Shown one piece after another: positions 1 through 64,000 of a stretch of DNA of 64,000 nt. The DNA is from Cladosporium halotolerans (Eukaryota): positions 682,001-746,000 of the forward strand of contig NW_027191455.1 in the NCBI RefSeq assembly GCF_011745625.1. Direction: 5' to 3'. Below the pieces are notes generated by a model, which did not search any database, was not told the origin of the DNA, and saw nothing but the letters and a program-made list of their open reading frames with translations. A program made the position numbers and the translations under genes. The first letter of the stretch is position 1. Each line of letters starts with the position of its first letter.

Positions 1-66
1 GGCGCTGAAGCGACGCAACGTGCTCCGGCCTCCAGCCATGAGCGGCCTGCGAAGTCGTGCTTGCAT
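1..66 (-). CDS. Possible 5' end of a gene running off the window (MQARLRRPLMAGGRSTLRRFSA..., presequence-like)
   Basis: ATG at 66 opens a frame with no stop to base 1. The peptide is Arg-rich with no acidic residues. Only 22 codons are visible. Confidence 0.2.
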   Translation of the reverse strand, partial: MQARLRRPLMAGGRSTLRRFSA

Positions 67-865
67 CACGCCTCGAAGCTGGGCGTTACGTGCATGGCGT
101 GATAAGAAGGGTGGAAGTGCCGCCGAAAGGTCAGGCCGAGAGCTGCCCGTTCGAGGCTTGCTGGGCGCGACGCCACGACAAGCATTTGCGAAGGTGACCT
201 TTGCAGCGAGCCCGTGGCGAGCGAGGCGGAGGTAGAGTTTGCTTGGCCTCGAGACGGTTGAGGTGTGCGGTTGGAAAGGTAAGGTTTGTTCTGGGTGCTG
301 GTCGGCATTGGTAGAAGATTGGAAAGATAAGATTGCGGTAGATCTTGGCTTGCGTTGATGAGATAGTAGAGGAGAGATGGAATCGTGTCATGTGAATGTT
401 GAGTATTGGCTTGCATTATTAGAACTCTATCCGTCATCATCATCATCACCGCCAGTGAACGTCACTACCACTGTACTCTAGAAACACCACCAACAGTGCT
501 TTTCGCGCCGATTGTTACGTCGGCGAAAAACAATCCGAGGCCAGGAAAACGGGATGAGTATGTACAAACATCCAGCTCCCTCTGTGCCTGTCTCCGTCCG
601 TCCGTCAAGTCGTGCAGAGCCCTTTCAGGCTCCACCAACTGCTCGCCTGTCTGTCCATCCGGAGTATTAAGGATGTGACGTTTAGGCGGGCTGATGACTT
701 GCGGCTCTCATTCAGCATTCAACGCTCGTGAAGTGACGATAGTCAATCTCCAGCATGCCAAAGCAAAGCGTATGAACAAATCGCGTCTCGTCTCCTTTGT
801 ATGAACAAACGTCGTAGAAAACGTCAACCAAAGAAAGATAGAAAACGAAAAGTCGTCGTGCCCAT

Positions 866-3800
866 TTACACCTTCTCACCCGCGGGGTCGCTGCCGCTGC
901 CCGTGCTGGATTGGGTCATGTAGCGCTGGAAGACGCGGTCCTCGACGTCCTGCGAGTAGTCCTCCTTGCCCTTCTTGGCATCCAAGCGGCGGAAGACGAT
1001 GCGCTTGCACCACTTGTAGAACTCGGCGCCGAGGAAGAAGAGCAGCGCGACGACGAAGACGACGCCCCATTCCCTGTTGGAAGCGTTAGTGAGTGTTCAT
1101 TTGGAGGTTGAGGGGTGGGATGTGATTGTGGCTTACCATGAAATGTCGTGGTGCTTGAAGACGTAGTCGTTGATGACGGGGATGTAGATGAGCGGGAAGA
1201 TGGTGACGAAGCCGAACATGACGGCGCAGAAGAGGAAGCGGTTGGACCAGACGTCGATCGCCCACTGGGTGAAGTAGCGCTTGGAGTCCGGCTGCATTCT
1301 GAGGAAGGAGCGGCGCAGGTCGATGACCTCCCAGGCCAGGAAGAGCGACAGCCAGGTCATCGTGGCGAAGCAGGTGGCGCGCGCACGGAAGACGAGGTCG
1401 CAGGTGTCACGGGACTCGTTGCAGTTGGTGCCGATGAAGCCGTCGCCCCAGCCGAAGAGGATCAGGGCGAAGGAGGCGAGGCACAGCGCTGCGATCCAGA
1501 GGCCATAGACGAGCATGTCGGTCATGATCTCGAAGGAGAAGATACCGACCTTCATGTTCTGAGGAGGCCTGCTCATGACGTCCGCAGCCGCCTTCTCGAA
1601 ACCCAGACCCATATCGGGAATACCAGACGTGATCATAATAATCCACAGGATCTCGACAGGACTGAGCGGGAAGACGGAGACGTTGTCGGAATCCTTGAAT
1701 GCGAGACCAATGAGAAGAATCAAGGCCTGACCAACGTTCTGAGAGAGCAGATGGAGAACGAATTTCTGAATGTTGTCGAAAGTACGACGTCCTTCCTCGA
1801 CGGCGGCAAGAATAGAAGCAAAGTTGTCGTCCGTGAGGATAATATCAGACGCATCTTTAGCAACGTCGGATCCGGCTTGTCCCATGGCAATACCGACATC
1901 AGCGCGCTTCAAAGAAGGAGAGTCGTTGACACCATCGCCAGTCATAGCGACGAACTTGTCGCGGCGATGGAGGGCTTCGATCATGCGTACTTTAGTATTG
2001 GGCGCGCATCGAGCGATGACGAGCGGCAGGACGGGCAGCTTGTCGATTTGATCGTCGGTCAGGTCGTCGAACTGGGAGGCAGTCATGACCATCGAGTCGG
2101 CGACGTCCTTGCTGAGCATGTCCATCTTCGCAGGGAGAATGCCAACCTGGGCGGCGATAGCGCGGGCAGTTCCGGGGTGGTCGCCAGTAAGCATGTGGAC
2201 GGCAATACCGGCCTCGTGGCACTGGCGGACGGAGGGAGCAGACTCGGGGCGAGGCGGGTCATAGAGGCCGATGAGACCGCGGAAGCAGAGGTCGTTCTCA
2301 ATCACGTGGCGGTCGACTTCCTCGCCCTCCTTGTACGGCTCGTCGTAACGGCGGCTGGCAAGAGCGAGACAGCGGAGACCAAGCTTGGCGATGGCCTCCA
2401 TGTTCTCCAGGATCTGGGCGCGGAAGTCCTCAGTCATCTCAACAGGCTCGTCGCCGGACTTGGCGACGTAGGATGTGCAGGAGGCAATAATCCTCTCGAC
2501 TGCACCCTTGGTGAAGACGTGGAGCTCGTTGCTCTTGGCGTCGCGATAGAGGACGGACATCTTCTTGACGTCAGAGTCGAAGGGGAATTCGAGGACCATC
2601 TTCCAGGACGGGTTCTCGCCGCTGACAGAGCCACGGCGGTTCCAGTTGAAGCGGGAGGCGAAGACCATGATAGCAATTTCGGTAGGGTCACCACGAGCGT
2701 TCCACTGACCTTCGTCAGTCTGGTGGACATTCGCCAGGTTGGCCAGCGAAGCGACGCGGAGGTATTCCTGCAGGGCGGGTTCGCGAAGCAGTTCGTTGTA
2801 CGAAGACTCGGGATCCATATCCTTCTCACCCATGTTGCGCGGCTCGGTCGTACCGAAGTGAACCGCGCCCTGTGTCGGATTGAAGGGCTCCTTGGTCTCC
2901 CCGATCGTGTAGGTACCCGTTCCAGGGATCCAGGCCTTCTTTGTAACCATCTTTCCCTGCGTCAACGTTCCAGTCTTGTCGCTGCAGATGTCCGTCACGC
3001 CTCCGAGGGCCTCGAGAGACTTGAGGTTACGGACAATGACGTGGCGGTCGACCATGCGCTTAGTGCCGGCGGCCATGGTGATTGTCAGGACGACGACGAG
3101 GGAGGCGGGGATCATGGAGAGACCGGTGGCGACGGCGTAGATGATGACGTCCTGGCGGTCGCTGAAGTCGTTGGCGGCCAAACAGATGATGGCACAGATG
3201 ACGGCAATGAAGAATAGGAGCACTGCGAGACGGGAGAGCTTCTTCTGGAGAGGAGTGCCGACGTTGACGCCGAGGAAGGTGCCGATGAAGTCAGTGCAGG
3301 TGAGAATGATAGCTTGAAGCCAACGGTGAGCCTTGACGGTGCCATCGTCACGCTTCTTCGGCTCGCGAACCCTGCTGTCCTTCTTGCGAAGTGCGGCGGC
3401 GATGGTACCAATTTCGGTGAACATGCCAGTAGCAAAGACGATGCCGGTCGCGCGACCCTTGGTGACGGTCGAAGAGCTGTAGGCGACGTTGAGACGGTCA
3501 CCGGGACCGGTCTTCTCCTCGAAGATGTCGTCGGCGGCCTTGCGGACAGGCAGAGACTCGCCGGTGAGGAGAGCTTCATCAGTTTCGAAGTTGACGGCCT
3601 CGATAACGCGGACGTCGGCGGGGATGGTGTCACCGGTCTTCAATTCGACCAGATCACCGGGGACGATTTCTTGTGTAGAGACACTCTCAGCCTTGCCGTC
3701 ACGAACGGCAATGGCGGTTGGCGAAGACAACGAGCGCAGAGAATCCATGGTCTTCTCCGCTTGGAATTCCTGGGTGAAGCCAACGATGATGTTGATGGCG

Positions 3801-4123
3801 ATGACACCTGCGACAACACCACCCTCGATCCACGAGCGGATGCCGAATGAGACAGCCATGGCCATAATCAGCACGAGCGTCATCGCATTGGCGACCTGGC
3901 GGAGCAGGATCTTGCCTGGGTTGACACCGCCAGTCTCGCCGAGTTCGTTGCGGCCATACTCCTCCAGCCGAGTCTTTGCTTCGGCGGACGAGAGACCGTC
4001 TTCGGGGTCGGCCTTGAGCTCTTCAACGACTTGTGTCCACTTCAGCGAGTGGGCCGGCTGGGACATGGGCTTGTTGGATTGTCCGGAGACATGGTTGTCC
4101 AATGGGTTTTCCTGGCCTCCCAT
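866..4123 (-). CDS. ENA1: ENA-type (P2D) Na+/K+-exporting P-type ATPase; exons 4123-1137 and 1073-866
   Basis: Motifs DKTGTLT (phosphorylation site), TGES, KGAVE, MLTGD and TGDGVNDSPSLK. The TM4 motif MIPASL is typical of ENA pumps. Intron 1136-1074 (GTAAGC...CTAAC...CAG) restores ISW-EWGVVF...PAGEKV*. Confidence 0.95.
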
Positions 4124-4400
4124 GGTGGCGGTAGGCGCCGTGTTTACGGTGGGGCGATAGGGCTGACAATGCGGCGGCGATCCGGGGCGAGGCGCGCTTT
4201 GTTAGCGAGCGGAGGCGGATGTCAATGGATTGGACAGGCGGGTAAGTGAAAGAGATGTGCCCGTGAGTTACGGCTTGGGCCAAACAAGACTTCTGCACAG
4301 GAACGGGTGCCCGAATCATCTTTATACTTGCACCTGACACCACGCTCCACCCGGCCCAAGAGATACATTCTTGGAAGGCTCGCGCGCCGAGAGGTTGATG

Positions 4401-5044
4401 CTTGGCGGAGCGCAAAGCTAGGACGTGGGCACTTATCGAGCGTTCGCGTGCAGCGTCGCCCACGTCATCGCAACCCTACCCGCGGCGGGAGGCACCTTAT
4501 GCTTTCGGCTGGCCGAGCCTTGCGCGGCGGGAGTGAGGCGTGTCTGGGGCCGGGGCCTCAGGCAGGCCGGCGGGTGAGACAGCTCATCAGCTCGTTGTTT
4601 ACCTTGTTATTTGCAGGGCGGCGGACGTTGGGCGGTGGGCTCGATATGAGCGCCGCGTCAGGCACCAGGCACACTCACACACACGCACGCACAAGCACCG
4701 GCGCGCACGGGTGCACTGCAGGTCGTCTTGACCGGCGGGGTTGCGCCGTGACGATGCGCGTGCGTGTCGTGTCGGCGCGGAGAGCTGCGGGGAGGGCGCG
4801 GCGATAATGGCGGGCGGGGGGCGGACGAGCGCCAAGGGCGGAGCGGATGAGAGGCCTCGCGCGACGGCGGAAGGCACGTGGCCAAGAGGGCGCGCGCGCC
4901 GAGTTGCCACCACTGCGGCTGGCATTGGGCGTGCGCCTGGCCGCCCAGCCAGCCAGAAGCTTGGCCTGAGGCGAGAAGGAAGGGTAGCGCGACGAGAGCT
5001 CGCCGGCCAGCCGAGCAGCCGGCGCGCTAACACCGCCCGCCAAG
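4401..5044. promoter_or_regulatory. Cluster of PacC/Rim101-type GCCARG sites in the ENA/glutaredoxin divergent promoter
   Basis: GCCARG on either strand at 4401, 4831, 4881, 4936, 4960 and 5039. ENA genes are established alkaline-pH/PacC targets. Confidence 0.55.
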
Positions 5045-5422
5045 CCGACGATAAGGTCGGGACTGCCTGACTGCGCGCATGCGGCGTGTCGTTGGCCGCG
5101 GTGGCGTTGCGCTGAGGATGGGTGGGATGCCTTGCCTGAAGGTAGATACATGTAGCTAATCTCAGGTGCTGGATGGCTGAGGTGTCTGCGCCTTGCGAGG
5201 CAGATCACGTGATGCTCGCTGCCATGGCGTCATTCGAACGCGGCGGATCGATTCTGTAAGCAGGCACGCAAGGCCACCCGAGGCCGACACTACCTTACTA
5301 CTATTGCAATTGTCGCCCCTCGCTGCACCACTTCCTCCCGCACACCCACCACCCCGTCGCCCACCATTAACTTCCTACGCTCCATCTTCACCGGCGCGCG
5401 TCCAGCCAGTCCGAACACCATC

Positions 5423-5851
5423 ATGGCCGCCAAAACCAAAGCCCAGGACATCATCGACAACAACGCCGTTGGTGAGTGGGGACAGCTCTTCTCGGCAGTC
5501 TTGTCGCATCGCTGACCGTTCATCCTGCGCAGCCGTCTTCTCCAAGTCCTACTGCCCGTACTGCAAGGCCACCAAGAGTCTGCTCAGCGAGGCCGGCGCA
5601 AAGCCCTACATCCTCGAGCTCGACCAGATCGGTAGGTTTCCGGCGCATTCCGTGCATATTCACCGGGCCACCACTGACAATCACCGCCCGCAGACGACGG
5701 CGCCGCCATCCAGGATGCCCTCGAGGAGATGACCAAGCAGCGTTCCGTTCCCAACATCTTCATCGGCCAGAAGCACATCGGCGGCAACTCTGAGCTCCAG
5801 GGCAAGAAGGGCCAGCTTTCGCAGCTGCTCAAGGACGCCAAGGCCATCTAG
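5423..5851 (+). CDS. GRX1: Dithiol glutaredoxin; exons 5423-5471, 5533-5631, 5694-5851 (possible non-AUG extension from 5366)
   Basis: Spliced product MAAKTKAQDIIDNNAVAVFSKSYCPYCKATK...QRSVPNIFIGQKHIGGNSEL with a CPYC active site. Two canonical GT-AG introns with CTGAC branch sites. Confidence 0.93.
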
Positions 5852-7484
5852 ATTATCAGATAATAGAATACGGAATATGTGGGGATAAAAAAGAATTCCG
5901 GAACACCAACTGCATTATTCGGTTCATCACAGTGGCACTGCCCGCATTGTTGGACGAATCCTCCAGCAGCAGCCATCCGCTTCAGCGCTTCGATAGACTT
6001 GTGCACCGCCATCTTCTCCGAATCCTCCCTCTTCTCCTCATCGCTCCTTTGTGCGATATAGATGAAAACTCACTTGAGCGTATACGTCATGTTGTAGTCC
6101 CACTCTTAGTCAGACCGGTGTCGATAATCAGCGCGGCGTTCTGCTGCCATAAATCGACCGCTCGCATAGTACAGACAGGGGTATCACAGTAGCAGCATCA
6201 AAATTTCTGGGCTCTCATCATCGACCAGGGTCCCGGTCCAGATGTATAGCGGCTGCATACGCACCTTGGTCGGATCGGATAGTAATTGTCCCAGAGGGTG
6301 ATGTGCGCAGGCTGCCCGTGCACCTCAACGAAGCACGCCATCTCGTCCGACTTCTCGTCCTCGAAAACGTCGGTCTTGCGAACTACTAACTAACTATGGG
6401 CGCGAAGTCCTCGGCAGCGCCGTATCTTCCTCCACAGGCCCCTCCAGATCTTGGCGGGCGGAAAGTCAGTTTCGCAAAGGGCTGATGACACGGCAATTCG
6501 GGGCCATGCGACACGCTTCGCCAGCCAGACGCGGAAACGAAAGCTGGCAGGCACAATAATGCGCACGCACCTACATGATATTCAAGCGAGTGCACCAGCT
6601 CAGCACCCGCCAGGCATCATCCGTGATCGATCAATTTCCGGCCGACGCGCAGCTGCGCTTTTGCTTTTTTTTTTTCCCTTGCTCGCTTGCTTCTTTCCCG
6701 CCGATCGAGAGCTTTGCTCGCACGACAAGGCCCGCAGCTTGTCCCAGCACCCCAGCACAGCTCGCAGAACCCCAAGCACCTAAACAGCTGGGCGGGCCTC
6801 TTGGGCCGACGGCCGACCCCACCTTCGCCTTGCTTGCCCACTCCAAGACCCTAGAGTCTTCCGTGCGTCTTGATCTTGGGGTTGCCCGGGGGGCGTCTCG
6901 TGTCTGGAGAAGCATGCACGGAAGGGAGTGGGGCGACTGATGTGGGCTCGAGCGGTGATGCGGCGCCGAGAGGTCTTGATTTCTTGGAGTGCCTGACTTG
7001 GGTGGTTATCCACGTGCCCACCCAAGCGGTGGTCTCGAGATGTGCAGGTGTGCGGTAAGTGTTGCTGGAGCGTGTTGAAACTCAATGCTATCTGATACGA
7101 GCAGGTAAGGCATGGTTTGCAGAACAGAGTTTCGTCAGGCGCGGATGCCAGAACAACGGTCTGGCACTCATTTCCATTACTCTGCATCTCTCGTTCTCCC
7201 AAGATATCACAGCTCACCACTACAGCGACAATGTCATTTATAAGTCCCCCAGCACCAGACCCAACTTCGGACCTCAACGCCCGCACGCATCCACATCCCC
7301 CTCGCGGCGAAAACCACCCCAAAGTGCTCTCCGACCACAGAACAAGACAAGACCGGTCGTTAGCCCACCACAACCAATACCAAGAACCGCCCCCCAAACC
7401 CCCGCCAGGCACGACCGCCGCCGCCGAGCGCCGCCGCCCCATGATCCCCACCCAGATCCCGAGCCATCTCGGGAACCTCGCGTT

Positions 7485-8037
7485 TCAGCAAACCGGCAGG
7501 CTGAACGAACTGCTCCTCCCCGAGCAGAAATTCTTGTCGTAGCAACTTGAAGAAACACCCGGTCAGCCAAAAAAAAAAAAACGCTCCCGCACGCACTGCC
7601 CAATCCTCGCGGCCGCGAAGTCCAAACGGGTCCACTTACTGCCCAAGCCGTTTCGAGCACGTGTAGTAGTCGACGCATATCTTCGCCGGCGTGCACTCTC
7701 CCGCCCCGCTGCCCGAGGAGGACGCCGGCGGCTCGGGCGCGGGCGTGATGAGCGTTTCGGGCGCGGGCGCGCTGGTGCTCGCTACGAGGGTGAAAGTGAC
7801 GAAGGACTCTGTCGATTGCTCTGCCGCCGGCGACTCCGAGCTCACCTCGCTGGTGCCGGCGACGGCTGTTGTGCCGTTGCTGAACGGGCCCGGGGCGCCG
7901 GTCGCCGCCGGCTGCGATTCCAGCGCCGTGGCGCCTGGCAGCAAGGCGGGGCGGACGAAGCGCGGGCTGGCGGCGCAGAGGCCCGCGAGGCAGGCGAGCG
8001 CTATCGCGAGCGAGGCGAGCGGTCGTGTCGAGCGCAT
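7485..8037 (-). CDS. Small secreted protein with a Ser/Thr/Pro-rich linker and a C-terminal 6-Cys module; exons 8037-7640 and 7545-7485
   Basis: Hydrophobic signal peptide (MRSTRPLASLAIALACLAGLCAA). Intron 7639-7546 (GTAAGT...GCTGAC...AAG) gives CTPAKICVDYYTCSKRLGHCYDKNFCSGRSSSFSLPVC*. Confidence 0.7.
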
Positions 8038-8899
8038 GGTTTACCGGGTTTCTGGCGTGGCGAGGAAAGAGATAGAGAGCTCCGGGAGTCTGGCAAAAAG
8101 ACGCGACGGCAGGCCCGGGGTGTCGATTGGCTCAAGTAGGCCCTCTCCGTGGTGCCGGGCGGAATTGATCTGCGGCGCGAGGTGGTTCGAAGGCGGAAAC
8201 TGATCGTCTCTATATCCCCGTCCTCGCAACCCTCCCTGAGCGGCGGCGTCATCGCTCGCCAGCTCGCGTCGCTCATCGCGGCATTGACGGCCGACACCCA
8301 CCGCTGATGGCAGTAGCACAGGCAGATCGATGGGGAGGGAAAGCCGTCGGAATGCTGCTCGGCGGGCAGCTGGCATGCGGCGCAGGGCTCGGCGGGCGGT
8401 CAACACGACGTTGGAGGGGGGCCAAATTTGGCAGCACGCAGCGTGAGAGAAGATTGCTTACACGACTGCTGAGACAGGTCGGTCAGCTTCGGATACGACG
8501 CTGGGGGGGTACGAGGGGAAATTGACACTTTCGCGTGGAAGCCGTCGGAAGCGGTCCGAGACCTGACCTTCTGAGGGGGTTTTGTTGAGCGCGTGGTTGT
8601 TTGCCTGGTTTGCCTGGGACAGACAGACATTAAATATTAGAGGGAATCAGGCTGCGCGGTGCTCGATCTGGTGGATCGATCGATCGATTGCAGACGTTCG
8701 ACCGTTCTTCGGTCTGGTAGCGAATGGAAAGATGCAAAGAACATTCGAGTGCGTTAAGCGACAAACGGTTCCCTGCGATGCTTCCAATATTGGAGCTGCC
8801 TGGAGATGAACGGTTGCCTCAATTGCCGCATCGCAGCCCCTAAAGATTCCATGCAGGGCAAGCCCGACACGTTGACTCGGTATGAGGCAAACTTCAAGC

Positions 8900-10446
8900 T
8901 TATGATGGCTGCGTCTCTTGGAATTCTCGCTTGATGTCTGCGAGCAAAGATGCATTGGTGAGGACTTCGACGGCGGTGGCCGCCAGAGCTTTGCCGACTC
9001 GCATCGCTCGGTCGTGTCTGGTTTAAAAAGATGCCATCGTCAGCTTGGTCATACAGTACACCATTTGGTGGGAACATACGACTCCTCACTCCTCGCCGCC
9101 TTTTCAAAATCAGGCGTATGCGGCCCGCCCAACTGCGACCCCTCCTCATCCTCACTACGGATCCAAAAGTTGCCGTGCAAGCTCGGTAGCACATGGCTCA
9201 CGTTGCCCTGATCCGTACTGGCCTGTGTAACCGCCGTATACCCAGCGGGAATCTCCCCGCCCAGCTCGTTGAAACAGCGCTCGTAGACCCCGCCGAGCGC
9301 GCGGTTGGGCACGTGGTTTAGATACGAGTACTTCGATGGCGTGATCTCCAGCCTGGCGCCCGTGGCGGTGGCGCCGGCCTCGAGACATCGCACGACCCTT
9401 GCTTTGAGGGCGTCGAGGCGGGCTCTGCTCGCGGAGCGCACGACGAACTGCCCGCTGCTGTAGGCGTGGATTATGTTGGGGCGCAGGCCGCCGTTCGTGA
9501 TCTGGCATTGGATTATGTCGCCTGGTTGGGTTTGTTGCCGTAGCACCGAGATCGAGTTGTAGGCTGTGATCAGGGCGTCGAGGGCGTTGATCTGGTCGAT
9601 GGATTAGCGGTGGGCTTCTTGGACTGAGCATGTTTTGTAAATATCGGTTGCCTCACTCCTTCCCACGGCCGGGCCGCGGCGTGTGCTTCTTTGCCGAAAT
9701 ATTCCACTTTCATCCCCGCGTAAGCTGCCGTCTTCACGAGTGCCGCGTCTGGTGTAACGCCGGGATGGGCCATGAGTGAAACGTCGACCCGGTGATCCCG
9801 ATATGCTCCAGCGTCGAGCAGACGGATCTTGCCTCCGCCGCCCTCTAGGACACGTGAAGTCAGCTTGATGAAAGACGTCTCCAACGCATCATCTCTGCCC
9901 ATCTCTTCGAAAAACTAACCTTCAGCCGGCGTCCCAAACAACACAACCCTCCCCCCCAAACCCCTCACCCTCACAACCTCCGCCGCCGCCAACGCAGCCG
10001 CCACCGACGAAACAGCGATCAAATTATGCCCACAAGCATGCCCGATCCCGCTCAGCGCATCTGAAACCCACAAAAATCAGCCCCTAACCCATCAAATTCC
10101 CCCAAAGCAAAGCAACACTCAAGCAAAACATACCGTACTCTGCATTAAACCCCACCACCGGCCCCTCGCCCTCCCCCTCGAACACAGCAACGAACGCCGT
10201 CGCGATCCCGTACGCCGAGCGCGTCACGCGCCACTCCTGGCTGCGCTGCTTCTCGAGGAAGCTGGTGAGGACTTCGTGCGCGTGAAATTCTTTGTATCGG
10301 AGTTCGGGGTTGGAGTGGATCGAGAGGCTGAGGTTGCGGAGCTGGGGGGTGAGCGAGGAGATGTGCGCGGAGATGAGGCTGAGGTAGTGGTCGCTGAGGG
10401 GTTCTGGGTCGGAGCCGGCGGTGGAGCTGGGTTGGAGGTTGAGCAT
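8900..10446 (-). CDS. Peptidase M20D / amidohydrolase (PM20D2/ACY1L2-like); 5 exons (introns 10133-10061, 9919-9845, 9656-9592, 9079-9018)
   Basis: Motifs HSNPEL, AEYDAL.GIGHACGHNLIA, GTPAEEGGGGK, GKEAHAAARPWEGINALDA, ASTDQGNVSH and PHT. All splice phases are consistent. Confidence 0.9.
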
Positions 10447-11204
10447 TGTGGTGTTGATGAGTTAGGTAGAGGAGATGGGTTGGTCGAATGGGATGAGACG
10501 TTTGGCTCAGTGGCGGGGTATGCTGTTAGTTAATGATGGTTATTATGAGACCATTTGATTCATTCAGATGCTTTTTTGCTGTTTCTATCGGTGTATAGGT
10601 TGATGGTTTCCAAGTGATGCCGGCAAATGCGGTCGTGTGCTGGTGACCACGTCGGTTGGGCGTCAGCGGGGTTCGTCTTCGCTTGAGCGTCAAGTCGCCC
10701 ATGCCACGGCTCGACACAGGTGGACCGGAAAAAATAGGCATAGCAAAAGGCGCAAACCATTCAAGAATCGACCAGAGTCTATGAATGACACTGGGAGCGC
10801 TCGCTAGCAAGTAGAACCTCACTAGCCGAGAAGTCGCTTACCCCAACCCTAACCCTGGCAACCCCAGTATATGTCCTGCGAATGATGAGACCTATGACGA
10901 CTGGTGGAACGAATGTGAGAGATGGTGTGAAACTATCAAATCAGATTTTGTGGCAGGAGCCTGCTGTTGAATCATCGGCATCCTGCTAGTTTCATTGTGC
11001 GTTGAGGTTGTTGCTGATCTACTTCTAGCATCTTCCCTCACACTTCAAAATGCCTCCCTGTAACCATCGCTTTTGCATCGTTCTGGCACCCAGGCTCGTC
11101 CTGAGATTCCCATGGCAATTTCATGACTGTGTTGTCATGCCATGTCCCAAACCACCCATCGTAGATGAAAATCGTAAATTGCTTTTAGATCCCTTCTAAA
11201 GCAT

Positions 11205-12542
11205 TTAAGCAGCAGTAGCCGCAGCAGGCTGCTGCACGCCTTCAGCCTCAGCAGCAGCCGCCTCCTTGACCTTACCCCAGCTGCTGTCCCTGTAGCCGCC
11301 GCGCTCGAAGCTCTTCATGGGCGTCAGGCCGTAGCGCTCGAACATCTTCTTGTCCTCGTCCCAGCCGTTGCACTCGGTCGTCAGCATCTTCTCGCCGGTG
11401 AAGACCGCGTTGGCGCCAGCGGAGAAGCACAGGATCTGCTCGGCCTCGCTCATGGTCGTGCGGCCAGCGGCGATGCGCACGATGGTTGCGGGCATGACGA
11501 TGCGGGCGGTCGCGATGGTGCGCAGGATGGCGTCGAAGCTGATGCGCTCGCGGTCGCCGAGGGGCGTGCCTTTGATGGGGACGAGGGCGTTGACGGGGAA
11601 GGATTCGGGGTGCTCGGGCAGAGTGGACATGGTGTAGAGGAGGCCGACGTGGTCCTCAGGCTTCTCGCCGAGGCCGAGGATGCCGCCGGAGCAGACGTTG
11701 ATGCCGGCTTTGCGGACGTGCTTGAGGGTCGCGAGGCGCTCGTCGTAGCTGCGGGTGGTGATGACGGACGGGTAGTGCTCGCGGCTGGTGTCGAGGTTGT
11801 GGTTGTACGCGGTGAGACCGGCATCTTTGAGCTCGTCGGCCTGGCTCTGGTCAATCATGCCAAGTGTGACGCAGGCCTCCATGTCCATTGCGGTGATGCC
11901 CTCGACCATGGCGCGGACGTTCTTCAAGCTCGTCTTGCGGCCGCGCATGTCACGCCATGCGGCACCCATGCAGAATCTCGTGCTGCCATTGCTCTTTGCG
12001 ATCTTTGCAGCTTCCAGAACGGAGTCGACGGAGGACATCTTGGTTGCTTTGAGGCCTGAACGTCGTGTCAGTAGGGTGCCGAAGTACCGGTCAAGGCTTC
12101 CAAGTCTTACCGGTGTCATATCTTGAGCTCTGCGCGCAGTATGAGCAGTCCTCGCTGCAGCCGCCGGTCTTGATGTTCATGAGAGTGCACATTTGCACGG
12201 CCGAAGGCGAGTGGAATCGCCTGTGAAGCGTTCCCTACATGGCTATCAGAATGGTTCTTGAACATTCCAAGTTGATACCCGCGGTTGACTCACAGCCTGG
12301 AAAGCCAGCTCCATGAGCGGAGTGTTGTAGACCTCGCGGATCTCATCTTTGGTCCAGTCGTAACGCGGTGCCTTTGCGTTGACAGCTTCCTCGAGGACTC
12401 TTCCCTTCCTGGCCTGGGGAGGCGGCGGAGCCGAGGCGGGCGCGAATGTGTCGTCAACGACAGTGCTGAACTGGCGGGCCCATGGCGTTGAGCAAGTCCT
12501 GGAGCGCAGGGCGACTCGTCTGGGGAGGGTGGTCAACGACAT
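11205..12542 (-). CDS. BIO2: Biotin synthase (radical SAM, mitochondrial); introns 12293-12235 and 12110-12056
   Basis: CSEDCSYC (CxxxCxxC), [37 protein letters not shown] and TGEKMLTT. The N-terminus is presequence-like. Confidence 0.96.
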
Positions 12543-13567
12543 GCTCGCGGTGGTGTGGGACGAGAGGGAGTGAAATACTAGAGGTGAGGTCGAGGCGGCG
12601 GTGGGATTTGGCAGAGGAAGACGACAGTCAGCGTGCCAATGGCGGGCCAATGTTTAGCGCGTCCGGAGAGTGAGGCGGCGCAAGCCCTCATGTCGATGCT
12701 CTGCGGCGCTGTCTGCTGTTGGGCGGCCGTGTTTTGGTGGGGGAGGAGGCGCTGTGGGGGTTGATCAGCGCCCTATCTAATCGCAGATGAGATCCCACGC
12801 GTGCATTGGCGGACGGTGGTCAGCAAGTGGGGCGGGTCAACGCGCGCCCTGCCGCTCCAGCCAGGAGTCACGCTGGTGCCTGCCGAGGAAGGATGAAGGG
12901 AGCTCGGAGGCTCGCAATCGGTCCTGTCCCGGCGAAGCTAAAGTAACAATGACACCTACGCCCCAATTCCCACATCCTCCCCACGGCAACGCTACGAGGC
13001 CACCTGCAGTATGAGAGAACGGGCGCCTCTGCTATGGCCAGCTCCTCGTTTGACTCATTGTACCTGTTCACAAAGCTTTCGTTGCGAGAATGGCTGGCGT
13101 GCCAGAGATATTCCATGCCACGATGGCCGATTAGGGCAAAATACGGTGGATGGCTTGGAAGAAACAATGTCACGCGTTGGCTGCCAAGAACACGGAGCTT
13201 TTTTTCACTTCAACTAATCTCAGGTAATTCACCGCCTGAAGCCGAGAGATGTAACCTTCAGAGGATGGCTATTCGCGACAGCAGCCGTAGCGTCGGCGCC
13301 TCGAGGCACGCGTGAGTATTGCTGAAAGCGGGTCGAACCTGGGTGGCATTCCGGGAACAATATGAAGTATGCATACCATGTCGGCCATTGTTCTCTGTGC
13401 GTGGTCGAAGCCGAACTGCGTTTCAAAGCCGCATAGACAATCGTAAACACCACAAGTTTTGCAGCAAGGTAACTGTGTCGCGGTCGGGTATTCCAACACG
13501 CACATCGTCACGGAGTAGGTGCGGCGCTGTCTTCCAGTTGAGCCGTTCGCATCCCCGGACTTGCGGA

Positions 13568-15204
13568 ATGCAGCTTCAACAGGTCATACAGAGCATCCTG
13601 CTCGCTGCGGCTTCTCTTCCCTTTTCAGCAGGTGCCTGGGATGTGACACTCGATGCAGGCTCAAGATGCGTGAGTAATCACACCAACGCCAGACATATTC
13701 ACCTTGCTGACCATCGCTCAAGTGCTCAAACCTTGCGTCCAGCTTCCCTCATAGAGTCCTTGGTTCGAAGACGGCCGAGTTTACACAAGCCAACAATCAT
13801 CGCTGGTCGACTACCGCCATTCTCAACCCTAAGTGCATCGTACAGCCTGTCAATACCGAAGAGGTCTCGAGCATCGTTAAGATTCTCACCTCTAATGAGT
13901 CAACATCAGGTTTTCCAGCATGTCCTTTCGCTATCAAGTCTGGTGGGCACATGCCATTCGCGGGTGCCAACAACATCGACGGCGGTATCGTCCTGGATCT
14001 TAGCCTTCTCGACAGCACGAGCCTTTCCTCAGACCATCAAGTCGTCAGCATCGGCCCGGGAAGCACCTGGCAAGGTGCTGCCAACAAGCTCAAAGGTACA
14101 GGTGTCGGTATCCCAACCGGTCGCTGCCCCAGCACAGCTGTTGGCGGAGTCACGCTCGGCGGTGGCATCTCTTTCTTCGCGTCAAAGATTGGCTTCGCAG
14201 CGGACAACGTCGTGAACTTCGAAATCGTTCTCGCTTCCGGCGATATCGTCAATGCCAATGCGACATCGAATCAAGACCTATGGACAGCGCTCAAGGGAAG
14301 CAGTGGAAACCTCGGTATTGTCACACGCTTCGACTTTAGTGCGTTCCCTCAACCAAGCCTCTGGGCTGGAGGTCTCCCGCTCCCTGCCGACGAGCACAGT
14401 ACCAGACTCGCTCTGACAGCAATGCACGGCCTCACAAAAATGCACCGCCTCTTCCCAAAAGTGGCATACGGCCAAGTCTTCTCCTTCAACGCCTCCCGCA
14501 CGCCTCACGAAGGCGGCATCTGGAACTCCATCGTCTTCACCGGCGAAGACATCAACGAGCTCCATCTTCCACCCATGCCCATCACAATCGGCGGCGTGAC
14601 CACCGAAATAAACCTCACCGACCACATGCGCGAGACCGACCTCGCCTCCCTCCTCGAAGAAAGCGACCAGTTCCCCTGGGGCTACCGCAACTACATCGCG
14701 ACCGTCGCCTTCGTCAACGACCTCCCCACGCTCTCGCACGTCCACGACCTCACCGTCGACCTCTACAAGACCGTCCGCCACGTTCAAAACATGGAATGGC
14801 TCTTCGCCTACGAGCCCCTGCCCTACCTCTTCACCGAGCACAGCCTCGCCCGCGGCGGCAACGTGCTCGGCCTCAACCGCACGAAGGACGACCTCATCCT
14901 CATGCAGCTCGCGCCGCGCTGGAGCTCCCCCGCCGACGATAAGGTCATGCAGGACACGGCGAAGCAGTGGGTCGAGCAGGTCAAGGGCTACACGAAGAGC
15001 GTCGGCAAGGCGTCGGATTTCTTGTACCTCAACTACGCGGACGGTTTCCAGGATCCGATCGCGGGTTACGGCGAGCAGAGTGTGTGGTATCTGCGGGATG
15101 TGGCGAGGAAGTACGATCCGCACGGCGTGTTTCAGAAGGCGGTTAAGGGCGGTTTCAAGATCCCGGGGATGGGCGGGAATAAGAACACGCACGATGAGCT
15201 TTGA
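13568..15204 (+). CDS. FAD-binding BBE-like/AA7-type oxidoreductase with signal peptide and C-terminal HDEL; intron 13670-13722
   Basis: Signal peptide MQLQQVIQSILLAAASLPFSAGA, followed by PKCIVQP, KSGGH (flavinylated His), GRCPSTAVGGVTLGGG, LKGSSGNLGIVT and the BBE-domain YLNYA...YDPHGVFQ. The protein ends THDEL*. Confidence 0.9.
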
Positions 15205-15541
15205 GATGAGATTGCCGATGTGGCTTACAGTGTGAGATTGTTGTTTTGGAGGCGCGGAATCGATTCATGATGAGACGGTGAGTGTCTGTCCGAAGAAGTA
15301 AGCCAAGTCTTATCACCAAGTTATCATAGCTGCATGGTATGGTGATCCCAGAGATCCCTCCAAAGATAGAAACAAACATCGCTCTGTACGCTCGCGTGCC
15401 CATTGGTATCTTCGCTGTCCAAAGAAAAAAAAAAGATGCCCAATGCTGTAGCAAGGCGATCGCTCAAAAGTGACAATAACACAAACAAGAAGTAAAAAGA
15501 AAAAAATCCGTCAACAACACAATCCGCCCAAAACCCTCCCA

Positions 15542-16183
15542 TCAAAACACCACCCTGCCCCTCGCAGCAACACACTGCGTCGTCATCTCCTTGAACGCAG
15601 AAACGGCCCTGCCCCCCAACTTCCACGCGCCCCTCGCCCTCTGGTACTCCGCCTCCTCCGCCTCGGCGACCGCGCGCGCCCGCGCGAGCAGCGCCTCCGG
15701 CACGCCGACAGCGTACGGCAGGCCCCAGAGGCTGTCGAAGAGCTCGCCGGGCGTCACGTCGCCGTCGCAGTCGGAGCTGGGAGAGACCGCGTCGAGTTGA
15801 TCGGGCCCGCCCAGGGGACGGCGCCGGAGTAGCGCTTCATGAGTGGTGCGTAGAGCGGGCAGGTCTCGCAGGGGAGGGGGGCCGGCGCGGGAGCGCTGTC
15901 GACGGGGTGTGTTTGTGTGTGCGGGAAGCTGTGGCCCTGGGTTGGGAGGGGGCGGCGCGGCGCTGGGGGTTTCACGGCGTGGTCGTCTTGCGTCGTTGGG
16001 TTGGGTGGTGTTGGGGGGAGGTTGCGGGTCTTGTAGTTTGAGAGGGTGTTGAGGCGGTTGTAGCATCGTGATGATTTCGACTTCGGTTGTTGTTGTTGGG
16101 CGTGAGGTTGTGGGCTGGAAAGGCAGGAGAGGCATGGTGCTTGGTCGGACACTAGGCGGGGACATAGGTGATCCATTTGCCAT
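15542..16183 (-). CDS. Hypothetical Pro-rich protein (start uncertain: 16183, 16135 or 16066)
   Basis: Open frame with a C-rich to G-rich codon pattern like neighbouring genes. No recognisable domain. Confidence 0.35.
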   Translation of the reverse strand: MANGSPMSPPSVRPSTMPLLPFQPTTSRPTTTTEVEIITMLQPPQHPLKLQDPQPPPNTTQPNDARRPRRETPSAAPPPPNPGPQLPAHTNTPRRQRSRAGPPPLRDLPALRTTHEALLRRRPLGGPDQLDAVSPSSDCDGDVTPGELFDSLWGLPYAVGVPEALLARARAVAEAEEAEYQRARGAWKLGGRAVSAFKEMTTQCVAARGRVVF

Positions 16184-17917
16184 GTAACGCCACTCGTGAG
16201 GGTTGAGGATGTATTGCTTGGCCAGAGGAAGCGGATGGCTTATGAGTCTTAATGCTTTCTTGGTTGCATAGAAAAGCAAGTATCGAGTCCGAATAGTCAG
16301 GTTCAGATGTGAAGTGCCCTGACAACAACGCCGGCGATGGGACGCCTGGAAGATATGTATCTGCCCCGCGGCGGCAGAATCTATGTTGCGAGGCGCCTAC
16401 TCGGAGAAAGGTTTATCTTAACGTTCTTGCAGAGGCGTTGTGACTGAAGGCCGCGGCCGTCGAAGACCTCCAGAGGCGTTCATAGGACCGATCCCCGGCA
16501 GCGTCGCACCACCCCCTCTAGCAGGAGACGGTGTCCAGGCCCTCCATCGGACCCGGGAATTCAGATCAGACAACGGCTGCTCCAGCCTCAAGCGGCACCA
16601 CGAACACCTTCTTCTGGCAACGTTCCGTTTGAATGATCGACAGGGATCGTCTCCCAGTCAGCCTTAACTTCCGTTTGTGGCGCTGCAGGGCCGGCGATCT
16701 AGGCGCTTGAAAAGGCGGTATACACGTGGGCTTGAGAAGAGTCTGTACGCTTTGCAGTACTGGGTGCGTACAGGGGTTCACCGCCGATGGCTTTGAGTTT
16801 GGAATATGCGAATGCTATGGTGGCATGACCAATGAGCGTAGAAGAGTGCCTGGTGTGCGAAGCCATCGGAATCCTTTCGGAGCTCCACGAGAAAAGCAAA
16901 CACTGGAACCGCTTTGAAGAGCTAATATTAGTGGCGCAATTATTGCATGTGGCTAGCGAAAAGGGACGGGAGATGCTGTATAAGACCTGGGTCTTATAGG
17001 CCTGGCGAGATCGCCCCACTTTATCCGACAGAACGGAACTCACTAAGTTTCAGATCGCCAGTTTCAGGCAGTTGTCGCAAACGGATGCCGAGTTCAGTCT
17101 TCGACCCGGCAATCAATTGCAGATCACCTTCGGCTTGGCTTCTTTGATTATTCTGGAAACAAAACCACCTTTCAATGATGTGCCGTTGATTCACGGAGCA
17201 TCCTGCAAGTGAGCAGCGATCGACGAATGGCAGCTTCACGCCCTTGCAACTAAACCGCCGAAGCAGAAGTGATGAACCCCTACCGTCTGTACAGGCCGAG
17301 CACGGGAAAAGCCCTGCATTGAAAGGCGCCCACTCCTCTGTGTGGTGGAAAGGACAAAGGCAATACGGGATGACGCTGTTGTCTACCGAGTTGATTGTTG
17401 AGAAACATGATCCCGCCTATTTGGATGTGCTCCCTCGGACCATCGACTACAGTGGTTACTTGGTGCTAAGCTCGGCGGCTTGTCACCTCCTGTTGCTGGG
17501 CTAGTGATGCTGACAATTTTGTGAGACACTTGGATAGACCAGGAGAGTTCCGTGACGGAGCATGAGACGCTGCACAATATCAGTCATCTCATACCAGAGC
17601 GCAGCCCTGCATGCCTCATGGATCAGTCCCTAGGCCACGGCCACGTTGCGTGCAAATGCACATGCGAACTATTCACCGGGTCCTGTGCCACAGGGGTCTG
17701 ACCGTTGTCAACCGATTTCAGGACCACGTCCAAGCGCTATCGGACGCGGACGGAGCGTCTACGTTGGGGCTTTTGGACCATGGCAAACGGTGCACCGGTA
17801 CATGCCGCCAAGTCTCACCCTGCATGGGCGGTCTAGACGGCGGCCGACATCGTGCGTTGGGATGAACTCCTGAACAGAACATGGCGAGGGCGATAAATTG
17901 CTTGGTTCGGATTTCTT

Positions 17918-18551
17918 CTACTCCTTTCCTCCGCTCATGGCCAGCTGGAAAAGCAAGAACAGACCGATGGCCCACCAGTACCTGGTACACGTTAGCGTCG
18001 CCGCAATTTGATGAGTGCGGCCGTCTTGGTACATACTTTTGCAAGAAAGTCTTCTCCTCCTCCTTGCCCTCAAGCTTGCCCTCCGCGTTCAGGACCACAG
18101 GCTTGTTAAGGTGGATAGGAGAGCCAGCCTTCATGGGCACGACCTCCACACTCAGGTCCTCCTTCTTACTGCCTCCCTTGCTCGAGCTCGGCCACCGAGA
18201 CGTTGTGAACCCTACGTGATATACTTCGCCCTGCTCGTTAAGCAGCAGCTGAATCTTCTTGTCCTTTCCCTCTTCGAAGTTCTCCGCCGAGGTCGCAATG
18301 CCAGACCACTTGCCGGTGGTGGGGTGGTGAAAGCCAATGCGCACGATCTCCTCGCCAGCAGGCAATGCAGGAGCTTTATATGACAGCACGGTCGCTTGCT
18401 CACTGCTGTAGGAAAGCTTGGCTAGCGTTTGAGATTTCGAGGCGGACACTGGCCAGGCGAAGATGTCGATGTGCTTGTCGGTTTCGGCGGCCACGCTGAG
18501 AGAGAATAGCAGACTCAGCACGAGGCTGAGCGCAGCCGAGAGGCGCATCAT
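17918..18551 (-). CDS. EMC10: ER membrane protein complex subunit 10-like; intron 18036-17982
   Basis: Signal peptide and luminal domain, then the spliced C-terminus LNKPVVL...EEKTFLQKYWWAIGLFLLFQLAMSGGKE* (single TM), which matches the EMC10 pattern. Confidence 0.75.
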
Positions 18552-19315
18552 GTAGATGGAAGAGTGAGTAGGTCCCAAGTCGGGCTGGAACGTACTGTCA
18601 GGGCCTGTGGTGTGGTAGACGTGAGGTCGGGCAACTTGATTCAAGCGTGAACAGGTGCTCCACTGTTCGCGTCCGCCCACGTTGTGCGGGCAGCTCGGGA
18701 ATCACCCGCGTGGGGGGAGCTTCCAGCCTGAGGTTGGCGGAGGGTCCATCAATATCATCAACAATTTGATTGAAGTACGCTTTCACACTGTTGTGCCAAA
18801 TACTGGCGTGGTCAGCCACACCTATCAATATTGTAACGCTATTCAGTATGTGCGTCTCCCGCGCCACGACACGACATATCACAAAAGCAACTTCTTGCCG
18901 CCTCGCCTCGCCTAGCACACCGCATCGCGTCTTGGCTCGGACTCGGTCGAGACAGCGAGCGAGCTGGGGCGACAGCTCGAGTGCGGGCAAGCGTGTGGAG
19001 GAGCCCCACCTCCCCACCGAAATGGCCATGTTGAGCGGCGCCGTGATCTCATCCGCGAGTATCCCTAAGCCTTTGGGCAATGTTTATCGCTGATCCGGCA
19101 GGGACACGAGCCCCAATGGCCAAGTACAATTGCGGCCGGGCGCCGCAGGATGCGTCTTTCTCCCTATTCTTCACTCACAGCAGGCTTGCGTGTAAGAGAG
19201 GCCTTGCATTCACGAATCACAGACACGTCCGCACCAGAGCTGCAGTAATTGTTTTTGCCCGGAGCAACCTGTCCTTCTCATCCCAATAGCCCAGCACAGC
19301 ACTTCACCGCCCACC

Positions 19316-21269
19316 ATGGAGCACGGTTCCATGCCATTCAGAAAGCCCTCGAGGCAGCAGTCTCGTCAGATGTCTGTCGACCCTCACAATGAGGTCAAGG
19401 TCATCCAGAATCACTACATTGGTATCGACGTGGGTACCGGCTCTGCACGAGCATGCATTATGAACGAGAAGGGTGACATTGTTGGCCTGGCCAGCGAGAA
19501 CATCGGCTTGTGGCAGCCAGAGACCGGCTACTATGTAGGTAGAGGTTTGTTTGCATGATTTCTCATGCTTACTGATATGGCCAATAGGAGCAATCCGTCA
19601 CCGATATCTGGAAATGCATCTGCAACTCTGTCCAACGTGCTATGAACCAACACAATATCGACCCGGAGACTGTCCGCGGCATAGGCTTCGATGCAACCTG
19701 CTCGCTCACTGTCTTCAATGAAGAGACTGGTGAGCCTCAGAGCGTTACTGGCCCCAAGTTTGACAACGCGGACGGTAACGACCGGAACGTCATTCTGTGG
19801 CTCGACCACCGTCCTGTGGAAGAGACGAAGAAGGTCAATGCCACAAAGCACAACTTACTCCGTTACGTTGGTGGCACCATGAGCATTGAGATGGAAATGC
19901 CAAAGATTCTGTGGCTGAAGAACAATATGCCGCCTGAGCTTTTTGCGAAGTGCAGATTCTACGATCTGGGTGATGCTCTCACCAGAATGGCCACTTCCCA
20001 GGACACTCGTAGCTTCTGCTCTGTTGTCTGCAAGCAGGGATACGTTCCGGTCGGTGTGGACGGCAGCGAGAAGGGCTGGCAAGAGGACTTCCTGAACGAG
20101 ATCGGTTTGAGCGACCTTACAAAGGACAACTGCAGGCGCCTGGGTGGCATCAACGGCATCGTAAGTGCAGATACATTCAAGATGCCAGAGAATGGATCAT
20201 GCTGACATCGCCGTAGAACAACACATACTTGACCGCTGGTGAGAAAATCTCCACGCTCTCTCAGAAGGCTGCCAACGACCTTGGGCTCCCTACCAACGTA
20301 GCCGTCGGCAGCAGTGTGATTGACGCTTACGCCGGCTGGATCGGTACTGTCGGTGCTAAAGTCAAGCTGCGCGGCGCCAGCATCAGCGAGAACGCCCCTA
20401 AGAACCATGTCAGCCAGGCCTTCACTCGCCTGGCTGCTGTTGCCGGTACCTCCACATGCCATCTTGCCATGAGCGAGAAGCCTGTCTTTGTCAATGGTGT
20501 CTGGGGACCCTACCGAGACGTACTTATTCCAGACTACTGGATGGCTGAAGGCGGCCAGTCCGCCACCGGCGAATTGCTCAAGCACATCGTCGAGACCCAC
20601 CCTGCCTTCCAAGAAGCCATGTCGGTCGCAGAGACCTTCAACATGAACATTTACGACTACCTGAACGAGCACCTACGAGAGATGCAGGAGAAGATCGATG
20701 CGCCTGCCATTTCCTACCTCGGCCGTCACTTCTTCTTTTACGGCGACCTGTTCGGAAACCGCTCGCCTATCGCTGACCCGGAGATGAAGGGCGCAATCAT
20801 CGGCTTGTCAAACGACAAGTCCATGGATTCGCTTGCCCTACACTACTATGGCACCCTCGAGTTCATTGCTCTTCAGACGCGACAAATCGTCGAATCGATG
20901 AACGACGCAGGTCACGTCCTCTCATCCATCTTCATGTCCGGCAGCCAATGCCAGAACGACGTGCTCATGAGTCTGATCGCCAACGCATGCGACATGCCCG
21001 TCATGATCCCGCGTTACGTGCACGCCGCCGTCGTCCACGGTGCCGCCATGCTAGGCGCCAAAGCCGCGAGCACCGACAAGGACGGCAAGAGCGAGCCGCT
21101 GTGGGACATCATGGACCGTCTGAGCAAGCCTGGCAAGGCCGTCTATCCTAACGATGACAAGGGCGAGAAGAAGCTGTTGGCTGCCAAGTACAAGGTCTTC
21201 CTTGAGCAGATCGAGCAGCAGCAGAAGTACAGGAAGGAGTTGGACGCTGTCGTTGCCGACTGGAAGTAG
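19316..21269 (+). CDS. FGGY-family pentulose kinase (D-ribulokinase/YDR109C-like); introns 19535-19587 and 20161-20216
   Basis: YIGIDVGTGSARA, GIGFDATCSL, ILWLDHR, IDAYAGWIG, AGTSTCH, AEGGQSATG, GNRSPIADP and MSGSQ motifs. Confidence 0.93.
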
Positions 21270-21744
21270 ATCTCGGTGCTTCGAAACACGAGCAAAACAC
21301 GAGTCCGTTCAGGTCGTAATAGAGACAGGTAGGGGTGCGGTATATCATAGACGAAGTCAACGAAGCAATGTATCTTTCGCTTTAGCTATGCTTGTCAAAG
21401 GGTTCGCGCCACTTTTGATGATCTGCACAACATAATTACGATATCAAGGGTCTCGTGCTTGTCGACGCAACCCTGAAGCCAAAGCATGGCTTTTGCTCAT
21501 CCCAACAAGCCCCTGTGAAAGTCGAACCCCACAGCTTCGCGTGCGTCGCGCTGCAAACACGTCTCCCCCCCCAATTTCCACTCCAGGCCTCCACATCGAA
21601 GCCAGAGAACAGGCCACCAACACCCGCAATGCGATAAAACAAGAAATACACGCCTACATTCTCCTTCCCGGTTACAATCTAGCCCGACCGCAGCACCCAC
21701 GATCTAGCAGCGCGCGCACCAGCGCCCCTTCGACCTCGCCCAAC

Positions 21745-22306
21745 ATGCCCACCTACTGGCTCTCCGACTCGCAGAGTCCGTCACGCACCCTCCCACGAAA
21801 GCGCCTCGCACAAAAGCTAACCAACACGCAGAGATCGGCGTCGCCTTCTGCAGCGGCGGCGGCTTCTTCTTCCTGCTCGGCCTCATCCTGTTCTTCGACC
21901 GGGCGCTGCTGGCGATGGGCAACATCCTGTTCCTCGTCGGCATCACGCTGCTGCTGGGCCCGCAGCGCACTTTCGTCTTCTTCGCGCGCAAGAACAAGTG
22001 GCGGGGCACGCTAGCGTTCTGGGCGGGCGTGCTGCTCATTCTTATGAGGTGGCCACTAATTGGCTTTGGGGTGGAGTTGTTTGGGATATTCATTCTGTTC
22101 GGGGTGAGTTTTGCCGTGGATGGGAGGGACTGTGTTGGGAGAAGCGGTCTGGCTGACACGAGATGGGATTGCAGGAGTTCTTCAAGACGATCGCGGGTTT
22201 CGCGTACAACATTCCTGTCGTCGGACCGTACCTGGCCAGAGGGCTGCAGGTTGCTGGTGACAAGGCTGGAGCGAACGAGAGGGCACACAAGGATCTGCCT
22301 GTGTAA
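21745..22306 (+). CDS. GOT1: Got1-family vesicle transport protein; introns 21776-21831 and 22104-22174
   Basis: Spliced MPTYWLSDSQKIGVAFCSGGGFF...FFDRALLAMGNILFLVG...FGEFFKTIAGFAYNIPVVGP...DLPV*. Confidence 0.9.
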
Positions 22307-25300
22307 GATTCGAGCGGTCATGCTGGAGTTTTGGAGGGTCTTGTTGTTGGAAAGAGGCATTGCGATACAACACGTCGCGTAACGAATGAATGGGAATTGG
22401 GACGAATGGAGGGCATTGTGACACGGCATCTGGTATGGGATCGCGAAGACTCTACGACTCAATGCGATACGGTGTGATCGGAAGCTTGGATTCCGCAAGA
22501 GCACGACGCATTCCGAATTTGGACTCCGGAGAGCCGGCTCTTGACCACGGCTGGCCGGTTACAGATCCTACGATGTACCGAAATCGATTGCGTTCCGCCA
22601 ATCAATCGCTAGCAGACGACAGCAAAAGCTGGGAAAACCTTGCGCGTCCATTGCGTCGCGCGATCGTGTCCTACATGCGGCACTCGGCTCGTAAGCTAGA
22701 AATACCGCTCGAAGAACGATTCTACGAAACAGCAAAGAACCAGCATATTTCGTGTACCTCACTCTAGCTAGAGCTTCTACAAAGGAGTGCGAGCTCCACA
22801 GTGGATGTAGCTGCTCTCAAAGTAATGTACTAAATCAAACTCATTTGATGTACTCTTATGGGATGCGACGACTGAGCTTTTCGAAGTAATGCAGGAGACG
22901 ACGAAATGCTTAGCACACCTAGGTATCGTCCGCAAATTGCAAGAAGCAGCAGTGTCGTGTTCAAGAGATATCCATTGCGCGGCCGGCTCTATGCCTCGGG
23001 CGCGACGCGCTCATTGCTCTTTCCTATACGCAAAGAAACGCGACGCTGCGCGTGCTTAATCTGACCTCACCTTTCAGACTCTTGCTCTACTCTCTAACAC
23101 CTTGTCCTGGATCTGTTGAGCTGTAAGTTATTGCTGCGCTCAATGATGTGCGCGAAATGGGTTCGCTTCCATTCTTGGCGACCATTCGGGTCATCATGGC
23201 GCCCGCGCACTGGTGGGCATGCGGAACTTCTTCTCGCCTGTGTCTGGATCTGGCATTCGTGGAAACAATGATGGGACGATAGAGATGCTGAGTCTTCGAC
23301 ATCATCAGCCGCAGAGATCACAGTCTAGACCAGAGTGGATAATAAACAAAGCCTTTTGTCAGCGAAATGTCGCCATGCAATATAGCTGCGGGCCAAGCTC
23401 TCCCCAATGGACGGGTGCCAGCGATCTTCGCGTCAGCAGCGACAGCCCTACAGCGAAGGGCTGCGTCAGCGCGCGTGCGTGGGTGGCTTGTCGAAGGTTT
23501 GGTCCTGGGGTTTAGGATGAGTAATTCCGCTGCGAGGCCGTCTCTGCAGCGACAGGGTAAGGACGTTTTCGGAGGGACGCCCGTTGATCTCGTCGAGCCA
23601 TTGAAAAATTTCCCAAGGAGCTGGTTATTAGTGATCGCTGACTGTTAGCGTGTCGTGCCTCAGCTTTGAGCACTCGAGCTGGACATGGCTCGCAGTCTGT
23701 GCGGACACAGAAGCCGAGCGCCGGTAGGGGTGCGGAATTGTGCACTGCTCACCAGGACGGGATGCCTCCTCAGTCGCGACCAGGTGATGGAGTCATACAT
23801 CCAAATGGAATGACAACAGCGAGGCCAGAAACCCACGGAGACATTCGGCAGCTCACGCGCCCGGTGGAGGGTTTCGTAGACATCTTATGTCTCCTTGCGC
23901 TGCTGCCAGCGACCGGAGCCGGAACTTGCGCTGTAAGCGAGCAAGCGAGGGCCTGAACTCGAGCCCGCTGCGCAAAATCCGGGGGAGCGACGGCGTTACG
24001 GCCTCTCGGAATCAACAGCAGCGAGCAGCCGATTCAACCTTAATCGTTCTCTGAGCCCTTGAACGGATCTTCCCAGCGCTTCCGTTTTGCTGCCGACGCT
24101 CTCGGCCGATATCCACGAAGCTTTCGTCCGAACCTGTCGATGACTGTGGCCTGCATTCGCGAAGGATCACGTAGCTTACCTGCGTGGGCGGTAAACCCCG
24201 TAACACCGATGACCCAGAACGGCGACCTTCTAACAGGTACTGAGACCTGCGTTTAGTCACCGACGTTATACTTTCGTTACAAACTTACTGTATGACTGGT
24301 GCCTGGCGTGCATGCGCATTGATTCCCCAATGCGGTATACGACAGCGCTTACATGATCGCGCAAGCCTCAAACGACGTACCACGCTGCTGCTCAGACGAG
24401 CGGTGGAGTCTGTCGAGTGGGCGCAGTCAGCCTGGAGTATGGCTGTGGGCCGATCGTACCGTCGCAGCCTCGCTTTGCGCCCGCTCTCGCACCGCATACC
24501 AGTAATGGACGTGTATGCGACGGGAGGACCGTCTCACGCTGGGCCGGGGAAACACGTGCCAATGCCCCACGCCAGCGCTGCGGCGAAGCGAGCGATGCGA
24601 ATCAAAGGCGCTCGTGCAGATACGCTTTACGGTTGCCTGAGCGCTACCCTACCCTACCCTACCCCATGCACACAGGATGAGCCATCGCAATGCATTCGTG
24701 GCTGCTAGGGCGTTGACGCGACGAAACGGCAGGCTGTGCACAGAAGGAATGCGGTGGCCTGGAGTTAGATTGCAGTAGCAAAGGTCGGCGCGCGCGGAGA
24801 CCGCTGGCTGAGAGGTGCGCCAAGGCAACAACTCCTTCGCATGCACTGGGCAGTCTTCGCGCTGGGCATGATTGTGTGCGAACGATAGTCAGGGTGAATT
24901 GTAAGCTACTACGACCCGAAGCCTCGACGGCGGGCAGACAGGCTCGGCCGGTCAGAGCAGAAGGCGTTGGAAGATCATTAGGCATCAGGGAGATTTGCGA
25001 GAGCAGATTGCAAAGCAGGGGCCTCAGCGGCATGCGGGCGTGTGTAAGCAGCGAGGGCTGGCTTTGTTCGGGAAACGCGGGCGAGTCGGGCTGAACGCAG
25101 CGCTGCGGCCGGAAGCTCCAGCGCCCAGCAAGCCGTGGCCTGCGGTGCTGCGCGGCGTTAAGCTGAGTCCGCTGTGGAGACCTGGCACAAATTAGACTTC
25201 GCATGGAAGTTTTGGTAACCATCCGCACGGCGACGGATGACCGTGCAACGAGCACAAATATCTGACGGCCGCCGCCCGACTGACCACTGCTCCCACTCCT

Positions 25301-25488
25301 CCACACACTCGACCATATCATACAACAATACAAACATCCGAAGCAAGGTCTCTCAGTCTTCACGGCAGCAACTTCGACTACTACGAGCATCTCAACCATC
25401 AGCCACACCCACGCCACACATTGTGTGACTCAGGCATCAATCTCGCCATAAACTCAACCTGACTCACGACAAACACATTAAGGTCACA

Positions 25489-26259
25489 ATGCCTTCCCAC
25501 TTAAGGCTTCAGTCTTCCTTTGAGCCATTCGCCGCAGACGCAACCTACCAGACATCACCCACTCTCCCCGCAGCAAAGAAGCAGAAGATGTCTCTCACCC
25601 GCACATACGCCGTCGCTTCGACCGCCCGGTCGAAGCTTGGTCGCGAGGCCAGCCGCGCAGACCACAACCTGCGCCGTCTGGTCGGCCACGCCAACCTCCT
25701 CGACACTCTCATGATCGACCTCGCCGACGCCGAGCGCGAGCAGGAGGCGTGGTTCAACCAGTCCGTCAGCAAGGCATCTCCCTCTCAGTCTCGCCACATC
25801 CAATGGTTTGACGCCATTGAGGAGGATTTCGAGGACGACGACAGTGATTCCGATTCCGACGCCGAGTCTGACGATGGCTCCGTCTACGACGAGGATGCCG
25901 AGATCCTCAGCATTCCCGTCCGCCGCATCCGCACAGCACCAGTCGTCATCGAGTCCGAGGAAATCGACCTCACCGACGACGAAGAGGATGCCGAGTACGA
26001 CGAGGAGAACGACGAGGAGCACGCGCTCACTCGCGTCCCCAGCTTCCCCAGCCAGCACTCACCACCCGAGCTCGCGCTCGACGACTCTGACTCTGAGGAC
26101 GAGTCGATGCCGCCCTCGCCTGAGCAGCCCACACTGGAGCTCAGCGAGAAAGAGAGGCAACAGCTCAGCACCGCACTCTACGGCGACAAGTCGCAAGCAG
26201 CGTCAATGCAAGACTACATCACGCACGAGCCTCAAAGGCAGCTCGTCGCCGCCTACTAG
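25489..26259 (+). CDS. Ecm13-like conserved fungal acidic protein
   Basis: Motif ARSKLGREASRADHNLRRLVGHANLLDTL followed by Asp/Glu-rich tracts. Intronless, with strong codon bias. Confidence 0.8.
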   Translation: MPSHLRLQSSFEPFAADATYQTSPTLPAAKKQKMSLTRTYAVASTARSKLGREASRADHNLRRLVGHANLLDTLMIDLADAEREQEAWFNQSVSKASPSQSRHIQWFDAIEEDFEDDDSDSDSDAESDDGSVYDEDAEILSIPVRRIRTAPVVIESEEIDLTDDEEDAEYDEENDEEHALTRVPSFPSQHSPPELALDDSDSEDESMPPSPEQPTLELSEKERQQLSTALYGDKSQAASMQDYITHEPQRQLVAAY

Positions 26260-28748
26260 ACGACGCATAGATGTTTTCTTCCACTTTGACGATTCAGCGA
26301 CTTGAGCGTTTCCAGCGATCGGGGCATTTTCAGCAAGGCGTTTCGGGAATGATATCCCATGGGTTTTCTTTACATTTCTCGTACATCTCACGAATGCCGG
26401 CACGGTAGCCAGGCATAGGATCTCACCTCTGGGAAAGGAAGGTTAATCAGGAAATCGTCGGCATGGTATGGCATGGTATGGAGGCGATCATGACTGTATA
26501 TCATGGGCTGCATCTCCCTCGAGGAACGAGGTAGGAGAGCGCCCTCTAGCTAGCGATGACATTATGACAAACCACTACTTCGAACATCACTTCGCTCTTC
26601 TCGCTCTCATCGTCTCATCTCTCTCGACGTCTCCAATCTTCCAACCCTCGTATCTCCAAACAAAACAAAGCCAGGGTCCCCATCCCTGCACAATCCCTGC
26701 ACGCTTGCACAAAATTTCCTTACGCAGCGCACAAGCCACAGCGATCCCTTTGTCGACCGCCGCGCCGTTGGCGCTAAGCAATCCGCGCGTGCCCGGGATT
26801 CCGCCCAAGGTCCGCCGCCGGCGCCGTGCTACGCGCAAGGGTTTCGTTCCCTCTGGCACCGCGCTCGCATTAGCGGCTCTCTCGGATTTTCGGCCGCCCG
26901 GTCGCGAGCAAAGGCATCCCTCGGCCGAGAGGTTGTACCTTATGCTTTTTTTGCATTGAAGTTTTCTGCCCTTTGGGTTCGGCGTCTTCTCGCTCCGCGT
27001 GTCCGCGGTGAGGTAATCGGTTGCCTGTTGGCAGGAGGGAAGTTTCCTTTTCCTTCTCTGTCCCGAGGCTCGTGATACTTGTGTCTGCACATATGTCTCG
27101 GCTGATGGGGCTCGGTCTCGAGTAGACTGTTCGACGGGACGGTATCTGCCTTCGGAGATATGCAAGCTGAGCGCGCGTGCAGCCTTGCTCATTCCGCGTT
27201 CACCGTTACGGCGGTGGATACACAAGGGACAATGGAGTCAAGGCGCGCTCGCGTGTACACAAATCAGCCTGCCGTTTGCGTTCCTCCACCGTCTGTTCGC
27301 GAAGGAACGCGAGATCAATGCACGTGACGGGATATGTGCGGATACCATGATCTGAGCGGCTTGCCATCTTGGCGACGCATCGACGAAGCTGGTTCGTCCG
27401 CTCGGCATCTCAACTCGCGCCTCTCTCCACCCTGGTGCGATCGTGTCTCCATATCCCCCACGCTCTGGGGAAGGAGGGCGGTGGAGTTTGCGCTCGCGCA
27501 ATTGCCCACGCAAGCACGTCGCGCGTCGGGTCGGTGGAACTTCGCCCTGCGCTGCGGTGCGCTGGTCGGTGTGTTTGGCTTGGCGATACGTGCAGTGGCA
27601 GACCGCAGCACAGTCGCGGCCTGGTGGTGGCTCGGCGATGGGTTGCCATGCACTGCTCTCCACACTCGTGGAGTAGAGACGCGCGCTCCGCGCTGGCTAC
27701 GATGTTGTCAGCCGCTTGCCCGTCGGGGAACGAAGCCGTTGTGTACGAGGCAGCCGATATCGCTCTTCAAGTAGATTATTGCAAACGCTCTTTACCTGCA
27801 CTTCAGCTCGCGTGCACTAGCAGCTGATTCCGGAAACGGCCAATGTCTCGCTGTCCGCCGACTTGCAGCGTCGCATCGACACCGTCCCGCCCGCATGTGT
27901 CCACTGCAAGGCAACAACGTCTCAAACGCCTTACAGCACACATGTAAGACGGGCGTCCCACGAGGGCGTCGCGGTTACGGCGGAGGCAGCACCTTAATAA
28001 TAATAACACCACACATGCGCCCTGCAGCCGCAGTGGTCTGACCTGTCGAGCGGAAGCGGAACCAGCGGTCAACTCAGGAGACCCTGCTGTACAGTCATCC
28101 GATACTTTCTGCTCGTACCCCCGCCGGCGCCTGCTGCGGCGTCCGCTCCATGGAGAGGTACCAGAGACTGACAGCTCCTGATCAGATAATCATGCGTAAG
28201 GCTGGACCGCGGAGCGGAGTGAGAGCGAGGTAGCGAGGTGGGTGTCATGTGCGGTCCGCGTCTGAGGAGACATGGGCGGCAATGCTTACAGTACAGAGCT
28301 CGCTGTCACTTGTAGGGCTGCATTGTTGCTAATCGCATAATCATGGGTACCGGTCTGGACTCCGGATGCGAGAGCAGCCGGTGCCGTCCGATCTTCGAAC
28401 TCAGTATGTGTCCAGTGTGGTCAGCTGCTCGAAGATGTTCGTGGGGTCAAGTCTCATGATATGCTCCGTTTCGCCTTGATGAGAATATGCGCAAGATTCC
28501 GATTCATTAGAAGTCTGAGGTGGTTCAGAAAGGGCGGCGGCATCTCGTGATGTCGAAGAAGGCAAGCCTCAGTCACCCCACGATGGATAGCTTCAGGCTT
28601 CAGGCAATTGAATCTGTCGTATCGTCATTTCATGCATGTATGTACCAGCGATCATTAGCGAGTAAAGGCCGCATCTACGCACAGCCCGGGATATCGTAAA
28701 GAAATGCAACGCCCTGCCAGATGAGATAGCAACCACAAAAATGGCACA

Positions 28749-30437
28749 TTAGATCATTTCCACTTGCACGTCCTTGACCCAAATCTCCATCTTGCCCATT
28801 TCCGCCTTCTCCAGCGCCGCTGCTTCCTTGCAAGTTAAAATTGCAAGGTCCAAATCGTCCTGATCACCGACAGTGACCATGTCGCCGTCTTCGTCTTTGA
28901 TCCGTAATCGAACGTCGCCCTTCAGCCCGAACTTGAGCATCACCTGCTCCGCTAGTTCGTTGAACACCGGCGCAGCGCCGGTCATCACGTACCGCGTATC
29001 TTCTGGCGCGTGTACTTTGACGCGAATTTTGCGCATGGCAGGTGGTCCATTGCGGCGAGATTGGGAGCGGTGATGCCGTGGTCGGGAGCGGTGCTTGTGC
29101 GGTGAGACGATTTCATAGGCCAGCGGTGGCGAAGCCGAGAGCGTGGAAGACGTGTCGAAACCTTCGCTCTCGCCTTCTGGTTCTTCGATGATGGAGTCAT
29201 GAGCGGTCTGCAGCGAGTAGGCGCCAGACCGGGAACGGGTATGTTGAGAATTGGGTCTAGTGTAAGAGGATGGTGGCGAGGATATTGAGGTTGGCGCGGT
29301 CGTGCTGTGAGCTTCGATTGGATCGGGGTGGATGTGGACTTCGGAAACGTGGTCGTAGGTATTGCTGCGATGGGATGAGCGCCGTACGCTCTCGTGGGTC
29401 CTTATCGAGCTGTCTGAAAATTCTCGTCGTGGTTGCGGTCTCTCTGATTCCGATCGCTTGGTTCCCAATCTCGGACGCTCGGATTGGGCCTTTTGATCGA
29501 AGGCCGCTGCGCCTAGTTCTAGTCGTAGAGGCTTTGCTGCTGGCCTCGACGCCTGAATGCCAGACTTCTGCGAACCGAGACTTTCTGTAGATCTCCGCTT
29601 GTGTGGCTGGACAGGCTCTGGCCGCTCAAGCTCAGGCGGTGGAGTAGGCGGGAACACATTGCGATGCATCGGTGGCTCCGACTGTTGGCGTGACCTACTT
29701 GACAAGCCAGGTTTTACCAAGTTAAGAGCAGCATACGACAGCTTCTCGCCGGGTCTATCGTCTATGCCCATCGCGGCGAGTGCTGCTTGTCTTCGCGGGT
29801 CGTTATGTCGCTGCTGCTGATCGTGCGCCGCCACCAGTCGGGCCTTGCCGAGGTAATCTTGCTTCTTCAGATTCTTCACTTTTGCTTCATTTGGACGGTA
29901 GATGACGCCGACGGGGATGGAGAAGACAGTGTAGCCCTCGGCTTGTTCTTTGATAGCCTCGTCGATAACGTCGTGGTCGAGGACTGCCTTTTCGCGAGCA
30001 GCGAACATCATGTCCTGCAGACCAGCATCTTTTTGTTGCAAATAGATGTAACACAGGCCACGGTTGAAGAGCACCTCGCAAGAATAAAGCTTGAACTTAA
30101 GTCCGAGCTGATCGTAGTCTATCCATCGATTTCCACGCAGGTACAAGAGTGTATCGTTGAAGTTTGCCAGTGCTTCTTCGAAGTCGCCGAGAAGGAAGTT
30201 GCTGACGCCTTGCTGGAAGTAGGCGACTGCAAGATACTGGTCCAGTTGGACGGCCCTTTGATAGCATTCGACGGCTCTCTCATGCTCGCCCAGCGTGGCA
30301 TGGATTACTCCGAGGTTGAAAAGGATCTTCGATGTGTCGGATATGCACTCGAAGCATTTGAGAGCGTTGTCGAACTCGTTGTTGTCGTATGCAGCCAGCG
30401 CTGCTACCCACGTCTCGATCTCCTGTTTAAGCGACAT
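28749..30437 (-). CDS. noxR: NADPH oxidase regulator NoxR (p67phox-like): N-terminal TPRs, activation region, C-terminal PB1
   Basis: Diagnostic start MSLKQEIETWV, then LAVAYFQQGVSNFL, YTVFSIPVGVIYRP, KDYLGKARLVA-like, Pro-rich FPPTPPP and the PB1 segments KIRVKVH...KDEDGDMVTVGDQDDLD. Confidence 0.93.
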   Translation of the reverse strand: MSLKQEIETWVAALAAYDNNEFDNALKCFECISDTSKILFNLGVIHATLGEHERAVECYQRAVQLDQYLAVAYFQQGVSNFLLGDFEEALANFNDTLLYLRGNRWIDYDQLGLKFKLYSCEVLFNRGLCYIYLQQKDAGLQDMMFAAREKAVLDHDVIDEAIKEQAEGYTVFSIPVGVIYRPNEAKVKNLKKQDYLGKARLVAAHDQQQRHNDPRRQAALAAMGIDDRPGEKLSYAALNLVKPGLSSRSRQQSEPPMHRNVFPPTPPPELERPEPVQPHKRRSTESLGSQKSGIQASRPAAKPLRLELGAAAFDQKAQSERPRLGTKRSESERPQPRREFSDSSIRTHESVRRSSHRSNTYDHVSEVHIHPDPIEAHSTTAPTSISSPPSSYTRPNSQHTRSRSGAYSLQTAHDSIIEEPEGESEGFDTSSTLSASPPLAYEIVSPHKHRSRPRHHRSQSRRNGPPAMRKIRVKVHAPEDTRYVMTGAAPVFNELAEQVMLKFGLKGDVRLRIKDEDGDMVTVGDQDDLDLAILTCKEAAALEKAEMGKMEIWVKDVQVEMI

Positions 30438-31458
30438 CTTGCAAGCTCCACGGAGATTCTTCTCAGAGAGAGGTCGCTCGTTGCTTTTCTTGTCGTACCA
30501 TGCAAATGCGTAAGCTTTCAGAAAGTGGCTCTCGGAATGTCTTTCTGTGCTCTATAGAAGCGCCGGCCAGGCTGAGGATCATCGAACTTCACACGGAACG
30601 GCAGACGAGACGGACATGGGAAAGAAACATGAAGATCGCAAACCTCTCGCCGTTCCGAGCGGCTGTAAGTAATAGGACGTAGCAGCGGCGGCAACAGCGC
30701 CTTCCAAGATACCAAGCGCGCGTAGAGGGCGGCTCTCAATGGCAAGAGAGGTACGCCGGGCATGTCACTGCATCGGCACAGCGAAGGCGATCCCCGCCAG
30801 GCACAGGGCCCAGGCGGCTGGAGACGATGACTGGCTCGTCGTGAGCGTGAGGTCGAGCGGTATGCTGTGCTCGTTGGCGAGATGCAGCTCGGGCTGGCTC
30901 CAAGCCATTTTAGGCCCGGCGCTTAGCTGAGGACGCAGATTCGTCGCTTTGATTGGAGGCCCACGCGACGACACTGACTCTGCGACAGCATGGCAAGCGA
31001 CATGTGGCATCGATGATTTGCTGAAATGCCCTCGTGCGCGCAGTGATTTCAATTGCGAGCGTGCTCTGAGGTGTTTAGTGGATTCACATCGCTTGTCGCA
31101 GCGCCACCTCCATGCGTGGATGGCGAGAGTATGTCATCCGCACTCTGGAAATATCGCTAGTCTACGATAATACCGGTCAGATATCAGGAGGGGTCCGATG
31201 CATTCTTTTCGTCTCGAGTGATATAATGCACGAGAATGTCCCTTATGCAGTGCGCCTATAAGATATGGCTTCCTAGATCATCACGAGATGCCAAGCCAAG
31301 GATGATTGAGCACCTCAATGGTCGAAGGTTCAACAATTATAGGGTCGTGCATACATCTGTTCGCCCATGCATCGTAGCTACCTCACTTCCCTCACATCAT
31401 CATCATGCGTTGCATCGTCAATAACTTTCCCTTGAGCACATATTTTCACCATTACTTT

Positions 31459-32246
31459 TTAAAGCATGCCCTTCGAAGTCTGCTCGGCTCTCTCTTCCCA
31501 AACGGTCTTTCCACTGCAGCTGCACACCGTCTTATCGTTGTCCCAGACTCCTGCACTTCTCGCAATGACGCCGACAAGGGTATCAGGGTCTTCCTTGTCA
31601 AAGCTCTCCGTCTTCCTGCTCACAACAATACTCCGGCCGATCATCTCCCAAATGTGGACTGGCTTGTCCAGGAACACTGATCCCAGCCCGCTCTTCCCGA
31701 CCTCGATAGTGCCAAATATGCCCTTTGCTGTTCGGGGAGGCTGTTCCTTCTTCGCCTGCAACAGATCCCAGATGCCGCCCGTGCTCTTCGCTCCTTCGCT
31801 GATGTTACCAGACTCTCGCACAGTCACATTGTAGGTTCCAGGGCTGACGCCGCGCAGAGTCATATCGAGGAGGGTCATGGCGGGGCCGACTTGCACCATG
31901 CGGATGAGGCCGCGCACATGGTCCTTGACGGCCGAAGAGTGTGTCTCGAGAATGCAGACAGCGGCGCTCTCGCCTTTGCCAGATCCTCGGAGGATGGCGT
32001 CGCGACCTGTGTCTTGGATGGCGGCTACGATGGCAGAGGGAGCGGCGTTTCCGGTTACGGATACAAGCTGCGCCTTGAGGTCGGCGGAGACATCGCTAAT
32101 GCCTTGGAGATTTATTAGCCGTGGCGTTGTGTGGCCCTCTTCCCGGTTGCCATACCATCTAGTTTGTAGAGCGATGTTGAAACGGCTTTGATGCATGCCT
32201 CGCAACTAAGCGGAACGGCGAACGTAGTCTCGAATGGTGGTATCAT
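31459..32246 (-). CDS. CCS1: Copper chaperone for superoxide dismutase; intron 32155-32103
   Basis: Exon 1 MIPPFETTFAVPLSCEAC (HMA CxxC), a SOD-like domain, and the C-terminal GVIARSAGVWDNDKTVCSCSGKTVWEER (CxC). Confidence 0.93.
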
Positions 32247-32609
32247 GGCTGCCAAATCTTTGTGTGCAACGGCTCGAACAATTTAATTGATGATCGTCTA
32301 TCTATGAATGACAACATGCTCGTTACTTGGTGGGGTTGATTGGTTTGTAATGCGGGACGCTCGGCTGCGAGCGAGCGAGCGGAGGGCCAGCAGTTCGGGG
32401 ACCGGGAGTCTTGCACGCCCTTGCCCGATTGGGAACCTTTGAAGTCGCCCTCGCAGAACGGCGCACCCATATCGCATTGAACGACACAGGCACTCAAAAC
32501 TCGACCCCGAATCTACCGCGACCCGACACCTCTTTGCGCAGAATACTTGCTTCTCAGGAACCTCCTATCACCAATCCTTGCGCCCTCCAGGGCTCCGACC
32601 ATCGCCGCA

Positions 32610-33265
32610 ATGTCCCAATTCGTAGGCAAGGTACGACCACACCACCACCGTCCTACGCAGTCCCCCAAAAACAACCCTCTAACACCCCCTACTCCAGACC
32701 CGCCTCGCCTACTCTCGCGCCTGGCACCACGTCGACGCCAGCAGCGACCCGCGCCCTCTCGGCCGCCTGGCCTCCTCGATCGCGCTCACGCTCATGGGCA
32801 AGCACAAACCCATCTACGACCCCAGCACAGACTGCGGCGACTACGTGGTCGCGACGGGGCTGGCGCAGCTGCACACGACGGGCAAGAAGATGCAGAAGAA
32901 GAAGTACTACTCGCACACGACGCGGCCGGGCAGCCTGAAGGAGATCACGATGGAGAAGATGATGGAGAAGTGGGGCGGCGGCGAGATCCTCAGGCGTGCG
33001 GTCAGGGGCATGCTGCCGAAGAACAGGCTGAGGGATGATCGGATGGCGAGGCTGAAGTGTGAGTTTGTTTCGTGAGGGGGGGTTTTGGTGGCTAAGGCGC
33101 GCCATGCTGACGATTTTTTCTTCTTGTCTCGCAGGTTTCGAGGGCGCCGCGCATCCCTACAAGCAGAACATTCTCCGACTGGACGGCGAGAAGAGCAGCA
33201 TAGCGGACATGCCTGAGGTTCAGGCAACGATGCAGAAGGTGGCGCCTCCGCCTGCGTCGTCATGA
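32610..33265 (+). CDS. MRPL23: Mitochondrial ribosomal protein uL13m; introns 32631-32697 and 33059-33134
   Basis: MSQFVGK|TRLAYSRAWHHVDA...LGRLAS...LMGKHKPIYDPSTDCGDYVV...AVRGMLPKNRLR...FEGAAHPY. Confidence 0.92.
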
Positions 33266-33492
33266 GGGGAGATATATGGCAGCAAAATACGGCGTTCCGG
33301 GAGCGAGAATTGTACAGCTATGTCATGGAAAGAAATTCGCATTGAAAGCGTTGCGAGGAGTTCAAACGGGTATCTTCTAGCTGTACTATATGAATAAAGC
33401 TATTTGTAAGATCTAGGTTTGCTGGACGGCCGTGACCATCTACATGCGGGAATGCGAGGACTACGAGAAGCTATAACGCGGCGGAAAAAGAA

Positions 33493-34460
33493 TCAGAGTT
33501 TGGGGCTGGCGTTGCTGCGCGTGATGGTACATTGGATCAGGCCATTGGGGTCGGTCTGAGGGGCGTACACCTCTGCGTCTTCGCCGGTGTTCTTGAGGCC
33601 CTTGAACCAGCTGAGGTCTGGAAGAGGAGGTCAGCAACCGCCTAAGCAGCCAAACGGAACATACAAGCAGACTTACCGATCTCGAAATAGTGCTTGTTGG
33701 GCAAGCTGTACTCGACGGCCTCAACCTTCGGCGCAGCCTCAAGGATTTGCTCGCCCATGAGGTACATGGTGTTCTGCACACTAGGGCTGTTCTCTTTCGC
33801 AAAAGTCTCGAGCGTGATCCTGCGCGCATCCTCCCATGCCTTGTTGAAGCTTTCCTGATCCTTCTTGACCTCCTCGACGCTGCCGAACCGCTTCCAATGC
33901 CAGCCCGCTTCGACCTCTGTGCTCAGGATGCGATCCCACGTCTCCGGCAACCGCGTGTACTCGTCCCTATGGAAGCCCCAGAACTGCGAGCCCGTGCTCT
34001 TCAGCACCAACAGGCCCTTGATCCCGCTGCGGATGCTGATGCCCTCGCCTCGCCGCGCCACGGCCTGGACGGTCCTCGTCTCAGCGCCGTCGCGGAGGAA
34101 GGAGTGCGGGTGGGGTTTACCGTCGACCTCCATGCGCGCCCAGCGGTGCACGATGATGTCGACGTGCGCGGCGGTGATGTGCGGGTAGGTATCAATGTAG
34201 TGCTGGCCGAGAATGGCGGCGAAGAGCTCGGGCGGGTTGACGGGGTTCAGCTTTGCGGTCACGTAGATGGTCTGCTTCTGCGTGTCGGTCGCGACAATAT
34301 TGGTGTTGTCGGCGTGCGTCCACGAGGCGGCGATGTCGCCTTCGAGCAATGTGCAGACGGTCATTTCCGTGACATCTTGGGTTTGGTCGGAATTGCGCTG
34401 GACTTTGTAGAGGCGGACGTTGTCCTTGCCGTAGCGGGCTGAGGCGAGTTGTGCGGGCAT
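33493..34460 (-). CDS. uaZ: Urate oxidase (uricase); intron 33676-33618; PTS1-like C-terminus PKL
   Basis: YGKDNV, VATDTQK, LLVLKSTGSQFWGFHRDEYT, DRILST, SPSVQNTMY, LPNKHYFEIDLSW and PNGLIQC. Confidence 0.96.
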
Positions 34461-34749
34461 GTTGGGGAGCGTTAAAGGAATTGGTGAGGCGCAATGTTAT
34501 CGTTGGTTCCTGGCGAATCTGGATGGTATCTCGATCGCGAATGGAGGGGTTTGGGACGGATGCGTGAATAGGAAGGTTCAGGGAAGCCGGTGGAAGGAAA
34601 TGAATCGGAGCTTCTGCGCAGACAGAAAGCTGCAAGAGGGACCTACGGATGATACTTGTAGTCAAGATTGGGTTGAGGATATCTCTTATCGCGTGGCGTG
34701 TCTGGCCTGCGGCAGAGCTCTGGTGGGAGGGGAGTTGCAAGGGCGGATA

Positions 34750-34763
34750 TCGGAGGCGGCCGA
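34750..34763. promoter_or_regulatory. UaY-type binding site TCGG-N6-CCGA upstream of uricase, with nearby GATA boxes
   Basis: TCGGaggcggCCGA about 290 bp upstream of the uricase ATG. GATA/TATC at 34651, 34678, 34680, 34687 and 34746. Confidence 0.7.
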
Positions 34764-35309
34764 CGCATCTTGCGCGCCGCTCTCGCTTCCCCACACTCAT
34801 CTGCAGAGCCTCGATCCCTCCACGCCGCCGCTGGAACACATGCAACGATCCTTCTGATGGCTGAGGAAGCCCTCCGTCATCTCAGTCATGACCTGACAAG
34901 AGATTGCTGAAGTCTTTTTCCGGAAAGCTTCATGGTTATGCTTCTACTCTCGCATTACCTTAAGTAAACCCCATCATTTGTCATATATGCACGCTGCGCC
35001 GGACCTGCGCTAGGTAGTGCCGTGTAACCACCTCGACCTCTGTCCCGCGGCGCTGTGAACGACCTCCAGACCACGTGCAAACCCTGCACTTGGGACATCC
35101 CCGGTCATCTATTGTCTGGGGTATCTCGCTGCATCATACCGCTTCCGTCTAGTCTTCAAGACACCGCCGAGCTTTGCCATAAGGTAATATTTCGTCTCAC
35201 CCTGACCCCTTCACGCCTTCTATCAACGCGAGCGGTGACCTCCGACAACGCCAACTTCGCCGTCCGTTCCGGTGTGCAACCACACGATCCACCAAGGATT
35301 TTTTCTGCA

Positions 35310-36383
35310 TTAGTCGCCCCAAGCGAGCTTCAGTCCTGGACTCGCGAGCCCGTAATTCTCCTCTGCCGCCAACGTCTCCTCATCGAATCCCGCGGATGAC
35401 CCTCTGTTCAGTACGAAGGAAGCGCTGATAGCGAGCTTGGCCACGGAAGCGAGGAACAACATCGCCGCAGGCTGCAGCACGAGAAATCCACCGAGTAAGC
35501 AGCCGGCTCCGTATGAGGCGATGAACGTCAGACGGCGTTTGCGCGGCAAATTGCCCCTGTCAAGGAGTCGTGGGTTGTTCAAGGTGGAGATCTAGACCAA
35601 CGGTCAATTGCGATTCGCGATGCCTGCAGCACTGGTACTGTACCTACCATGGCACCCGTGACCATTGTCGTATTCAGCTCAGCCAATCCCACAGTGACCG
35701 CCAGGCTGGTCTGACCTGAGGCTGCGAGCGAAAGGAGAGCCACAATCATGAAGACTGTTACCCCAGTTGCTTCCGCAGGCCCAGTGATCCATTGGATCGC
35801 AGCAGCTGTTAGTACCAGGGAGGTCTGGACAAAATTTGTCAAAAGAAGCCACGCCCGCTTTCTAGGACGAGCGTAGTGAGCCAGACTGCCGAATAAAAAA
35901 TTGCCTAGGCAGAAGCTGTGCAAGGTCAGGTCGGATCAATCTCACTTGATTTCGGTCGAGGGGTTGCCATACAAAAAGATCGAAGCGACAACATTTTGTT
36001 CCATTTTCGATCCTGGCGGCTCCCTGCCGGTAACATATACTGCGAGGAACAGGAAGTTCCCTGCGGAATTGGTCAGCCGGGCGTCTTGCGTGAGCATCCG
36101 TAGCTTTTCCTACCAGTCTGCTTGGAAGCGAATACACGATAGTTGAGAAATGTCGTCACGTCTATTACGCCGGAGACGATCGTCATCTACGACGAAAGAG
36201 ATGGTGAGCACACAACGATTTCATGATAGTGGGAGTATCATACTTGCAAGACATCAGCACAGCGACACACCCAAAGGGAAGGATATTCAGCATTCATACA
36301 TGGCACTCACCCAGAAATAGCTGATGCTCCAACAATTGACACTTCAGCAGGTCTTGCTCGAGGAATCTGGTAAGTTCCGACAT
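35310..36383 (-). CDS. DUF1275 (YoaK-like) multi-pass membrane protein; exons 36383-36312, 36186-36114, 36060-35973, 35915-35648, 35591-35310
   Basis: Spliced MSELTRFLEQDLLKCQLLEHQLFL|MTIVSGVIDVTTFLNYRVFASKQTG|NFLFLAV...GQTSLAVTVGLAELNTTMVTGAM|ISTLNNPRL...RRLTFIASYGAGCLLGG. The G.D...F...QTGN and TT..TG motifs match DUF1275. Confidence 0.82.
36187..36311 (-). other. [D1,2] spliceosomal twin intron (stwintron) in the DUF1275 gene
   Basis: G|GTGAGT...GCTGAT..CAAG|TATGA...GCTCAC...TAG. The internal intron 36310-36243 (68 nt) splits the external donor G^TATGA. The external intron is 57 nt. Only two-step excision keeps the frame. Confidence 0.8.
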
Positions 36384-36688
36384 GCCTACGCGCTTCGCTC
36401 TCCAGCAGCATTGGGTACTCGACAGGGTCAAGTAAATCTCAAATGCCGTTTTGCCAGATTCATGGTCAAACAACAAAGGAGTCGAGGCATTCGCCAAATG
36501 CAGACGCAGGAGGCTTTGACCGGACTCACTGTCAAAACAATCATGTTTCTTTGTTCAAGTCTAGCAGTTGGTCTTCAAGTTCTTGGTGTCACCATCCCAC
36601 CGCATTGGAGTCGATTGGCTACGAATACTGTTTGTGTATTTTCCCTTTTTCATCCAAAATTGATTAACAGAGGTCTCCCAATGCTGAT

Positions 36689-37513
36689 CTACTCTTCTGG
36701 ATATACCATTTTCCTCGTCACACCACCATCAACCACCATCTCCGTCCCAGTCACACCGTCATTCTCAGAGAGATACTGCACAGCCCGCAAAATGTCTTCC
36801 ACCTTCCCCACTCGCCCAGTCAAATGCCACGCATGATCCATCTCACTGAGCCCATCCTCCCACTTCCGCCCCTGCTCATCAGCTTCCTTGCACTCGTTCT
36901 CCACATGAATCCAGCCAGGAATGATAGCGTTCACGCGCACACCACGAGGCGCGAGCGATACAGCCATGCTCTGCGACAGACCAAGTAGCCCTGCTTTTGT
37001 GGTAGCATAGGCCTCGCTGTCTGGCTCGGACATGGTCGCGCGTGTCGACGAGATGTGAATGATGTTGCCACCAGACGGGCGAGATGAGGATTTGGCCAAC
37101 AGGGGCGTGCAATGCTGGCTCATGAGCATTGGAGCTGTGAGATTCGTCTCCAGAGTTGCATGCCAGAGTTCGAGCGTCATGTCGGAAATATTCGCGCCGC
37201 CGACCCCGGCTGTGTAGCCCGCATTGTTGACGAGGACGTCAAGGTGGCCGTCAAAGAGTTTGCTGGCTGATTGGACTGCGGAGGTGATTTCGGACGGTTG
37301 CCGGAGGTTGCAAGTTACGGTGTCGAAGTCGCGTCCTCGCGTGTATTTCTTGGAAAAAGTGGCTGCGGTGTGGTCGAGTTCTTCGACGTTGTTGTCAAGG
37401 ATGCATACGCGGTGGCCGGATTGGAGTAGGAGGCGGCTGAGCCCCCGGCCAATGCCTCGAGCGCCACCGGTGATTAAGTAGTTTCGCGCTGTTGATGCGG
37501 ACATTGTAGCCAA
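36689..37513 (-). CDS. Classical short-chain dehydrogenase/reductase
   Basis: TGGARGIG, LVNNAG, catalytic S...YATTK, RVNAIIPGWI and VVDGG. Intronless. Confidence 0.93.
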   Translation of the reverse strand: MATMSASTARNYLITGGARGIGRGLSRLLLQSGHRVCILDNNVEELDHTAATFSKKYTRGRDFDTVTCNLRQPSEITSAVQSASKLFDGHLDVLVNNAGYTAGVGGANISDMTLELWHATLETNLTAPMLMSQHCTPLLAKSSSRPSGGNIIHISSTRATMSEPDSEAYATTKAGLLGLSQSMAVSLAPRGVRVNAIIPGWIHVENECKEADEQGRKWEDGLSEMDHAWHLTGRVGKVEDILRAVQYLSENDGVTGTEMVVDGGVTRKMVYPEE

Positions 37514-38079
37514 CAGGTTGATTATTATAATCGATCAATTGATGTCCGTAGGATATCTGGACCAAGGGAACTGCATTTTAAGAGCTCATGGAGATTCACC
37601 GAAACCTGTGATGTCATCCACTGCTTGATACATTACATATAGCTTACAACTTCATTCATCGCAACAACAGTCAAGGTGACACGGAAGCGATCGTTTTGGT
37701 TAAGTTTCTGCTGTAGCCGACGATGCGATACTGTTCTATTCAGATTTTTGTAAGTCCGCCGCCGACGTAGACAAGTCCGAGATTTAAAAAGCAGAGTAAG
37801 CTCTGGTCGCAAGGCGAATCCTTCGAGCCTTACGCCCGTAACTTATCCAAAACGAACTATGGCACCAGACAGATGCTTACATGACTTAGTCATGTAGTGC
37901 TGTCTCAGCGGCGGTGTCTGTATCAAGACATTGGTAGGCTGGTACTGTAGAGACACTCTTCGACCGATGCCTGTAACAGGCGACACGCATTGCGACACGG
38001 TTCTGTCGAGGCTTGATATAAGTAGCTCTCGACCTTCCAGCATGACTTGCAGCACATCCAACCAAGAACCGAATAAACG

Positions 38080-38949
38080 ATGGCACCAGTTACTTTCCAC
38101 CTTGTTTCCGTCTCTGACGAGAACGTGTTTCTGAACGCTATCCGTTCTGCACCTGCCTCTCATCGCCCTTACTACGTTGGGCATTGCGAACACTGGGTTC
38201 ACAGTCCAAAGATATCCCTCGATGCTCTCACCGGCTCTGGTTCGCAGATGAAACGATGGGACTACCTCGTCATCGCCAGCGCCACACCTAACGATCCTCT
38301 CGCCATGCCGACTTACCTCGAGAATGGCGTGGCCGACCGCTGGTCTATCACAGCGCCAGTCGACGACGCCCAACTCTCCAGTCTCTCGGAGAACGATACC
38401 AGACGATCCTCTGCTGTTCCGACAGTCCTACCTCCAGGTTGGAGCCCTTCAGACCACACCAGCCTCCTTGCCTCAAATCCACCATCCGACGTCGAGTTCT
38501 CCCTCGCCCTCTCCGCCACCCCACTCGGAGCCCCAAAAGCCAATCCTCACACCCCAATCAAAACCTTCATCCAAACCTTCGGCACCAACCACTCTGGCCC
38601 AGTGAACATGTTCAACCTCATGGCCTACAACCCCGGCCAACGCGCGCGCTTCTTCAACTACATCGCCGCCTTCAGCGCCTCCATCGGTTCGCGGTACGGC
38701 GGCGAAGCTCAGTTCCACGGCAGTGGCGTCACGGACTGGTCTTCGCGCGCAAGTGAGGGCGCTAAGGTTGCGGATCCGCAGGCGGGAGGCTCAGGCGTTT
38801 GGGAGGACGTGGCATTGGTCTGGTACCCGAGCTTGTGGCATTTTGCGAAGTTGCTCGATGATCCAGATTATGCGGATGCGGATAGGAAGTTCAAAGTTGG
38901 CGCGGTGAGGGATAATCCGATTTTATGCTGTAGGGCGGTGGAGTTTTGA
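38080..38949 (+). CDS. Hypothetical protein with a DUF1330-like dimeric alpha/beta-barrel C-terminal domain
   Basis: Intronless 289-aa ORF. GPVNMFNLMAY...YGGEAQFHG...WEDVALVWYPSLWHFAKLLDDPDY resembles the DUF1330-type pattern. Confidence 0.72.
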   Translation: MAPVTFHLVSVSDENVFLNAIRSAPASHRPYYVGHCEHWVHSPKISLDALTGSGSQMKRWDYLVIASATPNDPLAMPTYLENGVADRWSITAPVDDAQLSSLSENDTRRSSAVPTVLPPGWSPSDHTSLLASNPPSDVEFSLALSATPLGAPKANPHTPIKTFIQTFGTNHSGPVNMFNLMAYNPGQRARFFNYIAAFSASIGSRYGGEAQFHGSGVTDWSSRASEGAKVADPQAGGSGVWEDVALVWYPSLWHFAKLLDDPDYADADRKFKVGAVRDNPILCCRAVEF

Positions 38950-39535
38950 GGTGGAGATGGGGGTGCGTCGGGGAACTGTTTTGGCTGAGTGATCTGTTCA
39001 TTGATTAGTATTCATGACAGTTGAAAGCTCAAATCGGTGCCACTCCAAGTCTTGCTGGAGTCTTGCGTCAAGTCGAGCTATCCAGGCCTCAAGTCCTCTG
39101 TTCGAACGGCCATTGTTGAGGTGATCTGTCCTACTAGTACAGTGTGTGAGCTGTCTTACTGCGCGATGAATTGACCAGTGAGGTATAGAGGTATGGCGAT
39201 TGCAAAAGCACCGTAGAGCTCCGGTGCCTGTTAACAGTACTCGTAGGAACGATCGCATAAGACCATGATCGAGATTGGAAAGTGCAAAAATCCACATCGA
39301 GGTGGAAGGGTCCGCCAAATGATGCGCGTTCCTGCAGGCGCGTTACAGCTCGAAGCACGTCTACCCCTCCTTCCGAGGCCGAATGACCCACCACCTCACG
39401 GCGATTAGACAAAACGGTCAGAAAAGTACACCTGGTTGTGTCCTCGAATCTAAGCATACATCTGTACATTTGATCTCTTTCAAATCTCGCCAGCAAACAG
39501 CATCAAACAAGACACCTTGCCCAAGCTTCCACAAG

Positions 39536-40129
39536 ATGTCTCCCACCCGCAACCCAACCCCAAACCAAATCCCCCAAAACCTCCCCGGCCCAACCGCCTA
39601 TCTGACCGGCCACGACGACAAGTCCGGCAAAGCGATCATCCACTCCTCGCGCCCCGTCAATTGGCACCAGTACGACGAGCAAAAGCTCGGCATGTCCGTC
39701 GCCTACACGACGCAATTCCCGCCCGACCTTAACGGCGACGCCGACGTCGCGGCGCACGACAAGAAAATGGACGAGTCCGGCGGCAAGCTGGGCCTGGTGT
39801 CCGGCGGCGGCACGGTGCTGCGCTACGTCGATTTCGCGCCGAATTACACGTGCATGATGCACCGCACGCAGTCGGTGGATTATGGCATTGTGCTAGAGGG
39901 CCAGATTGAGAGCGTGCTGGACTCGGGCGAGACGCAGCTTATGGGCCGTGGAGATGTGATGGTGCAGCGTGCGACGATGCACGCGTGGAGGAACCCGAGT
40001 AGTACTGAGTGGGCAAGGATGATTTTCTGTTTGCAGGATTGCAAGCCGCTCTATGTGGGCGGACAGAGGTTTGGTGAGGATCTTGGGCGTGGGACGGAGG
40101 GTGTGCCGGCGAGTGGGAATGATGCGTGA
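39536..40129 (+). CDS. Cupin-domain protein (Cupin_2 type)
   Basis: LTGHDDKSGKA, RYVDFAP, MHRTQSVDYGIVLEG and GDVMVQRATMHAWRN metal-binding cupin motifs. Confidence 0.9.
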   Translation: MSPTRNPTPNQIPQNLPGPTAYLTGHDDKSGKAIIHSSRPVNWHQYDEQKLGMSVAYTTQFPPDLNGDADVAAHDKKMDESGGKLGLVSGGGTVLRYVDFAPNYTCMMHRTQSVDYGIVLEGQIESVLDSGETQLMGRGDVMVQRATMHAWRNPSSTEWARMIFCLQDCKPLYVGGQRFGEDLGRGTEGVPASGNDA

Positions 40130-40232
40130 GGTGAGATGGCATGAGGAATTGCGGTGAGGTGAAGGCTGCGTGAAAAGGCTCCACCGTCGGTCGGCCATTA
40201 CATATGAGTACAAAGTCGATCAGATCGTCAAA

Positions 40233-41077
40233 TTACATTCCAGGGACGGGTGACAGATGGCCGCTCTTGTCGTACTTCGCTTCTGTGTGATTGTCAGTGT
40301 TTGTCGCAACAAGAAACACCCGTCAAACTTACTGAAGAAAGTGTAGTTGAGCGTGATGGTATCAATACCCTTCATGGCAGGGTCCTTCAGGAACTCCGGA
40401 TCGATGTAGAAGAAAACAGGCATGTCCACCGTCTCGCCCTTGTTGAGCCGCTGCTCCTCAAAACAGAAACACTGGATCTTGCTGAAATACGGCGCAACCT
40501 GCCCAGGCGTCACACTGTACGTCGCAACACCAATCACGTCTTCATCGCTCTTGTTTGTAGCAGTGTAGAACGCCAACGCCGTCTCTCCGGGCAAGACGCG
40601 CACCTCTCTTTGTTGAGGCGTGAACTTCCACGGTAATACGTCCGACGTCGAGCCCTGGAACGTGATGCGTAGTCGTCGCGAGGAGGTTACGGGTGTGAGT
40701 TTTGCGGCAATGTCTTCCTCTTCGCTCGGCGAGGTGTGAACCGAGGACTGAATAGGCTGTCCTCCCCAGCCAGTCTGCTGGCAAATCGTCTTGTACAGCG
40801 GTACGGATCCATAGGATAGCGCCACGGTGCCGAGGATGATAGAGAGTGTGTAGTAGATCGTGTTCTCGTTGCGCTTGTCGAACTGTCTGCGCACTTCCGC
40901 CATATTGGGCGCGGCATTCTGGCGTGTTCTCTGCGACGTCTGAACAAGGCGGGATTGCTGCTGCTGGGGCCGGAAGAAGGCTCGTTGGCGGAGAAGAGTT
41001 CGCGAGCAAGAGTTACAAGTGTAGGCTGTGCGGCTCATGGCGAGATCTAGAAGACTGCGGTAGCGTGCGGGAGGCAT
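40233..41077 (-). CDS. COX11: Cytochrome c oxidase assembly copper chaperone COX11; intron 40332-40283
   Basis: Presequence, TM segment, SYGSVPLYK..CQQTGWGG, PWKFTPQQ, PGETALAFY and YFSKIQCFCFEEQ. The spliced end is FFKAKYDKSGHLSPVPGM*. Confidence 0.95.
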
Positions 41078-41323
41078 TGTCGGCGGGAAGTGTGTTCGTG
41101 GTTGAGAGACAGATCAAATGTCGCACAGTCGCCTGGAGCAGACGGCGACTGCTCGTCATGCAACTTTCGGAGGTGCTTCGCCGCAATCCGATCGACGCTT
41201 TCACATGCTTTGCCGCGCCCACCTCGACACCAGCGGTTGCGACTTGTCTTATTCACCAAAACATGCTAATCAGCACCCTGTCACTCTGCTTGATGTGAGT
41301 AGCAGAGCCATGCGCTATCAGAC

Positions 41324-42028
41324 ATGGCAATTCTCTGCGGCATCTGCCACGGGGCAGAATCAAAATACAAGTGCCCGACATGCGAGCTGAGATAGTACGC
41401 TCTCTCCATACCTTACTTTCTCTCACAGACAATTATCTGACCCTCCATCAGCTGCTCAATCAAATGCTACAAACCACACAAAGCCCAACATGAGGCCGAG
41501 GCCCAGCAGCATCCTCAGCAACCAAACCAACCCGCCCAAGCCAAACCCGACCGCCCAGGCACAAAGCAGCGCACAGCGAAACCCGACTTCTCCACTCTCG
41601 CCTCTGACCCTGAGCTCAAACGCTTATTGGCGCGCTACCCGACTCTCCACGACCAACTCGGCGCAATCTACGCCTTGACTCTCGATCCCGGACCCGGCGA
41701 AGAGCGGACCTGGAGTAGACCTCCACTGCCTTCGCTCGAGCGACCTCAATCGTTCAATTTCCGTGGGCGGGGCAGAGGACGCGGTGGGAGAGGCGGACGA
41801 GGAGGAAGGGGAGGGTTCAAGGTCGAGGAGCCGGAGGAGCGGCAGCGCGGCGTGTGGACGAAGGAGAAGGGCGATAAAGAGGCGCTTGCGGTTGTCAAGA
41901 AGATGAGGAGTGGGAAGGAGGACGATGATCGGGCGGAGGGTGTGAGGGAGTTCATCAGGCTGGTCGGAATGAGGTTTGGTGCAGGCGAGGCTGAGAAAGA
42001 GACGGAGGGTGACCCAATGGTGCTGTGA
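41324..42028 (+). CDS. HIT-type zinc finger protein (Hit1/ZNHIT3-like); intron 41395-41451
   Basis: Spliced MAILCGICHGAESKYKCPTCELRYCSIKCYKPHK (zf-HIT), an RGG-rich segment and a C-terminal GVREFIRLV. This gene is absent from the ORF track as a whole. Confidence 0.85.
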
Positions 42029-42264
42029 GGATACCTAGGAGCAACGACTTTCAACGTCGGAATCGCAAAATGCGGATGTCACAAATCCCGGAAAAACGGA
42101 CAGTATCCCAAGATGGGTGTTTTCAGGACGGCTGGCACGAATTGCTGTCAATCTCAGCTGCTCTGAAAGCCCGCCGGAAACATGAGCTATATCGGGACCG
42201 CGGAGCATGGGAGGGGGCGTACCCCTTCACTGTATAACCTTTTGGCTTGGATTCCTACTGAAAA

Positions 42265-43455
42265 TCACGCCGAACCTTCTCTGCGCAATCGACTCAATGT
42301 CGCCCTTCCGGCACTCGAGCTGTTGCCTTTGCCGATCTCCCCAGTGATCCATTCGCCTATCCTACTCACCTCCTCCAAGTCGATGCCGGTTTTCGCTCCA
42401 AGCGAATGCAGAGTGTACACCAAATCCTCCGTCGCGACATTGCCAGTCGCACCAGGGCTGTACGGACAGCCACCCAATCCACCTACCGCAGAGTCGAAGG
42501 TTCTGATACCATGCTCCAGCGAAATAATGGTGTTCACCAGCGCCTGGCCAAACGTGTCGTGGAAGTGCAAGGCCAGATCCTCACTCCTGATGCCCGCTTC
42601 CTTCAGCGTCTGCAGCAACTTCCTCGTGCGCGGCGCCGTCCCCATGCCGGTCGTGTCGGCGACAGAGATCTCGTCTGCGCCCATCTCTAGCAGGCTCGCG
42701 GCGATGTCGGCCACGCGGTGAGGGTCTACGTCGGGACCCTCGAAGGGGCAGCCCAGGGCGACGGAGATGTATGCGCGGACGTTGTAGCCGTTTTCGCGAC
42801 AGGAGGCCATGAGCGGCGCGAAGCGGTCGAGGGATTCTTGCACGCTGCAGTTTGTGTTTTTCTGGGAGAAGGCTTCGGTCGCGGCCATGAAGATGGAGAC
42901 CTCGTGGGTTTGCCCGCTTGGGATTTTCGATGAGGCGCGAGACTGGGACATGGCGTCGACGCCTGAGGTGGCCGAGGGCATCGCATTGGGATCCTGGCTG
43001 CTCGTGTTCATTGCTGGACCGGAATCCTGGGAAGGCGAGGGCGGCGGCGACGGGTAAGCATCCGAGGGTGAGGCGTCCATAGTCTTGTAGTAGTTGTCCA
43101 AGCCTTTCGTATTAGGCAAGAGCCATTGATATGTTATGTCGTGAGGTGCTTTTGGAGGGTTCGCAAGAATGCTTGCGAGGACCTGATCCGAAGCTGCCAT
43201 CTGTGGTACCCATTTGGGGTGAACGAAGCTGCCTGCTTCAATTGTCTCGATGCCGGTGGCTGCTAGCCGCCTCACAAGTTCGATCTTTGTCTCAACCGGT
43301 ATGCTCGTCTTCTCGTTTTGCAGGCCGTCGCGAGGACCAACCTCGATGATGCGGACATGGTCGTTTGCTACCGAGGCTCGCGGCGTGACCGAGAAGCTCC
43401 GCCGGCCTGCTGATCGTAAGAGGTGAGGGACGCGATGGCGGAAAAGGGTTGCCAT
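42265..43455 (-). CDS. Hydroxymethylglutaryl-CoA lyase (mitochondrial)
   Basis: IIEVGPRDGLQNE, EAGSFVHPKWVPQMA, ALGCPFEG, DTTGMG, LHFHDTFGQAL and GGLGGCPYSPGATGNVATED. Confidence 0.95.
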   Translation of the reverse strand: MATLFRHRVPHLLRSAGRRSFSVTPRASVANDHVRIIEVGPRDGLQNEKTSIPVETKIELVRRLAATGIETIEAGSFVHPKWVPQMAASDQVLASILANPPKAPHDITYQWLLPNTKGLDNYYKTMDASPSDAYPSPPPSPSQDSGPAMNTSSQDPNAMPSATSGVDAMSQSRASSKIPSGQTHEVSIFMAATEAFSQKNTNCSVQESLDRFAPLMASCRENGYNVRAYISVALGCPFEGPDVDPHRVADIAASLLEMGADEISVADTTGMGTAPRTRKLLQTLKEAGIRSEDLALHFHDTFGQALVNTIISLEHGIRTFDSAVGGLGGCPYSPGATGNVATEDLVYTLHSLGAKTGIDLEEVSRIGEWITGEIGKGNSSSAGRATLSRLRREGSA

Positions 43456-43835
43456 GGTCGGTGTGTGCACTTCAGAATGGGTGCAGAGCTGAGGAGTGAG
43501 AGCAAGTGAGGCTCTTCGCCCTCACGGCCGGCGGTAATAGCAGCCACGGGATGTCGATCAGCCTCCAGCACAATGCCGACGACATGCGGGGAGAGCTTCG
43601 CAGCGTGCCGACGCCAGGCGCGAGGGCGCTTCCAGCTGCAGCGAGCGCCCGCGCCACAGGGCTGACGTGTGACAGCATGCCGTGGCGCAAGCACAAGTCG
43701 GCGGCAGACCTCGCATGTGTCCTCTCGCGCAACTCACCAGGCAGACAATTTTTATTGAAGCACATTGCACACAGTAGCTAGGCATTTGAAGCTGATCATA
43801 CTATTCCGGTCTACCGTCAACAGCACAGCAACAGC

Positions 43836-44363
43836 ATGTCCAACTACAACAACGACGACAATCCCTGGGCCGACCCCGCCCGCGACAACCTACGCCCGCC
43901 ACAAGGCACGCAGCAGCACCAGCAGCAACCCGGGCTGAACTCCAACAACCCCTTCTACCAGCAATCCAACTCGCCCAACCCGTGGCAACTCGGACAAGAC
44001 TCCAACTACGCCCCTCCCCCCGGCCCACCACCCCAGAACCAGCCCTGGGCCCAGCAACAGCAACACTCAAACCCCTACGCCACCCAGCAAGACCCCATCC
44101 CCGGCCTCCCTCCCCGCAACAAAACCTCAACCTTCAACGAAGGCGACTTCGTGCCCGAGGGCGAGCGCGGCGAGCAGCGCGAGGCGATGGAGCAGTACGA
44201 GATCACGAATGCGCGACCGCAGACGACGGATGACCGCAACATCGAGCAGCTGCAGCAGGAGTTTCCGAATCTGGACGGAAGCTTGGTCGCGGCGATTTAT
44301 ATGGATTCGAAGCAGATGGGAGCTGTGAGGGAGATGTTGGGGGAGCTGAGCGGGTCGAAGTAG
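43836..44363 (+). CDS. Asn/Gln/Pro-rich protein with a C-terminal CUE-like ubiquitin-binding domain
   Basis: NPW/NPF/NPY motifs in the low-complexity N-terminus, and a C-terminal IEQLQQEFPNLDGSLVAAIY. Confidence 0.75.
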   Translation: MSNYNNDDNPWADPARDNLRPPQGTQQHQQQPGLNSNNPFYQQSNSPNPWQLGQDSNYAPPPGPPPQNQPWAQQQQHSNPYATQQDPIPGLPPRNKTSTFNEGDFVPEGERGEQREAMEQYEITNARPQTTDDRNIEQLQQEFPNLDGSLVAAIYMDSKQMGAVREMLGELSGSK

Positions 44364-44648
44364 GCTGTTTGCATTTTGTGGTAAAGGCAGTTGCATGATT
44401 TACGATAGGCCAGGATCAAGATAGCTTGGAATCAGAGCGTCTCACGATACAACATTCGATGAATTTGGGGTCGGACGCAAGACCGAGACGACCTCTCACT
44501 CCGTTCGCCATGTGCCCGAGTGCCGCGATGAAAGTCCTGTAATGATGATAATATATACAGTAGTCAACAGATATGCATCGAGGTTAACAGAATGAACTCC
44601 CCGGTTCGCTTTGCGAATTATAAATCAACGCTTCCCTTTTTATGGCAT

Positions 44649-46034
44649 CTAGCGCTTGCGATTGAGCGTCTGCGGCTTGGGCTGTTTCACGGCGATCTCC
44701 TCGCCGGTGCTCTCGTCGTCTTCCTCGTCCTCGACATCTTCGTCCTCGGAGCCTTCGCTGGCATCGTCCTCCGAACCATCCTCGCCATCGTCCTCGTCGG
44801 ACTCCTCGGCTTCAAGATCGAACATTCCGTTCCTGGCGTCTTCCTCATCCTCGTCTTCGGCGCTCACGCTGCCCTCGCCGCCAGCAAAGCCGTTTGCTAC
44901 CTCGTCATCGCTTGCGTCTTCGCTCTCAGAGGCGGTGTGGTATTCTTCGCCTTGCGGCTGGGCCTTGGATCGCTTCGACGGCCTTTCCAGCGCAGCGAGC
45001 TCGGCCTCGGAGCCCTCGTCGTCGTCATCGCGGCCTTCGATGTAGAGCACGCCAGCCTCGTCGTCTTCGTCGTCGCGCGCGCGGGCGGAGTTGGCGAGCG
45101 TCGACCGTCTCAGTTCGAGCTGCGCGCCGAGCATGTCGAGCTTGCCCTTCAGCTGCAGCAGAGGCTGCAGGCCTTGCGCGCGCTCGCGGAGGACCTGGTT
45201 GAGGGCACGGAGCTTGCCCATGATCTCGGGTTGTGTTACGAGGTACCCGCCATGCGCGACGAGCGACCACTGTATCCAGGTCATCAGGTGGCCGGTGCGG
45301 CCGGGGCGGCGGTGGATGCGCTCGGCCAGTCTCTGCATGAGCGGGCCGACGAGGTGTGATTGGAGGCGCTGGATGGTGGTGCGGATGCTCTGCTGGTCGG
45401 TCATCTGGAAACATGTCTCGAGCATGTCCTTGTCGTTTGTGCGAAGAGCTTGCGTGAGGACGGTGCTCAATGAGGTTCCGGTGGGTGCGGCGAGCACTTG
45501 CTTGCCAGTGGCAGGGACGACCGCGTTTTGCTCATCCTGTGGGAACTGGGCGTGCACGTCTATGGGCTCGGGGTGTCTGGCGGAAAGCATGTCGCCGAAT
45601 GAAGGCTCCTCTTGCTCCGCTGCATCCTCGGCCTCGCCGTCAACCATGTCGACATCTTCGGCTCCGCCGACGGCCTGCTGCTCCTTGCGGCGTCCATTCG
45701 TCTGGGGCTGGGGAGCGTTCTCTGCCTCGCTCTCATATTCGCTGCTGTCTTCCTCCGCGCTCGAGATGTCGATCACTTGGTTCGCATTGCCCTCGGGTGC
45801 CACCACGGCTTTCGACTCGTCGACTCTCGTGGTGCGCTTGTCGGGCACGCCGTTGGTCAATTTGCCCTCCAGTTTCCTACCCTGCCTCGCATCCTCATCT
45901 ACAAGAAAGTCAAGTCCGGCATCCTTCTTCCTCCCTGCCGGAGCATGAGAACTCTTCAGCTTCTTGGTCGTGTGCTGCTCGCTCGGCTCGGCAGGCCGGG
46001 CGCGGCTGGGACGGGAGCGCTTTGCTGCGCTCAT
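44649..46034 (-). CDS. UTP5: U3 snoRNP/SSU processome Utp5-like protein (Dip2/Utp12 domain)
   Basis: SLSTVLTQALRTNDKDMLETC...TIQRL...LMTWIQWSLVAHGGYL...LLQLKGKLDML, followed by an acidic tail. Confidence 0.8.
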   Translation of the reverse strand: MSAAKRSRPSRARPAEPSEQHTTKKLKSSHAPAGRKKDAGLDFLVDEDARQGRKLEGKLTNGVPDKRTTRVDESKAVVAPEGNANQVIDISSAEEDSSEYESEAENAPQPQTNGRRKEQQAVGGAEDVDMVDGEAEDAAEQEEPSFGDMLSARHPEPIDVHAQFPQDEQNAVVPATGKQVLAAPTGTSLSTVLTQALRTNDKDMLETCFQMTDQQSIRTTIQRLQSHLVGPLMQRLAERIHRRPGRTGHLMTWIQWSLVAHGGYLVTQPEIMGKLRALNQVLRERAQGLQPLLQLKGKLDMLGAQLELRRSTLANSARARDDEDDEAGVLYIEGRDDDDEGSEAELAALERPSKRSKAQPQGEEYHTASESEDASDDEVANGFAGGEGSVSAEDEDEEDARNGMFDLEAEESDEDDGEDGSEDDASEGSEDEDVEDEEDDESTGEEIAVKQPKPQTLNRKR

Positions 46035-47400
46035 CACTCCAGCAACATGCCCTTGCTTCCAGGGTAATAGAGGGAGTGAAGGTGTGGGCGTGGGGGGTGT
46101 GGCAGGGTGGGAGGTGTCCTGCTTGCTGGATGTCGTCAACCGCAGCGCCCGATCGCAAAAAGCTTCTCGATCAATTTTCTGAGTGCTGGAGGCGCTAAGG
46201 AAGCGCGGGCTCTGCGTCGCTGCGGGAGGGCGGGAGGCCCTTCCGGGCGGGCCCAGCCGCGGCTTGGCTGGGTCGCATTACCTACGCATCGATCGCAAGC
46301 TTGTCGTTCGGGGTGTCAAGGGTGTGTAGAAACGCAAAGCGCGGGCAGTGAACGTTTAGTCTGTGACTGAAGAACATCCTGTGAACTCCCAAACGCGCTC
46401 ACAGAAGTGCCATGTCATCGCGCAGTCGTCACCGGTGAAGTGAAGGCGCAAGCCGGGGTCGATGTGAGGAAAAGGAGCCGTGGCAGCCCAATCACGTCCA
46501 CAGGCGCAGCCGGCGCCGCGCTTCTGCAATGTTAAAGTACTGGCGTCTGCCCTGCCGTGAAATTATTATTGCCCTCTGCATCCGTCAATTCACCAGCAAT
46601 CCCACCCGCCGTCCCGCAGCTTTGGAGCACCTCCGCTCCGCTCCACCCTCTCGCCCAGCAGCCTCAAACGCCGAGCTATAGGGCGTTTTAGTCTGCTCCT
46701 CGCCTTTGGCGCTAACCGGCAACTCGCGGCCGCTGTAGTAAAGTTGCCTGTCGTGTGCTGCTGCCCTTGCACAAACGCCGCACAACCCACCAACCAGCGC
46801 GCACAAAAGCACGGCCGCGTCGACTAGCCGATCGCCCTCTGGATCACCTCACACCCGTCATCCCCCAACACACGCCGCCACATCCGGCGTCCAGCATCAC
46901 AACATTCACTCGAACACGGGCGCTGCACTTCACTGTCACTGTCACTCAGTCGCTGCCGCTTTCCTCACCTGACTGTGGCGACCGCGCACGCTGCTGCCTT
47001 GCGCAGAGCCGGTCACGTGTCGACGCTGCCTCACACGAAGTGTTTCGGGGCGGGCCGGGCTTGACTAGCGCGCTTCGCCTCGATAAGAGCATTTCTCTTC
47101 CCAGCGGAACCTGAACCTCTTGCTCGATCGCCGAGCCACACACGACTTCGCGCTTGCGCATCGACCTCATCCCGCGTCCACCATCAAATCCACAAACACC
47201 ATCCTAGCCGCCGCGATCCACGCGACTCGACGTGTTTTTCCGGCCGACCCATCAACACGCGCGCATTCGTAATTGTTTATTCAATTTGCGCAACCATTAG
47301 CGCGCGCGTGATTCGCTGACAGCTCGGCGCGCATCCTGGAGTACCGAGGCGCCGGTATCACGTGCCCGCGACTTCAGCTCTCTTTACCTTTCATTCTACC

Positions 47401-50190
47401 ATGGCCTCGGACTTGGCTCAGGACAGCGTCGTGCCGAACGTAAATGGCATCGACGCGTCAAAGCAGCCGAGTGGTTCCGATCATGAAGCTTCCAACTCAG
47501 AAATCACCAAGACGTCTGCTGTGAACGGGTAAGTAATTCGTCCTTGTTGTTAGCATGTAGTGGATATGCAGCTGCCTTTCTCCCTTTACCTTTGATAATG
47601 TTGTCGCATCCCATGCTCTACGATCGATCGATTTTTTGATCGAACAAATCACTGACAAACACATTGCAGGGCTCACGATCAAGCCGGTGATGCCATGCAG
47701 GATCAAACAACGGCGCCGTCCAACCAGGAGGCGTTCGACGAGAACCGCCACTTACCGTCTACCAAACTGGACACTACTGATAGAGCTGCGCCTGAAGCGA
47801 ACCCTGGTGGACCTACTCCGACTGAGGATGCATCGTCAGGAATCGCTCCGATCGCGGATTACATTCCCAAGGACGCGCCCAATCTTTCTCACCCTACGCC
47901 TCCGCCGGATCAGCCACTTGGGTCTGGTGCTGCCGACGTAGATACGGAAATGAAAGACCAGCCGGTCGAGGACGCGAAACCAAACGTAGACGCAGAGAAG
48001 GTTCCAGCTGCAGACGAACCGCTCCCTCAGGAAAACACCGAGTCCAAATTGACGAAGCCCGAGGAATCATTGCTCAATGGTGTTTCACAGTCAACAGATC
48101 CTACGCCAGAGGTCGACGCAAAACCTGCGCCAGCATCTGCGGAATCGACCCAAGAGTCAGCGCAGTCCGGTGTCGTGCGTCCACGCGAAGACGATGGAGA
48201 GGACGAGCCGGTCGCCAAGCGGGCAAAGGTGGACGAAGAGTCGCAGTCTGCACAAGCTCCTGAAGCTTCCACTCCCGCTCCAGCTGAAAGTGCAAAGCCC
48301 GAACCTGCCGCGACCTCAGAAACCGTGGAACAGCCTTCAGTTACGGTCCCGTCCACGGAGACACCTGCTGCCGCCCCAGCTCCTGCCGAGCAGCCAGCTA
48401 CACAAGCTCCGGCGCAGGATGTGCAGAAGCCGGAGGCGAAGTACCCGACAACTCCCGTGACAGCCACTCAGAAGTCGTATCTCCTCGAGAAGCTCAAGAA
48501 CACCAAAAAGACGAAGCATGCAACGTTCTTCCTGAATCCAGTCGATCCAGTGGCCTTGAAGATTCCAACATACCCGGATGTGATCAAGAACCCCATGGAC
48601 CTCGGCACTGTCGAGACAAAGCTCAAGGCTGATCAGTATTCTTCCGTCCAGGCGTTTGCGGACGATCTTCAATTGATCGTGGACAACGCCGCGAAGTTCA
48701 ATGGTCCGCAGCACGTGGTCACACACGCTGGTAACAACATGCTTGCGTACACCAACAACTTCATGAAGAAGGTTCCCGGCCCCACTGCATCTGGCCAGCA
48801 GAAGGTTGCTAAGAAATTCTCGCCTGCTCCTTCAAAGCCGACTGCGCCTCGCCGCGAGACGCGTCCGGCTCCTCCGCCTCCCGTCAAGGAGCGGTCCAGT
48901 GCTAGCGAAGCTTTCGCACTCCAGCCAGACGGTATGCCGCAGATTCGTCGTGACTCCCAGACTTCAAGACCCGCTCGTGCGATCAAGCCGCCGGCGAACC
49001 GCGAAGTGACTTACCCCAAGCCCAAGCGCCGCGAGCACCTGCTTGAATTGAAGTTCTGCGAGCACGTCCTTGATGAGATCCGTGGTCCGAGATATGCTCA
49101 GCTGAACCACGTCTTCCTCATGCCGGTAGATCCTGTTGCTCTGAACATCCCGCATTACCGCCAGGTCATCAAGCATCCCATGGATCTCGGCACCATGACT
49201 CAGAAGCTGAAGCAAGGCCAGTACGGCAAGGCGAGCGAGTTTAAGAAGGACTTTGACCTGATGGTCGACAACTGCCTCTCCTTCAACCCTCCCGGAAACC
49301 CGGTGCGCGACCTCGGCATTCAGCTTCGTCGCGAGTTCGAGTCGCTGTGGCGGGATAAGGAGAAGTGGGAGCGCGCGAACAAGCCGAGATCTGAGCGTGC
49401 CTCTTCCGCTTCCGGTGACGATAGTGCGGCCGAGGAGAGCGAAGAGGACGAGGAAGAGCCGGCTGACGAGGCGCAAGCAACCATTGCGGCTCTGTCGAAA
49501 CAACTTGCGATGATGCAGAACCAGCTCGCTGCTTTCGGGCAGGGTCAAGTCAAGCCGGCGAAGGCTAAGAAGGCCAAGGATGCTGGCAAGTCGAAGAAGA
49601 AGTCTCTGCCATCGGCGGCGACCAAGCCCATGAAAATCAGCACAGCTCCCAAGGCCAAGCCGAAGAAGCAGAAGCCCGTGACGTACGAAGAAAAGCAAGA
49701 AATCTCGTCCGCCGTCGAGAAAATGGACGGCGCGCAGATCGAGAAGCTGACCCAGATCATCACCGAGAACTGCGAGAAATACCGCAACATGGGCGACGAG
49801 ATGGAGCTCGAGATCGACGACCTGCCGGACGACGTCCAGCGCCTGCTGCTCAAGCACGTCCGCAGCATCTTCGGTAACCCCAACCGCGCCAGCAACGCCC
49901 GCGCCGCCTCACCCGACGACCTCGCCGCCGCAGACGACGACGACTTCGAGCCGTCCCACCGCTCTCGCGGCGGCGGCGGTGGCGACGCCAAGCGCAAAAA
50001 GCACAAGCCCATGGGCAAGAAGGAGCAGCAGGACAGCATCAACAACTTGCGCAACCAGCTCGCGGCCTTCTCCGGCTCCGCCGCCGTCAGCGGCGACAGC
50101 CCTCCCGGCGCCAAGTACGCGGCCGGAGGCCAGGACGGTAGCGACGAGGACGACTCGGGCGACGACAGCGAGGAGAGCGAGGAGGAGTAA
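47401..50190 (+). CDS. BDF1: BET-family double bromodomain protein; intron 47529-47669
   Basis: Two bromodomains (FLNPVDPVALKIPTYPDVIKNPMDLGT; FLMPVDPVALNIPHYRQVIKHPMDLGT), an ET domain (VTYEEKQEIS...ELEIDDLP) and a SEED-like tail. Upstream exon 47401-47528 splices in frame. Confidence 0.94.
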
Positions 50191-52361
50191 AAGATTCCAA
50201 ATCAGAATCTTTGCTCAGTCCCTCCCTATTTTCCAGGTCCAGCCGTTTCGCCCCAGATTGCCGCTGGAAAGGGATCAGTCCATTTCTTCTTCCTGATGAT
50301 GACGATGACGAGACGCAGCTGGTGTTGTTTTATCCCCCCGAGATAGTTTTCTTTTCCTGGCCCTGCACTTTGGCAGTGGCCCGCCCGATTGTAATTGTAC
50401 GACTTAACTTTCCACGAGGACTCCGACGAGAGAACAGACACATCAGAAAATTCAGATATCCAGGCTGGGATCCGAGGTCCTGTTTTTTTTTTCTTTTGCT
50501 TGCCCGTTTTGTGCTCCGAGAGGGTCCTTTTTGCCAACGAGGTCGAATTCGAGGTCGATCTTCTGTGGGTTCCTGTTGGCTTTTCGACGGAACATCCAGA
50601 AAGTCGCCCACGGACCCGGTGGCGATTCGACGGGATGGCGAATTTTGCCCTTTTTCCGGTCCTGATTTCGTGTGTGTGCTCCTCGTGCGCGCGCGCGCGC
50701 GGAGAGGACTGGAAAGGGCGTGCAGAAATTGAATGGGCGGCAGGGTAGGGTATCCTGGGCAGCAGCCTAGGGAGCGCGATAGGTACCTAGTAGTAGTAAT
50801 GGCAGGCAGATCCAGGAGGTATTTCGAAGTCCATATTTCTCAGTGTCTTTTCCATATGGTTCCAGCGGTCCTGCGCGTTGACAGCAGGAGAATGGATATG
50901 GCGCTTTTCTTTTGCTGATTCTGAGGGCGGGCATATGCGCTGTGCATTTAGCCACACACCACACACCACGCACCAGCGGCGTCGGGGGAGGGCCCGCGGG
51001 CCTCGGCGGTGCGTGCGTTGCGCGCCTCTCCGCATTGCATGGCGTGAGGGAGCTCTCGAGTGGCAGAGCTGGGAGGGCGGGAGCAGGAGGTGTTGCTGCT
51101 GCTGCTGCTGAAGGGGCTTTCAGAGGGTTTGGTTAGTTTGCTACCTTATTAGTGTCAGCTGCGGAGGATTGGTTGTTTTCCATGAGCGAGAGCTGCTCTG
51201 GGCGGAGGAAATATCGGCGCAAAGACGGCGCGTGGCGAACGTCGTGCGTGGGCGCTTAGAGGGTTTGAGAGCTTTGGCGGTTGGGCGGTTGGCGCTGAGG
51301 GGATCGGGCATGCTGGGTGATTCCGTGTGGTGGTATGTGGACGCATGTCGTGGCATGTGTAGGTTGTCAGTCGTCGGGCTGGCAGGTGGTGAGATGTGCT
51401 GTCGTGACCCATGGGAGCGCGGTCGGCCACGACCGTGATGAGCGGGGTGGTCGGCTTTTGAATGGGGCGAGGGCGGCGAGGGCAGGGCCTGGCTCTGCCT
51501 GTGGCAATATATGTCACACACGCCGTGGGGAGGAGAGCAATATACGATGGTAGATGTCGAGGAGGCGAGAGGCATGGCATGGCATGTTGTGGAAAGGGGA
51601 GTGTCGGAGATCGGCCTACGGCAAGGTAGCCTGAGGTCAACAAAGGAACGGAAGGGCTCCTGTGCCTGAGACTCGCCGGCCGCCTCACGTGGTCCGGAGG
51701 ATTGCGCCAACAGCACAGGCGTGCACCACCTGCCAGCACGCCGCACGCCGGCACCCGGCCACGGCCACGGCCACGGCCAGCAGCCCATGCATGTGCGCCG
51801 TGGACCCCGCGGCATCGCGCGACGATCTGCTGGCAAACCATCGACCAAGCTTCTGCCCGCCCGTCGACCCCGTCTCTCCCTGGCCCCAAGCCTGTGCCAA
51901 ATGGCCGATCCGCCCTCAGGCCTTGCCGCACTCGTTGGGCATGACGTCGGACATTCCCGCCCTGCTCCTCTCTCGATCCCTTCCCTGCACTGCAAGTACT
52001 AAGTATATCCTGCCCTACTACTCCGCATCTCGCGTGTCCCATGTGTTCGCAGCCACTCCCCACATCTCATTCCCTTTGTTAGAGCGAATATCCTCAGGTC
52101 TGTAGAGATCCTGCGCGTTCGGCGACTACGACGGAGGTTCCACGGCCATTGGTTCTGTGCGGGACTTTCAGCAACGGCCACCGTCACCCTGCCTTAATTT
52201 GCCTTTAACGGATTTGAAAAGCGCATCTGAGCGCGTGACCAGCTGCCACTATTGTCACACCAGAGCATTCCACGCCTGATTGGCAATATATACCCGCGAC
52301 TGGGGAGGTCCCAACAGCTTGAACCGCCACTGACGCTGTCCGCCGGAATTCGTTTGCGACC

Positions 52362-53372
52362 ATGACGCTCCATCTCGGCCTCCACCACCACCGCAACGCA
52401 GACCAGCAGGCCGAAATTCGCGAGGCGCGACGCATGCTGCAAGGTCGCGTGCGCACCGACTGGCATTACCCATCTTTGCCTGCCTACCAAAAAGAAGAAC
52501 AGGGGAGAGAGCCTGCACAGACCGAAGATGAAGCAAGGGTAGCAGGCTTCAAATTTCACACGCCGGGCGAGAACGAGCCCAGCGAACCTCTGGAATGGCG
52601 CGAACGAGACTATGCTTCTTCCGACAACGATTCAGACGAGGATGAGGCGGAGATCGCAGCCGTAAGGGAGAGCGAACAGAAGAAGGGCAAGGGAGAGCAC
52701 AGCTCGGAGACCGCGCACAACATCGCGGCGAACATTGCGAATCGGAGAAATGCAAGGAAGCGAAAGCGAAAAGAGCTCCTAGAACGGGAGATGACTTGGA
52801 ACGACGGCCTCAGCCACTGGACAGCGATGCGCGACGCCTGGTGCGGTGCGAAGACAGCGGATGAAGTGCGAGCACTCAAGGACGGGCAAGTTGAGGACGT
52901 CAAGGCGGACTCAGCGTCGGCATCAGCCTCTGCGGGCTCTACACCACGCACTTCTACATCTTCAGGCTCTGCAAAGGCGAACTCTACTTCTGCGGCAGCG
53001 ACGACGCCAGATGCGAATATTCACGTTGGTGGCATGTCGGTGTCGCCGCCTTCGCACATGCTTGTGCCCGTCGCTCCTAAGATTCTGCCGAACCATCCCA
53101 TTCGCCGAAAGATCTCGCCGGGCATGTACTCCGAAATCTACAACAAGATTATCATACAGTCGCGCACACCATCTGTGCCAATCAACCTAGGGACCATGAT
53201 CAACGCGCTGGTGCAAGGGTGGAAGGACGACGGCGAGTGGCCTCCCAAGCCTGCACCGCTAGAAAAAAGCATTACAAAGAAGAAGGGACACGGAAGCGTT
53301 AGAGATGGGGTAAAGTCTTTCGCCAGAGTATTGAGGATTACTGGCGGGGAGTCAGTGGCTGGCAAAGGCTGA
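52362..53372 (+). CDS. DUF4050 / Gag1-like clamp domain protein
   Basis: WNDGLSHW...RDAWCGA and IYNKIIIQSRTPSVPINL..MINALVQGWKDDGEWPPK. Confidence 0.8.
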   Translation: MTLHLGLHHHRNADQQAEIREARRMLQGRVRTDWHYPSLPAYQKEEQGREPAQTEDEARVAGFKFHTPGENEPSEPLEWRERDYASSDNDSDEDEAEIAAVRESEQKKGKGEHSSETAHNIAANIANRRNARKRKRKELLEREMTWNDGLSHWTAMRDAWCGAKTADEVRALKDGQVEDVKADSASASASAGSTPRTSTSSGSAKANSTSAAATTPDANIHVGGMSVSPPSHMLVPVAPKILPNHPIRRKISPGMYSEIYNKIIIQSRTPSVPINLGTMINALVQGWKDDGEWPPKPAPLEKSITKKKGHGSVRDGVKSFARVLRITGGESVAGKG

Positions 53373-53902
53373 GGGGATGGCTCTCTGCGGGTGCTGCTGC
53401 ACCCAGCACAAAAACTTCTGAGCGAATGTTCTTTCAGCTGGCTACACAAAGATACCATAATAGTTACGACCATTCACTGACGAGACGAATTCTCGCGGTG
53501 CTACGCCTGCCGCCTCCTGCTATTCTGCCATCCTTCCAGTGACAGTACGCCAGGTAGGTGAACATAATGCTTCCATTGTGTTGAAGTTCAAACAAAGAAC
53601 GCGCTTTCTTTGACGGGTAAGTATTCCCCGACCCGCACAATGCTCATTGTTGATATTCACCTCGTCTTTGTCTCTGCTCATGTCTGCATATTAGCCAGCA
53701 CCGGAACACTGTCTACACTTCTCGTCTGGTCACAGATCCGACTTGGAGCGGTCTCTGTCACCCCTTCAACAAAAACCCAAACGCACTACTTCCACCTTAG
53801 AGTCTCCTGCCTGACCGGTTCAGACATCAGCTCTAGTATATAGTAGAGCTTACCTCGAAATCTCAAAATCCAAATCTACAACTCATCTAGAACAACTACA
53901 AC

Positions 53903-55819
53903 ATGGCTCGGTCTGGTCTCAACAACATCATCTCCCACGACAGTGCGACTTTACAGCAATTGACCTCTGGAAAGAACAGGAACCCTTTCTCGCCCTCCAC
54001 TCCCGGCTCCTCGAAGCGTACTTCCAGCACCAAGACTGGGAGGCGTTACAGATTCCGCGTGAGGGTGAGGAAGGCCTGCATCTCTCTCACCAAGAAGGCG
54101 AAAGCTTTCTCAAACTTCCTCAAGCCCCACAAGCGTCTCACCAACACCCCTCACTCCTGGATGGCTACTGACATCAGGATCCCCACGATCTCCTCTCACA
54201 CTCGCAGCAGCACGCCGAGCATCTGCGTCACTCGTCCGACTCTCCGCCTCCACCAGGTTCCCCCTTCGCCAGTGCCCTCGCAGACCTCTTCATCGCGTAG
54301 GAGGAAGAACAATAGGAAGAGCATGCGCTTCAGCCACCCCGTCGTCAACGCCGTGATCGCCGGCCCTGCCCGGACTCCAGAGCCCTCTGTCGCCACGGCT
54401 CTCACCACTGACAGCTGGTCAACCGTCAACACTGCCAGTCTGTCCGGCACGGCCCCGGGCACCCCGAACACGGTCACTACCGCAGACTTCCAGGGCCAGG
54501 TGAACCCCAAGAGGGTCTTTAGGGAATCGCATGTTAATGCGAGCTTCAACACTTTCAAGGATGTCATGGATGGTGTGAAGGCGAAGCCTAAGCCGATGCC
54601 CTTGCCTGCTCACGCGAGTGCTCATGCGGAGGCTAGTACTCATGCGAGTGCTTATGCTCGGACTCGTGCTCGCGCTGAAGCTCGCGCTCAGGCTCGCGCT
54701 CAGGCTTCTGCTCAGGCTCACGCTAACACTCCTGCCGTGGCTCAGGCTCCTGCTCCTAGTCAGACTCAGGTTCAATCTCAGGCTCCGCCTACGGCTCCAG
54801 CTCAGTCTCGTGCTTCAGCTCATGCTCCGGGTCATACTAACGCTCATACTCCGATTCCTGCTACTACTCAGGTCCATGCTCAGGTTCCAGCTCCGGCGCA
54901 GATTCCGACTCAGGCTCCCTCGGCCAGTCCGCCTTCGCTCCCTTACATCGCCGCGCAGCCTCCCATGACCCTGAACAATAGCAACAACGACCCTCTGGCT
55001 GCTTTCGCCGCGAAAGTACAGGCTCAGTATGTCCTTCCAGCGAACGGCACCGCGCCTGCAGTCATCGTCATTGCCCATCCAAGCGTCCTCCAGCCTGGTT
55101 TCCAGCAGCCTCAGCAGCAGCAGCAGCAGCCGTCCCAGCCTGCTCGTCCACACACAATTGGTAACTTCCTCCCCTACATCCCCTACAACCCTCGCTTCAA
55201 CCCCTACAACACTCCGCCCCCCAACCCCCCCTCTCCCACCCTGCCACCAACACCCACTACCGGCCTCCCCGCCGCCATCGCCGAAGCCGACTCCGCCGAG
55301 GAGCAGATTGCCCGCAAGCGCCACACCACCCTCTACGTCGACGTCGAGTCCGGCTGCATCTTCCCGCCACCTTCCCCTGCTCCTGCTTCCGCTCCCGTCA
55401 TCGCCACTCCGCCTACCCCAGCTCCCGCTCCTGTTCCCGCCCCTGCTCCCGTCCACACCATCAAGCGCAAGCCCGTCCCCGCCAGGTCTACGGCCCCGGC
55501 CCCGACTCCAGCTCCAGCCAACACTGCCAAGCCCCTCCCTCCCATTCCCGGCTCCAGCGACCCTCGCCGCTTCACGGGCGGTATCGTTCCAGAGTCCATC
55601 AGGATGAACTCGAACGGGTACCCGATGATCGGCAAGGGCAAGGGCAAAGGTAAGGGCTGGGCTGCGGATGTGGGCGAGGTCGAGAGGAAGAGGGAGAGGA
55701 CGAGGACTCAGCAGGTCAGCAAGGGCAACGGCAAGGGAAAGGGTTGGGCTGCGGAAGTGGGCGAGGTTGAGAGGGAGAGGCAGCAGAAGCAGAGAGGAAA
55801 GGGCCGCAAGGGCCGCTGA
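53903..55819 (+). CDS. Hypothetical low-complexity Ala/Pro/Gln-rich protein with an internal duplication
   Basis: Uninterrupted 638-codon ORF starting at ACAACATG. AQA/PAP repeats and a duplicated GKGKGWAAxVGEVER unit. Confidence 0.65.
   Translation: MARSGLNNIISHDSATLQQLTSGKNRNPFSPSTPGSSKRTSSTKTGRRYRFRVRVRKACISLTKKAKAFSNFLKPHKRLTNTPHSWMATDIRIPTISSHTRSSTPSICVTRPTLRLHQVPPSPVPSQTSSSRRRKNNRKSMRFSHPVVNAVIAGPARTPEPSVATALTTDSWSTVNTASLSGTAPGTPNTVTTADFQGQVNPKRVFRESHVNASFNTFKDVMDGVKAKPKPMPLPAHASAHAEASTHASAYARTRARAEARAQARAQASAQAHANTPAVAQAPAPSQTQVQSQAPPTAPAQSRASAHAPGHTNAHTPIPATTQVHAQVPAPAQIPTQAPSASPPSLPYIAAQPPMTLNNSNNDPLAAFAAKVQAQYVLPANGTAPAVIVIAHPSVLQPGFQQPQQQQQQPSQPARPHTIGNFLPYIPYNPRFNPYNTPPPNPPSPTLPPTPTTGLPAAIAEADSAEEQIARKRHTTLYVDVESGCIFPPPSPAPASAPVIATPPTPAPAPVPAPAPVHTIKRKPVPARSTAPAPTPAPANTAKPLPPIPGSSDPRRFTGGIVPESIRMNSNGYPMIGKGKGKGKGWAADVGEVERKRERTRTQQVSKGNGKGKGWAAEVGEVERERQQKQRGKGRKGR
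55631..55780 (+). repeat. Imperfect tandem duplication, ~87-nt period, inside the CDS
   Basis: TGG GCT GCG GAx GTG GGC GAG GTx GAG AGG occurs at 55658 and again at 55745. Confidence 0.8.
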
Positions 55820-56383
55820 GGCTGCAGTTCCGGGAGCTGGTGATCTAAGGTAAGATGGCTGGAGCGATGTGTTTCTCTTTCGTGAGAGAGATGGCTTTCG
55901 GTCTCTTCTGGATTTGCTTTGTTCTGGTTTACTGGGCTTCGTGCTTTTGAGGCCCCTGGCTGATAAGGTGCGAAGAGATGGGAAGGCTGTATGATATGTG
56001 CATGGGAAACCCGGTCTGTCTTTTGCGATTTGATTTTATGGGTGGTATATCTGTTAGTTATATACAAGCTGAATCATTGCATTGGGTATGCTCTCGCACG
56101 TTTCACCTTCACATGCACTTAAGCATTCCATAAAAGATATGAGTGGAGCCCTTTAGTTGTTGGATTAATCCTAGCTGCATCGCTAAAACCTTTCATGAAA
56201 TTCATTATCGTTCATCGTAGCATACACGCGCCGCAGCGCTACTCCCTCTCCAACCCAGCCTGATCAAGTATCGATGTCCAGTATTTCCAACTCAACCTCT
56301 CGGCACGCTTCTCCCTCAAACAAAGGAAAATCCCTCCAACTCTCCATTCTTCCATCTCTCCATCCCACAAGCCATCCATCCCC

Positions 56384-58930
56384 TCACGACCCAACCCCCT
56401 CAACCCCCCTCCTTCTCCCCGCCACGCACGCCCCACAAGAACACCTCCTCTCCGCACCCAACACCAACAAACTGCCCGGCCCGCTCCTGAACGCGCACCC
56501 GATCGCAAACGCCAGCGTGATCGAGAACTTCAGCCACAGCCAGGGGCTATGCTTTCGGAACCCCACGAGCTCGCGCTGCTTGCTCCTAACCTCGACGCTG
56601 CCGCTGCTGTCCCTACCCTTCGCGCGCTTCTTGCCCGGCCCGGCCATACCGGGCTTCGGCAGAGAGCGCTTCGACGCGCCAGCCTCGGGGCTGCTGGGGT
56701 AGAAGGAGCCGTAGGCGAGGTCGTCGGCTGAGCGGGAGCGGGCGAGGAGGCGGCGGCGAGAGGGGGTCTCGCTTTCGCAGTGCGGCGGGGGATCTTGGGT
56801 GCTGAGGAGACGACGCTTAGCCATTGGACCTAATAGCACGCCGACGAGCCACCATTGGACGTTACAGAGGGCTTCGGGGAGGCGCATGCGCGACTGCGCG
56901 CAGCGGATGAGGTGGCGGGCGAGGTCGACGGGCGAGCGCCAGAGGTCGCCGAAGAGGGCGCGGAGGCGGGCGATGAAGGATTGAGGTTCGGGAGGGGAGG
57001 TGGTCATGGAGGTGGTTCGGGGGCGGAGGCCGATGACGGTCGCCGTGGTGGTTGTGGTTGTGGTTTCGCTGACTTCGCGCGAGTGGCTTTCGGGGATCGG
57101 GTCGAGGGGTTCGTGGAAGGAGGCTTGGAGCTCGGTGGTGTCCAGGCCGTCTTGGCTGTCGGGGACGGATTCTGCGTCGTTTGTTTGCTCTGAGTGCTCG
57201 ATGCTCTCTTCGCTTGTGTCGATTGATCGGATCTGACTTAGCTCCTCCATGAGGTTGCGACTCACCGCAGCTCCGGTGCAAGAGCCCAATGAGGAATAAT
57301 CCTTCACTGAGGATTGCGACTTGGTCGAAGTAGGCGACGCAATGCTTGACGAATTGTCATCGGTGCGCTCAAATGACGGTACTGTAAGCAATGCCGATCC
57401 AGTCAAGCTGGCCATAGTCGCCTGATCAACCATCGTGGACGCTCTTCGCCGACCGAACATAGGGCTGCCGTCTCGTCTTCCAAGGCTGGAATCTCTGAAC
57501 GGAAGGCTCGGCATCGTCTCGTGGCGTTCCAATACAGGTGCAGAAGCAGGAACGTGGTCAAAATGAGAAGCGGAGGGGAGAATGAGCGGCTTAGGTCCCA
57601 TAGACCCAGCGCCAAATCGCCTCATCCGTCTCGTAGGTCTGCCGCGTCCAGGTATCGAGGGAGGCGGCATATCGATAGACGTGTGGTGAATAGGCATGTA
57701 TGCCTCGGCCGTGGTGAGACTTTCGCCGAGCATGGGTGCGTCCGAGAAGACCGATTCCGCATCGGAGACATGATCCGACTGTGAAAAGCTTCCCGATATC
57801 AGTTCCTGGTGGCTGCGCGTCTGCCTAAGATCGAGGTGTCCACTAGGATCTGTGAAGCTCAGTGCGGGCGATGTGGGCTGCGTCCCTGCTTCCGACAATC
57901 GTTCCGGTGAAATCATCAAATTGCCTGTGGTCGGGAATCGCGGATGCATGCTCTTCGGTCTCGACATCCTTCTGTTCCTCCCAGGCGTCTCCGCGTGTAG
58001 ATCAATCTTGGCCGATGTGGCCAGTAAATCCGAGAGGATCTCTAGCCTCTTCTCCAATTGCACGTTCGCTGCCTCTGCAGACTCCAAGCCTTGATTCATG
58101 TTTCCAACCTGCTCCTCGAGCTCGTGAATCCTATATCTGTCTTCTTCGCTTTGCTCTTCAAACCCACGTATTTGGCTCCTCAGACTGACCTCGACCGCCG
58201 TGTACTGCTCTACGATCTCTTGTACTCTTTCTTCGTACTTGCTCTCCCATTCCTCAAGCGCCTGCTGCAGCTGCTTTGTTTCCGAGTTCAATGTCCTCAA
58301 CTTGCTGGTCTGTTGCCTTGTCACACTCGGTGAGGTAACAGCTGACAACTGTGACTGCGCAGCGGCCAGCTCTGCCTCGAGGTGGTCGATATAGTGCTTT
58401 GTCTCTCCACTGACAGATCTCCTCTTCGCTCCGAGCTTGCTTCGCACCTTCGCAGAACGGGGCTTAATGCTGCTCTTGTGTGCCGGCGGAGAAGGGTTCT
58501 CCTCCGGGAAAGCGACATCATACTCCCCACTCTTCCTGCCCTCCATATTCGTAAAGAACTTCGCCGAGGTGACTCGAGGTCGAGCAGGCGTCTGCCTCTT
58601 GGGCCTGGTGAGAGTCGAGTTTCCGATCTCAGTCAAGACACCGCTGCCTTTCCGCTTCCCGACGCTGAGGTTTGCTCGCGCGCCCGACGGTGACTGGTTC
58701 TCGGCATCGGAAGACTGCGGGTGTCCGCCGCTGGCGTTGGACCATGTGCTGGAGCTCAACGATTTGGGTGTGACCTTCCTGCCTGGCATCGTGGGCCCGC
58801 GGAAGCCTGCGTTGCGCAGCTGGATGCGTCGAGTCTGCCGGCTGGCGCCGCCTCCTGGCGAGGGTTTGGAAGATTCGGGCTCGTCGTGCCATATTAGGGA
58901 GCCATCGCTGGCAACGTGCTTGGACGACAT
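56384..58930 (-). CDS. Fungal coiled-coil protein with a C-terminal hydrophobic (membrane) segment, function unknown
   Basis: Intronless 848-aa ORF with a heptad region (YIDHLEAELAAAQSQL...LEKRLEILSDLL), WWLVGVLLGP and SPWLWLKFSITLAFAIG.AFRSGPGSLL. Confidence 0.8.
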   Translation of the reverse strand: MSSKHVASDGSLIWHDEPESSKPSPGGGASRQTRRIQLRNAGFRGPTMPGRKVTPKSLSSSTWSNASGGHPQSSDAENQSPSGARANLSVGKRKGSGVLTEIGNSTLTRPKRQTPARPRVTSAKFFTNMEGRKSGEYDVAFPEENPSPPAHKSSIKPRSAKVRSKLGAKRRSVSGETKHYIDHLEAELAAAQSQLSAVTSPSVTRQQTSKLRTLNSETKQLQQALEEWESKYEERVQEIVEQYTAVEVSLRSQIRGFEEQSEEDRYRIHELEEQVGNMNQGLESAEAANVQLEKRLEILSDLLATSAKIDLHAETPGRNRRMSRPKSMHPRFPTTGNLMISPERLSEAGTQPTSPALSFTDPSGHLDLRQTRSHQELISGSFSQSDHVSDAESVFSDAPMLGESLTTAEAYMPIHHTSIDMPPPSIPGRGRPTRRMRRFGAGSMGPKPLILPSASHFDHVPASAPVLERHETMPSLPFRDSSLGRRDGSPMFGRRRASTMVDQATMASLTGSALLTVPSFERTDDNSSSIASPTSTKSQSSVKDYSSLGSCTGAAVSRNLMEELSQIRSIDTSEESIEHSEQTNDAESVPDSQDGLDTTELQASFHEPLDPIPESHSREVSETTTTTTTATVIGLRPRTTSMTTSPPEPQSFIARLRALFGDLWRSPVDLARHLIRCAQSRMRLPEALCNVQWWLVGVLLGPMAKRRLLSTQDPPPHCESETPSRRRLLARSRSADDLAYGSFYPSSPEAGASKRSLPKPGMAGPGKKRAKGRDSSGSVEVRSKQRELVGFRKHSPWLWLKFSITLAFAIGCAFRSGPGSLLVLGAERRCSCGACVAGRRRGVEGVGS

Positions 58931-60098
58931 TATCGTTGTAGTACGTGTCAGTCTGCAAATTTAGCCTGCAGCAGCGCAGGATCGGAAGACGCGAGAAGGC
59001 CGAAGCTTGTATGCATAGCAGAGGACGCACGTGTGGTGAATGAGCCCCAGCCAGGGAAGCGTATTTGATGGCCCGACCACTGCTCGCAATAGCCAATGCG
59101 GTGGTGGGGCGCGGGCGCTGCAGGGCAGTATGCGGATGGAGTGAAGTTCTGGAAGGCCAATGGCGCTGTGTTTACGGGCCGTGCGGGCGTTGTTGTGACG
59201 CTAAGCAGCCCGTGCCTCGGCCGTTGCCAGGCGAGGGCGGCCGGCCGCGGCCGGGGATTGGTTGTATGCGGATGCTGTGCGATGGACAATAATATTGTTG
59301 ACCACGATATACCTGTATGCATGTAATGAGATAGCCGCGGAGTAGCAGGGACGACATACACGGTCGAGTAGTCGGATGCGTACGTTTTCCTCTCATTCTC
59401 AGTTCAGTATGGAAAGGCGCGCCGTTTCCGAGTCTCTCCAGAAAGCACATTCCATGGCGTGAGTGAATACATTGGACCCCATGTTTGCTCGCCGCATCCC
59501 GGGTCCCATTGACTGAAGACTTGCCCTGATCTTCGTCGATCTCAATCGTTTCATCTTGATGATCTGCATGAGGAAAGCGTCATCTTTCTATCTCCTACAA
59601 TCCGCGTTGCTTCCGAGGATGGATCGGGCGTAAGGATCCTCGAAACACTGTTGACATCGCATGCTTTCATCGTCGGAGGTCGGCGAGGCCAGTCCAATGC
59701 GTTTGTGTCTCGATGGAGCCGACAGACTCGAGCAGCTGTGTAACGTCAATGCACTTCACCAATCGGATCCCAGTGGGTGTAGCTCCATTGCTCGCAGGAG
59801 ACAAGCTTCCACGCCTCTCGGTCCGGAGGGGAACGGAACTGGCAGCGTGGAGGACAAGACCGCTCCAAGCCTCTCACGCCACACCAGAACGCTTAGCCCC
59901 GACATCACTCACCAACACAACATATGAAAATGAGAGTGGCACAAGATATTTGCAGCAAGGAGCTGTATTTGCGCAGACCGCGACGCTATCCGAATATCTC
60001 ATCGCAACAGCACCGCTCTCACAAACCCGGCGCCGATGAACGGCATCTCTGCCGTTCGCGCCGGGCCCAGTCCGCGCCGACCCTGCTGCGAGATGCAT

Positions 60099-62131
60099 CT
60101 ACATCTCGCGCTTGTTGTGCTGTGCCTGCTCGGCGTGATTATTATCGCTCTCGATATGCTCAACGGAAACGTCCATCTTGCCCTTCTCGTCCGCTATTGA
60201 GTATGCGTCGTCGGGGACGGGGACAGGCTTGCGGCCGCGGATGCCGTTCCAGACGGCCTTGCAGCAGGAGTGAGCAAAGAGAGCGTCCATTTCTTCCAGC
60301 GTGATGCCTGTGGTGTGTTAGCACGATTGTCATGATATCTGGCAGTGCTTGAGAGCGGAGGTGGTGGTGCTTACCCTTGGTCTCGGGCACGCAGAAGAAG
60401 GCCCAGATACCCATGGAGACCAGAATGGCGCTGAAGAAGAAGTAGGCGCCGTAGCCGAGGTCGGAGATCATGTACGGGGTCGACCTGGCGATGATGAAGG
60501 ATCCAAGCCAGGTGTCGGCGGTCGTAAGGGACACGCAGAGCATGCGGATGTCGAGAGGGAAGATCTCAGACGCGTAGGTCCAAGTGATACCCTGCCTGTT
60601 TCGGAATGGTTAGAATGTGATGAAGATCATTTGAATTAGGCTGAACGTACCAAGTCGCGCAAATGATGAACGCGTTTGCATAGACGGCCACCATAGCAAG
60701 GTACCCCCAACCATTGCGGACCGTGTTGCCAGCAGCAGCGGCAGCGATCGGATCAGCGCGCATAACGTAGCCACCAATGTACCACATGGGAATGCAGCCG
60801 AGTGCAGCACCCCAGAGGAGGCCCTTCCTGCGGCCGACCTTCTCAACAACGTAGAATGTGAAGGTGCACATGCCAAGGGTCTTTGCGATACCGTAGAAGC
60901 CAGTGGAGAAGAGCTTGGTATCAGTGCCTGTGATGCCGAGGGTCTCAAAGATACGCGGAGCATAGTAGGTCTGATTGAGGTCAGCGTAACCATTCGTTGC
61001 TAACAAAAGTATCAAGCATCGACTTACGATAATGTTGACACCAGTGAAGGACTGCAGGAACATGAGAGCGAGACCAATGGCCATGCGGTTACGCGTGCCC
61101 TTCTGGAAGAGCTTCATAAACTGCTCCTTCTTAGACATCTTCATCGTACTTCTTTCCTCAACTTGCTGGCGAATCTCGCCCATCTCACGCATGATGTACG
61201 GGTGGTCATGCGGCAACTTGCGAATGTCGCACAAGACAGCTTCGGCGGCTTCGAAGTGGTCTTGACGGGCAAGCCAGCGAGGGCTTTCAGGGCAGATGAA
61301 GAACATTCCCAGCCCGAGCAGAAGACCAGGGGCAAGCTGCAAGGCGAGAGGGATGACCCACTGCGCAATGCTGTTGACGGAGACGTGTTGGTTTGTTCCG
61401 TAGTTGATCCAGAATCCCAGCATACCGCCGCCCTGGGAAGCGATCTCGAAGATACCAACGAGACGACCGCCTATCATTTGTCAGCGATTGTAGATATGAG
61501 GGGGCTGGGCTTCGAAGTCCAACCAAAGATAAATGAGACTTACGAATGGACGGAGGAGCAGTCTCAGCGATGTAGACAGGGACAGTCAAGGACGATGCAC
61601 CAATACCCAAGCCGGCAATAGCTCTTCCTGCGTAGATGAGGTTGAGGTTGCCGCTTGCGGCAGTCATCAGGGTTCCTCCAACGAGGAAGACCAAAGCCGA
61701 CAAAATGATGGTCCACCTACGACCCCATTTCTCGGCAATCGGGAAGGTGCAGAGTGCACCAAAGAAGCAACCAGCCTGTGAGAGTTAGTATCCGTGGAGC
61801 AAGGATGATGAAGTTATCACGCACCTGGAACGTCGAAACGATGTTGCCCTGGATGGTGTCTCTAGTGGTCGATGCCACTTGATCCAATCCGAAGTCACGA
61901 CGGAAGGAGTCCAAAGCCATGGTTCCTCCGATGACAGCGGTGTCATAGCCCACTACACGGCAGAGTTAGCATCGTCGATAATGGCAGATCGATTCTTTTC
62001 AACGCACTAGCCAGGGCGGACATAGAGGCCACTAGGGCCACCCAGTGAATGCGAGCATTGCGAACCTCTGGTGGGTCGAGAGTGCCTGTTGCATGAGTGT
62101 TGAATTTCTCAGTGAAAGATTTCCAACCCAT
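60099..62131 (-). CDS. MFS sugar-porter family transporter (quinate permease-like); 7 exons (introns 62007-61953, 61824-61776, 61543-61471, 61027-60971, 60650-60596, 60374-60308)
   Basis: MGYDTAVIGGT, GRAIAGLGIG, PVYIAETAPPSIRGRL, PESPRWL, QSFTGVNII.YYAPRIF, VEKVGRR, SEIFP and PETKGITLEEMD. All splice phases are consistent. Confidence 0.93.
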
Positions 62132-64000
62132 AAGTAGGTGTTCCTAAAGGAAGTCTGGACTTGACGATAATTGATTTGGTAGAGTACGAGTACGTTAGCT
62201 TGATATCAGCGACGCGTTACAAGAGCACCTCCAACATTTTGACAGCGTGGGCATGTTAATATAGCCTTTCGCTTCGAACCTACCGCATCGTCGCAGATAC
62301 CTTTCTTCCTTACCTTTCACTGCAGCTCTGCTGGACTCACTTCCCCGCTCACACCCCGTGGGGATCTCCGCATGGACCGTTTGCAAAGACGGGACAGTAG
62401 ATCCAATCATACCGTTGTTTATCCAGAAAGGTCTAGGGCACATGAGGATGCGTGGGTGCCACCTGCACGCCGAGACGCTGGAATAACTGGGCGAGGATTA
62501 TACGGACGGACGATGTCCGTTGAGATGTGCCACGACGGATTGGAAGCTCATGACCAGCGCTGGAATGATTGGCAAGCTAACCTGTTGCGATAGGCGGCTG
62601 TCGGCTAGGTAGCTTTTGTAGCGAATCGACGCTCGGATGAATACATGCGCTGTAACCCGAAGGTGAACTGCCGACCTGTGTCGACCGGCTGACATGAGAT
62701 ATCGTGCGAGCATTGATTGGGGCGTCTGGTACATAACACCGCATGCATGAAGGCGTCGTTGGACTGTTACTCATCCATCCGTCGTCGCCGCCTGGGGAAA
62801 TGCTCGCGCGGACCACCTCGACACGCGAGAGACATGTGTCGAGTCATGCGAAGGCACGTGGAGGCCGGACCAAGAGCCGCACGGGACCAGCACTATGTTG
62901 ACACATATCCGGAGCCGGCAGCAAGTAGGGCGTGGGAGTGGGGGAGAGCAAAAGTGGAAATCCGGAGATGGCACGCGGGGAGGATGCGGGGAGCGAGGGC
63001 GAGCTCGAGATTGCGTGTGGAGTGGCACGACGGCGGCGACGCCGTCTCAGCAGCACCAGCATGGCGGGCGTGGCACTTGGTGCAGGGAGGATGGTAAGGT
63101 AGTGCTGCCGTGCTGGAGTCGCCGGCGAGGCTTCGACCACGCCGTGACGGGGCTTGCCCGAACAGCTTGCCCAAGCTTGGCGGCCAGCTGCTGAGGCACT
63201 CCATCCACAGCCCGCTGCTCAGCACGCGACTTCATCCCATATCTAGACATTTGCCTTTCTGCGAAAACCATCCCCAGATATAACGCAATCTCGGCCTCGT
63301 TGCCGTCGCCTTGTAGGGCCCCGTGAAGCCTTGTAGGGCCCAAATGGGCGCAGTCATTGCGTTTCCGCACCCACAGCATTTTCCTGCCGGTGGCAATCTG
63401 GGTTTCAAGCTCGTGGTTGGCATCTCTCGGCGCCCAGCATTCGCCCACCGTTTCAAGCAAGCCATCGCTGGACAAATGAGACTCCAGGCGATGCGTCGAA
63501 CCAGAGACACGCTATCTATCCGGTTGGCGCTTCTCCACAGCGATATGCAGTTCCGCAAATAGTGATATTGTCTTCTAGATGTTGAATTCGTTGTGGAGAG
63601 CTATCCCGATGCCTTCATCGCGACTCATGTTATCCCGCCGTGGCAGTGCTCTTGGTAGGTTCCTCGGCGGAGACCTGCCCGCGACGCATCGTCATCGCTC
63701 TTCTCGGCCCTGTGTTTAAGAGGCGCTCTTGTGAGCCGCATTCGAGGTGTCTTCCTGCTGACTGCACACTTCGTGTACCTTTGTACTTTCATCTCTAACA
63801 CTCTCAAGACCGCATCCATAATCGATGGTTATTAGTTCCATTCCCTCTCATGATGCCACCCCATCAACCGACCCGCCGCCTCCAGTAGAGGACGAACCCC
63901 CTATATGTGGTTACAATGAGAAACCTACAAATGAGTCGGTGACTACCATCGACGAGCGTTCCGATGACGACGTCACCGAGCTAGCTCACACCACTGATGT

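Follow-up and report, generated by a model that had tools for sequence, protein, structure and literature searches.

A probable nested intron at the start of a DUF1275 gene

The first intervening sequence of a DUF1275 (YoaK-like) membrane-protein gene is very probably a phase-0 [D1,2] stwintron of 125 nt (36311-36187, minus strand), judging from its layout, its effect on the reading frame and its conservation. The apparent frameshift at the start of the gene would then be a conserved nested intron, and a protein of 260 residues starting at 36383 should be annotated in the window, i.e. the whole 64-kb stretch of DNA analysed here. As such, the gene is an additional example of an already described intron type and involves no new mechanism; its value lies in correct annotation and in what it adds to intron evolution. 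The gene and its parts are as follows.

36383-35310, minus strand: DUF1275 (YoaK-like) membrane-protein gene, five exons
36312-36383, minus strand: exon 1, ATG at 36383 plus 23 codons, the final codon complete (CTG, Leu24, ending at 36312)
36311, minus strand: G1 of the split external donor, the extra G that would stay in the mRNA after removal of a plain GTGAGT-TAG intron
36243-36310, minus strand: internal intron, 68 nt, with donor GTGAGT (36310-36305), branch GCTGAT (36258-36253) and acceptor AAG (36245-36243)
36294-36299, minus strand: competing in-frame donor GTATGA inside the internal intron, which together with TAG 36187 would delimit a 113-nt intron
36187-36242, minus strand: rest of the external intron, 56 nt (57 nt with G36311), containing TATGA, GCTCAC and TAG
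36114-36186, minus strand: exon 2, opens with ATG (Met25) and encodes the MTIVSG...KQTG segment
36061-36113, minus strand: intron 2, 53 nt, GTAGGA...GGCTGAC...CAG
35973-36060, minus strand: exon 3, translation of the gene model stop-free
35916-35972, minus strand: intron 3, 57 nt, GTATGG...CCTGAC...CAG
35648-35915, minus strand: exon 4, core of the DUF1275 domain
35592-35647, minus strand: intron 4, 56 nt, GTAGGT...ATTGAC...TAG
35310-35591, minus strand: exon 5, stop TAA at 35312-35310

Exon 4 alone matches Pfam PF06912 with 37.8 bits (curated cut-off 25.4, E 2.2e-9), and with this above-cut-off match the predicted gene product is a DUF1275 / YoaK-like membrane protein. Its homologues also carry PF06912, and exon 4 shares 60-62% identity with Cladosporium proteins. 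Exons 2 and 5 match opposite ends of the DUF1275 profile weakly: exon 2 covers positions 5-29 of 193 (E 0.0016, alone below the curated cut-off), and exon 5 covers positions 153-191. When the 125 nt are removed and introns 2-4 are spliced, all five exons are open and form a continuous coding sequence of 783 nt. The first transmembrane helix of the predicted 260-residue product would span the exon junction, built from the end of exon 1 together with the beginning of exon 2.

Frame arithmetic and the proposed splicing route

All of the coordinates and motifs assigned to the nested intron in the preliminary description are present in the sequence, and the frame argument made there holds: removal of a plain intron from GTGAGT to TAG takes out 124 nt instead of 125, so that G36311 stays and the frame shifts. 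The same description placed the resulting stop at a TAG at the next exon/intron boundary, which is correct if intron 2 is retained (TAG at 36112-36110) but not if intron 2 is spliced out, in which case the first stop lies in exon 4. Only complete two-step removal restores the frame together with the conserved peptide across the junction.

We infer the order of the splicing steps, and their occurrence in this organism, from the layout, the frame logic and the conservation. The spliceosome, acting by intron definition, would first excise the 68-nt internal intron (36310-36243). Once this is removed, G36311 and TATGA (36242-36238) together read GTATGA, which would act as donor for the 57-nt external intron. 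The external intron contains a branch-like GCTCAC (36209-36204) and an acceptor TAG (36189-36187) immediately followed by ATG 36186; its excision by way of these two elements would join Leu24 (CTG) to Met25 (ATG). If the internal donor were instead spliced directly to the distal acceptor (36311^36186), one G would be left and the frame would be lost. Both sub-introns, at 68 and 57 nt, are of ordinary length, as previously proposed, because the other introns of the gene measure 53, 57 and 56 nt. In this organism, productive splicing in two steps is probable, though not certain.

Protein alignments across the junction

DUF1275 proteins from Cladosporium and Mycosphaerellaceae were retrieved with two queries, exon 4 and a Cladosporium homologue. 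In addition, a HMMER search started from a Cercospora orthologue gave a list of 150 representatives, of which 21 that match as far as the N-terminus were used. The N-terminus obtained by the 125-nt removal aligns without gaps to seven orthologues and to the spliced models of four related loci (see below), over a span that begins in exon 1 at the conserved F-x-x-Q-D/E segment and takes in the T/S-G and KQTG motifs encoded by exon 2. The junction itself, from ...QLFL to MTIVSG..., is gapless in 28 of 28 family members (orthologues and representatives). Exon 1 therefore encodes part of the protein, with 36312^36186 as the predicted mature junction. Alignment of exon 1 to orthologue N-termini had been suggested in the preliminary description as a check on the model, and its outcome agrees with that model.

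The preliminary description overlooked an in-frame donor, the GTATGA at 36299-36294. Among all single GT..AG pairs and micro-exon solutions enumerated in the window, the only in-frame route is the 113-nt intron that this donor forms with TAG 36187, which would add four residues (GECH) to the protein. Such an intron would be in phase 0, would keep the frame stop-free, and has a donor hexamer identical to the re-formed external donor. However, when the corresponding model is aligned, 28 of 28 proteins are gapped at all four inserted columns, and the additional residues would place Glu and His in the first membrane helix. The donor is also not conserved: L001 and L004 (related loci described below) have different ones, L003 has a poor one and L005 has none. 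Furthermore, the consensus GTGAGT located 11 nt upstream would compete with it, and the intron would be twice as long as the others in the gene. The 113-nt intron was rejected as the main route on the basis of the gaps in all 28 family members, and it is highly unlikely to be the productive one.

Neither the 34 homologues nor the 21 of 150 listed representatives include a spliced protein from a Cladosporium-type relative; the database proteins of this clade are unspliced ORF calls or faulty models. One public model of a relative (P0003) begins inside exon 2, and another (P0004) carries approximately 34 extra residues at the junction. Both look mis-called, one truncated to exon 2 and one extended, and failure at this point is as expected of a stwintron. 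The Mycosphaerellaceae protein models are continuous across the junction.

Conservation in related loci

A scan of metagenome contigs with the family alignment identified seven loci of Cladosporium-like relatives, with 55-62% identity to the window in exon 4. Four of these loci (L001, L003, L004, and L005) include the exon 1-exon 2 region, and all four have a G|GT...YAG|TRRGT layout at the same position, in agreement with the G-GT...AG-T arrangement that the preliminary description had proposed to look for in orthologues. In each of them, exon 1 ends with a complete codon followed by a G, and this G together with the donor reads G|GTAAGT in L001, L003, and L004 and G|GTATGT in L005. The internal branch motif lies 13-15 nt before YAG, and the hybrid 3' motif is YAG|TAGGT or CAG|TGAGT, re-forming a donor. 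The external branch reads CTGAT, 19-20 nt before TAG, which is then followed by ATG or ATT; the GCTCAC of the window is at a comparable distance, approximately 19 nt from the 3' end of the external intron. Of the remaining loci, L002 and L006 are 5'-truncated and retain AG|TAGGT, while L007 stops short of the region.

The total lengths in the four relatives are 156, 159, 118, and 134 nt, compared to 125 nt in the window, and are not constrained to multiples of 3. The intron sequence has diverged and its length is free, the latter as would be expected of an intron; the layout is what persists. All splice motifs are consensus in the four relatives, whereas the window is weaker at three of them (AAG, GTATGA, and GCTCAC). 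In-frame single-intron alternatives are either absent or different from one related locus to another. Only three metagenome samples supplied the relatives, among which L001, L003, and L004 are closely related to one another; therefore, approximately three independent lineages are represented. The layout is inherited, with one codon boundary common to the window and these Cladosporium-like relatives.

Gene order is consistent with the window and the related loci being orthologous. An SDR gene (36689-37534) lies just upstream in the window and has a 79%-identical homologue in Cladosporium fusiforme, where the locus tags of the SDR and DUF1275 homologues are adjacent (004168 and 004169). In L005 the SDR gene is likewise upstream, whereas L001 and L003 lack it there.

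The related loci additionally bear on the accuracy of the sequence. The extra G sits in a run of three G, and another G run in the gene (at 35554) differs by one base between two samples, such that the extra G could be a sequencing or assembly error and the true intron a plain phase-0 GTGAGT...TAG intron of 124 nt. However, all four relatives carry the extra G before the internal donor. In addition, contigs from a second sample of the same organism (X24) match the window exactly across 35250-36455 with the exception of one indel at 35554, and a contig from a soil run that is approximately 94% identical (X5) spans the region and has no indel at the extra G. An assembly error is rejected because X24 is identical at the G run, and it is extremely unlikely. 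X5 has a single indel within the stwintron, where a GT run of the internal intron is 2 nt longer, a change expected in intron sequence.

Exon 1 in the related loci is informative about where the protein starts. Among L001, L003, and L004, the ratios of synonymous to non-synonymous codon differences over 19 codons are 7:2, 7:1, and 4:1, and exon 1 is thus under purifying selection. Alternatively, the protein could start at ATG 36186 (Met25), with exon 1 as a leader or upstream ORF and the intron in the 5' UTR. This ATG opens exon 2 in the window and in three of the four relatives, it is the start of the public model P0003, and, given that exon 2 covers DUF1275 positions 5-29, a protein starting there would keep nearly the whole Pfam domain. 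Moreover, a close relative described below (X1) is without the end of exon 1 and yet has no frame-breaking indel in exons 2-5. Nevertheless, the peptide of exon 1 is conserved in all 28 family members and runs straight on into that of exon 2, also in proteins without a break at this position, and the changes in exon 1 among relatives are mostly synonymous. L004 reads ATT at the Met25 codon, and therefore its start codon must come from exon 1. Finally, the conservation of the G|GT...AG|T layout would have no explanation if the frame did not matter. A start at Met25 is thus very improbable, and translation from 36383 is preferred.

Comparison with the published [D1,2] formula

The window and the relatives were compared with a published description of [D1,2] stwintrons (Model A, section 2.1 of PMC9024468), implemented as a regular expression, and the chance expectation was taken from 100 first-order Markov sequences, per 64 kb and on both strands. 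At the 5' hybrid motif, G36311 is followed by GTGAGT, a full donor from the list of 24 hexamers. The internal branch (DYTRAY, 25-80 nt past the donor) is GCTGAT at 46 nt, and the internal acceptor (HAG, 4-20 nt past the branch) follows after 7 nt as AAG. At the 3' hybrid motif (HAG with T and four further bases immediately after it, which complete a listed donor), AAG|TATGA gives GTATGA, which is on the list. The external acceptor (HAG, 4-20 nt past the branch) follows after 14 nt as TAG, and both introns exceed the minimum length of at least 42 nt, at 68 and 57 nt.

The exception is the external branch, for which Model A has DYTRAY at 25-110 nt past the hybrid motif. In the window, this element is GCTCAC, which deviates at position 4 (C in place of R). 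The preliminary description placed the external branch site at 36209-36204; GCTCAC is indeed present there, but it falls outside the published motif. The strict formula gives no matches in the 64-kb window because the external branch reads GCTCAC and not DYTRAY, and this is the only point at which the window departs from it. When the branch is relaxed to DYTNAY, there is a single match in the 64-kb window, at 36187-36311 on the minus strand, compared to 0.06 expected. The strict formula matches L001, L003, L004, and L005 exactly at the junction, with 0.01 matches expected per 64 kb; L005 has one additional match, which starts 37 nt upstream and is out of frame. The arrangement in the window exceeds chance. 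The departure at the external branch weakens its placement among [D1,2] stwintrons, but does not exclude it.

Close relatives and constraint on the gene

Four sets of contigs from other samples (X1, X5, X7, and X24) were aligned to the window. They either keep introns 2-4 or cover exon 4 only, and are in this respect DNA-like. In a search for RNA among sequencing runs, the sole run recorded as RNA among the 24 listed shared 0.06 of the words. X1, from organism A and approximately 94% identical, is without positions 36204-36335, which comprise most of the stwintron, the external branch, and the last eight codons of exon 1; none of its indels in exons 2-5 breaks the frame. The indel of X24 is the loss of 1 nt from a GGGG run in exon 5, which would shift the frame of the last approximately 80 residues. 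At this position (35554), the version in the window agrees with the orthologues and that of X24 does not. Exonic differences to X1 and X5 number 17 among the 40 of 91 differences listed, with 8 synonymous and 9 non-synonymous, and this ratio points to only moderate constraint. The gene may therefore be under relaxed constraint, or dispensable, in the lineage of the window.

These observations raise the question of whether the layout has been inherited by a gene that is now decaying, such that the two-step route is inefficient or dead and mostly frame-shifted or truncated products result. The window has a GCTCAC that fails DYTRAY, an internal acceptor AAG, and an external donor GTATGA, where the four relatives are consensus. 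The exon 5 deletion in X24, the absence of 36204-36335 in X1, and the 8:9 ratio of synonymous to non-synonymous changes in the 17 exonic differences listed for X1 and X5 point in the same direction. However, the reading frame stays open through all five exons in the window, giving a spliced model of full length. Each element of the window is still within the published donor and acceptor lists, and the donor of intron 2 (GTAGGA) indicates that an A at donor position 6 is tolerated in this gene. Furthermore, 8:9 is above the synonymous share of approximately 1:3 expected without selection, a figure that is a rough estimate and not a computed value. Decay of the gene with loss of productive splicing is therefore considered unlikely, and a stwintron that is still removed in two steps is favoured. 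The relatives, with a deletion across the stwintron in one and continuous protein models in Mycosphaerellaceae, constitute a natural series for stwintron gain and loss.

Comparison with known stwintrons

Dozens of [D1,2] candidates are described in A. nidulans, among which lipS was proven by cDNA and a splicing intermediate (PMC5639578, 2017). As in the lipS case presented there, the internal intron in the window interrupts the external donor between its G1 and U2. Sizes are also similar: the internal intron of lipS is 52-53 nt and the external intron 46-57 nt, compared to 68 and 57 nt in the window (PMC5639578). An AAG acceptor occurs at one external acceptor in the lipS system and at the internal acceptor in the window (PMC5639578). 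Both cases have one position conserved across taxa at which automatic annotation is wrong (PMC5639578). In contrast, the stwintron described for lipS is in phase 1 and splits a Pro codon, whereas that of the window is in phase 0, at the first intron position, and in a different gene family (PMC5639578). For lipS, cDNA and the splicing intermediate were sequenced (PMC5639578), while two-step removal in the window is predicted from DNA sequence.

In one Hypoxylon genome, 117 [D1,2] stwintrons have been described, and 288 sequence-similar ones are known across 14 Xylariales. The uniquely occurring [D1,2] stwintrons of Hypoxylon sp. CO27-5, as modelled in PMC9024468, have the same five-motif architecture, and the four related loci fit Model A exactly, whereas the GCTCAC of the window is outside the model given there. 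The spacing between the external branch and acceptor also differs, with 14 nt between the motifs in the window and usually 6 nt in the Hypoxylon set (PMC9024468), as does the host, which is a Cladosporium-related Dothideomycete here and belongs to the Xylariales there (PMC9024468). The stwintron in the window has no sister copies, and in this it resembles the sequence-unrelated class of Hypoxylon sp. CO27-5 (PMC9024468). A BLAST search of the 125 nt against the window returned only itself and matches of at most 14 nt, and no near-terminal inverted repeat was seen in the stwintron. Its fold z-score of -0.07 indicates no excess folding, unlike the symmetrical sister stwintrons described in PMC9024468. 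Given the BLAST result and the fold z-score, it is therefore not a repeated or symmetrical stwintron.

Another case of interest is the alternatively spliced [D1,2]/[A2,3] stwintron of a DHA1 antiporter gene (Fekete et al. 2017, PMC5587772), in which the two introns are described as overlapping by one G. The window is similar in that G36243 is the last base of the internal acceptor and also a possible first base of GTATGA (PMC5587772). The [A2,3] route reported for DHA1 (PMC5587772) needs a G at the start of the downstream exon, while the first base of exon 2 is A both in the window and in the four relatives. Therefore, only the [D1,2] route can be productive, and the exclusion of [A2,3] in the preliminary description is borne out.

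Missplicing of a [D1,2] stwintron by one canonical reaction, in which the internal donor is joined to the distal acceptor, keeps one intronic G and shifts the frame, as reported in PMC12403724. In Xylariales this is documented there by RNA reads, whereas in the window the 36311^36186 product is only predicted (PMC12403724). It is conceivable that the stwintron is kept in this lineage as a splicing switch, in which complete two-step removal, a frame-shifted G-retaining mRNA that is a probable NMD target, and a form starting at the exon 2 ATG compete, but such a switch is distinctly unlikely. If it existed, it would determine how much of a membrane protein of unknown function is made, or which N-terminal form it takes, and the 132-nt deletion in the close relative would be a natural 'switch-off' allele fixing the short form. 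Tuning of expression through NMD, as raised in the preliminary description, is speculation.

That description also stated that no stwintron was known in the DUF1275 family. A literature search agrees, in that no paper combining stwintrons and DUF1275 was found, and DUF1275 is absent from the supplements of PMC9024468 and PMC12403724, the only supplements searched. To a catalogue drawn mostly from Aspergilli and Xylariales, the DUF1275 gene would add a positionally conserved [D1,2] stwintron from Cladosporium-like Dothideomycetes.

In animals, recursive splicing takes place at ratchet points within long introns, where a first splice regenerates a 5' splice site for the second. The ratchet donor lies wholly downstream (AG|GTAAGT) and the introns are very long, whereas in the window the donor would take its G from upstream, and both introns are approximately 60 nt.

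Orthologue gene models and the junction codon

At the position of the proposed nested intron (stwintron, 36311-36187, minus strand), which separates exons 1 and 2 of the five-exon DUF1275 gene, the public models of two orthologous proteins look wrong. The model of P0003 (Cladosporium sp. NU13) starts four residues inside exon 2, and that of P0004 (C. fusiforme) carries approximately 34 surplus residues separating the exon-1 and exon-2 peptides. Prokaryote-style ORF calls, P0001 and P0002 among them, contain an in-frame translation of intron 4. The position of intron 4 is also crossed by tblastn in a single frame, as 204 aligned residues (612 nt), in four metagenome loci of Cladosporium-like relatives (L001, L002, L003, and L006). 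At another such locus, exon 2 opens with ATT rather than ATG (L004:341-343), and thus the conserved methionine at the junction is not required as a start codon.

Variation within the proposed stwintron in related contigs

A contig from organism A (X1), approximately 94% identical to the window, lacks 132 nt relative to it (36204-36335, ends approximate). The missing stretch takes in the eight final codons of exon 1 and the greater part of the stwintron, with the external branch motif among the lost elements. Introns 2-4 and intergenic DNA are retained in this contig, and it is therefore DNA-like. The interval 36204-36335 is complete in X5, a comparable contig obtained from a soil run, where a repeat of the internal intron has one extra GT unit:

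36264-36270, GT run in the internal intron

The additional unit is ordinary microsatellite slippage within intron sequence.

Gene order and exon 5

Directly upstream of the DUF1275 gene is a short-chain dehydrogenase (SDR) gene:

36689-37534, minus strand, single-exon SDR gene

The SDR and DUF1275 genes are also neighbours in the metagenome locus L005 and, as locus tags 004169 and 004168, in C. fusiforme; in L001 and L003 they are not.

At the other end of the DUF1275 gene, one length difference was observed in exon 5:

35554-35557, minus strand, GGGG run in exon 5

The run is one G shorter in contigs X24 (depth 31.6), which come from another sample of the same coded organism, a loss that would shift the frame of the final ~80 residues. 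The run length in the window, not that in X24, agrees with the orthologues. Either the isolate behind X24 carries a null allele, or the contig is in error at this run.
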